64,000 bases of DNA from Rhina ancylostomus (Eukaryota). The position numbers and the translations under genes are program-made. The first letter of the stretch is position 1. Every line of letters starts with the position of its first letter. The stretch covers positions 4,063,339 through 4,127,338 of the forward strand of contig JARFYF010000012.1 in NCBI GenBank assembly GCA_030265395.1, given 5' to 3'. The notes beneath the pieces are model-generated. The model was given only the letters and a program-made list of their open reading frames with translations, searched no databases and was not told the origin of the DNA. This document shows, piece after piece, positions 1-64,000 of this stretch.

Positions 1-489
1 TTTTACTGCATGGATAATCTTGTATGCTCAGGAGCCATACTTTGACCTGCTTGAAAACTACAGTGTAGTTTTAAAAAGTTGCAACTCTTGATTCAATTGA
101 CTTATCACTGCGAGTTCAGTTTGCTGGTTGTGAATTGAGCTTGTCTCCTAACATGTCATTAGAGTTTTATTCAAGTAGAAGAGGACTAAAAATTGCATGT
201 TTACTCATTTACAACTGGCACTTGAACCTAAGGATTACAGTATTAGAATTACTGGAGTTATTCCTTATGATATAAGGAATACAAATAATTTGAAATAAGT
301 GATGTGTATGTATACTAAAGGATCAATAATTACAACTGTAATTTGTGTAGTAATAAACTGTTAATGTGACCAGGATTTCATGATCAGTTGTATAATATGG
401 AATAAAAATATTAACATTATCAACACTGAATTAGTTGAGTACCAATATTTGCTTATTAAATTGGTATTATAGCTGAGATCAGATAATAT

Positions 490-1285
490 AGGTCAGATTG
501 GAAAATTGGTGCAATGTTGGCAGATGAAATTTAATCCTGACAAGTGCAAGGTGATGCATTTTGGGAAGTCCAACAGGGGTAGGAAGTGTATAGTAAGTGG
601 TAGGGCATTAAGGAATTTTGATGAATGGAGGGACCTTGGGATTCAAGTTCTAGTTCCCTGAAAGTAGCAACACAGGATGGCAAAGTAGGCATGTGGCATG
701 CTTTCCTTCCTAGGTTAGGGCATAGGATATAAAAGTTTGGATGTTATGTTGCAACTTTACAAAAGTTTGGTAAGACTGCACTTGGATTATTGTGTGCAGT
801 TCTGGTTGCTACACTATAGGAAGGATGTAGTTGTGCTGGAGAGAGTACAGAGGAGATTCACCAGGATGATAATTGAATGACTTTGGTTATGGAAAGAGAT
901 TGTATCAACTGGGCTTATTTTCCCTGGAGCAAAGGAGACTGAGGAATTACCTGATAGAGGTACATTAAATTATAAGAGGCAAAGATAAAATAGATAATCA
1001 GAGTCTTTTTCCAATGGTAGTGGTATTAAAAACAAAAGGCATAGGTTTAAGGTGAAAGGAAGGAGTTTTAAAGGAGATTTGAGGTTGATATCTGGAATGC
1101 ATTGCCAGAGGAGGTGGTCAAATCAGATACAATGCCTACAGTTAAGAGATGTTTAGACAGGTACTTAAATAGACAAGCCGTAGAAGAATACAGATCTAAT
1201 GTGGGCAAATCGGATTTGTGTAGATAGGCAAAAAGGTCGGCATGGATGTGATGGGCCAAAGGGCCTGTTTCTGTGCTGTACAACT
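490..1285 (+). mobile_element. CR1/HER1-type LINE 3' fragment, degraded
   Basis: RT C-terminal remnants (cacttggattattgtgtgcagttctgg, HLDYCVQFW) and the typical tail gggccaaagggcctgtttctgtgctgta. Confidence 0.85.
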
Positions 1286-1297
1286 GAGATCTTGGCC

Positions 1298-2000
1298 ACA
1301 TAAGAACTTAAGAAATAGAAGCAGGATTGGGCTTTGAAGTTCAATAAGATCATGGCTGATCCTGTGCCTTTCTTAACATGTCATCATGTTCCCAGATTCT
1401 CTTACGGCCCAGAATATTTCTATCTCAATGCTGGATGTTCTCCACAACTGAGCTTTATCAGCCCTCTGAGCTGGAGGGTTCCAATGATTTACAACCCTTT
1501 ATATAATAAAAAAAAATTCTCCTTTTCTCAATCGTAAATGTCCATCCCTCTATTCTGTGAATACATCCCCTTGTTTTGGACTCCTTGGCTATAGCCTTTT
1601 AAACCCTGAAACATTTAAAATTTTGAAGCAAATTGACAGAGATCACCTCTCATTCTTTTAAACTCCATTAAGTAACAGCCAATGTTTCTCAGTCACTTTT
1701 GTAAGATAATCCCTTAGCCCGGGTATCATTCTTGTAAGCCTCAGCTGCACCAATGAGAGAAATACAAGGCCAGTATACAGTATCTCTCATTGGTCATAGA
1801 TCATTCGGTCACTGTGCATTTCTTCCTGCACACCCAAATCCATCTGTGCATGAACATTTAATAGTTTCTTGCCACTTAAATTTTTTTTCTTATTCTTTCT
1901 AGTAAAGTGTACAGTCTAAGATACTCTCACTTTCTTGCCCACTTGTTTGTCATTTTATTTATGTTATCGTGATTCACTTTCCATTCTAGTTTGGTGTCTC
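1298..2000 (-). mobile_element. CR1-type LINE 3' fragment, antisense, old
   Basis: Begins with the reverse tail cataagaacttaagaaatagaagcagga, followed by antisense RT-end remnants. Confidence 0.6.
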
Positions 2001-2194
2001 ATTAAATTTTGATACATAACAATCCCTTTTTTCATCTGTCACGATGAAGCTCAGTTGAAACATGAGTATGTGCACAATGTCTGATATGTCATTGTGTATC
2101 ATAGGTTTTAGTTTACAATAGTTTAAGCAACTCTGGCATCTATCACAGTACACAGGACTTGAACAAATTCTACTTGCACAGTATGAGGAGAGTT

Positions 2195-3900
2195 GTATTA
2201 GTGGTTTGGCAACTGGCTATACTAATTTTTTTGAGGATATAACCAATCAGGTAACAAAAATAGAAGACCAGTAGATACAGAATATAGATTTTTCAAAACT
2301 TATTTGTGAGGGTGCTACATAAGTTTATTACATAAAACAGGAGCCCATGTTGTTGAAGGTAATTTACTGTCATGGAGGGTGAAGTGATACATTTTGGAAG
2401 ACCAAACAGACAGAAAGCTAAGAAGTTAGAAATTAGCAGAACACTTTGAGGTTGATATGCCAGTGGGGTGCCATAAGGGATCAGTATTCACCCTTAGTCA
2501 GAATTTACATAAATGACAGTTGGAAAGAGGATGTAAAGTAGTTGAGTTCCCTGATGATTCAAAGCTAGAAGGGAAGGTCAGTCTGATCAGAGCATGAAGA
2601 TGACAGATGAGTATGAGGTCATAGAGTTATACAGCACAGAAACGGGCCCTTTGATCCACCATGTCCATGCTCATTCTCACTAATGTAGCAGTGTGTACTT
2701 TGGTTTGGGGAAAACTAGAAAAGCTGAGTAATTTTTAATTGGTGAGAAAATGGTAAATAATTTTGTGCAGAATTGGTGTGCACATTCAAGAGACACACAA
2801 AGTAACATGCAGGTATAGCAAGCAACTGGAAAGGTAAATAGTATATTGGCCTTCATTACAAGTGTGCAGTACAAAAATAAGGAAGCCGTATTGAGATTGT
2901 ACAAAAGCTGTGCTCACTTGATCTCTAAGCAGTGGTCTTGGAGTCATTGCAATGTAGATTTACCAGGTTGACATAAGATGACATATTTGACCTATGAAAT
3001 TTAGCGTGAAAGGTAATCTCAATTAAGGCATATGATTCTGAATGGGTTTGTTAGAAGTTTTGCTTAGCAGCTTTTGTTCTCAACTCTGCACCGAGAACAA
3101 AAAGGGCCTTGTCTCATGATAACGATCAGCCATTAGGATTGGGATGAGAATTTTTTTTATGCAGTGGCTTATAAATCTTTGGCATGTTCCTTTTGATACT
3201 CACCAACTTTTATCGATGCNNNNNNNAAAGCATCCTATCTGGATGCATTCACAGCTTGGTATGGCAACTGCTCTGCCTGATACTGCAAGAAACTGCAGAG
3301 AGTTGTGGACAGCACATCAGCCTCCCTTCCGTAGACTATACCTCTTGCTGCCTTGGCGAAGCAGCCAGCATAATCAAAGCCCCTATCCACCAGCTCATTC
3401 TCTCTTTGCCCTCTCCCATCAGGCAGAAGATAAAGGAGCCTGAGGGCACATACCACCAGGCTGAATGACAGCTTCTATCCCATTATTGAATGGTTCCCTA
3501 ATTCGATGAGATGGACTCTTGGCCTCACAATCTACTTTGTTATGACCTTGCACCTTATTGTCTACCTGCACTGCACTTCATCTGTAGCTGTGACACTTTA
3601 CTCCATATTCTGTTATTGTTTTTACCCTGTACTACCTCAATGCACTGTGTAATGAATTGATCTGTCTGAACAGTATGCAAAACAAGTTTTTCACTGTACC
3701 TTGGTACAAGTGACAATAATAAACCAACACCAATAGTGGTCTTTGGGAAAAATACTTGAAGCTGAAATTAGTAGATTTTTGGATGCCACAGGGATGTGGT
3801 GATTGGATGGGAATTGGATGAGGTATGAGGTTAGTCATGATTTTATTGAATGTATGAGTGGCCTTAGGCAGTCGATTGCCAATCCCTGCTTCTGTCTTTA
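2195..3900 (+). mobile_element. Degraded CR1 ORF2 fragment interrupted by younger insertions (~2615-2680 and 3228-3730)
   Basis: RT motif remnants (gatacagaatatagattttca..., gtggggtgccataagggatcagta, GVPxGSV-like); the element resumes after ~3740. Confidence 0.6.
3228..3730 (+). mobile_element. Rex1/Babar-like LINE 3' end
   Basis: agcatcctatctggatgcat...ttggtatggcaactgctctg...aagaaactgcagagagttgtg (SILSGCI..WYGNCS...KKLQRVV) and tail gtgacaataataaacc. Confidence 0.65.
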
Positions 3901-4524
3901 ATGTTCATATGACTTAGATAAAGCCAGTATCATGTGGCTTTGCTTAGAAGATCTATGTGCATAAAGCAGGTAAATCTTCCTTTCCCAAAAACGTAGTAAG
4001 TGATCTAATTTGACACAAATGTAGAAATGTTTAGAAATATATTAAATCTGATATTGCACCGGTGATTTATAAAGTATTGGGCAATTTCAGTTGCGTGATT
4101 GTTGATGACAATATGAAGAAGAAAATAGTTGTTTGTCTGCATCTACTGGAACCTGAGTAATTGCATCAAGCACTGGCAGGTTAAATGTACAGTGAAGCTT
4201 TGTTATATTTAAAGAGTCATTATCGATTCTGTCTGCCAACCATATTTCTTTTTAATGTACAGCAAAGGATCAACAATGATTGTTTTGCCAAGTTATTTTC
4301 TAGCTGAATCCTGTTTCTTTAATGATGACATTTTTAAATTGTCAACATTTTATTATGTTTATGAATGGTGTTATTTATAACATTCTAGTGATGGTAATGA
4401 ATATTATAGAGCAAGTTGTTAGATTTATAATTCTGAAATTAACATGTACTATTTCAGCTCCTGTAGGTTGTTGCCAGGACAATTCATTTTGTACTCATGT
4501 TGTCATAATTATTTTTCCATTAAG

Positions 4525-4590
4525 GGTTTGAAAGCATTTTGGAAGGGCTGTTTGGACCTAGACTTCTAAAAGATATCAGCCTATTTGAAG
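4525..4590 (+). CDS. LCOR: LCOR upstream exon A (N-terminal extension), 66 nt, phase 1->1: (G)[21 protein letters not shown](D); whether it is coding depends on an exon 1 outside the window
   Basis: Acceptor ttccattaag|GG and donor GAAG|gtaaac. The translation closely matches the LCORL/LCOR N-terminal motif [23 protein letters not shown] as recalled. Confidence 0.85.
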
Positions 4591-6804
4591 GTAAACATTT
4601 TGTTTAATTATAACAACGTCACCTGAAAAAAAATAAGATGGAAATCACAGGGGTTTTTTTTGGACAAATTAGAAAAGAGAAATAGAAGAGAATATTTCTT
4701 GTGTTGTTCCATAGATTTATATTTTGGAGGTGGGAGAGTAAGGAATATCTTCCGACCCAAACTAAATATTCTGTAAACTAGTTATCAGCCACAGTGCATG
4801 TTTGCTATCTACTATAACGGAAAATTGGGTAATAAGAATCCTTAATATTTAGACTTGGTTGAGCATTGCGCAAGGCATAGGCATGAGGGCAAATACAATA
4901 TAAAAAAGCAAAGTAATTTTGTTAATGNNNNNNNNAAGCAAGTGGACTTTCCTGTAAAGTTCACTTTGCAAAAATACTCCAGGAAGATGGATAATGGAGG
5001 GGGGGGGGGGCGGTGGTTGGGGGTCTTCTATAAATAGATTTTGCCTTAAACAGTTTCACAAATTATAAAATTGATTTTTCACTTTTGTGCTTGATTTTTT
5101 TTGTTGATTTGTTCTGAGAAAGGTAATTAGTTTTTTGCTCACCTTAGCCAGATAGGTTACTGATTATCTCTCTGACTTTGGCAAAGGTGACAAAGACGAT
5201 GTGGAAAGGAACTCAAAGGAAAATATTAAACTTCCCAGCCAGGTTCTAAGGACGACAGTAACTGCAGATTACATAAGCTGTAGATTAGCCTCTGATTTTT
5301 TTCTAAGTGTTAATGAAATGAGGCAATGTATTTATTTTGGTTTTGATGTGTTAGAGTGAAGTTCATTTTGCAAAATTCTTGGTGAACTTAAGTTATTAGT
5401 TTTTACAGACAACTGTATATTTTATTTTAAAGAGAAAAGATAATTTGTCTTTTTAGACATCATTCGCAAGCATTATGGATCTCAGTGGCCGTATTGGAAA
5501 GGGATCTTTCTTTCATTTGTTGTTATTGAAGTGACTCTGCATCAAATTAATAAAAGGTGGGCATTAAGGGAATGTCCAGAGATTTTTTTTAAATGTTTCC
5601 TTTTTTTAAAAAAAAATGTGGCAGAAGTGGTATTAGGCTTGCCTGATAATGGCTTTCATTTTAATTTTAAAAATTCTGCTGACTTAATCAATATTTGAAT
5701 GTACATTGTTGTGCATGCATCTTAATTTTAGTTACTATACCTCTTTTGAGTTGACTATTATTAACCAGTCTTTACATTAATACATATAGTTAAAAGGAAT
5801 CCAAGTATTAAAAATTATTATCAACAAAATAGTGAAATGCGTTAATGCGAGAGATGAAATGATTCATTCCAAGTGCACTGTTTCTCACTAACTTGATAAG
5901 ATGCTGCATAAAGTTCTCATTAATTTGATACAACATTGTGCTGCAGTCCAAATTCTGTGGTAGATTCTCTGCTGCTCACTGTTTATGGCATTTCTAGCAC
6001 CTTGATTATCAGTTGGTGATGAATTAAGGAAAGTATGTTGGTGTGGCATACATTGCCTCCTCCCTGGTTTCATGATGGTGAAACATTTAAAAATGAGTAG
6101 AGTCAGTAACTTGGTTCATGATACCTTTCCTGCTGTTGGTTTTAAAACAAATATTGGATTGAGATATGTAGCTTCCTAAATTATCAAATGTGCTAGGAAT
6201 ATTTGATTTACTGTGCATTCTGGAAAGTACTTTGCCTTGGCTACAATATACTGCAATTCCTAATATTAATTCAGTATGTCATTGTGCTTTTGGAAGTAGG
6301 TTGAAATTTAGAGTGTGATTTATTATCAGACCACTTGTATTTAATGCACCTTGAATGAAAAAGAGCATTGACAGAAGGCTTAAATCCTATTGTACCTTGC
6401 ATTACAAGACAACAAAAATGTTGGCTTGGCAATACCTGTATGAAAAACAAAGGAAGAATGGAAGAGTAAAGTTTGTTTGTACACTTGAGAGGAAATTTTA
6501 AAAAACTGCGTCAGTTCTGTTTTACTTGTAAGCAATCTTGTGTATTTCATTTGCAGCAAACAAATGAATTACTCCTTTTGCTCGAGAAGGGGGGAATCTT
6601 AGAAGTATTGCCAAGTGTACCTCTGGTCGACTAAAATGTTGAATGATCTGTCATAATAGAGGTGGCTATTTGACAGATCATTCATTTTCCTAAATGAAGA
6701 ATAGATTGGTTATGGAGTGGCATGGCATGGGAGAGTGGAGAGTTGACAAAAACACATCTAAAATCTGTCTTGTGTTAGGCTAAAATTATTCTTGAATTCC
6801 ACAG

Positions 6805-6882
6805 ATTGTGAGCCTACAGGTGTTTCTGACTGGTCATTTGATGAAAATTTGTCTCTTCTGTTGCTTAAGAGAAAAACTGAAG
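6805..6882 (+). CDS. LCOR: LCOR upstream exon B, 78 nt, with an internal +1 frameshift: DCEPTGVSDWSFDEN, then LSLLLLKRKTE in the entering frame or CLFCCLREKLK in the ancestral frame
   Basis: Acceptor ccacag|AT and donor GAAG|gtaagc. DCEP..SDWSFDENCLFCCLR is the recalled LCOR family motif; an extra T in GAAAATTTGT (~6848-6850) shifts the frame. Confidence 0.8.
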
Positions 6883-7019
6883 GTAAGCAGTTTGAAATAC
6901 TAATATTACTATTTAATTTTGGTGACTGGTTGGTACACTTGGTTAGAACTAAAATATGTTGTTTATTTATCAGGTTGAGTACATTTTTTGTACAAATTGT
7001 GCTTTTTTTTTTCCCCCCA

Positions 7020-7490
7020 ACATTGAGTTTGTCATCTGCACAAGTACATGAATGCATAGGTGCAATGAAAATCTTAGTTGCAGCAGCATCACAGGCACGT
7101 AGCATCATATAAGTAGCATTCACAAGAAAAACATAAATTATACACCATTTTTACAGGACAGAACACAATCAGAACAAAAAAAAAACAAAATCCATTTTAG
7201 TGCAAAGTGATCAAAGTGGTCATAGTATTGCTAAAACTGCAGTGATTAAGGTTTCAAGAACCAAATGTTTGAAGGGAAGTAGCTGTTCTTGAACCTGGTG
7301 GTTCAGGACTTCAGGTTTCTGTACTTCTTGCCTGATGGTAGCTATGAGAAGATGGCATGGCCCAGATGGTGGGGATCCTTGATGATAGATGTTGCCTTCC
7401 AGAGGCAGTGCCTCTTGTAAATACTACCGATAGTGGGGAGGGATGTGCCCGTGATGTATTGGGCTGAGTCCACTACTCTCTACTGCTTCT
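7020..7490 (-). mobile_element. Rex1/Babar-like LINE 3' end, antisense; a short related piece lies at ~8336-8400
   Basis: gaagtagctgttcttgaacctggtggt...gatgtattgggctgagtccactactctc is antisense to the same type of 3' region as 3228-3730. Confidence 0.55.
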
Positions 7491-10400
7491 TACCTTATGT
7501 TGCATTACATTATTATTACATTATAATAATCTTCTTGATTTTGCCAATTCGCACTATAACCTTACATCATTATCTTATGCCAGTTTATGAATGGCAGTCC
7601 AGCAGAACTGTTCCTTTTTTCATCAGAGCTCACTGTCTGTGCCAACAGTTACTTTCTTAGAGCTTACACCTCCAGCATTATGTCCTATTCTAAAATAGTA
7701 GCAGCACTGGGCTACATTGAGCGAGCATTTTGAGGCCGGATGGCTCCCCTACATCCCAGGCAAGGCCTCCCGTGTTGACACCCAGGTGGCTTGTAGAGTC
7801 TCTGCCTTTGGTGCTCATGTGACCCACTGCTATCCAGCTGAACCCACATGTAGTGCCCACATGAGTCAGCTGCTGCTATTGAGAAGAAAATCACCTTCTT
7901 TTCATGTATTGGTGCATTTCTCTGTTCTGTGCCCTCTTGCAGGACTCAATAATATTGTTGGCTCTCGGGAATATTCTCCACTCGTTCCACATGCAAAGTA
8001 AATGGCTGAGACCTCTCAAGATAGCCAATATGTTTGCCATGCCTGCTGTCACTACTGCTATATATGCCAAACTCATTACCATAGGCTTTTCTATGTTGCT
8101 GCTCACTAGGTCAATTAACAAGGATAGTCCTACCAGCAAAGCATTCTTCATTAAAGGCAGCCAACACTCAACCAATAGCAATCTGACACAACAAAATACA
8201 GAAGCCATATCGCAAGGTTCACACAGCTCTTCAAGNNNNNNNNNNNNNNNNNNNNNNNNNNNNNNNNNNNNNNNNNNNNNNNNNNNNNNNNNNNNNNNNN
8301 NNNNNNNNNNNNNNNNNNNNNNNNNNNNNNNNNNNCATCTTTAAAAGAAAGAACACAATTAGAATAAAGAAAACAAAGTCCATTTTAGTGCAAAATGGTT
8401 TTTTAGCATGTTCATTATTTCTTCCCTTACTTTCTACCAGGCCAGCACCAATGTTGCTCTTGATTAGTTGTCACAAGGTCTACAAAGATTGCTTGGTGCT
8501 AATTAAAAGGCAGATCAATTCATCATGCGCTGCTCATCCAGTTTGCAATTCAGTAGTAGTAATTATACATTACTACCTCGCTTAACACTCAGGATGTGTT
8601 CCCAAGAATGAGAAGATTAAGAGCGGTACCAGAATATAATTTGCTGCTCTGCCCTCCCTATCTCTATAGTGACAAGCTCAGTGGTGGTTGAACTTGTCAC
8701 CATTGAGAAAGCTCTAGGTTGGGAAGAGTTATGCGCCCAAACACAGAGGCATAGACGACAGCTTCTATCACATATAACGGGCTGCTAAGAGAGATTTTCG
8801 GATCAGACTAGGATGGACGACACATGGAGAAGGTGCTACCAGTTCCCAGCAGTGGCCTGTACTTGCAATGCTGACCAGAGTGCAGCTCTGAACCTACTAT
8901 TTTAGTGCGACACCAGATACCCCAGCTACACGCAACAACAGTCTCTCCAACTAAATTGTTAAGTCATCGCTGTGGGATTGCCAAGTTCCTAGCACAAACT
9001 TGGCATGCAGCCCAAGCAAATGTCTCTTTAACATCTTATTGCATCACATATGACATGCCACCTAGAAGCTGAATAATTGTAAGGAAATTGGAATTCACTT
9101 TCCTTGTAACTGCAGACAGCAACAAAACACAGTCATCGATAATGTTAGATTTTTCTTTTGACTGCTTGTTGTTTCTCTTCCTGATGGTGGTAAGTCTGTG
9201 TAACATTTTGTGGCCCTCAACATATAGTTTCTGTTATCTGATAATTGCAAGTTATAAATTGCAATGGTGAAGAAGTAGTCACTATTGTACATGCAATCCA
9301 AAGTAAACAGTCCCAGCCATTCTTACAATGACAGACAACATTCCAATTTTGCTTACAGTAAAAGCCTTTATTTTCTTTTGATTTGAAGGTCTTGGTGCAG
9401 TATTTCTAAATCATTTTCTTTAGATTTCCAACATTTGCAGTCTTTTGTTTCTGCCAGATCTCCTGAAACTAGATATCGGAGATAAAAAATGTATGAAAAC
9501 ATTGTTTTCCATCACACAGGATATCCTGATTTGGCTAGCATTGCTATAAAGGCTTTTTTTTGTGTTTACCTTCTCGGTAGGTTTTGATGAGAATCTCAGG
9601 AACAATCAACATAATTTTTCAGTAAAGTCACTTCTATATCTGCCTCTATTTATGTTTAGTCCTACAAATATTAAAGAATTAATCTAAAATATGTACATGG
9701 AATATTTTAAAATTATATATTGACCTGAACACAGTAAATAGTTCTGTGGTGTATAATCTACCTTTAAAACATCCAAGCGTTTATTTTTGCCACATTCTTC
9801 TCTCTTAGCTTTTTTAAAGAAATTTAGTTTCTTGAATACTTCCAGAAGGAAGAATCTTATTTAACCAGTGATAATTCATTTACATGGTTTGCCCCTCTCT
9901 TTCCTTCATTGAGGAAATAGGAATGAAACAGGTTGGTAACAAAGCTTTGGTGAATATAGCTCTACTTGTTAAAGCTTAAGCATGTGTGCAGACTGTTTCA
10001 ATTCTGTTTTCTGTTTCACTTATTTGTTGAGATTTGTGTTTTTTGTTTAATATCTGCTTTTACGGTCCCTTCTCATTCTTTCCCAGTACACTGCCTCATT
10101 CCTGCAGTTAATTAATAGCTTCTATGTTTATATATTATCAATTGATAGCTGGGCTTGAATGTGAAGAAAGACCTATTGCATGAGTTGAATGCTTTGGCTA
10201 TTTTTTATGCTTGTTGAAGTGTAGGATTGATGAACCAATTATTCCTTTCAGTAAATTTCTGATGAGAAATATGTAATAGAGTTTCCTGTTTTGTGAAGCA
10301 ATTCAAGTAAATTCATTGTGATTCATCTTGCATCTGTCTTGCAGTATCTGTTAATTATGATTAGAACATTGTGCGTATGAAATTAGTTTGTATCATATTC

Positions 10401-11249
10401 TTTGGGCACTGTGAGAGCTTTTATAGAATTCAACATGGTGTTTACAGTTATATGATTCATGTTTTATTACATATGCATTCAGATTGTTGGTAAGTGAATG
10501 ATAAACTGAGCAGTGTCTAGGAGGTGCACTTAATGAGGAGTGGGATTTAAAGATGCTGTGGTGCACCTGTCTAAGAATTGTAACTGACTTCAAGCAGTAC
10601 AGGTTAGCTTTAAGTGTGCTAGCTACTTATGACACTTTCCTCTTGCAGAAGCATTCAGCTAGTCAATAATGCAGCACGCACTTATTGATACTATTATATT
10701 AGCAAGCTGCATAAAGTCATTGTGCTGTCTTTGCACTGAAAGGTCACGTGTCAATTGTGCACTGTAGCCATGTGCTTCTTTGGGAGTGTCATCAAATTTA
10801 GCCTACAATATTTGCATTAGCCTCTTGTTCGGAAGTTCTTCAACTAAGAACAAAATGAATAGATGAAATGAGAATTCTTCTTGGCCTCAGTGTGTTTTAT
10901 CTTTGGAAGTTGGGATTTTAAATTCACATTCTTTGAATATACAATATTGCTTTTTGTTTATAGCTCATTTCCTGACTTTGCAGATATTGTAGTTCATAAT
11001 GTGCAAATATTTTTAACAGCCTTACAAAGAACTGTGAGTAAATTCTTAGGATAAACAGAATTAGGTGATCAATTACATTATGAGTGACTGATCTTTGGGA
11101 ATGAATACAGAGCATGGACCACAGAAATTCAATATTTTGTGGTTGTACCATGTAAGCTGTCGATATCTTGTTGGAGGACTCGTGGCAATAATACCTCCAC
11201 CTTTTACTCGTGGAACTCTGTAAATTGCCCACCAGCTTCTATTAAATTA

Positions 11250-11647
11250 AATTTAAATTTTATTTACAGCATGGTAACAGGCCCTTCTGGCCCAACAAGT
11301 CTGTGCCACCCATTTTAAACCACAAATTAACCTACCTGTACATCTTTGGAATGTGGGAGGAAACCGGAGCACCCGGAGGAAACCCACGCAGACACGGGAG
11401 AANNNNNNNNNNNNNNNNNNNNNNNNNNNNNNNNNNNNNNNNNNNNNNNNNNNNNNNNNNNNNNNNNNNNNNNNNNNNNNNNNNNNNNNNNNNNNNNNNN
11501 NNTGTGGGAGGAAACCGGAGCACCCGGAGGAAACCCACGCAGACACGGGAGAACGTACAAACTCCTTACAGACAGTGACCGGAATCGAACCCCGATCACC
11601 GGTGCTGTAATAGCGTTGCGCTAACTGCTATGCTACCGTGCCGCCCA
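11250..11647 (-). mobile_element. V-SINE (HE1-like), young, spanning an assembly gap
   Basis: V-domain core tgtgggaggaaaccggagcacccggaggaaacccacgcagacacgggagaacgtacaaactcc, plus a tRNA-derived head (gaatcgaacccc...gctaactgctatgctaccgtgccgccc). Confidence 0.85.
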
Positions 11648-12512
11648 ATGTGTAGAATTGATGGTGTAGAATTTATTCATTCTATATTACCAGCTGCAAG
11701 CAACACTACTTGCTGTCAATGTTGAAGAGGGTAGTTACTAATAAATACAAAAAGTAAAACACTACAGATGCTGAACCACTTAAAAAAAAAGCGCTACCTG
11801 ACCCGATGAGTGTTTTCAGTCTATTTCTAGAGAACTGGAGTTTTTGTGTGTCACTCTACCTTAGAATGTCACAGAACCTTTTCTCCCTGTGCTACCATGA
11901 CGACGGAATAATAGCAAGTTGGGATAATCAGTGATTGGCATTATCATCATAGTACTCCAAAAGTTACTGCTGTATCATTACATCATTCCCATAACATATC
12001 CTATTTAAAATTTGAGAGGGTTTTTTTTAATCTTGATGGATTACAAAATAAACATTCATTGGGAACTTCAGTCTGAATAAATAGAACTTAAAACTTCAAT
12101 CAGATTTTCTGACTGGTGTAATAATAAATATCATGTCTTTTTGGTCTCTCTTGTTTTTTAATACTCTCTGGTGCGGACATAATGGGTTGAATAGCTGCCT
12201 TCTGTGAAGCAACCATGCTATGATTCAATGAATATGAGTAAAGTGAATTTTATCATATCATTAACAATTGCTTTAGATAATTTGTATTCCTGCTTATTTA
12301 ATCTAGTGTACAGTTTGGTCTTTAATTTTACGGTTGTATTTTCAGTAAAAGCATTAAACTATGTAGTACATTAGTTTGTTTTTGAAAGAAGAAGCAAAAC
12401 TGTGCACAAAGATGCAACTTGTGTACCTAGTAATTTGTAATATTCATTTAGTGAATTTGGTAATGCTACCTCTTTTGCAATTCTAATTGTATGTTTGCAT
12501 TTTTTTTAACAG

Positions 12513-12645
12513 GAACATTCACTTGCTCTTGAACAACCAAAATTAGAAGTTGGAGAAGAGAAATTGTCCAGACAGGAACAGACCAAAATCAACCCCTTAG
12601 AGAGATGAGCAGAAGAATTTCTCAATGCTATACTACAGAAAAGAG
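12513..12645 (+). pseudogene. LCOR: LCOR upstream exon C, 133 nt, with in-frame TGA at 12606-12608: EHSLALEQPKLEVGEEKLSRQEQTKINPLER*AEEFLNAILQKR; probably 5'UTR/uORF or skipped
   Basis: Acceptor ttttttttaacag|GAA and donor AGAG|gtaaat. It matches the recalled family motif ERQAEEFLNA (LCORL ECQAENYLNALFRKKD), with the stop at the Gln position. Confidence 0.8.
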
Positions 12646-12742
12646 GTAAATCATTCCAATAGCTATTATTGTGAACTATATTCCTTCCTGTGAAGAGGAT
12701 ACTTTAGAAGCTACATCCTGTACTGTTTTTGCTTCTATATTT

Positions 12743-13004
12743 TAGAACATAGAACAGTATAGCACAGAAGAGGCCCTTTGGCTGACAATGTTGTGCCAAC
12801 ATATCTATTCCCTCCTACCTACAGAATGCCCATATCGCTCTATTTTCCTCTCATTCATGTGCCCATCCAAGTCCCCCTTAAAAGCCCCCAATGAATTTGC
12901 CTCCACCACCCTATCAGGCAACGCATTCCAGGCATCCACGACTCCGTTTAAAAAAAAAATGCCCCTCACGTCTGTTCTGAACCTACCCCCCTCACCTTAA
13001 ATGC
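12743..13004 (-). mobile_element. CR1/HER1 3' tail, antisense
   Basis: tagaacatagaacagtatagcacagaagaggccc... is the reverse of the CR1 tail. Confidence 0.8.
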
Positions 13005-14019
13005 AAGTTTCTAAGTACTTTACAAAGTAATTGAATGTGCTTTTAAGAAGTTTTTCCAGTTTAAATTGTGAAAATTGTCTAAATCTTGTAAACAGACATT
13101 TGTTAGGAATAAATGATTGATTGTTAAAGTGGTTGTGAGCAAGGTTAACTATCCATATGGTTAACTATCCATATCACTGTGGACAACTATGCAGCCTCTG
13201 ACAGAGATGATATCATCCTCTCGAGAGCTTACCAGGTTTCATTCTTTCTTGTCATGGCCATAGAATCACCTGCATTGGCTTCTTTTCATGCACCTCTCGT
13301 ATTCCCTGAAGTTCCAGCCATAATCTTTTCCTATTACTCATCTTCATGCTGCTACATGGTAAATCATTCAAAAATACAGCATCATTTTCTGTACCAGCAA
13401 CACGTAACTCTTTGTCACCACTGCTCCTTGATGCCTCCATTGTATTTAAATTATTGGTCTACTTGTGCAACATCCAGTACCAGTTGAGCAACAATTTGCT
13501 TTATGCCCGCCACAACCTCAGTTCCCTCTTCATGGTAATGGCTAGAAAATGAACAAATTGTTTGCAATCTTGATGCAAAATTCGATCCAGAAATGAGTGA
13601 TGGATCGCATATCCACTTTGTTGCGAACATTTCTACCCTTGCCCTACTCCACCTCTGCCTTAGTTTGTCTGCTGCTGAAATTATTATTCATCTCTTGGTC
13701 CTTTNNNNNCAGTCCTCATTCTATCTATTCTAACCCTTTAAGTCATCCACGGTCTATTGGGAGTGGCTGTCTTTGATCTTTAAAGACTGTAATCCTTTTT
13801 GTATTCAATGCATTCAGATACTTAATGTTACTGTGGAGTTCATGGTTTTGCTAGATGCATATTTTGGGGGGAATGCCAGTATTGATTTGGCACTTTTGAC
13901 TGCTGGATTTGTCAATGAAGATGTTTGTAAAGCTCGAAGCCTGAACATTGCTAGTTATCAGTTTGGTTCACCAACATTGTTGTCTTCTTAGGCAGACAGT
14001 TAGGATCAGTGACAGAGTG

Positions 14020-14900
14020 GAAGTAAGCCAGTTTTGTGGGTTCTGTGGTTCTGAATGAAGCCAATGTGGGAACCACAGACTCTTCCACAGATGAGGCAGG
14101 TGGTGGCCAATGGGGTGGGTGAGTGGGTAGTTTGTGAGATGGTCCACTCTGCTCTGTGTGATCCTATAAGGTTTTTAATACCACACTTTGAGTAGTCATG
14201 AGTCAGAAATTTCCAGGAGCCAGTGTGGATGTTGTATTTCTTCAAGGAGGGTTTGGGAACATCCTTGAATCTTTTCCTCCTTTGGTCTGCTAATTTCTTT
14301 CCTTGACTGTATTCAGAAAAGAGTTCTATTTGAGAATCTGGTATCATGCATGAGAGCAAAGTGACCCACCCAATGTAGAGAACTGAGTGCATTAGGGTCT
14401 CGATCCTGCAGATGTTGGCTCAAAAGAGGACCTTGATGTTGGGTCATGTCTTCTTTCATTGAAATTGGAGGGTTTTTTTGGAGACTGCATTGGTGGAATT
14501 TTTACAGTGCCTTGAGATGCCTGCTGTAGGTAATCCAGATCTCATAAGCATATGGAAGGCAGGGGTCCCTGCTGCTTGGTAGACCTAGAGTTTTGTGCCA
14601 GGTCAAAAAGTCCTTTTCTTCAGTTGACCAAAGGTTGTGGTCATGCGTTGAAGCTGCTGGTGAATTTCATCACTGACAACTCCCTTCACCGAAAGGTGGC
14701 TCCTGAGTTTGGAAAGTGGTCCATGTTTTCCAGGGTGAATGTTATTGTTAGAAGGAAGTGGTACAGCAGGGGCAGGTTGGGAAGGGGCCTTTTATCTTGC
14801 AGATGTTAAGGGAAAGGCCCATCCTCTAGTATGCATCAGTGAAAGCTTCAACGAAGGCTTGGAGATTGATCTCCTATACTGCAGCTCAATTATTGAGTAT
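14020..14900 (-). mobile_element. RTE-clade LINE 3' fragment, antisense
   Basis: The minus ORF has LFSE..QGK....RKRFKD..K.SLKK.NI...W and a C-terminal C2H2-like TCLICGRVCGSHIGF..H.RTHK, typical of RTE ORF2 ends. Confidence 0.7.
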
Positions 14901-15746
14901 AGTAGATTTCAAGTGGTAGGACTCTGGATGATTATTTTATGCTATATGATTATTTTGCAAAATCCTCAGTAGTGCCTGTTGATCATACATGATCCAAGTT
15001 TGCCATTAAATATCTGATGAAAGATTATTGTAGTGTTGAAAGGGTGTTCCATCAGGAGGGCATGCTGAACATAAGTACTCAATACCAACCAGCCTATTGC
15101 TAATACACAGGGTGGCTACATTGGTAAGTGCACAAAAGCGAGTAAAGTTCAGATTTTGGTGAGAGTGAGAATTTAGTGCAGAGGAGTAGGTGTTTTATTT
15201 TATTTTTGGCAATATAGGGTGATTCATTCAACATTTCAAAGTTTTGTCCAGGGTTTAGTACAAAGTACAATTTAGTGTGTATAAATGCAAGAAAGAACGT
15301 TTATGTTGTGACTAGCATCTTAGGAAAAAGAGGAGGCAAGAAGTCCTCTTTAAGAATAATAGGTTAAATGAAGGGAGAGGACCTCAAGGGTTATAATCTT
15401 GAGATTAATGTCTGAACCATGAGAAAATTGACATAGGAATAAGGAGATCGGTGTAGGCAAGCAGAATGGCTGAAGAAACAGTGTTCAAGTGGTTTCATTT
15501 CATGGGATTCTAGTACAAGCACCTCCATACAATGGCTCTACCTAAATTGGATTAAGACTAAGATCCAGGCAAAAATGGTGGTTAGGATGTTTGTAAGGAT
15601 TATAGCATAGCATTACCTAGACTACTAAGGGTTAAACCACAACGAGAGATTACTTAAGCATTGTATTTTTGCTGGATTGGGAGTTCAGTAGATAGTCTAA
15701 AAATTAGAAACGGACCTTTCGGAGTAAAATTTAAAACTTCTACACG

Positions 15747-16034
15747 TACAGTAAAACCCTGATAATCTGCTCTCTGACTGGAAATCTCGATAGTTCAGCA
15801 TCTGGCTAACCAGGGTGCTGATTCCCATACTCCCTTTCCTCTCACCAGGACACCAATTCTCTTGCTTTCTTGAAGCTTATTGGAAAATTTATTATTCAAT
15901 TGTATGCCATTTAAAAATAGTGAATTAAAAGTATGATGGAGTGTTAATAAAACAACATCTGATTGTCCAGAAAATTTTGTTGGTATGGCATTGCCAAAGT
16001 TCCAAGTGTGTTTAGATTAATGGAGATTACTGTA
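15747..16034. mobile_element. Tc1/mariner (Tigger-like) MITE with imperfect TIRs and TA target-site duplication
   Basis: TA|CAGTAAAACCCTGATAATC ... GATTAATGGAGATTACTG|TA; a second related copy lies at ~22917-23130. Confidence 0.6.
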
Positions 16035-16564
16035 CATAGAATTTTTTAACAATGTGTATTAAAGGGCAAGCGTAGGTACATTTATTTAGATCCTTAATTT
16101 TATTGAATAGTGGAACATATCAGTAGGAGGGAAATGGTTTCGGTGATTTGTTGTTTCAATGTTTGTCTTAGTGCTTCACCTCTGTACATTGTTTCTGACT
16201 TTGTTGATGTTGGCAAGTGTTTTTTTTCTCATAGCCAAGTAAATTTTTAATGTGCTCAGAAAACAAATGAAGACAGTTTCTCATTTATTTTGGTGAACTA
16301 TTTCATTCCATGTTTTTCCTTGCCTTAGGATCCAGCTGACAGGAAGATTTAATAAGCAATAAAATGACATGCTATGACATATATTGATTTTTAAGTAGTA
16401 ATGCTCACATACTTTAATCAGGGTTGTGCTAAACTCTGATCATAAACTATATTCCCAGGCAATGGTTCCTTTTTCTGTCTCTGGGAGGAATAACTTTTCA
16501 AAGGTTAAGCCAGGTAAAAGATTAAAATATCTCTTTTTGAAAATGTGTGGCTGGTTTAACAAGT

Positions 16565-16830
16565 GCTCAAAACTAGAGGGCATAGGTTTAAGATGAGAGG
16601 GAGGAGGATTAAAGGGGATCTGAGGGGAAAGTTCTAGTGTTGGTATCTGGAATGAGCTGCCAGAGGATGTGGTGAAGGCAGGAACAGTAGGCATCTGGAC
16701 AGATACTTGGATGAGCAGGGCATAGAAGGATATGGAATTAATGCAGGCAAGTGGGATTAGTATAAATAGACATGGTGCAGCATAGGAGTGGTGGGCCGAA
16801 GGGCCTGTTTCTATGCTATACAACTCTCAT
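16565..16830 (+). mobile_element. CR1/HER1 3' tail
   Basis: actagagggcataggtttaag...gtgggccgaagggcctgtttctatgctata. Confidence 0.85.
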
Positions 16831-17055
16831 TATATGACTAACTTTTTTGCTTTTAGTTGTCTCTGCAGTAAGTTGTCTCTTTTATTTTTAAATCTTGGGT
16901 ACTTTAGCATTAAAGAAGTCGAGGAGAGAGAAGAACAGCACCCTTGTAAAATTTGCTGTATATTTCCCATAAAATGAGTAACATTTGCTTTTCTTGCCTT
17001 TGCAGATAATCTGTGGGTTGTGGACCCCACTATTCCTTTAGTGGCTTGTGAGATT

Positions 17056-17278
17056 ATGCATCGAATGATCAGGGAGTTTGCCACTGAATATACCTCAAAA
17101 ACTAGCACTTCTCAGGACTCCATTGTACTCTCCAGCACCAAGGACCAAAGTACATCTAAAACACCTGTGCTCAGTGCCAGTGCTCTAAATCCTGTTTTAA
17201 GCAAGTTGCTTATGGCTGATCAAGATAGACCATTGGACCTAACCGTAAAAAAGTCCAGCTCTGAATCAGACAATCAAG
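17056..17278 (+). CDS. LCOR: LCOR main coding exon 1 (exon spans 17006-17278; ATG at 17056): MHRMIREFATEYTSK...NPVLSKLLMADQDRPLDLTVKK...; contains the LxxLL NR box and the PLDLT CtBP motif
   Basis: Matches the recalled human LCOR start MQRMIQQFAAEYTSK...NPVLSKLLMADQDSPLDLTVRK. Acceptor tttgcag|AT at 17005/6 and donor CAAG|gtaagt at 17278/9. The frame is also open upstream of the ATG (DNLWVVDPTIPLVACEI). Confidence 0.96.
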
Positions 17279-17559
17279 GTAAGTCAAAGTTAGTCTTTTA
17301 ACTACAATTCAATAAAAATGCTGAAATACTCATTGGGTCTGGTAACAAAAGTAGAGAGCAAATTTGTTTCAGATCAAATCATTAGCAGTCAGGCTATCAA
17401 TCCAGAGTGTTGGTTCTTTCTTTCTCCACCTACACCACCTGACTTGCAGAGTAAAGGCTTTGTTTTTATTTGATTCCAATATCCACAGTATTTCACTTGT
17501 ACGTTTTGTACTAGAGCTTCGCGCACACGCACACACTTGTATGTAGACAATGCTTGCAT

Positions 17560-18455
17560 TTGTATGTGCTCAGGGGCTAAGCTTCAAGCCATTGTAAACA
17601 CCTCTACATCAGCATAAAAGAGGATGGGCCTTGTACTCAACCACCACAAGTCAAAGATCCTCTCCTAACCTATCCCTGTTGCCCACACTGCCCTCTGACA
17701 ATAAAAGTTCATGGCAACACCCTGGAAAACATGGACAACTTCACGCATCTTTCAGTAAAGGTAGACATTGATGATTCATAGCATCTACATAGCATTTGCA
17801 CAATTGAGGAAAAGGGTATTTGAAGGTTAAGATGTTTGACTTAGTACAAAACTGTTGGTCTACCAGGCTGAAGTGATTCCTGCTTTCCTATATGTTCCTG
17901 AGACCTGTACCACCTATGACAGATATTTCAAGGCACTGAAGTAAAAATCCACCAAGACTGTCTCTGCAGAATCCTCCAAATTCACTGGAAGGATAAAGCA
18001 AACCAGCGTCAGTGTCCTCTTGGGCCAATGTGCCCAGCTTTGAGGTCATAGTTACACTCAGTCAGTCTACATTGTTCACGTGTCTGATACCAGATTCCCG
18101 AGACAGACACTCTACTTAGAGCTCTGTCATGGGAAGAAATGACCAGGCAGAGGATTCAAGGATGTGATCAAAGCCACCTTGATGAAATGGAACACCCTGG
18201 CTGACCCCTGGGAATCTTTGGCTCAAGATCGCAGCATCTGGTGTGGCATTGAGAACCTTTTGAGAGCACTTGGAGGCCATGAGGAAGGGTGGAAGAAGCA
18301 GGACTGACAATGTACTCATCTGCTGGCCAACAGGCCACCACCGCCAGCCTCAGCTGTGGAAGAGTCTGCAGTTCTCATATAGGCTGTGTTCACCACCAGA
18401 ACCTACAAAACTGGAGTAGGAACAGCTCATCTTTGATCCTGAGGGAATGCCCAAG
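17560..18455 (+). mobile_element. RTE-clade LINE 3' fragment, sense; same family as 14020-14900
   Basis: ctgtggaagagtctgcagttctcatataggctg...cagaacctacaaaactgg matches the reverse complement of 14030-14095. Confidence 0.7.
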
Positions 18456-18929
18456 AGATTTGAGTATGTTACTGTCTGCACATATTCATGCATCTGCATG
18501 TAATATTTTCTATAATTTAATATAGCTTCTTCAATGGGGATATTGAAGTGTAGTGATTTTGTTAGTCTATTTTATTTCAACACATGGTCTGATTTTTTTT
18601 TGATGACTGACATTTGGGAGGTGCACAAGTTTTATATCCTAGTTTCTAACATAATGTCAAGGATGTTGTTATAATTTTCATGATATTTTTTCATTATGTA
18701 TTTTTTTTAAAAAAGCGACAGGTTTTAATTGGAGACTGTGGTATTCAAATTGAAGTGTTAAAATTATATGCAAACTTTTTACTTTTAAAACTGCCCTTCC
18801 TCTCATTTATTTCAAAAACAAAGCCTTAATTTTCCTATTTGGAACTTGATGGGTGGTTTCAATGTCCCTCATTAAATCCCCTATCCTTCATGAAAGTTTA
18901 AGACAAATTGCAGCTCGTATTTGTTTATC

Positions 18930-21360
18930 AGGTCTGTAAAGGAATAGTGGCAGATATTCAAACAGCTGGTCTGTAGTGCTCAGCAGGAGCTTATCCCAAT
19001 CAAAAAGAGGGATTCCATGAGAAAGATGTACAATCCCTGGTTAACAAAGGAGGTAAGGGATAATGTTAAAATGAAATCTAGGGTATATAAAGTGGCAAAG
19101 GCTAGTGGTAGATCAGATAACTGGGAAGTTTTTATGATCCAGCAGCAGAAGGCGAGGAAAAAAAACAAGAAGGGAGAAAATGAATCTTGCATGTACTATA
19201 AAAGCAAACAGTACAAGTGACTCTGGATATATAAATAGGAAGAGGGCGGCTGAAGTAAATTTTGGGCCTCTAGAGAACGAGGCTGGTGAATTAATAACAA
19301 GTGACAGTTACATTGAATAATTTTTTGGATCAGTCTTTGCCATGGAAGATATTGCTAACATCCCTAATATCTCAGATGAGCTAATTTCAAATAACATGGT
19401 AGAACTAAGAAAAATTCCAATTGCAAAGGATTGGAGAAATGCGGGGAGTCTAAAGGCAGACAAGTCACTGGGACCCAATGGACCATGCTGGGGTTTTAAA
19501 GGAAGTGGCTGCAGAGATGATGGGCCATTGGTTGAAATTTTTTGTAACTTGCTAAATTCTGGAGGGTACCAGGAGGTTGGAAAACAGTCAATGTGACTCC
19601 CCTCTTCAAAAAAAAGAGATAAGCAGAGAACTGCATGCCAGTTAGATTAACATCTATTATTGACAAGATGCTAGATTCATTAATTAGAGAGGAAATTAGA
19701 GAGGAAATAGCTAATCATTCAGGAAAGCTGAATATAATTAAATCAAGTTAACATAGTTTTCTGGAAGGTAAATCATGTTTGTTAAATTGGCTTGAATTCT
19801 TTGAGGATGTAACAGTGGAGTTGATAGTGAATTGTAGGTGTAGTGTTTAAAACAAAAAGGCATTTAACAAGATGCCACATAGTTGTGCATAAATTTCAAA
19901 GCCTCTGGTATCGGAGGAAGTTTCAGAATGGATTGAAAATTGGCCATCTCGCAGAAAACAAAATAAACGGGACATGCCCTCTTACTAGCATTGGGGAGGA
20001 GATACAGGAGCCTGAAGATCCACACTCAATGATTCAGGAATGACTTCTTCCCCTCAAATCAGATTCCTAAACAGTCCATGAACACTACCTCGTTATTCCA
20101 GGTTTGTTCGCATTATTTATTTATCTTGTGATTTTATAGTAATTTTTAGGGCCTTGCACTGTACTGTTGCTGAAAAAAACAACAAACGTCATGTCAGCGG
20201 AGACAGATGCTGGAATCTGGGGTAACAGGCACAAAATGCTAGAGAAACTCAGCAGGTCAGGTAGCATCTATGGAGGGAAATAAACAGTTGATGTTTTGGG
20301 TCGAGACCCTTCAGGACATATTTCATGTTTTTATGTTAGTGATAATAAACCTGATTCTGAAATGGGTCCTTTTCACACCAGGAGGAAACTAGTGGAGTAC
20401 AGCAGGGATCAACTCTTGGTCCTTAATGGTTGATTATTTGCATTAAAGAGATGGGGGATTGAACATTGTAAGGCTTTCAAATTTGCCGCTAATATGAAAA
20501 TAGGTGGAAGGGCATGTTGTGATAAGGATACTGTGATTCTGCAACAGGATATAATTGAGTGAGTAGTCAAAAGTGGCAAATGGAGTGTAATATGGAGGAA
20601 GTGTGAAGTCATGCACTTTGGTAAGAGAAATCAAAAGGCAGATTATTATCTTAATGGAGAAGGGCTGAAAGCGAATGAAATACAGTGGGATCTAGATGTT
20701 CTAGTACATGAATCATAAATAGCAGTTGGGTCAAATATGTAGTTAAGGCAAAGGGGTTGGAGTTTAAAAACAGGGTCGTTTTGTTGCAATTGTACAGGGT
20801 GTTATCGAGGCCTTACCTGGAATACTGTGTAATGTTTGGTTCTCTTACCTTAAAAGTAACAACATAGTAACATTGCAGGCAATCCAAAGAAATTCACCAG
20901 GCACCTGGGATAAGAAGGTTGTCCTACCAAGTGAGACTAAAGTAGTTTGGGCCTTTTATTGCTTGATTTAGAAGAATGAGAGGTGACCTTATTAAAACAC
21001 ATAAGATCCTAAGGGGGCCTGACAGGGTAAATGTTGGCACGTTTCCACTAGTGGGAGAGTCTTGAACAAAGGGATATAATTACAAGACAAGGGGCTGGTC
21101 ACTTAAAACGGAGGTATATAGAAATTTCTTCCTGCGGAGAGTGGTGAACCTGTGGAATTCTGTCTCTAGAGGGTAGTGGAAGCTTGCTCATTAGACATAT
21201 TTAAAGTGGAGGTGGAGAAATACTTTATAGATTGAGGAATAGAAGGGATGGAGAAATGGCTCAAAAGAGGAGTCGAGGCCAGCATAGGTAATTTATGATC
21301 ATATTACATAGTTGACCAGGTTCGAAGGGCCTGATGTCCAACTCCTCCATTTGTCTTAAA
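18930..21360 (+). mobile_element. Long degraded CR1 ORF2 with nested Rex-like and Penelope-derived pieces (~19960-20360)
   Basis: Remnants PWLTKEV, LKADKSLGPNG, aatgtgactcccctcttcaaaaaa, aaatcatgtttg (KSCL), ggaatactgtgta...tggtt; many stops and frameshifts. Confidence 0.8.
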
Positions 21361-22179
21361 TTCTTGGTACACTCCTTACAATATATATCAAAATCCCTTG
21401 GACCAAGTGAGTGATTTCAATGTTTATTTATAAGTAATATATAACTATGTATTGATAAGTAATATATAAATATATAGACAAGGAAAGTTATTAACTTGAA
21501 GCATGAATTTCAAATTGCTTTTTCAATTTGAGACCAGGCACTATTTTATAAAAGATATTTTTGTGACTGTTAGTAATAGTTCACACATCATGCCAATTCA
21601 GGACTTTTGCTCTTTGCAAGGCAATGTAGACAACAGGCAGATTTGGTCACAGCCTATACCCAGTGGATATTACTTAGAAGATAACAAGAGGTCAGAGTAG
21701 CTGTCAGTGGCAAACCTTCAGTTTTTAACTCTGATCCACGTGGATATAAATGCTGTCACCTCAGTGGACCAGAACAAGCCCTATCCATGAAGCAGCTGAA
21801 AAAAATCTTGACAGCTGGCTAAGCTACAATTCCTGAATATAGCAGTAATTGGACATGTAAAGGAAGATTCAAATTTATTTAGAAAATTTAAAACTAAATG
21901 ACAAACCCAAACACTTTGGAACTCAAGAACATTTAACTAAACTTGTTTTACATTAATTTGCTTAAAATAGTGATATGCTTAAAATTAACCCTGGTTCCTT
22001 GCAGCCATTTTAACCCATTCCAAAAACTCCAGCATCAGAGCACAATAATGGAAAGACTAGCAAAGAGTAGCCAAAAGGTTTAGAACTAATGCGTTTGCAC
22101 ATGCATACACTGGAGTCCCAAACCTGATGACACACAGCTTCTGGCAATGACAGCAATTCCCCACAAGATTTGAGTCAGT

Positions 22180-22475
22180 ATAGGATAAGATAAGATATCT
22201 TAGGATTAGTTACATGTACATCGAAATACACAGGGAAATGCATCTTTTGCTGGGGGCAGCCCGCAATTGTCACCACACTTCCAGCGCCCACATAGCATGC
22301 CCACAACTTCCTAAACTGTATGTCTTTAGAATGTGGGAGGAAACCAGAGCACCGAGACGAAACCCATGCAGACACTGGGAGAACATACAAACTCCTTGCA
22401 GACAGCAGCTGGAATTGAACCCAGGTCACTGGCGCTGTAATAGCGTTACACTAACCGCTGCCCTACTGTGCTGCA
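22180..22475 (-). mobile_element. V-SINE, antisense
   Basis: tgtgggaggaaaccagagcaccgagacgaaacccatgcagacactgggagaacatacaaactcc core and tRNA-like head. Confidence 0.8.
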
Positions 22476-22916
22476 GTATGTGCTATTCTCTGAACTATGG
22501 ATACATTCATCATCAGATGACTCTATTTTGTTCTAATATTGTACTTGTGCAATTTTTAAACTTTTTATTAATGTAAAGGCAGCATATCATGATGCAGAAA
22601 TATTACTTTGCTGTTGAAATAGACCTATTGTGTGATTGTTTTTCCTTGAATGGGCATGATGTTCACCATGCTGAAACTTTCACTCTCCTCCAGATAGGTT
22701 ATTGACCTGAAGCATTAACTTGATTTCTCCTTTCTCCCATGCTATCTGACCTATTTCCAGCATTTTTTTAATTCTTATTTCCAGGCTCCACAATTTTCTT
22801 ACTTTACAGTTAACCTTCAATCAGGTTATTTTAATTAATGAAGAGATCAGATTGAAAGGTTGTATATTCATCCATTGGTAAAGTAAACATGAAGCAAATA
22901 CTGAAAATATATTAAG

Positions 22917-23130
22917 ACAGTAAAACTCTGACTGTCTGATTGTTCGGAAAATGTATTGTTAAGCATCTGGTTCACCAGGTGCTGATGCCGTGCTTCCTTT
23001 AAATGCACCGGGTTCATCACTGCGTAACAAAAGTATGGTGGAGTTTTATTGGAATGACACCTAATTGTCTGGAACATCTGCCAGTCTGATACCAGCAAAG
23101 TTCCGAGCATGCAAGGATACAGTGGGATAT
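22917..23130. mobile_element. Second copy of the Tigger-like MITE
   Basis: cagtaaaactctga...agcatctggttcaccaggtgctgat...caaagttccgagc resembles 15749-16020. Confidence 0.5.
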
Positions 23131-23149
23131 CCATCAATTGTAGGTATGG

Positions 23150-24548
23150 GTGGAAAAATGGCAGAGTTTAACCCAGCCAAATGTGATGCGTTGCACTTTG
23201 GAAGATCAAATGTAAAGGGACAGTACACTGTTAATGGCAAGACCGTTAACGGTGTTGATGTGCAGAGGGATCTTGGGGGTCACAGAAAGTGGCTACACAG
23301 GTTGATAGGATGGTAAAGAAGGTGTATGGCATGCTTGCCTTTATTAGTTGAGGAATTGATTTCAAGAGTTGGGAAGTCATGTTGCAGCTTTATAAAACCC
23401 TAGGCCGTACCTGGAGTATTGCATTCAACTCTGGTCATCCTACTGTTCTATCTTCTGTGCTGAATCTGAAACAAAAACTGGAATACTACAAGAAGGCAGT
23501 GGCTCAAGCAGCATTTCTGAGGCAAAACGTGTAAGTCAGTATTTCAGGTTGAGACCTTGCACCAAGATATGACACAGGGACTCAACCCAAAATGTCAACT
23601 TGTATTGCTCGATCTGCTGAGTTCTGGTATTCTGTTTTTTTTCAGACCAACGTCAGAAGCTCCAACAGTCAGGTGCACCTGAGGGTTGTGAGAATAAGCT
23701 CTGTTGGGAAGCTCTGATGCAATCAGAATCAAACTGCAAAAGTATTACAGTTTAGAAGAGTAAAATGTTTCAATTGCAGAAAACAAGGGCAAGTACCCTT
23801 TGTAGATGGGGCTAAGCAGAATACAGCAAATCTAAACTGGCATTCAAGATCATTGATATACAGAACGTCTTGGGGTCGAAATCCATACCTCCCTGTGAGT
23901 GGCAACACAAGTAGATAGAGTGTAAAAGATGGCGTATGGCTTGCCTTCATCACTAGGAGCATAGAGCATAAGAGTAAGGAAGTCATGTTACAGTTGAATA
24001 AAACTATGGTTAGGCCACACTTGGAGTATTGTTTGCTGTCCTGGTCACCCCATTACAGGAAGGATATGGAAGCTTCAGAGAGGGTTCAGGAGAGGTTTAC
24101 CAGGACACTGCCTAGATTAGAAGGTATGAACAACAAGGAGAGGTTGGACAAACTTGGATTGTTTCCTCTGGAGCTTCAGAGGCTGAGGGAAGACCTAATA
24201 AAAATTTATAAAATTATGAGAGTCATAGATACAGTAGACAGCCAGAATCTTTTGCTCCAAGAAATATTGATTGCTAGAGGGCATAGCTTTAAGGTAAGAG
24301 GGGAAAGGGGATGTGCAGGGCTAGTTTTTTTTTATACAGAGACTGGTAGGTGCCTGGAGCACACTGCCAGGGCTAGTTGTGGAAGCAGATACAATAGTGG
24401 CATTCAAGAGGCTTTTGGATAGGCACATGAAGATGCAGGGAATGGAAGGATATAGACCATGTGCAGGGAGAAGGAATTAGTTTAATTTAGCATCATACTC
24501 ACCACAGACATTGTGGGCTGAAGGGTCTGTTCTTGTGCTGTACTGTTG
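23150..24548 (+). mobile_element. Two tandem CR1 3' fragments (23150-23445 and ~23800-24548) separated by a Penelope-derived hairpin element
   Basis: ORFs FNPAKCDALHFGRSN and MLQLNKTMVRPHLEYCLLSWSPHYRKD; tail gtgggctgaagggtctgttcttgtgctgta. Confidence 0.85.
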
Positions 24549-25399
24549 TCATGCCTCAAATATCATAGGAAGTAAATTTGTAATAATAAGCTTGCCGATT
24601 ATAAACTGAAACAAAATAATAAATTATATATTATGTTTGACTTTCAGAAATGCTGTTACAAAAGATAATGAACATCCTGCAGCTGAGTATGTGAAGGCTG
24701 AACCATATCTTGGATATAAAGGGGCAGAAGTGAAAGTTGTACCAGGGGCAGCTAGCAGGGTGAGACAGAGTACAAACATTCCTGAGAACTGCTTGTAATC
24801 CGGACGGTTCGTAAGTCGGAAATGAACAAAAACATGGTGTGGAAGAGGGTCACAGAAACAGCTGTGACAGGAGAATGAGCATATGTGGGAAGAGTGGCTG
24901 CCAGCTGGCTTCACTGACTCTGTGGGTGAGGAATGAAGCTGCTCAGCACTCAAACTCAGCCCTGATAGTTGCAACTCGGGTGAGGAGTGAAGGCATCTGG
25001 AAATGCCTTGTTCTCACCTAGCAGAAGATGCCTGCAGTACCTGACAAATCCATCCCCACTCGTCCTGCCAGTTTCCCAAAGGCTCATTTGTATTGACTGT
25101 GTTCGTGGCCTAGTCAGGTGTCCATGACCCAGGGAGGTCCTGTAATGTTTTTATGTTCTTACATATCTGGAATCTTCTGTGTTTTGTTTCTCTACGTTGT
25201 ATTGTACCATTTGGCATTGTTTTTACTATTTTCCTATGTTTATTTAAGTTCTTCAATTTACATCTCCTTTAAGCAGATCACCTGTCCTAACCACCCACTC
25301 ATTCAGCACAATATCTGCTTTTGTCATTTCGTATCTCCTGGTTTCCACCTTAATGCAGAATTTCCATCGGTGTCTCCATACCTTCCTCTTATGTACAAC

Positions 25400-26085
25400 T
25401 TCAAATGTGAGGACAAGGGGGGACCTATCCCTGTTGGGTCTGGGAGAGGTGGGGGTGAGAGCAGAGGTGCAGTAAGTGGCAGAGATACGGGTGTGAGCTC
25501 TCTCAACCACAGTCGGGGGGAATCCCCAGCTGGAAAAGAATTTGGGCATCTCCAACGTCCTGGAGTGGACATGGGAGCAGATGCTGAGAAGTTGAGAAAA
25601 AGGGATAGCATCCTTGCAAGAGACAGGGTGGGAGGAGCTGTAATCAAGGTAGCTGTGGGCGTCATTGGGTTTGTAGAAGACGGTGGTGGACAAGGAAATT
25701 CCTGAGATGGAAATGGAAAGATCGAGTAAGGACAGAGAGGTGTCAGAGATAGTCCAAGTGAATTGGAGAGCAGGGTGAAAATTAGTGGCAAAATTTATGA
25801 AACTGTCGAGTTCCGCACGGGTACAGTGGCACCTATGCAATCGTCAAAATAGTAGAGAGTTGAGGAATGAGGCCAGAGTTCATTTGGAACAGACTGTTCA
25901 TTGTAGCCAACAAAGAGGCAGGCATAGCTGGAGCCCATTCAAGTGCCCGTAGCTGCACCCTTGTCTGTAGAACGTGAGAGGAATCAAAGGTGAAGTTGTT
26001 TAGGATGAGGACAAGTTCAGCCAGGAGGAGGAGAGTGTTAATGGAAGGGGACTGGTTCTGTCTCTGGTCAAGAAAGAAGCGGAGG
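25400..26085 (-). mobile_element. Penelope-like retroelement RT fragment, frameshifted
   Basis: Minus-strand LAELVLILNNFTFDSSH and ELDSFINFATNFHPALQFTWTIS...LDLSISI...VFYKPND.HSYLDYSSSHP.SCKDAIPFSQ are typical of PLE RT and its C-terminal region. Confidence 0.85.
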
Positions 26086-26214
26086 NNNNNNNNNNNNNNN
26101 NNNNNNNNNNNNNNNNNNNNNNNNNNNNNNNNNNNNNNNNNNNNNNNNNNNNNNNNNNNNNNNNNNNNNNNNNNNNNNNNNNNNNAGATAGATAGAGGTT
26201 TATGAGAAGCATAG

Positions 26215-26595
26215 ATAGATAGAGGTTTATGAGAAGCATAGATAGAGTGGACAGCTGGTACCTTTTTCCTAGGGTTGATGTGTCTAATACCAGAGGGCAT
26301 GCATTTAAGGTAAGTGGGGGGTAAAGTCAAAAGAGATGTGTGGGGTAAGTTTTTTTCCACACAGGATAGTGGATGCCTGGAATGTGCTGCCAGGGGTGGT
26401 GGTGGTGGAGGCAAATGTGATAGAGGCATTCAAGAGGCTCTTAGGCACATGATTGTGCAGGAAATGAAGGGATATAGACATTGTGTAAGCAGAAGGGATT
26501 AGTTTAGTTGGGCATTTGATTACTAATTTATTTAGTTTGATACAACATTGTGGGCCGAAGGGCCTGTTTTTGTGCTATACTGTCCTGTGTTCTAT
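26215..26595 (+). mobile_element. CR1/HER1 3' tail
   Basis: accagagggcatgcatttaagg...tgtgggccgaagggcctgtttttgtgctata. Confidence 0.85.
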
Positions 26596-28619
26596 GCTTT
26601 AATGAAATTTCAGTTTCTCAAATACTTGTGTTTGTTGTCTGGAATTTTCCATCTTTAAGTTTTGGAATTAAAAAAAGGGTATCTGGAGTAAATTTCTGAT
26701 TGATCCAACTTGAATATTTGAATCTGAAATGAACAATTTTCAACATGATCTCTTCCTGTCTATAATTGTGACACCATTATGAAGGGTAAGTGTACCTGGT
26801 GCTGTGAGTAGCTATGTACAAGAGCATTTCCCAGGAGTGCTACCCTACCCCTTTAGTATTTATTTCCACTCTGCATAAAAACAGTGTATTTGACAGAGTT
26901 TTATGGGAACCTGTGTGAATGTTGTTGAATATGGAATGGAGGTTTGAGGATTCCAGGAACATTGTCATTTGAACTTGGTTTGTATTTTGAAAGCATATTA
27001 GGTAGAAGAGGCTTAGACTAGTGTAGTATTTTTTGCATTCTCAGGATGTCCCATGTGCTTAACAGCTACATAAATCAAAAACTATATCTGTAGTACTGCA
27101 GGTAATTTGGTCTTTCTGTTTCAAAGATACAACAGAGAAAAAGGCTGAGGGATTTATCCCAGAAGACTGAGAGAATATGTTGGCAATGTATAATATTGTG
27201 GAAGATTTGGACAAATGGAATATAAGTCATCTCTTCTAATATGTACACATTTTAAGGGCAAGGCTGATACTTGCAAATTTAGAACAAAAGAATATAGATG
27301 GTAATTTATTGCACGAAGCAGGGATGCTAGGTATGTGGAATAGATTGTTGCCATTTTTGGTGGACCAGTGAACCTTGCTGTGCTTTTGAGAAAAAGCTAG
27401 GAAGGTTCTTGTTAAGGTTATTGCAGCAAAGGATTACAGTGGATTGAAAATTTGTAGTGACTGAAATTTTCTACATTGGATGTATTCAGAAGTTGAAAGA
27501 GAAATTCAAGAGTGTAATGCAGAAATAAAACCAAACTATTTATTTAAAAAAATCTAGCAATAACAGCTTCCATTTATATAGCACCTTTTACATAAATAAC
27601 CATCCTAAGGTGCTTCATGGGTTTGTTGGACAAGATTTGATTCTTAGCCAGATAAGGAAATACAAGAACAGTGATCAACCCCTTGGCGAAAGAAGAGAGT
27701 TTCAGAGTATCTCAAAGTATGTTTGACAGTAGGAAGGAAAAGAAATTTAGGAAGGCAATTTCAGAACTTTGCTTTAAGCTGTCTCTGGTGGANNNNNNNN
27801 NNNNNNNNNNNNNNNNNNNNNNNNNNNNNNNNNNNNNNNNNNNNNNNNNNNNNNNNNNNNNNNNNNNNNNNNNNNNNNNNNNNNNNNNNNNNNNNNNNNN
27901 NNNNNNNNNNNNNNNNNNNNNNNNNNNNNNNNNNNNNNNNNNNNNTCCGTGTGTGGATAGTGAAACAGAGTTAACGTATTGGATTGAAAACCATTAGAAC
28001 TGGGAAAGAGGAACAAAAGGTTAATTTTAAATTGTGGACAAGAGGGCAGGGGATGGATAGGAGAAAAGGAATATCTGTGGTAGGTTGAGGCTAGGGTTGC
28101 TGTGGCGATGTGCTGTTAATAGAGACAGTTATTAGACTGTGATAAACAAGTGTAACGTGTTGCAAGTAACAAGTCAGTGTGCTCAAGTGTTGAGGGGAGG
28201 AGAAAGTACTGAGCCAATATCACAGACTGACCTGCAGCAAAATTAGCCGGTTCTGACATAGTCAGAGAAAGCAAATTATCAGAAGTTGGAGAAAACGATA
28301 ATATATCTGAATGGCTGCAATATCTTCATAGGGGAGATGAGGTGCTGTTCCTCAAGCTTGATTTGGGCCTTGGTTATGAGAGAGTTGAAGGCCACTGGCA
28401 GATGGATCAGAGTGGGAGTAGAATGGAAAATTAAAGATAAGTCAGTTTGGGGGTGCCTAACTCAAGGTTAAAACACGAGAATGTCAGCAATAGATCTTGT
28501 TCTTAGAAATAGCTCCATCGTTGTCAGATGGAGTTAGCAAGTTCAGTAAAGAAATCAAACTACAGGAAGTTTAATCTGGGAGTAGTCCATCCAGTGCTTT
28601 ATTATTTTCAGAAAGACAA

Positions 28620-28822
28620 TGGACTGTAGATGCTGAAGAAAAACAAAACTGCTGGATGAACTCAGCAGGTCAAGCAACATCTTTTTGGTGGGGGGGAGGG
28701 AAATTGTCAACACTTTGGGTCAAGACATTGGGTCCTGATGCAGGGTCTCAACTCATTGTTGACAATTCCTTTCCCCCCTCAGATGCTGCTCAACTTGCTG
28801 AGTTCCTCCAGCAGTTTGTTTA
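28620..28822. mobile_element. Palindromic Penelope-terminus-derived element (MITE-like); relatives at ~20205-20315, 22670-22770, 23460-23645, 31195-31295, 42020-42120, 51330-51450, 58770-58920
   Basis: Arms aaactgctggatgaactcagcaggtcaagcaacatct and agatgctgctcaacttgctgagttcctccagcagttt are imperfect reverse complements. Confidence 0.7.
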
Positions 28823-29033
28823 TTGATCTTTACTTTCAGCCTGTTAGCATTAAATTGTGTGACTTCTAAGTGGGTAACTTTGGTGTTCATTTGCACCAAA
28901 GTGTGTTAGCTTATTACCCCAGTTAATTTTTTTTTGTAGCATTTTAGCTTGGTATACTTCTGGGGGGAAAAAATGTGCACACAACCAAAATATCTATCAC
29001 CTTGGGGTTATTGATACGTGTTTCTTTATCCAG

Positions 29034-29133
29034 ATGGAGTGCTTGACCTGTCTACTAAGAAGAGTCCTTGTGCTGGCAATGTTTCTGCAAGCAAGTTTCT
29101 GGATTGCTCCTCTTCTGCTGTTTTAGCCAAAGG
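29034..29133 (+). CDS. LCOR: LCOR coding exon 2, 100 nt, phase 1->2: DGVLDLSTKKSPCAGNVSASKFLDCSSSAVLAKG, with the second CtBP motif VLDLS; absent from the ORF track
   Basis: Acceptor tttctttatccag|AT and donor AAAGG|gtaagc. DGVLDLSTKKSPCAG matches recalled human LCOR, and the phases join both neighbouring exons. Confidence 0.96.
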
Positions 29134-31889
29134 GTAAGCATGAAGACTGTCTGAAACTGCTTTTACCCTTTAAGTAGTTCACCTGTTTAAATACAGAANN
29201 NNNNNNNNNNNNNNNNNNNNNNNNNNNNNNNNNNNNNNNNNNNNNNNNNNNNNNNNNNNNNNNNNNNNNNNNNNNNNNNNNNNNNNNNNNNNNNNNNNAT
29301 GCTGGGTGTTTCTTTGTCCTCCAATTATTTTTAAGGGATTTCCCCCTTGACTTCAACAATACAATAATTGCAACATTATTTTGGGTAACTTTTCATCTTG
29401 GGGCATTTTATTAACTCCATTTATATGATATTGTTTCTTATGGCACAGTCCTCAATTAAAATTTTCCTTATTTACGTTAATTTTTTTTAGGATTTTTTTT
29501 TTACCTGATATGTTTTCTTCAAAATCACGTACCAAAATTTAGGTTGTTCTGTTGACATTATTTCAGCATTTATGTAGCATAATAAAACAAAGTCCATGAC
29601 CCTGATGTATGACAAATGGGAGGGGAGTGGAAGTGGAAATGTAATGTCTGCCTTTTGATTGGTGTGTTTGGCCAAGTCAATGCTGCCTTTGTACAGTACA
29701 GTGCTATCTCTACAGAGTTTCTTCTGTAGTTCTCAAATTACACAAGGCCCCCATACCATGTCTTTCCAGGTAGTGAACCTCATGATGTGCAATTATATAC
29801 CTGTTTTCATAACCATGCAGAAGTTGGATCTGGAAAAACAAAAAAAAACTTCTAATTTTTTTTTGTTGGTTTTTCCGAAATGCATTGAAATAACTTCTTT
29901 AGATGCAGGTGATGATGATTTTGGTTGTATGGAAAATGATTTAGAAATTTACCTCCTAAGCAGAATGAACAACAGATATCTCTGGAGAATAGAGCCTGGA
30001 ATTAAATTATGCCTTTCGAAACTGAGTGATTAGGGTTGTCCACTCAAAGTGTTCTGAAGTTACTGGAGATCAAATATTACTGTCCTGGACACTGTTATGA
30101 GCAGGAGATTGGGAATAATTTTTAGTCAGGGATGTAAAGCTGAGATGAGGAAGTATGATTCGATGTGGGGATGGTGGGAGAAGCAGTTAGGAATATTGAT
30201 AGAAGAGGGGGAAAGAAACAGGGCACCAATATTTCCAAGAGAACTGAAGAGCAGTAGTAACGTGGTAAATGGAATTGGTCCCAAAAGGAAAAACAGCCAT
30301 TTAAGTCAAATAGTGAATAAAACCAGGATTCTTACTAGAAGAAACAAGTAAGAAGGAAAGTTTCTGAGGGTGATAGTATCATGGGATACCTTGCCATGAG
30401 TGGCTATTCAGACATGTCATTTTAAAAGTGTGGATGTATTCTATGAAGAATAAATATCAAAGTATCTTGGGAGGGAATATGGTTATAGGAGTGAGCATGG
30501 GTACTAGGAGTCAAATGGCTACCTCTTGAGCTGAAATTTCTCTGAAGAGTAACTCCTCCCTTTGAGTCCAGTTCAGGGGAGTAGTTTAGAAATGTTGCTG
30601 TTGAATTGAGTTTAGAATGAGATTCTGTGAGAAATATGCTCAACATTGAGCCTTCAGCCCTCCTCTCTGATCTGTCAGTTGGGATTGTATTGGTTCACGC
30701 CAGTCAGTTTTCAAATGGCGCCTGAGTACAGAGTTGCTCTGACTGAGGATACCAATTCAGAGTTGAACCTTCAAGCTGTACTCGTGAAACAGAAGATATG
30801 AAGGAAGGTTTAGTACTGATGATAGATGTTATGTGAATAGAATAGCACCTGTTCAAACCTCCTGGAATGTTTCCAGGCAGAGCTAGGAACCCTATTGTGG
30901 CTGGAATACATGCCTGACTAAGGGTTTGTTCACTTTAATATTCAAATTTAGGTCCTGTGACATACAGAAAGATAAGATACAGATGGGTGGATTGTGCACT
31001 GTTCCATCTCCACAATTTTAGCTGGCAGACCAACTGAATACAAGTTCCAGAGTAAATTTTTTAACTTTGTGAGCTTGTGTGCTACATTGAGTTTCATTAA
31101 AACAAATGGGCTGAGATGTAGGACCTTCTGTGAAAAGGCCTCTTTTTCTCCACTCCAGCACCCCAAATACCCTATCAGTTTCTTAGTTTGGGTTAGAAGC
31201 AGAAAATGCTGGAAATGCTCAGCAGGTCAGGCAGCATCTATGGAAAGAGAAATAAAGTTAATGTTTCATTTTGAAGACTCCTCATCAGACCTCCTCTTAG
31301 CCTGGATTTTGACAAGGTCACCTGATATTGCCTCGACTCATCATAGGTAGGTTGCCGGACATGCACTGTTTTTTCCCAAGCCCAATGTTATTAAGACCCA
31401 CTCTCTGATCAGGCCAGGTCTCCAAATGTGACTAACTACAGTTGATGTCCCTATTGGATACTTCATTTTTAAGAAAACTACAGCTTTTATTTAAAAAAAG
31501 TAAAATTTTGAATGGCTGGTGTGGACCCTTTCCAATGGTTGTAATTCAGTATCGTAGCACAGTACATCTATTTTGTATGGTTGTGAATAGTTCTGATAAT
31601 TACTGGTATAATTTTAGAGAGACAAAGGTTTTGTGTTCATTTGCCAGTCAACGTTGCTGAATGATCATGATAGGACAACAGTGAAAGGACCTGAAATTGA
31701 CTAGTATCTATAAACTATGAAACTGTCCCTCTTCCTCATTCCTATTCTCTTTGGGGTGGTGGGGGGGAGAAGAGGAATTACTGGTGTAGCTTCAACTCTT
31801 AAAATATATATAACAAATATTTAATTGCACTTGATTCCATGAACAACATTTGATATTCTCCACTGATTACCCACTTCCTCAAAAGTAAT

Positions 31890-32003
31890 AATTGGCAATT
31901 TTTCCTACATTATAGTAATGATCAAAAGTACTTCACTGGCTGTGAAGTGATTGGATATGTCCTCATTCTGTAAAAGATGTTCTGTGAATGCAAGTTCTTT
32001 CTT
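31890..32003 (+). mobile_element. DeuSINE/SacSINE1-like 3' remnant
   Basis: ttcctacattatagtaatgatcaaaagtacttcactggctgtgaagtg...gaatgcaagttc; matches the tail at 60650-60745. Confidence 0.55.
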
Positions 32004-35000
32004 TTAGAATTAAAAGCTAATCTTTGAATTCCACAAGATGGGTCAACCAAACAAGTGGTTACGTGCAGTGTATTTTGAAGACTATGGGCAATTCTTATGT
32101 AATAGGGCGTATCTTTATTTCTAGAACTGGCCATTTATGACCTTATCCTTTTAGGGCCAAATAATTAATTTTGTGGGTTTTTTTTGGTAAAATTGCACAG
32201 CAATGTCCCTGTATATTGCCGGCAGTACAATATCTAACAGGTTTCTCACATTCTTAAGGTAAATAAAATTCAAAGCTGCTGCAAAATAAGATTTTGGAGC
32301 ATTTACCAATTAGTTTCAAGTGTCATGTTTCTTTCCAGTGTACATTTTCTCATAGGATTAGTACTTGGCAAAATAGAACTACTGTAATTTACAGAGGTTC
32401 CGAATGAACACAGCCCTGTTCAACATTGCAAGATATTAATATTGTACTCTGGAGCAGTTATTTGAAAGCTGATTTTGTTTGTACATGAACCTGATCCCTA
32501 CTGCTTCTCTTGTATTTCTTTGTTGCCATAATATCCTCCTTCCACCCTTTTGAAAACTGGTTTTCCCAGATGCTGCATGGTTCAGTGTTACTTTTACAGA
32601 TTACAACACCAGTTATAGAAGAAGTGAAAATGCATGATTATATCAGTTATAAATCCACAATAAGGAAACTAACTTCAGAATAATTATGGGTGCCTGTACT
32701 TTTCCTTGTTGTTTACCAGCATGCTGGAAATATTCAGTGGAACTGTACTGCATATGCAAGTGTTGGCCATCTTCAGTTGTACAGTTTCCACTTGATTATT
32801 TACTGAATTGAGTGGATTTCATTTTTTTAATCAATCTTGCCTATAAAGAAAATCTTAGGTAAGTACTTAGAGTTCACTATATTCTTTAGATGAGAGTTGA
32901 ATCTGAGGATCAAAAAACATATCAACTCTAGTGGGAAAATGTGAAGGAGAATATGCAAGTATTGTTACTAAGATATACAAACAAAATCAAAAATAATTAT
33001 TCCAGTTGTTTATCTCATTTCTTCTTGTGGGTTATTGCTAGCATAGGTTTGAAACTGCATTTGTTTGCTTTATGAATATTCTGGCAAATGCTTTGAGAAT
33101 CGCTGATTTGTAAAGACATAATATTAATTCATATATTGTACTAAAACAAGAGTACTTATTTGAGTTGTTACTTTTTTTAATATAAGGAAGTCATTTTTTC
33201 CTTCCTTTTAATTTTCTTTTCAAAGCTTCCATACCCCAGATAGAAACCAGTAACAAACAGTATTAAAATGTGTGATGTTTATAGATTTAACTAAACTGAA
33301 AAAATAATTTGGTCATGAACCTTGTATTTCTGTAATAAATCACGACAATTATGTGATGATCTCAAACTCGTGGTCAATGAGGGTCAATGCAGTTGATCAG
33401 CGTATCCACTTGTGTTCACGTGACTTTGGATTGACAAACTGAATTTTAAGGCACTTAGTTTGTGGAACTCAAATTCGGTAAAATGCATTCTTTGTAGATT
33501 TGATGTGAGCAAATGAAATGGGAAATACAGTTTGGGGAAGCATTTAAGTGTAGCAATTCTAGCTTTTTTAAATTTACCCTCTCTTTAAAACAATCTAAAA
33601 AGTTTATTGTAACAAGTGTCTAAGAGTATACACTTAATTTGTAAGACTTCTGAAGATGGTATGGAAGTCGCACAAAGTCCCCATTTTCTGAAAGAATTGT
33701 GCACTCTCAGTAGCTTTTGTTTTTAGAATTTTAATCCTATGAAGTCATCCTTTTTCAATATGCTGCAACTTTGCACAAATGCTCACTGTTAAGCATGTTT
33801 TTATTTGAACTGGATAAGAGATTTACCAGTACAACAGTACATTAGATGTGCTCTCATCTTGTTGTTTATCCTGCAAGATGTGTATATTTTAATTAAAATT
33901 ATGGGAATGAATCTTACAAGAGGCAAGTCCCAGTGCTTATACTGTTAATTCTGGCTTCCATTGCCCAGCAGATTTGCTGGTTGAACTTTTAACAAAGGAC
34001 TGTGTGTTGGGAAACTGACTGCGTTGGATATAAAGCTGATTTTACATTCCACTCTATCCTCTGAAGTTGAGAGTCGGTAATATTGAGTAGGATGCAAAAT
34101 TGACAATCCACCCAACTCCACAGGTCTCCTGCAAGGTGAATTAGAATAAAATGACCTCCGTAAGTCCAGATAAACCTCTGTATATGAGTAAGTTGCCAAA
34201 GAATGGGACAATTCAATTAACAGTATAAATTCCCAGAAATGCTCACTGATGGAGAAGTTTTGAAACAAAAATAAGAAAAATGTCAGTGTAAATATAGGTC
34301 TGTTATCTTGATGCAAGGCAATTTGTCAGCTTGGTTATGAGTTAACTATTGTGATTTCATTTAAAACAATGTGAACAAGAAAGGGAGGCATGGGTTCCTT
34401 GTGTTATGCCTATTGACGTGATATTCTGGAACTCTATTTTAGTGGATTTCAAATTACGCCTATTGGTGTACATGTATAAAAGCTTTCAAGTCCAGATGAA
34501 AAACACAACTACAGATCTAATCCTTTTGAGACATTGATTAAATATGGTGGTAATAGTGGTTACAGTGGAAACCTATTTCAAGCATTTGGGATTAACTGTG
34601 ATTTCCTTCCCCTCCACTACAGCACTACCCCGATCACAACCATCTCCCTCCCCGTGTGCATCATATTGGGAAATTTGAATTCTGGAACAATGTTGTTGTT
34701 CCAATAGCAGCATTAGTAGGTGGGCCACCATCAATTTGGTTTTCCCTCAACAAGTTAACTTATCTGCAGTATTTTGCTCCCTCTATTTACATTGCTCTAG
34801 AATTTTGACGCAAAATTACCAAGATTTATGATTCATTCATTATATTTCTGTGCTTCACATTCAGTTGGCTGAATGTGGTGATGAACATGCTTGCAAAATA
34901 TTTGACTGTCATTAAATTGAAACATTAAATTATAACGTTACATGAGAAAGTCTGTAAATGTACTGGCCCCATATGTTAAAGTGTGAAAACATTCAAATTA

Positions 35001-38000
35001 GTAGGATTCTACAAAAACCTTGTACTGTCACACTTCCTAACCACATTTTTATTGCTGCATCTGTTGGTATAATTATGGAACAGAACAATAACCTTCAGGT
35101 TGAAAACTGATACCAACCACAAATTTTGCTTGCGTTCCAAAACTCACTATATGTGGCTATTAAGTGCAAATATTTTTAAATGCAGCATGAGAATCTGAGT
35201 GGTAGGCAGTACATGTAGCTTGTTAGAATGACTCCATGCTCTTCGGACCAGTTACATATCGACTGTCACTTATCTATTTCCAAATTGATTGGTCTCAATC
35301 CAGTAGACCATTGTTAATTTAGAGCTCCCACTAGTGCTGTGCTTGTAAATATAAATAACTGTTCTTACAAATATAAATAACTTAACCTTTTGCTATTCAA
35401 ACAACAATTGAAGCTAATTGGTGTGACCTTTGCAAGCATTGTCCAATCTCTTAAATGTCTGGAACAGTTTTAATCTGCTCAATTTTAATTTTTTTTAACT
35501 CTTTACACAGTTTTCTGCCATCACCTTGGGAATATTTATAACCTATTCACTGTAAATTAATTGTCTCTGATACATCCTACTCAGCTGTCAAAAGGTGATA
35601 TTGAGATTCTACAGCATGATTGATTGAACTTTGCATGAAATAGAAAGGACCAAGTTCTTGAATTCGCTCTGTTAATAAGCCATTGAGTAACTGAAACTCT
35701 CAGAAATATTATGTTGATTCCTGTAGGGTAATCTTAAACTTGTTCACCAGATAGGAAATCCATGGAATCTGCTGGATTGTTGGCTTTACAGCTCTTGCAG
35801 TATTGTTCTCTACTGACTTCATTGGGGAATAAAGACCAGTAATACATAAAACCAGGATTCTGCCCAATTCCATGGGTTCCAGGGAGGTGAAGTCATTATG
35901 TTAACACTTCTCTTTTAATATACAAGTCCTCTTAAGCCAAAGTAACAGACAACATAGCCCAATTTTTGTCAGAGTGTTTGTACTAGAATTTGGTTCTCAA
36001 ATTTATTTTGTGTAGTGGACCTGGGAAGTAGGCAATTCACCCAATTATGAGGACCAGCACCACAGGATTTCTTTGAACAAGGGCCTTTGTTTAAAAAAAA
36101 GCAAGGTTCTATTGTATTGATATTTACAGTACAATTGTTTANNNNNNNNNNNNNNNNNNNNNNNNNNNNNNNNNNGTACAGGCCATTTCACTTCCACTTC
36201 TCTCCCCCCCCCACCCCCCCCCCCCCAAGCATTGTATCCATACAATCTTTACAAGCTCATTCACTGCATGGCATCATAACCAAGGGTTCCTAGTGGCATC
36301 GATTAGGCAGGCTTGTCAATCTAATAGTTTCCAGAGTACTACAGTATTGCTAGCTTAATTTCTGTGTCATTGATAAAGGTTCAGCAACCATCTTTGGCAT
36401 CAGAATACCTTGTTTTTGTGGATATGTTGCTATCACAGACTGTGGTTGAGATTTAGAGTAGTGGAAGGAGCTAGTTATCTGGTTGATTTGTACACAAGCA
36501 AAGTCTTGGTGTACTGGTTAAGTGAAAGTTCTTCACAGGCCATGTGGGCCACCAATTGTGCAATTGTTGTCTCCAAATTATGAAGAGGCATTTAAGTCAA
36601 AAGTTCCCAATCTTGATGCCTATCCTGGCCCTGGCTGAAAGTCTTTGAACATTGGCTGAGGATACTGTTGGGCTTGAATATAATGATCCCAATAGTTGAT
36701 GAACCACCACCTTGCCTCACCATCCTAATTTTTCTTGAGGAATTGGTCTTCCTCAAGAATTGGTCTTGAGGAAAGCATCCAATAGCTTCTAGTGATTTAG
36801 AGAATGCTTTAATAAAAGAAGAGAATAATACAAAATAAATAGAATAGTTGAGTAATACTTTCACTAACAGCAATGCATTTTCCATTCACTGATGCTAATT
36901 GATAATCCTGGAGGTCTACAATGAATTCCCTAATTTATGTAGTTTGATTTTCAACAAACGGGTTGTTTGCTAGATTATCTGAAGGAGTTTCATTTTCTGT
37001 TTTCTATTTATGACAATGCCTTGCACACTTCAATTTGCACAACATGAACTGACTGCACCGCGATTATTTGCTTCCCTGAAGTTGTTAAATAAATGTTCAG
37101 TTTCTGATATTTCTATTTTTTTGAAATTGTTTTGGGGCTGAGCTTACTTAAATTCTAGTTTTCATTTGTTTACATGCTTGTGCCCAGCTTTGTTGATTGG
37201 ACTGTGTTTATGTTGTAGTGGTAAGATCATGTAATTTAAAACTGCAGCAAAAAGTGTACTTTCTAAGTTTTGGATCAGTAGATCAATGTTATGATGGTCT
37301 TTTGTGAATTTGTATGGAAACTAGCTAATATACTTAGAATTCCTAAACTGAATTTAGTTTCCTAAGGGACTATTTTCATGGAAAAGTTGCTTTTGCATCT
37401 TGAGGAGAAAGAGAAGCAGGTTATTCCCTTTATTTTAGTCTAAATCTTTCACTTCAAGGCTCTGCTGGAAAAATGGTTCACTCCTCTGACCTCGTCAAAT
37501 CTAATTTACAATGGGTGCTTGACTGTAACATACTCAAAGTGGAATGGTATCAAGTGAATGGGGTTTCAACTGCCAGAGAGCCTCCATAAACAGCATAAAG
37601 AATCTATGGGCTCCGACAGCATCTTTCATGAAGCCAGCCATTCAAAACTGATAGAACACAACTGTCTTTGCTCAGTATTTAATTAGTCAACAAAAGAAAT
37701 GTCTTCTCCACCGCTGGACTAGATAGAACATGAGAAATTATGATTAGAGACCATCAAAAATCAAAAGCATCAAATGTTCTGGATAGATTACACGTTGTGT
37801 ACTCTCCCCTTCAGGTTACCAAGGGACAAGATGAGAGGATTGTTCCCTAATGTTATGGAGAGTATCAGAAAAAGCAAGAAGACTTTGGCTTTAGTCTTGA
37901 AAGGAGCTTTCCAAATGTCCAGAAAGATATATTAAGTACAATGGAAACAGAAGCTCAGACCATAATTTTAAATTAAGTTGCTAAGGTCAGATTTGCATAT

Positions 38001-38134
38001 GGTATTTTGGGATAGCAACCAGGACATTGTGATTTCAAGTAATCTATCATCAAATCACGGAAGGAATGGTGGAGCTGAATCATTTGGGAACTACTTTGGC
38101 TAAAGGAAAGCTTGTACTTCACTAAGTGGAAGAA

Positions 38135-38625
38135 CTTATATTGGTCAAAACTCTAGTTAGACCACATTTAGAGCACTGTGTTCAGTTTTGGTCGCCGCAT
38201 TATAGGAAGAATGTGGAGGCGTTGGAGAGGGTGCAGAGGAGATTTACCAGGATGCTGCCTGGATTAGAGTGTATGGAATATGAGGAGNNNNNNNNNNNNN
38301 NNNNNNNNNNNNNNNNNNNNNNNNNNNNNNNNNNNNNNNNNNNNNNNNNNNNNNNNNNNNNNNNNNNNNNNNNNNNNNNNNNNNNNNGGAGATGTCAGAG
38401 GGAGGTTTTTCACCCAGAGAGTAGTTGGTGCATGGAATGCGCTGCCTGGGGTGGTGGTGGAGGCAGATATGTTGGATAGGTTCAAGAGGTTGTTGGATAG
38501 GCACATGGAGGAATGTGGAATAGAGGGATATGTGGGAGGAAGGTTAGATGGTGTGAAGTGTGGTTTGATGGGCGGCACAACATGGTGGGCCGAAGGGCCT
38601 GTATTGTGCTGTTGCTCTATGGTCT
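38135..38625 (+). mobile_element. Young CR1/HER1 3' fragment spanning a gap
   Basis: KTLVRPHLEHCVQFWSPHYRKNVEALERVQRRFTRMLPGLE and FFTQRVVGAWNALP; canonical tail. Confidence 0.9.
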
Positions 38626-40896
38626 CATTCATGAGAATGAATGTGTTCTGGAAGTTATGTAATAATCCAAAATGAAATGTTTAGCTAGAGTCCATGGTAA
38701 GAAAGAGTATCCTGTTAAGACAGTTGTTAGATTTTTGCCTATCAATTTAACAAACATTATTAGTGAAATGTAAGACTCTTTGCTATATAGAACTAAAAAA
38801 GTGAAGAAAATTGATAATGATAACATTAATTATTTCACTGAACTGGATTGCCTGAAATCATTAGGTACACTTCTGTCTGCCAGCTGTGAGAAGTCAGTGA
38901 AGTTTCTTTTGTAAGCTTTGAGCAAGGTGACCCGTAATTGAATACAGTTTGATACTCAACGGCAATAAGGTGTCTAGAGCTATCTCTGTACTAGATAGCA
39001 TTCAGGCAATCATGCAGCTGTTACATGGTAGAGTGATTTTCCCAGTATATCTAACCCATGCTTGAATTTGTATGTTTTATTATTCATATGAAGCATGAGG
39101 GCATCATTGCTCATGCCAGCATATATTGCCCCTCATAATTGTCCTTGAAGGCAGTGGTGATGATGACACTGAATCACTGCAATTCTTCGAGTGAAGAGAG
39201 TCCCATAGTATTGTTAGGTAGGAAGTTCTAGGATTTGGGCCAAGAGACAATGAAGGAATACTGCTTTACTTCCAGATCACGATGATATCGTGACTAGAAA
39301 AATCTAATTGGGATCTTTTCCTCTTCTTTCCTTCACTATTCAATTATAAGGACTCCACTAAATCAGTATTTTAATAACTTTACCACAAATTGGATTGGTG
39401 GTGACCAAACATGTATTATTGTAAATCCTATGCCTGAAAATGTCCCTATTAATGTTCAACAATTAAATGCTTTTTTAATCATTTATATGAAAAAGTCTGA
39501 TATTTCTTCAATGTTGTTGATATATTGAAGTTGTGAGCCAAAGAAATTAAGCATCTCTAAATTCCATTAGGGATGAAAGTATCAAAAATCATGGTTTTGG
39601 CATAATATGCAAGCCAGATCAGGTAAGTAAAAATTATTTGGTTAATGATCAGCAATTTTAAAATGTTACCTTTAGCTATGATGGAGGTATTCAAAACAGT
39701 GAAGGCTTTTGCTGGAGTCAATGAGGAGAAAATATTTCTAATGCCATGAGGATTAGAAACCAAAGGATGCAGATTCAAGATAATTGGCAAAGAATTAGAT
39801 GAAAGAGGAACTTTGCAGCAAGTTATGATCTGAAATGCACCACCTGAAAGGGTTGTGTCAGAAGATAATAACAGTAGTAACTTTCAGTACAATGTTGAAT
39901 GAATATTTGTGAGGCAGTGAAGAGGCAGCAGGGTGGGAGTGAGNNNNNNNNNNNNNNNNNNNNNNNNNNNNNNNNNNNNNNNNNNNNNNNNNNNNNNNNN
40001 NNNNNNNNNNNNNNNNNNNNNNNNNNNNNNNNNNNNNNNNAAATAAGGCTGCTGGAATTGACTTGGGGGGAAGATTACAGGCGTGATTCTACTCTGTATA
40101 TCTACCCAGTGACCCTCAATGGAAAGTCAACTTATGTGAATGAGAACAAAATGAACTGATTTGTAACCATATAATTTTACCATATAGCAGTCCTTTGGCC
40201 AATCATTTGAAAGAACTATCTAATATATGGTCCTGGTCCTCTGGTATTCCCCTTTGGCCCTGCACATATTCCCTTTTCAAAGATCTGTGAAAGGAGTAAT
40301 GTCAGGAAGTAACTTTGGCAAGCACATTAAAATTATTGATAGCTTTCCAGTTGGATTAATCAGAATAGTAGTTTTAAGTTGATTTAATTGAAAAATTAGT
40401 GCAAAAATTTGGTGAAAGTAGGGTTTGTTAAGATGTTTTAATAAATTATGGCATTGATGTGAATCTGCATCATTTGTTTAACTCTCTTATTACTTGTTTA
40501 CAGGTAATGTCGCCTTTGTAGAGTGATAATACATAAGTTGTAATGGGGAGTAAAGCTCCTGTTTATAGAACAGTTGTGCAAATAAGTTCAACAGAAATTA
40601 CTTGTTTTTAAAAACGTTGATTGTCCTTACAGCTGTAGGTGTTTTGTATCTTCAGGGAACCTTTGATTTCAGCCCTCATTTTAAGTTATTTCAGAATGTT
40701 GGTGAATATTTTGTAACCATGTTATAAATAATTATTCAAATAAAACTAGATTTGATGCAGAAGATGAGGTTATTAAATTCCATAGATTCATAGTGATGTT
40801 ACNNNNNNNNNNNNNNNNNNNNNNNNNNNNNNNNNNNNNNNNNCTTCCTGCCTGTGCAAGTCCTGCTCACCTGAGTTTCCTTCCATCCAATCCTAG

Positions 40897-41857
40897 GCGT
40901 CCTGGGAGAAGCGGCCAGCAGCAATTGGACTGCGAATCGCAAAGTATTGAAGGGGCACTTCCAAAGTCGCTAAGAAGCTTTCAGACCGTGACACAGGACG
41001 GTTATGGATCTTCTGTTATTCTCAAAATACCAGTGACTCGATCAGCCCAAAAGAGTGAGGAACCTATAAACTGGAATGAGGCATCTTCCACATCCAGTTT
41101 AGGACCAACATCTCAGCACCGTGGACAGCACTTAGTTCTAGCCAGAGAGGCCCCTTGGGCCAAACCACATTATGAATTCAATCTGGAGCATGCCAGTTTC
41201 AGGGGAAATGATGTGTGTACCGATGCTAAGGAACTTTCTTCACGCCAATTTGCATTTCAGAGAGGATCGGTTCAGACAAAACATGATGCAAAGAAAGACC
41301 AAGGCTGCTCAGCTTCTGTGGATTTGAAGATACCACAGGTTCGAGGAATGGATTTCACTTGTGGAACCAATGTCTCAAATCATTATACGTGTAGCCCATT
41401 GCTCATGAATTCACAGCTTGAAAGCGCACTTCACAGGAAACTCAGAGTGATCCTTCCGAAGCAGAATTTGTGGCACAGGAAAGGGGTGGTGAGTTTGAGT
41501 GATGGAGGACAGGATTCCTGGGATTCGCTTGTGGATCAGCCAACCTCCAGCAAGCAGCAGGGCACATATGAGCAAGAAGGTGACTCAAAGCAGCCCAGAA
41601 AAAAGCGAGGACGCTATCGACAATATAATAATGAGATCCTTGAAGAAGCAATCACTGTGGTGATGAATGGGAAGATGAGCGTCTCAAAAGCCCAGAGTAC
41701 TTATGGAATCCCGCATAGTACCCTGGAATATAAAGTGAAAGAGCGGCTGGGTACTTTGAAAAACCCCCCGAAGAAGAAGTTGAAACTCATCAATGCTGAG
41801 CCCCAAGAGGTGGATGATGAGCTGGAACACAGTCCTAGCAATTCAAAAGCTGAGTAG
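40897..41857 (+). CDS. LCOR: LCOR terminal coding exon: GRPGR...AREAPWAKPHYEFNL...VDLKIPQVRGMD...pipsqueak HTH (KQPRKKRGRYRQYNNEILEEAI...YGIPHSTLEYKVKER), NLS PPKKKLK, stop TAG
   Basis: Long open frame in the ORF track (40793-41857); the true start is the acceptor atcctag|G at 40896/7. WAKPHYEFNL and DLKIPQVRGMD distinguish LCOR from LCORL. Spliced CDS is 223+100+961=1284 nt, 427 aa. Confidence 0.97.
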
Positions 41858-43700
41858 GGTTTTGTGTTGGTGCTAATACTTTTTGGTATCTGGGTGAGCA
41901 CAAGCATTAGCACAGCAATGATGTAAAAAAAACATAGTGCGGCTGAAGTGGGGGGGGGAAATGGGATAAGCTCCTTTTGCTATTGAGTAATCTGCTGTAA
42001 AAATAGAAAGTTCTAGAATGAGTTAGTTCTGATGAAAAATCATCAACCCAAAATATTAAGCTTTTCTTTGTGAATGCTGTCTGACCTCCTGAGTATTTTT
42101 GGCATTTACTACTTTATCTACAGCAAATAGGAAAGGTTTAAATGTAACTCTTCCTAACTACTGTTTGTGCATCTTTTGCACAAAGGGGTATGAACCGTAT
42201 GTGAATCAAATTTCTGAACCTACAAAAAGTAGCAGTAAAATAGGTGAATAGTGCTATCAATAGGATCGCCACGATACATGTAGCTTTCTACATAGCAACA
42301 TTGAAGGTTGGTAACCTACAATGCAGGCCAGGCACTTTTCATTGTGTTGGTGTTTCCCGCTCTCCCATCAGTACAAGAAATGCAGCCGACGTGAAACTGA
42401 TGGGTTTATACTCCGGGTGCTCCCATCCCAGCAGAGAAACGAGAATACTTTTACCAAACTATTCTCTGTCCCTTTAAATTTAAATTTCGGAATTTGTTCT
42501 ACTAAAGCAGTCAATGTTTTGAATTTCAAAATACTCAAAAATGGGGAATTGGATTTACACTTTCCAAATGTTTTTGAAGTCTGATGTAGAAATACAATAA
42601 TATACAATAGAGGGAAATGGCCTTTTGAGTTTTGGTTGTTTTAAACACGCAGCGAGATTTATAAACTGGAGTGGAGTAGAAATATCCAGTGTTAGGCAAG
42701 TGCTGGCAATACCTCTTGGTTTTCGGCACCCTAAAATAAAAGGCAAAGGATCCGTAATCTCATCACTTGCCTTTTTAATCTCCAACCTCCTGCTCGGGCG
42801 AAATCTAACCAGAAAGACGGTGAGCTAACAACGTGCTGAAAATGAACCACATTGACACCAGTTATTGAACTAATTGTACATATTTCTTGGGTAACATCCA
42901 CTCCCATCTCCGCCCCCACCGTTTTAACTAAAAATGAAACAGGCACATGCAGCAGCTTCTAACCCTCCTCACAAGCAGCAGATTGACGACTGCAGTAACC
43001 AGTCGGCGAGTTGCACTCTGCGCTGAGCCAATCGAGGCAAGCGCAGGCGGGACGTCTGAGGTCCCTTTCACCAAGGCTTGTGGACTCCTGGGATGTTACT
43101 GTAGTTGTATCTTTTTTTGGGATAAAATGCCTTTTGATAAATTTCCCTAAATGGAGTTCAAAGGCAATGGAGTCATTGTGAACTGGAAATCATCTGTATG
43201 AAATGTAAGTTGATTATAATGAGTAAATAGGCTCAAGAAAAAGAGTCTGCTTATTTTTACTGTTGTCTTGCTATTTTGACCCACATATTTTTTTTTAAAA
43301 AAATAGACGTGCTCATTCCCCTAGATCTAGAAATCATATATTTGAAAACTCCTAGCAATTTGAGATGAATTAATGGAGCGGGAAGGAGGTGAAATTAGAG
43401 GCTTGCATGTAGATAATAAAAGGACGTTTTGTTATGGCTGCGCTTTTATTTGATATCATTGGAAACAGGCCTAGTTAAGTGGCAACGAGGAGCAGAGCTC
43501 CTGAAAATCCACAAGAGGTTGTACCTCTGCACGGTCAACCCGACCCCATCCGTCCTCCATCCCCGCTCTTCTTCCTTCAGCCCCTCTCCCAAGTTCACGT
43601 TAATCACCAAGTATTCGAGCCTCGTTAACCTGCTAGTGTTAGTTTGAAAATACTGTTTCAGTGTGGTTAAGTAATAAATATTGAAATCCCAACCTTCACC
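41858..43700 (+). other. LCOR: Probable LCOR 3'UTR (end uncertain); candidate AATAAA signals near 42735, 43415 and 43673
   Basis: Follows the stop codon, is mostly non-repetitive, and contains AATAAA hexamers. No transcript data are available. Confidence 0.5.
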
Positions 43701-45591
43701 CAACACTTCCTGTTTAACAATTACTGCAAAATTAGGCGTACTAGCTCAATGTGAGCAAAGTGGAGCCTTATTTTAATGTTTAATTAATCATTGTGAAAAT
43801 TTTGCTGCAACAGAATCTCTAGAGTTGAAAATATTTCTTAAGGATGAAATTTAGATTTCTCACAATATTGGCCCTTTGCATGCAAATTGTTATCAAGTTT
43901 GGAGCATTAAAATATACAACAATATCTTTTCAGTGAATACTAATACANNNNNNNNNNNNNNNNNNNNNNNNNNNNNNNNNNNNNNNNNNNNNATTTGGCA
44001 ATGTTCTGTGGAGCTGCTAACTGATCGGTAAGTTTCATAGTTATGGTTTCAGTTTTAAAATATCTTCTGTCTGTTCAAGTTTGATAAATTTCTTAGGATT
44101 GCATGTGAAAGGACTAGATGTGATTTTAAAGTATCAGGACTTAATGGCCTTTTACCCCACAAAAGGGCACAGTTGTGGCATGTACAGTTAATCTGGTAAC
44201 TCTTGATTACTTAACTGGATTGATCTGAAGATGGCATATCACTTTCCCCATCTCCACCATCTGGTTCTCAGGATTAGAAAGAGTGTGCAGCTCTAATGTT
44301 GCGGCTTTTTAAAACTGTACGTATCTAATCCCAAAAATTGGCCATCTTACTTTCTATCTTTGAGTGGCAGATAGTATTTTAAAGGTAATTATTATACTCC
44401 AAATTGGGGAATATAAAACTTGTGTAAAATGAAAAGCCATTATGTCGGTATAACTGCAGGATTAAGGATCAGAAGTGTGCATGATATTAGTAAACAATTT
44501 ATTTTGGATTTTTTTTATTATTAAAAGCTTTTTGAAAAAGATATGAAAACCTATCTCAAAATTTTAAAATAACTTGATAGAAAATTGGGAAACAATATTA
44601 GGAAAAATTGAGAACGTGTAAGCTTTGCAATTGAAAGTTGTTTTGAATTGATTTGTATCCCTGGCACCATTTAAAGGTGTACCCTTTATATTGGATTGGA
44701 TACAAAATTAAGAGAATTACTGAGCAATGTGAAGACAATGATTGTTAAATTAGTGTACTTGGATAATATTTAGACTCCAGACAAAACTGAAACTTATTTG
44801 CTTGGTCTTGTTGAGGAATAAAATCCGTAGTTTTATTTTCTGGTTATGCATGCTCTCGAGGTTAGAGCCAAGGTGCTATCAAATGTAAATATGGTCAGTG
44901 CGGTAGTAGAGTATGGTATCAGGGAGAGGTGGGATTCGGGCTCCCTTGCCTATTCCATCCTTCAGTTTTATCTGGTTTGCTTTTAGGTATTATAATTTTG
45001 TAGTTAATCGATTCTTCCCACAAAGAAAGGAGGAAATGAAATCTAAGTTGCATTTATTGTTGGCTTNNNNNNNNNNNNNNNNNNNNNNNNNNNNNNNNNN
45101 NNNNNNNNNNNNNNNNNNNNNNNNNNNNNNNNNNNNNNNNNNNNNNNNNNNNNNNNNNNNNNNNNNNNNNNNNNNNNNNNNNNNNNNNNNNNNNNNNNNN
45201 NNNNNNNNNNNNNNNNNNNNNNNNNNNNNNNNNNNNNNNNNNNNNNNNNNNNNNNNNNNNNNNNNNNNNNNNNNNNNNNNNNNNNNNNNNNNNNNNNNNN
45301 NNNNNNNNNNNNNNNNNNNNNNNNNNNNNNNNNNNNNNNNNNNNNNNNNNNNNNNNNNNNNNNNNNNNNNNNNNNNNNNNNNNNNNNNNNNNNNNNNNNN
45401 NNNNNNNNNNNNNNNNNNNNNNNNNNNNNNNNNNNNNNNNNNNNNNNNNNNNNNNNNNNNNNNNNNNNNNNNNNNNNNNNNNNNNNNNNNNNNNNNNNNN
45501 NNNNNNNNNNNNNNNNNNNNNNNNNNNNNNNNNNNNNNNNNNNNNNNNNNNNNNNNNNNNNNNNNNNNNNNNNNNNNNNNNNNNNNNNNNN

Positions 45592-45815
45592 ATGTTCTTC
45601 CCATGACGACTGCTGCAGGGATTTCCCAAAGCTGTGCTGGTATGTTAAATGGCCACTGTATAATTACCCCTAGTGTAGGTGGGAGTCAGGAAATTCAGAG
45701 GGGTTCTGATGGACATCAGTGAGAGAATGTGTTTCGGGGAAATAAGTAGGGGAATGGAACTGAAGGGATTTCTCTGAGAGCCAGGATAAAACAATGGACT
45801 GGATGGCCTCCAATA
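45592..45815 (+). mobile_element. V-SINE 3' part next to a large gap
   Basis: tgttcttcccatgac...gttaaatggccactgtataattacccctagtgtaggtg. Confidence 0.5.
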
Positions 45816-46017
45816 TCATAATGAAAGTGGTAAATAATATTAAATTCTCAGTCTGCAGTTGTTTTAATGAATAATGTTTTATGGTTGCCTTTTCATTGTC
45901 ACTGTCGTAAACCTACATACTTGAGTGTTGATTCTTTTTTGGTAGTAAGATTTTGTTAATTGAGACTATTTTTCCTATAATTATTCACTTAGAAATTGAT
46001 GACCTTTTCAACTGCTG

Positions 46018-46765
46018 TCATAGAGTTATGCAGCATGGAGACAGTCCCAACTTGTCCATGCCGACCAAGATGTGAGCTAGTTGGAGCTGAGCTAGTCAGA
46101 TTTGCCTACATTTGGCCTTTATCCTTCTAAACCTTTCCTGTACACATTCCAATCTAAATGTCTTTTACGCACTGCAATTGTACTCGTCTCTATAGCTTCC
46201 TCTGGCAGCTTGTTCCACATAACCACCACCCTCTGTGTGAAGATTTCCCTCATGTCTGTTTTAAATCTTTCCCCTCACCTTAAACCTCTGCCATCTAGAT
46301 TTATACTCCCCTACCTTGGGATTAAAAATAAATTCTGACAATCCACATTATCTCTGCCCCCATGATTTTACACATCTCTTAAGCCTCCTGTGCTTGGGAA
46401 AAATTCCCAGATTATCCTTGTTTACCAAAGTCTCCTGCCCCAATAATGTCCTCATGAATCTTTTCTGCACTCATTCCAGCTTAGTGACATCCTTCCTATA
46501 GCTGGGCGACCAGGACTATGCACTATATTGCAAGTGTGCTCTCACCAACATGTACAGTTGTAACATCCCAACTCCTGTAGTCAAAGCCCTGACCAATGAA
46601 GGCAAGTATGCCAAATACCACCTTCACCACTATGTCTACCTATGTCGCCACTTTCAGGAAACTATGTACTTGTATCCCTAGGTCTCTGTTCCACCACACT
46701 CTCCAGAGCCTTACGATCAATTGTGCAAGTCCTGCCCTAGGTTAACTTACCAAAGTGCAACACCT
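46018..46765 (-). mobile_element. CR1 3' fragment, antisense
   Basis: catagagttatgcagcatggagacag...gggcgaccaggactatgcactatattgcaagtgtg, the antisense of an HL.Y.A.SWSP-like motif. Confidence 0.8.
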
Positions 46766-47269
46766 CCCAATGTATATGAAGAACAGATCAGTGCTACAGA
46801 TACTTCCTTGGAAGAAGTACTACTGCAGGACAGGAAGTCAGTGCAGGTGTGTTCCTTCCCTGGAGCATCAAATATACCACTTATCCATTTTTGGATTACT
46901 AGGTGATATCAGTAAATTTAATGATGCCGACAAAATATTGAGCAGCATGAATACCTCCTGACCCAAAACAGTCTCACCACTTTGGAAATGTCTAGAGCCA
47001 TTAAACCAAGAGTTAGCTCAAAAATTATGCTGTATAAAATTACATTGTGTTAAATGTTAAAATACCTCACAAAATTGCTGAATATATTGCTGCACAATGA
47101 CTTTATCATAAGGTGGTCTGGGATCTTTTATTTTTTCTCCGTCTCCACAGGTGTTATAGAAAACGTTCCATTGCACAGAATAGTGGCTTATTTTGCTGTT
47201 AAATCATTGTGCAATGTGGTTGAATAATTTTTCTGTCTAGCATTGCTTTGTATTATTTTATATTTGTAT

Positions 47270-47900
47270 AACAGCACAGAAGATGGCCAGTTGGGTCCCT
47301 GCTGGCTCCCGGGGAGCAATCCCAGTGGTTCTGTTCCCCTCTCCTTATTTCCCTATGCCCCTGCAACTACTCTCACACATACCCATCAACCCTTTGCCAT
47401 TAACTTGCTCCAATGAGTAATTTACGGTAGTTAACTTCATAGAATCATAGAAAGTACAGCACAATACAGGCCCTTCGGCCCACAATGTTGTGCCAACCTT
47501 TAAACCTCACCTANNNNNNNNNNNNNNNNNNNNNNNNNNNNNNNNNNNNNNNNNNNNNNNNNNNNNNNNNNNNNNNNNNNNNNNNNNNNNNNNNNNNNNN
47601 NNNNNNNNNNNNNCTTGAGGTCCTGTTCTTCAGCCTTCTGCCTAGCTCCCTAAACTCGCTCTTCAGGACCTCATCCCTCTTTCTACCTATGTCGTTGGTA
47701 CCAACATGTACCATGACTTCTCGCTGCTTTCCCTCCTGCTCAAGAATGCTGCACATTCTTGATGTGGGACGAAACTGAAGCACCCAGGTAATCAGAGAGT
47801 GAATGCGCAAACCCTATGCAGATGGCACCCAGGGTCAGGATCAATCTGGGTCCCTGGAGCAGTGAGGAAGCAGCACAAACTGCTGTGCTGTCGTACCCCC
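47270..47900 (-). mobile_element. V-SINE interrupted by a CR1 (3' tail 47438-47513, gap, ORF1 esterase part 47614-47750)
   Basis: SINE halves flank the insertion. The minus ORF EVMVHVGTNDIGRKRDEVLKSEFRELG carries the SGNH-esterase GTND motif of CR1 ORF1. Confidence 0.7.
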
Positions 47901-50900
47901 CTGCTGATGAGTAAGGAATGGTCCTTTAATCAGAGCAGCGTATTTTGACAAACATTTTTGCCTTCATGAATTATTAATTACAACTTGTCTCTTGACTAGA
48001 TATAGCTGCTGTTGATACAAAGAAATTGACACTGCAGGCTTATTTACATTTTTATTCCAGATGTGTAGTAGGCAAAACTGAAAGCCGTATTTGATAAGTT
48101 GCCCTTGCTGAGGGGGGAAAATTCGTCTAATTATACTGGCCTTTAGTGTTAGAAATTCTGTGCCATAAAGTATAAACATGGTAGTTTTGTCAGTGGCAGT
48201 TGAGTGCATCAGAGAGTGGTAGGTCTTGGACCCCTCCATTCTCTGAGTTTACGTTCTTAGTTACAGTAAAGTATTAGCTTCATAGGCAATCAAAGAAGTT
48301 GACAAAGGAACTGGCACTCTGGAAATCACTTTATTTAATGACTGAGTAATAAGGAATGCAGTATTGCTGCTGAAATGGCAGCTCTGTTTTTAAATCTATA
48401 ATTTTTCCAAGAAGGTTTGTACAAATGCATTTCATTTTATTTTTCTTGGAAGAAGGGACTTAAGCAAGTGAAATATTCCTTGAAGTGTAATATGTTTCTT
48501 TGAGCTGCACTCAAGTTAGTGCATCATGGAGCTTGGATTACTCAGTGTTTTCACATCTTGTTTAATTATTGGTGTTGCACCTTAACCTCATTGTCATACT
48601 TTTTCTCAATGTCAGTTTCAAGATATAATGGAGGTTTCTTAACTGAAAACCATATCAAAAAATTACTTTTGTTAATGTATATATATTAAAAGGGAAGACA
48701 CCATAATGCTCCCTGAATTTGGAAATATACAAACTGACAAATGCATAAAGAGCAGAATGATGCTTCAAGGTTGCAGGTTCTGACCAATGTTCTTTTAAGG
48801 CTCAGATTCGGTCTTAAAAATATCTTCATGTCCAACAGTGAAATGCTGCAGGCATTCAAGCAACCAGAGAGCTCTAATTACTTTAACCTGTGTTTGATAT
48901 CAATAAGGTGTTAAAGTGGGATCGTTTTTATTTGCCAGAAGCACAGACAATTGTGATTTTAAAATGAATGGTTGTATTAGACATTTGAATATGCCTTGCC
49001 TGCATTTTCTTGGTCCACGTTTCAAAATTATAAATTGTAATCACAATTGTATATTTTTTAATGTGTAAAATTATCGATACTTGTTTCCCTACACTTTAAT
49101 AATTTGAAGACAAGAATAGGCACGCATCGGGAATCTGACATTCAATTACTAAGGCCTGCATGTGATCTTGTTGGACCAGATGTTTGCCTCAGTTAACCAA
49201 GCACATTGAAGTTTTGTCACATGATGTGACTGCCTTAAAAACATGCAATTGTACATCTGTAGGAATCATTAAAGTTGAACATTTCTTCAGCTTCTAAAGG
49301 CCAGAGGTTGTGGTTCATGTTAACAAATATATTCTGCTGGGGATGTATCTGAACGAAAAGAAAAAGAATGCTAGTGCTCACCTAGGACATAGCTCGTGAC
49401 AGTGAAATGGCTGATGATGATATGCTGTGTTTGTACTGCAATTGTCTTAAGAGTTCATATCTAATTATGCACAACTTCACTACTGTAATAATTATTAATA
49501 TGAGACCTTTTGCCATTTTATCAGAAGCCTTGCAGCCTTATTTATTAAGATTCATAAACTTTGGTATATTGCAGGATCCATTTACTGTAGGTGTTTCTGG
49601 TTGTGTTTTATTGCTGCTTTTTCACTTTGTTAAAACACTAATTTTCTCATGAATTACTTGCAGAACTGCTTGATTACAATAATGTAATTCTGTATGAACT
49701 CAGCAGAAAAGATTTCTTATATCAATGGGTTTTGAAAAACACAGAACTCTTGAGCAGCTTACACTAATATGTAATTGCTAGTTATTTTTGAATAAGCTTT
49801 CTGAGAAGAAGAGATTAACTTGAGGGAAAAATGATTTGTATTTCTTTCATGGAAGAAATATGAGGCAATCTTCCAAATTTTTCATATCCACTTCTCTGAG
49901 TTCGGGGGAAAAAAAGTTGGCATTTGAAGTGAGATCTTGTTTGATGTAATTGTGATCAGCTTCATATTTATTTATTTTATTTATTTGTATTTATTTATTC
50001 AAAAGCAACGTGAAGTGTCTTTCTTGCTATATTTTGTATTTGTTAAAATGTTCAATTTCCATTTGATTTGGAATATAGCTAGAATATTTCATGGAAAGGT
50101 TTAACTATTAACCTACAACCAAAATTTGTTGGAGCCATGCTGTTTTCTTAATGTCTGAATGAAAAAATTTAAGTCATTTCATCAACTGGTGTTTAGGCCG
50201 TAGCATTTGGCAACTTAAGAACTGTATTTACAGAAACATGGCCCCAGCTCAACCCATTTTGCTACATTTTGGGTTGTTTCTGTGCTTGCATTTGCAAGTT
50301 TGAAACCGGACTATTTTCTGTTCGGGTGCTTTTTATGAATTTGCATGAATAATGTTACAACATTGCTCTAACATTGCTTAAAATGACCAGGCACACCATC
50401 CTTTAATAGAAATGGAACAAAACAAAAAATTTTCTAAAACAAAAATTAAAACACAAATGTTTGCCCTTGTTGGGGGGGAGGGGGGGTGGTGGTTGAAATC
50501 TGTGAACTACTTAATTGGATACGATTTTGATGTAGTGAAAATTTATAATAATTCTGTTCACAAACAAAAATGAGAATCTTCTCTACTAGAAAATTAAGAA
50601 TGGCATTAGTAATAAGCAGCGAGTGGAGGACATCATGACATGACCTGCCATGTAGGTGAATTAGCCACATTAATTGGGCGTCTTCAGTCATGTAATTTGT
50701 TAGAATTATGGAAAAAAGCATTAACTGCATGATTATGAACTAAGTTTAGATGAGTGTAATGCAATTCCTAGTCAGCAGAGACCCACACTATTAAAATGCA
50801 CCTAATTTGATACTAAATGACAATCTCATTAAGTTGGACAGTGGGAAATGAAGAGATGTCTGTTAGCTGTTCCAGGATGTTGAGTTATTTTGTTGTAAGG

Positions 50901-52056
50901 CAGAATATAATGAGCTCTAGTTTGTAGCTAGTAATATGGTATATGTGTTATGCTTAATGCCATCCACATATTAAGCTCACTGCACTTGCATCAGAATGGA
51001 GTTTGATACTAATATATAGTATGCTTAATGCCATCTGCATCTGAAATTCTTTCAGATGGAAAGAATTTCATTCTACAACACCTAATGTCTCCTATACCTT
51101 GCTATATGCATAAAAAGAAAGCAGTAATGTTTTGTTACAAATGCTGGCTAAAACCACATTTGTTACTGGTGTCATAACCTAGTGTAGTATCTTGGAAATC
51201 CAGAACAAAGGAGTAATATCTCACAATGGCACTTATATAGGATCTTATAACACCCGAAAAACATCTCAATGTACTTTACAAAAGTAGATTTTTTTTTAAG
51301 AATACTTAAATTAATTATCTGGAGCTAAAATTCCAGAAGCATCCAGCAAGACGAGCAGCATCCACTGGGAGAGAAAGAGAGCCTATTTTTCAGGTGAAGG
51401 ACTCTTCATGTGCATCAGACCTGAAACATGAACTCTTTCCAGCGTTTTCTGTCTTTGTGCTAAAATTACTTTTGGAGTGGAGTGAGTGAAAAGCATGCTT
51501 TGAACCTGGAATGGAAAAATGTTATTGAACTCCATTCTAATGCAAGTGCTGCTACATTCCCTGCATCAGAGCATAGGCTTAAAGCCCCTAAAGAAGGTTA
51601 GCATCCCTAACGGGTACATTGCTGAGGGAGAAATCAAACAATTTTCCACCTTCATCAAAAAGAACCTTTCTGGTGAATTGACCTTTGAACCCAGTTATCC
51701 CTTTGGTGTGGGTCAGTTCTGAGACCTCTTGACAATTCGCATTCCATTCTTTTTCTGATGTATATAACAAAAATTCAGTTTTATTCCAAATGCTTATTTA
51801 GTTGAAATTGTAAACAGTAAGCTTCAGCTTCTTGGAAAGTGCTACCTTTTGTAGTGCGCATCCATAAATTTAATTTAAATCATTGCAGTTGATCATTCAA
51901 GATATTGAAGCAGACTGAATTTAATATTCCAATCTCACATTTTTAAAATTATCAAACCATTTATGCAATTTTCCTCCAAACTTGCAATACATTTAGATCA
52001 TTGAATGTAATCTTGATTTGAGCTGTGTTTATCTGATTTTCTAATCCAGGTAATAG

Positions 52057-52070
52057 GTTGCCATGGAAAC
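52057..52070. promoter_or_regulatory. RFX X-box-like palindrome GTTGCCATGGAAAC
   Basis: 13/14 match to the RFX consensus GTTGCCATGGCAAC, in non-repetitive sequence. Confidence 0.4.
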
Positions 52071-55000
52071 TATGACCAAGACATTAAAGGGATGTCGGGT
52101 CAGGGGCAACATACCTCATTTGTGAAACAAATTAGATGTGTGACAGCACAACACAAGTGTAAAAATCAGGGCAGTTTTGGTCACAGCAACTGCATTTAAA
52201 ATATAATTTGGCAAACCATAGCACCCTCTTAAATATTGTGGATTTGTTTTTATTATGTATAGATTACAGCACCTGTTTCTGTTGGAATGCTATTTTTATC
52301 ATCACATAGAAAAAATAAATATTCTTTAATATATTAGAGAAAAGATTGAAGTAGACAAAATTGTCTGCAGCAGACGTCTAGTTGCATCACCATCATTATT
52401 TTTGCTCATCACACAGTTCTTGAGGTTAATTTGAAGTGACGTTGATTCACCATTTTTATCCAGAATGGTGTGCCTAGCCTTTCAATATACTGTTACTGTG
52501 TAAACATTCTTACCTTTTATTAAAAAAAAGTGATACCATTTTAAAATCTAAATCTTATTTCAAAATATTTATGGTAGGTTGAAGTTTATAATATGTTTCC
52601 ATATGTGTATATATAGAGCAGTGACTTGTAACAGTGCGGTATTTTTAAAATATTTATGAGCACGTATCTCTGTTTCATTAACCATCTACTATATTTCTCT
52701 GCTCTATTCCCTACAATAAGTAACACATTAACTCATTACTTTCTAATTTATTCATCTTTTGCTGTCATACAGGTGTTTTTTTTAATTGTTAAAAAAAAGT
52801 CTTTCCCACTTCAGGTAAATTTCTAACACACAAAGATCTTTTAATATCGTAATTTACATTCCATTTGTGTCTGTGTTGTCCTAGGTTTATTTATTGTGCT
52901 GGTACCAACGAGCTTGGGAACTTTGGTATTTAATGTATTGTCCTGCTGTGCCAGTGCACACAAGATAATTCTTCATCTCTATCACCAGTGATGGCACAGC
53001 AGCCATTAGAATATAGTATTCTATAATTCTGAAGGCTCTTTAAAAACGCAGCTCAATTTTGAGAACACTGAATTTCTTGTTGCGTTCAGAATATTTGTCA
53101 TGTTAGTGGACGTAATACAGTTGTTTCTTGCTGCCACCTCCTTTTATTGTGACCCTAGCGGCGGTGCTGCCTCTGAGTCATCTTGTGCGTAATTGTATTT
53201 GATCTTTTAATGTAAGCCTGAAATTGTTCATAAATTGATATTGGAGCCAGTTTATCATTGCTCTGCATTTCAGTTAAAGTACCAAAGTTAGAACGACACT
53301 TTTTTTGTACTATTTTGTTTTTTGGTTAGATCAGAGGGTAGGAACTTTGAGCAGTCAAACCATTTAGCACTCCATCACAGAGTATAGTAAACATTACTGC
53401 AAATTGCTTACCTTTTTGTGATGCACAAAATCTGTTGGAAAATAGTATTTGTGTAAAATTATTTCTATAATACTAACATTCAGTGGGCAGTGACTGATTT
53501 CCCACTATTAATTTGATCAAGGCCAATAGGAAAAATTGAGTTATGCAAGTAATTAGCAGTTAACTTGCAGCTAAACCAGAAAATGATAACAGTGTGTGTT
53601 GAGGCAGAGGGCACAGGGACGGCATAGAAGTTGAACTCCAGATTTGGTACAGCTTTAGCTAGTGATAGCAAGTGTTGAGTTGAGGATATTTTGAACTAAA
53701 AACTATTGTTTTTAATTTGATTATGGTGGTTATAATGAGCATTTTGGACCCAGTTTATAGTTTAGCATAATTGAATCTGCAATGATAATAACAGCTGCTT
53801 CAGAGATTTTAAGAAAATCTGGCTTCAGTATTGACTGTGAACATGTCAGGTTGGTCAGAATAATTTGTCAGTTTATTAGAGCTGTACATGCTTCTGGTTT
53901 CAAAGCAGAAAATCTATTGAAGCATTTCAATTGTATTTTATCCAAGTTTATAACTGCCACTACTTTCCAGTTCTATGGTGTGTGCAATATATTAATGATG
54001 TAACATTTCTCAGTAATACATTTTAAAATGCATCCACTAATTCAGATATTCTCCATACAGTGGCAAACAGTAAAAAGGTGTGCTATTCTCAAGGTAGGGG
54101 GAAAATATTGACAGAATGGTAGGTTTTGTTTCTTTTTGATGTGTATATCATGTATGCATTGATTGGTTTCATAAGCAGCTTGAAACTCAGGTATTTTTCT
54201 CACCATTTTCTCCATCAGTTTCTGTCTACCCTGTAGCTTTCCCAGAAGAATCTTTATTCATGAAAAAGCCTTGACCATGAACTTTGACAAGCAGCTAGCA
54301 GCGTCTGTCAACTCAGCAGAGCCTGATACTTCCTTTACTGAAATGAAGCCCAAAAATCAATTTTAGCAACCTTAACTGAGAAGTTTTAATTTGAGCTTGG
54401 TTTTCTACAACTTTTTTTTAAGTTGTTTAAGGTTGTTGGTTCTTATTGTAGTAAGAAATGAATGGAGCCATGTGTGAAAAGACTAAGCTTAAAAATATAG
54501 AATTTTTAAATTCCCCCCGTTGCTTTCTACAATCCTGCTGCATTTGTGTAGCTTCCTTCATTCTGCTGCTTTGTTCAATACTTGTTGAGGTTTCTTCTTC
54601 AGCCACTAATGCCTATTTCATTTTAAGACATGAAAATTTTGTTACATGGCCAATCTTTTTATATAAAATGACATTTTATGACAACATGTTAGGGAAAGAT
54701 AGAAGATAATAAACACTGCTATCTGCAATTAAATACCAATATCTGCAACTTGTACCTTGTTATTATTCCTAACAACAGATGAGATGAGATTGTGTCAGTA
54801 CCAGAAGTCAAGATGCAAGTTGTATCGTGTGACTCCTCATTATACGTTCTAATGATGCCACTTGTTAGCTAAGTAGTTAATCCAAACAAATGGAAATATG
54901 TCCCATTGTAAAGGCAGGCTCTGTTGATTGCAGTTTCCAATGATGTCACTAACTTGTCACAATTACAATATCCCTACAAAATACAAAAGATATTTCACAA

Positions 55001-58000
55001 AAATTACATTGGTTTGTGTGGGACTACGATCAACACACACAGAACATGTAAAGTAACTGTTTTAAAATGATGGAGTGAGATGGAAGAGCTGCATGAACTA
55101 CCACCACCTGCATGGACATCAAAGAAACAAACCCTATTTGATTTGGTAACTGTTATTTCAGTTGTGGTAGCATGTATACTGTTTTCATGTTAACTGCAAG
55201 AAGAATAAGTGACTTTTTAAAAAAAACCCAGTACAGTTTTTGGAAAAAAACCCTCAGGGACATTTGACACACTACTTCAACCATTTACTTAGTGCAGGTA
55301 CTTTAAACTAGATGATTAAATGTTGCCACATATTTGTTGGTGAATGTTGATTTTTACTCAGTTTAACAAAACTTTATCTGCCGAGCTGAAGCTGCATTTT
55401 TTCTACATTTGTGCCTCTGACATTTTATAGTGGCATTCTGTCTCCACAATTGTATATATCTGTACAGACTTCTTGGGCTCTGTTTTCTGAACAAACCATA
55501 TTTCAAAAGTGCTGTTTACAATTTTAAAATGTTTGTATAAATTCTACTCTTTTTACAGTTGCCAATTTTTGTAGTTGGGGCTTAAGGGATAAACAATGTC
55601 AAAGGAGATAACTTGTCTCATCAAGTGTGCTGGTTCAGGGCTCCTCTGCGATAATCCACTGTGATCCAATTCCCCTGCCCTTTAATATTTTGCTGCTTCA
55701 AGTATCTTTCAAATTCCTGTTAATAACTGATTTTTGCTTTAATTAGTAAGAGCAAATCATTTATTAACTTCTTGAATGATGACCTTCCTTCACACATTTT
55801 TGTTGCTTTTAGAACTCTCTAAATTTGTGCACCATGTACTACATTATTGGCCAATACAAATAGTAGTTTAAATTTTAAATCTATTATTTTGCTTGTAATT
55901 TGTACTAGTTCCTCCCCCTTTCAATTCAGTTTGAGTGAATTTGGTCCTGGTGTTCTTTGTACATGGTATTATTTTAGAAAATCTGTTGTTAAACACACCA
56001 CCAAGTAGTACCAAGCAATATAAAGCTGTGTTGCAATGAACAAGTGACCTGAGATTTGCAAGCAGTCTTTGGGGGAACAGTTCTGTAGGTAGAATCAATG
56101 ATCCTTGTATTGCAAATCTTAACCCCCCCCCACCAACCCGCAATCCCTCCTCCACGGTCACTGCAGGTGCACCTTTTAACAGTTTTTAAATCCGCCTTAT
56201 AAAATAGGCAAGGATTTGATGCAGTAGTAGCACATGTTATCTGGCTTGTATCTCTTCAAAAAGGTCTTGTATCAATTTTGTCAATCCCAAAAAGAAATGA
56301 ACTGTTAGGGTTGCTTACTGATTTTTAAATTGTATTTCTTGAGGTTAGTGACCCTGAAATTGGTCATTCCTGCCTTGCCCAGCATAATGCTGTAAGTATA
56401 ATGACTTGTGTTTGCTAATTAGTTTAATACTTGAATTGGTCCAGTAGTTTTGAAGCTTGAGTCTAGTACAGTGACTTTATTTATTTGCCCTTCATTTTTC
56501 AGATAGCAGTGGTCAGGAGATGTGTTGATTGGATTGGATTTCCATGTTGCACATTAATTTTTGTGAATCACATATCAAAATATTGAGCAAGTCATGTTGC
56601 TATTTTAGAAATCAGAGCATTATCCTGCCCATTATATCATATGTAAATTATCTTGTGTCCCCCTCCTCTGTTCCAATACAAAGTAACTTAAAGTTTCTGA
56701 AAGATTATCACTCCATTAGCATAAAGATATGTTTTACTCTGTCTTGCAGACTTGGTGTCTGCAGGCAATGGTAATTACTTGCAAGAAATTCACTGTCAGT
56801 TTTAGTTGTAAAGTAAATATTTTAAAAATGTTGGGAATCTGATGTAAAAGCTACATGAGCTTGGTAATTATCTGGAAGAACCAAAACAGCGGTTAATTCA
56901 GATGGTGCTCTACTCCCAGACTCGTGGCCCCATCAAAAATGGCAACAAAGCTCTCACACTCGTGTTGATCAATATCAAATATGCTGTTAATGTCTTAAAT
57001 AAACTACTTTTATTATCAAAAAGCAGATTACCTCAATCCCACATTTCAGGAATTTTTACTAGTTTTGGCTGCAATTCAGTGCAAATTTAAGCTGCTAATA
57101 AGTTGAGTTGGGAATGTGTGTGTATGTGATGTTAAGCCCTCCCTTAGTAACCTGGATATTGATTTACTGCAAGGGTTTCCTTTAACATTTTACTAAGGAT
57201 CATAATCTTGGGCAGTGACTTTCTTGAGGATTGTTAGTCTCTCCCTCTTTTGTATCCTGGGTTGGCCATGAGACAGAGGTAGGCTTACGATTTAAAGTGC
57301 AGTGGCATGGAGCCACAATTCTGCTGAGGTGCACACCTGACCACAAATGGCTCCAGCTGGGGTCTGAGCAGTACTATCTTGAAAGTTCCCATGCTGCCTC
57401 ACTCTCAAACTAGCTCAACTTCTCCAATTCAGGTAATGTTCAAAAGAACGGGTGCCCATTTGGTCTCTTTGACCTCATACAGTTTACAGCCTGAAATAGG
57501 TGTATAATTTTGAAAGCTTATTTTGCAGTTGTTTATAAATGTATTTCTTAAATCTTTGTCCATTTATTATCAATGTCTTGTACAGCTGTTGTGGCACGTT
57601 TTTTTGCACTATTAATTGATTTATTAAAAATGCAAATTAATTTCAACCGGAATATAAAATACCCCGTGTCTTACTATAAGTGACCAGTAATTTTAGATCT
57701 TTTTGTAATTTGTCATTGTTTGCCTTGTAACGTATGTTGGAAAACAAATTCTGTCTCTGTGCATGTGGAAATTTTTGATTGTTATTACGAGAATTTTAAC
57801 AAGTAACAAAAAAGTTCTAACTGTATTGTGTTTGCAGTATTCACTGGTTGCTAGGCTCAGTTTCAGTACGAAAACACTATTCTTCTAATAAATTTTGTTT
57901 GTTTAAATTTTATGCTGTCTGTTAAATTTTTTTTGATCCTCAAAACTGAATTTGTATATCCTCTTGAACATTTTGTTCTCACTCTCACCATAGCACAATG

Positions 58001-60494
58001 TTTTGGCGCTCTTCCNNNNNNNNNNNNNNNNNNNNNNNNNNNNNNNNNNNNNNNNNNNNNNNNNNNNNNNNNNNNNNNNNNNNNNNNNNNNNNNNNNNNN
58101 NNNNNNNNNNNNNNNTCCCACTGAAGTTGAACTTTGAAGCAGTTCATTTGCATGTGAAACCCTCATCCCTGAATTTGACTTTCAATGACGTTTATTTTGG
58201 AGATATATAACATAGCACCAGGAGAAGCAGAAAATGTATGCGTATGCAAATTATAAAGCTGTGTTGTTCAGGCTCTGGAAACCATTAATGTTAAAGGAAA
58301 TAACTATTAAAACTCAGGATAGTTTGTATTCTTAATGCCGGCTTCAAAATTCAACAATATTAAAATACAGTGGTGGTTCAGTTCTCCTGCCTTTGGCTTT
58401 CCATGGCTTAATGTTAGTATAAAGTTATCGTCTCTTGGGTATTGCAGAAAAGTTTTACTTGGATATGTTGCCAAAAATCTTGTGTGCTGTCAGTCAGAAG
58501 ACTTTATTAACTGAATGTTGATTAATTTTAACTTTATGAAGTTATTGTGTATGTTTTTCAGCATATATATGACAATCTTGAGAAATATTCTACGTTGCTG
58601 ATACTTCTTAACTTAAAAAGATNNNNNNNNNNNNNNNNNNNNNNNNNNNNNNCATGAATGACAGCTACCACTTAAATGCCCTAGTTCTACCCAGCTCCAT
58701 GCAGTACCAAGTTTGATAGGACATTTAATAATTTAACTGTTTTTCATCATTCAAATGTTTATGTATAGGTGCTGGAGTAACAAGCAATCTGCTGGAGAAA
58801 CCAGGTCAAGCGGAATCTGTGGGTGGGAAAGGAATTGTCCTGTGATGCAGGATTTTGACCTGTTCCTTTCCTTCCACAGATGCTACTCGACCTGCTGAAT
58901 TCCTCCAGCGAATTGTTGTTTTTTATATACGAACAAAATGTGTAGTTTTCATTTAAAGAAAATTATGGATGGGGAGAAAAACAAAGTACTATGGAATACA
59001 ATTTGTTTCCCCCCCCCCCACCCCACACCACCCCAATATTTACAAATTCATGATGTATTTTTTTACATTTTTTTTAAAAGCCATTGAGAGTGGAGTGATT
59101 AAGCATTTTCTGAAAGCATATTTCTTCCCATATACTTTGGGTAAAATATTTTCATTAAACTGATGCTTTTCTTTCTCATCTCTTTCCCTCTTATGAAGGT
59201 GTTGNNNNNNNNNNNNNNNNNNNNNNNNNNNNNNNNNNNNNNNNNNNNNNNNNNNNNNNNNNNNNNNNNNNNNNNNNNNNNNNNNNNNNNNNNNNNNNNN
59301 NNNNGTGTTGCTCATGGTGCATTATAGCATGGATAGCTAGTGACAACATTGTAAAGTAAGCAAAGTAATAGCAATGTAATTTAAGATGTGTTTACTCCTG
59401 TTGGGCGTCACATTTCCTGGTGGTAGCAAAAGAATAATGGCTGCCTTTAGTAGCAAGACAGCATCAATATACCTTGGTATTATTTTTTCCAGCATGTCCC
59501 TGTGGTACAAAGGTTTTGTTTCTGGCTGTGTGTATCTGTAAGGGGGGGGGGGGGGGCCGGCGGGGATGTTGGGGCAGCTACTCCTTTAATCTCAGAGAAT
59601 GGACACCAGAAAGACCCAGTTGAGAATAAAGTTTGGACTAACTGCATGTGTGCAGGATCTGTGCCCTCACAAATTTAGAGCAACCATATGTGTATGCATT
59701 TACCTGCTACTGAATCTACCTTGTATTAAGATGGGAGATTTCAGCCAGAAGGTTTAGAATATGCAGTTAAGTATGAAAAGATTGGCATTCAGAAATGAGC
59801 CTATTGGAATTGAATAAGTACTATTTCATCAAAGTAATCACAGGTAGCATTTTATAAGCAGTTTGTATAAACTATTTTATATTTGCAATGTCAATTCTTA
59901 ACAAGTGAGTAAATACCCATATCTTTGTCACACGCTAATCCAAGGCGAATCATCTTAAAACTTGAAAGCATAGTAACCTCTACAACACAGCACAGAGCAT
60001 TAGTGAAAAAAATAATTCAAGACCCAACAAATTGTATTATTATGTTTTCTAAAATAATTTTGTTCTTGGGAGCTGGTGGCACTGGTAAGGACATGTTTAT
60101 TGTTTATTCCCTTGTGGCCCGTAGAAGTTGCTATTCTATGTTGATGCTCCCACAGTGGTGCAGGGAATTCTAAGATGCCTAGATGATGAATGAACTGAAA
60201 TGTATGTACATTTATAGTGTGGCGTTACTTGATGGTTACTTTGAGGTGGTGCTGTCATATTAACCTTGAGTTGTAGTTTGTAGATAGTGGTAATGGAAAG
60301 ATAGATGCTGAATCCATCAGCAGGGGCACTGGTCAGACAAAGTGTTCTGTACCATATGGCATGTTGCTTTGTGTTGCTCAGCTCCATACTCCTGATTTTT
60401 GAACTTGTAAGTAGTGTAAGGCTTTTGTAAATAGTGCAGTGCTCCTACGTCTTATGGCTTGTAAGACAATTTTGAAACTTGGAANNNNNNNNNN

Positions 60495-60745
60495 AGAATT
60501 TTTTAGGAAAAAAGTCAAGGCTGACACTCCTGGTACAGTACCGAGAAGTTGGATTGTTAGAGGAGCCAGCCTTGAGACAAGATGGAATTGGGACAATATT
60601 TAGCTTTCAGTACTGGGATCTTGCCGTTTGCAGATTGGTTATACAATGCTTCCCCACATTACAATACCTCAGAAAGTACTTCATTGTCTTTGAAGCAGTT
60701 TGGAATATCTTGAGGCCATGAAAGGTGCAGCTATAAATGTAGATG
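60495..60745 (+). mobile_element. DeuSINE/SacSINE1-like ancient SINE
   Basis: aggctgacactcctggtacagtaccgag...ggatcttgccgtttgcagattgg...aagtacttcattg...tgaaaggtg..tataaatgta, a Deu-domain with an L2-type tail as recalled. Confidence 0.6.
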
Positions 60746-63700
60746 TTAATTAGGGGTGACATTCTTTTCTGAAATTGGGTAATCTGGTGCAAACTATCAT
60801 TTGAAACTTCTCTCCACCAACTGAATTGCTAAAGCAGTTTTAAGCACAGTTTGGTTTTCTGTGTACAAAATAGTGACAGCCCATCCAAAAATGGTTTGTT
60901 GTCTGTGAACTGCTTTTGGACGTGAAATATATAAAAGGTAACAAATAGCTTTTGGTAAATGCAAATATTGATTGGAATATTACGATTTCTGGATCCTTCA
61001 TCTATTTATTGCATATATTTAAGCTGTGTCAAATAATGCCCATGTTTGTTTTTGTTAGTAAATATATTTTCATATTCCATTATCTTGGCACTTGTCTATT
61101 TCTAATTGCAGACAAGATAATGTGTTGATTTGTGCTCAGCTCAATGAATGCTGCAGTCTGTGCTCTCAGACTTAAGTGAACAGCACTTACAACCAGGACC
61201 ATGAAAGAGTCTGTCATGTTTAATTCATTGTTTTGTTCCAAAACAAATTGCTTTATGTTGGACACTGGTGAAGGGGCCTTATTCTTCTCCCCATGTGTAA
61301 GCAAGCTTAAGCTTCTGGAGCCAGTGTCGCTCTGGACTGTGAGTTTAGTGTCTGCTGAATGTGTGTAGGATTAAGGGCACCAAGTTCCATGCCAGGAGCA
61401 TGCCAGTTTTATTTTTTTATCCTTAGCTAACCCACACTCTAACCCACACCATTGCATAGGACATTTCAACAGTGCTGCAGAACAACTTTCCCATGTGCAC
61501 TATAGAATGGATGAGTCATGCAGGTAAATGGAGTACAGTACAATGTCTAAGCATGCATAAGAGAATGTATATATTGTGGCTTTACATCCAATCAGTAAGC
61601 AAAATATACTCTTCCATGTTCTGATGTCTTAATCACAAAACCCAGCTTGATGCTTATTGATGTTTATGGTTCTTGCATAATGGCTTGGCATATTATATGT
61701 TACAGTCAGTTCAATTTTTAATCATACCTGTGAGGCTCCTCAGAGTCTGAAAACAAAAATGTGAATACCATAGAAGCCTTGTGCTGCAGTCACTGATCCT
61801 AACTGGATGGGTGTTTGATTGTACCACTTGAACCAGTACTGCTGGTTTGCAGCACTTCTTGCCATACTGCAACACGTATTGGAAAGTGATTGTGGTCTTT
61901 GAACAATGACCACAGCAGGGCAAGCTTGGGTTGATCTGGCTGACCTGGCATTCTAGTGCATGTGCTCACATATAAACAAGTGATGTAAGTAAATGTTCAA
62001 TGTATTCCAGTGAATTGTGTGTATTGGATACAGGATAAAGGTTTGATTTTTATTGTCCAAAAGTAAAAAAAAACATTTTTTCCAGAATTTATATTCTTTG
62101 TTTTTTTTGTGCAGACTGAGCTGGCACTTCTGGTACCTTGTGATTGGTTCCCGTCTGATGTCAAGGGAAACATTCCCCCAACACCCACTTTAAGGAAGGC
62201 TACCTAATCTTTATTTTTTGGAGTGTGAGGGATGCTGCAACGTCACACACACTCATTTTTACACTCAGCTGTGGTCCTTATAATTCCCATTTCCCTCTGT
62301 AGCTTTATTCCCTCCTTTAGAGCAATAATCTCCAGCCCTGCATCCCTCCAACTGCTGCACATTCTTTCAGTTCACATCCTCAATCTATATCACTCCTTCA
62401 CTGGTGGCTGTGCTTTCAGTCTGAGCTCTGGAATTGCCCCTCCCACCCTTTCAGAGGCAATTAAAAGCCTTTACAATTGGAAAAACACAAGGCACTTTGA
62501 AATGATTAAAAACTTGAAATTGAAATAAAATGATTAAAAAGATACTGCTTACCATCCTCTTTCTCTGTTGATCTCTAATCTTATTATTACCATTACAATT
62601 GATTTACTCTCCAGTCATGTGGCTGGCTGGTCTGCCTTGTAAGAACTGACAGGAGAGTTCCCCACAATAATGCTGAGATTTTCCAGCAAGACTTGGGTCT
62701 TCCGTTGTACTCAATATAAAGTCCATTGATGGAGCTTAATGACAAATGTGGTGTCGTCTTTACTCAGTACGTCTTGAACTTCCATGTTTATCAAAACGCA
62801 GACAGAAGCAGAGTCCTAAACAACAGCCTCACCAACCCCCTGCCATCAGTATTTGACCTGTTGTCTTTTTGTGGCTCACAAAATGGTGACATATGGTGAC
62901 AGTTGCATTAAAGCTGTACAGACCAAATGCAGGTAAATAGGACTAGTATAGATTAGTACCTTGGTTGGCATAGACATGATGATTGAAGGGCCTGTTTTTG
63001 TGCTGTACAACCCCCACTCTGTTTAATCAAGTTGTGTTATCTTGTAATGTAAATATGCTTTAGGTGCAGAGAATTCTCCTGATGCCCTGGCCAGGGAAAT
63101 GGCTATTGAGAAGTTTGCCCAAGTTTCCCCCTTCCATTGATGGTACTGTAGTGCCCCATGACTTCGACAGCTCAGTTTGCAGCATTTAAATTTTCTATAC
63201 ATGTCCAAGGCCATTGCAACCAATCACACATATTTAGGTGTTTGAATTTTGGAGAGGCTGTGGTTGGGAATTTTTCTGTTTGGAATTCTTCTATCTCCCA
63301 TGAAGGACGCGGGGCTCTCACTCCCAGTTTTTCACAGAAGTTGCTAGCTGGTTGTATATCCTTTCCTAAATGCATTCCTGAACAATTAAAGTGACTTGCT
63401 TTTGAAAACTATTTTAAAGTTTTAGAAGCTCTACCCTTCATAATTCCAAAGCTAAAAGGTCCCAAGCTCACACTAACATCTGATTTGCCTCTTTGTACAA
63501 TGTACTGTCATTTTCTTAATTTGCATGCAGTTAGTTTTGTATTTTTGTCTTCATACCACTATGAATATGTTCACTGTTTACTCCAGATAACAAATTTCAT
63601 CCAGGGAATTGAAAGGTACGGTACATTGCATTATTGTACTTTACTGAGATAAGGGCACAATTTTAATTGGATCAGAGATGATGGAAGCTCCTAGCTGTAA

Positions 63701-63874
63701 TGTTATGAATTTAGTAATTACTTTCTGCTTTTTTAATATAATCACATTTGCCCTTTTACTTAATTCCTCCCACTAATCATACCCTTTTTTCATGGAGTCC
63801 TGACTAACATTTTACCTTCATTTAACCTCTTCTAACCCACAACATCTCCTTCTCCTCCTCCTTTTAAGCTGACC

Positions 63875-64000
63875 TTTAAAATCGACCTCTGTGACCAGGC
63901 TTCTTGTCATCTGTCCTAATGTCCTTTTGTGGTAAGTATCACATTTTCAATAGTGCGCCAGTGAAGACCTTTTGAGATGTTTGCTGTGTCAAAGATGTTG
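63875..64000 (+). mobile_element. L2-type LINE 3' tail remnant; similar remnants at ~62330-62445 and 13560-13760
   Basis: ttaaaatcgacctctgtgaccaggctt...gtgaagaccttttgagatgttt. Confidence 0.4.

What the first reader, a model, noticed from the sequence alone, without database searches (positions are those of the whole stretch)
4525..17055. LCOR N-terminal extension is broken twice, but the frameshift makes skipping the stop exon restore the frame
Seen: exons A, B and C keep canonical splice sites and clear LCOR/LCORL homology. Exon B has an extra T (~6848-6850) and is one codon short of the recalled CCLRRDK motif, giving 78 nt and phase 1->1. Exon C has TGA at 12606. Splicing A-B-C stops at 12530-12532. 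Splicing A-B directly to the 17006 exon gives an uninterrupted frame (...SFDENLSLLLLKRKTE|DNLWVVDPTIPLV...MHRMI), as does A directly to 17006. Recalled knowledge: this region is coding in LCORL and conserved upstream of the annotated mammalian LCOR ATG. Inference: either a lineage-specific loss of the extension, or exon C became a poison switch between a long remodelled LCOR (lacking the CxxCC cluster) and the short ATG-17056 form. Two separate lesions make a single sequencing error less likely.
Basis: partly seen in the sequence, partly recalled or inferred. Interest (0 to 1): 0.75.

Follow-up and report, generated by a model that had tools for sequence, protein, structure and literature searches.

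The report
Rays lose LCOR's ancient N-terminal domain
In this ray, a frameshift and a stop codon, both also seen in a sequencing run's own contigs, break the LCOR exons for a cysteine-rich N-terminal domain kept from amphioxus to mammals, so the gene likely makes mainly the short corepressor, and no ray or skate protein model we could read carries the domain either.

Summary
Observation confirmed; both lesions are real. The window is LCOR of a batoid. Exon B has +1 T and lacks a codon; exon C has TGA at 12606. Contigs of a run of the same organism match both exons without a difference, a second species shares the TGA, a third has CGA there. The broken exons encode part of a 142-aa N-terminal extension. 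It is complete in 10 of 12 shark species, but exon A or B sequence is in 0 of 21 protein models from 7 batoid species. Its cysteine module reaches lamprey and amphioxus and has no Pfam or PDB match. The 427-aa protein from ATG 17056 is intact. Best reading (0.55): an eroding, dispensable extension, now mostly 5' leader; the TGA is a late CpG passenger behind the real stop at 12530. The B-to-D rescue is in frame but about 30% likely by chance, and RNA contigs of a relative run A...C-D unbranched. Unexplained: exon A and the first half of B show 0 of 24 conserved residues changed against 7 of 23 downstream: a recent frameshift, or a selected upstream peptide.

The parts
4525..4590 (+). Exon A of the LCOR N-terminal extension (66 nt, phase 1 to 1), intact
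   Evidence: 21 of 21 residues equal the shark majority; AG/GT ends
6805..6882 (+). Exon B (78 nt; 80 nt expected from the shark protein), frameshifted; encodes the CxxC(C) half of the cysteine module only in the ancestral frame
   Evidence: X1 contig 5929-6981 identical
6848..6850 (+). T run holding the extra T (+1); a 3-nt loss follows about 20 nt downstream
   Evidence: tblastn frame switch and one-residue gap
6841..6843 (+). ATG in weak context that the +1 T puts in frame with exon C; opens a 45-codon upstream ORF ending at the TGA 12606
12513..12645 (+). Exon C (133 nt, phase 0 to 1), diverged: 16 of 44 residues differ from the shark majority
   Evidence: spliced to D in RNA-guess runs of a relative
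12530..12532 (+). Stop reached in the exon-1 frame of the A-B-C transcript, 113 nt before the C/D junction
12606..12608 (+). TGA in the ancestral frame (Gln in other vertebrates, CGA in organism C): likely CpG decay
   Evidence: same letter in X1 and X2, C in X12 and X16
17006..17278 (+). Exon D: 17 eroding codons of the extension, then the short start; holds the LSKLL and PLDLT motifs
17056..17058 (+). ATG of the short LCOR form (A at -3)
   Evidence: matches the start of batoid and shark short models
29034..29133 (+). Exon E, intact, second CtBP-type motif at its start
40897..41857 (+). Last coding exon of the HTH_psq isoform, intact; short product 427 aa
   Evidence: 374 of 427 residues identical to Rhinoraja P0139

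Best explanation
This ray's LCOR gene has a real frameshift in exon B and a real stop in exon C, so the full 142-aa N-terminal extension cannot be read through exons A-B-C-D, and the gene likely works mainly through the intact short protein from ATG 17056, with the old coding exons now likely serving as 5' leader. Shown: the lesions, the open 427-aa product with its NR box, CtBP-type motifs and HTH_psq, the TGA shared with one relative and absent in another. Inferred: constraint on exon C and the start of exon D relaxed early in batoids (six residues shared with skate, two at otherwise near-invariant sites); the frameshift then uncoupled the cysteine module from the body; the TGA (CGA>TGA) came later as a passenger in an already dispensable frame. 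Inferred: an A-B-C-D mRNA read from the exon-1 ATG would give a peptide of about 86 aa and be a candidate for nonsense-mediated decay, while short LCOR would come from other 5' exons, leaky scanning or reinitiation, as the short forms annotated in intact sharks suggest. In-frame skipping (exon1-D, A-D, A-B-D) would be a minor by-product of exon phases. Whether rays broke the form once or several times is open.
For: Lesions in run contigs. Exon A or B sequence in 0 of 21 models of 7 batoid species against complete forms in 10 of 12 shark species (Fisher p=0.0007, species not independent) and the CxFCC motif in 89 of 106 non-chondrichthyan proteins listed. At sites at least 90% invariant in 87 distinct vertebrate blocks: this ray changes 5 of 13 in C and 2 of 10 in the extension part of D, skate 3 of 13 and 3 of 10, against means of 0.55 and 0.08. 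R140C is private (X2, X12, X16 read the ancestral letter at 17047), so erosion goes on. Short product intact. Short MHRMI-type forms are annotated in intact sharks too. Human PALI1 used as full length in PMC8319299 has 1557 aa (passages), the length from the short ATG in ape models (1556-1560), so the short form is biochemically active in mammals.
Against: Exon A and the first 15 codons of B have 0 of 24 near-invariant residues changed (p=0.004 against C and D; the panel was filtered on motifs in A and late B, which favours invariance there). Exon C has kept its 44 codons, open in two skates and without gaps in organism C, longer than a neutral exon might. The batoid-wide claim rests on annotation models, not on DNA: I saw only the clusters I looked up, for stingrays and mobulids only PALI1-type forms, and Callorhinchus (0 of 2 models), Heterodontus and Hemiscyllium also lack a complete model. 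Exon B of organisms B and C was not visible (tables cut). An A...C-D contig is assembled in both RNA-guess runs of organism C although a stop 113 nt before a junction should invite decay; organism C may be intact.
Confidence: 0.55

Rival explanations
1. Selected upstream peptide: the frameshift is old, and exon1-A-B plus six codons of C is still translated under selection as a separate peptide of about 86 aa (or as a regulatory upstream ORF / decay switch) that keeps the first half of the cysteine module and sets the dose of short LCOR and PALI1.
For: 0 of 24 near-invariant residues changed before the frameshift, 2 of 11 after it in B and 7 of 23 in C and D; chance of 0 of 24 at the downstream rate 0.0002. 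All splice sites canonical. A...C-D is the assembled RNA form in a relative. Hemitrygon keeps exon 1 open with its ATG and three cysteines.
Against: A recent frameshift explains the same pattern without new function. Late B is still 10 of 12 like sharks in the old frame. Hemitrygon exon 1 has 6 of 30 changes against 0-4 in sharks. The invariant C70/C73 pair is lost from the peptide. No synonymous-site data, and exon 1 lies outside the window.
Confidence: 0.18
2. One reading: exon C is a poison cassette, and skipping it gives a selected long LCOR (exon1-A-B-D, or A-D, or exon1-D) without the CxxCC cluster.
For: A-B-D and A-D are open. It predicts conservation of A and early B with decay of C. 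Hemitrygon X1 is annotated as exon 1 joined to D (P0122); three sharks have annotated exon1-A-D forms. In X16 a contig starts at 17004, a branch point, so a second path into D exists.
Against: Chance of such a frame outcome about 0.3. The extension part of D, which all these forms translate, is eroding. No batoid model with A or B among 21. In X12 and X16 the contig that holds C and D also holds A without a break, and the depth sums leave no room for a laid A-D or B-D junction contig (contigs drop rare forms, and this is another species). The TGA is not needed for the switch.
Confidence: 0.15
3. History rival (overlaps the best reading in mechanism): the full-length frame stayed coding in this lineage until recently, the lesions are confined to this species and its close kin, and other batoids lost the form separately or only lack it in annotation.
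For: Exons A and B are nearly shark-identical in the old frame. Organism C has a sense codon at 12606, the ancestral letter at 17047 and no gap in C. Skate models start at a Met directly before exon C, not at the ATG that this ray's +1 T would put in frame, which hints at a different lesion. An unnamed fish protein shows a +1 shift at the same site (P0342), so the site slips easily.
Against: Six residues shared by this ray and skate, absent from the shark panel, include R109P and F122L, so relaxation began on the batoid stem. Seven annotated species of two further orders all lack A and B forms.
Confidence: 0.35
4. Assembly or consensus error.
For: The window has 19 N gaps, and the insertion lies in an A/T run.
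Against: X1 contigs are identical over both exons, no other letter at 12606 in X1, and X2 of another species shares the TGA.
Confidence: 0.02

Closest known systems
LCOR / PALI1 (Mblk-1/E93 family; HTH_psq PF05225, DUF4553 PF15090)
   Same: Orthologue by sequence and tree. The short product has the LxxLL NR box, two CtBP-type motifs and the HTH exon, the features described in PMC5343783 and PMC8864842 (passages).
   Different: The 142-aa extension found in annotation models of sharks, bony fish and tetrapods cannot be read through A-B-C-D. The passages I read describe no such domain; the PALI1 exon lies outside the window (no hit).
LCORL / PALI2 and amphioxus LCORL-like protein
   Same: Share the N-terminal module: C70 and C73 invariant, C5, C10, C31, C56 at least 90% in 34 aligned sequences; lamprey P0307 and amphioxus P0390 named.
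   Different: There the module is part of the main protein; here it is cut off. Whether batoid LCORL keeps it (and buffers the loss) was not tested.
Isoform-specific truncations of LCORL (loss of the PALI2 PIP domain in livestock, PMC12448305)
   Same: A frameshift removes one domain of one isoform class at an LCOR-family locus while other products stay (passages).
   Different: Those are C-terminal, in the paralogue, and segregate in breeds; this is N-terminal, in LCOR, and shared between wild species.
Poison exons / uORF-forming conversion of coding exons into 5' leader (general class, recalled)
   Same: A retained exon with canonical splice sites brings a stop 113 nt before the next junction.
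   Different: No regulated inclusion or decay was shown; exon C is diverging, whereas poison exons are typically highly conserved (recalled).

Membership tests
LCOR orthologue | LxxLL NR box and CtBP-binding PxDL[ST] motifs after the short ATG | tested here: met
   LSKLL at 48, PLDLT at 59, VLDLS at 77 of the 427-aa product
LCOR orthologue | C-terminal HTH_psq exon, open | tested here: met
   79-84% identity to shark and skate LCOR over 319 aa; these proteins hit PF05225
LCOR orthologue | Groups with chondrichthyan LCOR | tested here: met
   Batoid clade 96/94 in a tree of 21 rows, 107 columns; LCORL rows were not included, best hits are LCOR
LCOR orthologue | PALI1 (C10orf12) exon | not testable with these tools
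   Not in the window; no genome held
Full-length vertebrate LCOR | Open exon1-A-B-C-D frame with CxxCC | tested here: not met
   Stop at 12530; lesions in run contigs
Regulated poison exon | Stop more than 50-55 nt before a junction on inclusion | tested here: met
   113 nt; holds only if translation starts in exon 1, which is outside the window
Regulated poison exon | A productive skipping isoform is expressed | tested here: inconclusive
   No RNA of this organism listed; no A-D or B-D contig seen in a relative, tables cut
Regulated poison exon | Inclusion form rises on NMD inhibition | not testable with these tools
   needs an experiment
Regulated poison exon | High sequence conservation of the exon | tested here: not met
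   16 of 44 residues changed in the old frame; DNA-level conservation across orders not measured
Zinc-binding domain (N-terminal module) | Conserved Cys pairs | tested here: met
   C-x4-C and C-x2-C from amphioxus to sharks
Zinc-binding domain (N-terminal module) | Cysteines meet in a fold, or match a known zinc finger | tested here: inconclusive
   Model pTM 0.21, no Foldseek match, best PDB sequence hit E 0.68, no Pfam

The most novel reading that the evidence does not exclude
An old batoid frameshift split LCOR in two: exons 1-A-B now make a selected upstream peptide of about 86 aa (or decay switch) that controls the short LCOR/PALI1 protein, while rays and skates live without the otherwise chordate-wide, unnamed cysteine domain on this PRC2-linked corepressor: a natural domain knockout across a whole vertebrate clade.
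Probability: 0.18. Interest if true: 0.8.

Novelty: new variant of a known kind. Interest (0 to 1): 0.5.

Why it matters
The extension is conserved in gene models from amphioxus to apes, yet has no Pfam family, no solved structure, and the PALI1 construct treated as full length in a key biochemical paper has the length of the form without it. A ray lineage, perhaps all batoids, without it is a natural knockout that shows the domain is dispensable in a vertebrate and gives a handle on what it does. It also shows coding exons turning into 5' leader step by step, with a datable order (relaxation, frameshift, CpG stop). No link to any ray trait is shown.

Tried and rejected
Whole genome not held. 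No RNA holder listed as such for this organism; X12 and X16 are RNA by guess only, and the tool marks X16 as probably DNA, though both show a C-D junction. In one search repeats filled the tables (40 of 388 substitution rows, 12 of 72 indel rows, 15 of 1262 joints shown), so exon B of organisms B and C and any B-D joint could not be read. Protein search with exon C alone: 8 candidates, no hit. Exon B pattern in metagenome contigs: 6 matches; the one I aligned (L006) is a chance 20-mer, the other five lie on contigs of 36-105 kb and were not examined. Rfam: 0 matches in the window. Atlas: LCORL clusters at 0.81-0.85, leads only. Fold of the domain: pTM 0.21, no match. Rejected: frame repair by another donor at the end of B (no GT/GC in the needed phase between 6850 and 6900); an internal acceptor in C at 12547 would regain the old frame but runs into the TGA, and the relative uses the normal acceptor; -1 ribosomal slippage (wrong direction for a net +1); readthrough or selenocysteine at 12606 (site is Gln or Arg elsewhere, and it lies behind the 12530 stop); a second intact copy of the exons in the window (none). 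Earlier findings: nothing in three look-ups. Literature: nine searches listed no paper whose title or abstract start deals with an LCOR N-terminal extension or its loss in batoids; LCOR + ribosome profiling + N-terminal extension gave 0 papers, LCOR + shark + cartilaginous 1 unrelated paper. Conway et al. 2018 (Mol Cell) was seen only as a reference, and no supplements were read; either may discuss the long form.
Full report
Observation. Exon D ends at 17278. From ATG 17056 through exon E (29034-29133) and the last exon (40897-41857) the gene gives an open 427-aa LCOR with LSKLL, PLDLT, VLDLS and the HTH exon. Coding exon 1 and the PALI1 exon are not in the window. A tree of 107 columns places the window among batoids (96/94), outside skates and outside stingrays plus mobulids, weakly sister to the latter (82/77).

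Are the lesions real? One run holds 0.93 of the sampled words of the last exon and 3' region (X1; it may be the source sample). Its contigs 5929-6981 and 11812-12814 cover exons B and C with 0 other letters and 0 gaps. X2, another species, shows no other letter at 12606 (0 of depth 6.21). X12 and X16, a third species and RNA by guess, read C at 12606, giving CGA, with 6 other letters and no gap in exon C; three of the six are listed. So the TGA is inherited, younger than the split from organism C, and fits CpG decay. The frameshift is shown only for organism A: the X2 contig over exon B has 23 other letters and 41 gap letters at unlisted places, and exon B of organism C was not listed.

What is broken. 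The exons encode residues 33-142 of an extension in front of the short ATG. Among the models I fetched, 10 of 12 shark species have the complete form; Hemiscyllium lacks B and Heterodontus has an odd model; Callorhinchus shows it in 0 of 2 models. The CxFCC motif of exon B is in 89 of the 106 non-chondrichthyan proteins listed. In batoids, 0 of 21 models from 7 species carry exon A or B sequence: Hypanus, both Mobula and Rhinoraja start at the short ATG or later, Amblyraja and Leucoraja have forms that enter at an open exon C, and Hemitrygon X1 joins exon 1 straight to D. These are annotation models from the clusters I looked up, not a census. A profile of the extension finds 240 proteins at E up to 0.001, 150 listed, among them LCORL, lamprey and amphioxus (names; the amphioxus match covers profile positions 4-87). 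C70 and C73 are invariant and C5, C10, C31, C56 nearly so in 34 sequences. No Pfam family covers it, no PDB sequence beats E 0.68, and the model is too poor to read (pTM 0.21; no fold match). Zinc binding is a guess from the cysteine spacing.

Pattern of decay. Against the majority of 10 sharks this ray differs at 0 of 21 residues in A, 0 of 15 in early B, 2 of 12 in late B (old frame), 16 of 44 in C, 4 of 17 in the extension part of D and 6 of 74 in coding D; sharks differ on average by 0.6, 0, 0.2, 3.7, 1.3 and 2.3. At sites at least 90% invariant in 87 distinct vertebrate blocks the counts are 0 of 14, 0 of 10, 2 of 11, 5 of 13 and 2 of 10; skate changes 3 of 13 in C and 3 of 10 in D, against non-batoid means of 0.55 and 0.08 (the panel was filtered on motifs in A and late B). 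Six residues are shared by this ray and skate and absent from the shark panel, including R109P and F122L, so relaxation of C and early D began on the batoid stem (inference). The untouched A and early B (0 of 24 against 7 of 23, p=0.004) is the main fact my best reading does not explain by itself.

Splicing. In X12 one 747-nt contig lies on C (record 240-372) and goes on into D (373-647); in X16 a 442-nt contig lies on C. The mean depth of the bin that holds exon A equals each contig's depth times 66/431 (1.8 and 1.02), so the same contigs very probably carry A. They begin 241 and 281 nt before C, room for A and B, but B itself is not shown. A retained B-D or A-D branch would have broken these contigs, and the depth sums leave no room for such a junction contig. 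In X16 the D contig starts at 17004, a branch point, so a second path into D exists; by the same sums it probably comes from outside the laid stretch (inference). Contigs show presence, not absence or level, and this is a relative that lacks the TGA and may be intact.

How it most likely works (0.55). The full extension is no longer made; the short protein carries the known functions; exons A-C persist as leader, and an mRNA with all of them would give a peptide of about 86 aa from exon 1 (32 codons taken from Hemitrygon and sharks, plus 54 here), stopping 113 nt before the C/D junction. The TGA at 12606 lies in a frame that exon-1 ribosomes never reach; it only ends a 45-codon ORF from the weak ATG 6841. 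The restored frame on skipping C follows from exon phases: about half of frameshifts make B symmetrical and about 0.6 of these leave 11 codons open (0.29), and exon1-A-D forms are annotated in intact Mustelus, Cetorhinus and Rhincodon. Separately, on history, a recent break here with separate losses or annotation gaps elsewhere is about as likely (0.35) as one old break: skate models start at a Met just before exon C rather than at the ATG that this ray's insertion would put in frame.

Compared with what is known. The gene is ordinary LCOR. Passages read in PMC5343783 and PMC8864842 describe the NR box, CtBP motifs, HTH and the PALI1 exon, not this domain. PMC8319299 uses a 1557-aa full-length PALI1, which equals the length from the short ATG in ape models (1556-1560 in five). 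PMC12448305 shows isoform-specific frameshifts in the paralogue LCORL with effects on body size (passages). PMC12897451 (passages) gave nothing on an N-terminal cysteine domain in crustacean E93. Nine searches listed no paper on the extension or its loss in batoids; the library lacks most subscription papers, I saw Conway 2018 only as a reference, and I read no supplements.

Verdict. Real, inherited, and probably part of a wider batoid erosion of an ancient, uncharacterised domain. The class of event (loss of an isoform, coding exons turned leader) is known; this case seems undescribed. Interest 0.5; 0.8 if the upstream peptide proves selected across rays and skates.

Noticed in passing
protein P0342: An unnamed 97-aa fish-like exon1-A-B protein shifts frame by +1 at the same site as this ray (same LSLLL run follows): a slip-prone A/T run, by error or by parallel lesion.
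   Followed up: no
P0261 (Hemiscyllium), P0150 (Heterodontus), P0267/P0162 (Callorhinchus): No complete extension in the models seen; Hemiscyllium has an unrelated stretch in place of exon B. Annotation gaps or further losses.
   Followed up: no
window 17047: T here turns a near-invariant Arg into Cys; X2, X12 and X16 have C, so it is a private CpG-type change.
   Followed up: partly
window 27619-27693 and 52053-52097: Short matches to alternative first exons of Amblyraja isoforms X4 and X5: internal 5' exons of LCOR/PALI1 shared with skates.
   Followed up: no
window 4881-5311: Depth in RNA-guess runs (X16 13.8, X12 3.27) in a bin that is single-copy in the DNA runs: possibly a cassette exon or a low-complexity match (G run near 5000).
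   Followed up: partly
P0070, P0346 and other bird models: Birds have annotated forms joining exon 1, by a donor a few bases earlier, in frame to exon C, skipping A and B.
   Followed up: no
P0392 (Branchiostoma floridae, 2054 aa): Amphioxus has a long isoform with the N-terminal module and no HTH motif by my pattern, the layout of PALI1/2, which reviews call vertebrate-specific; homology of the long exon not tested.
   Followed up: no
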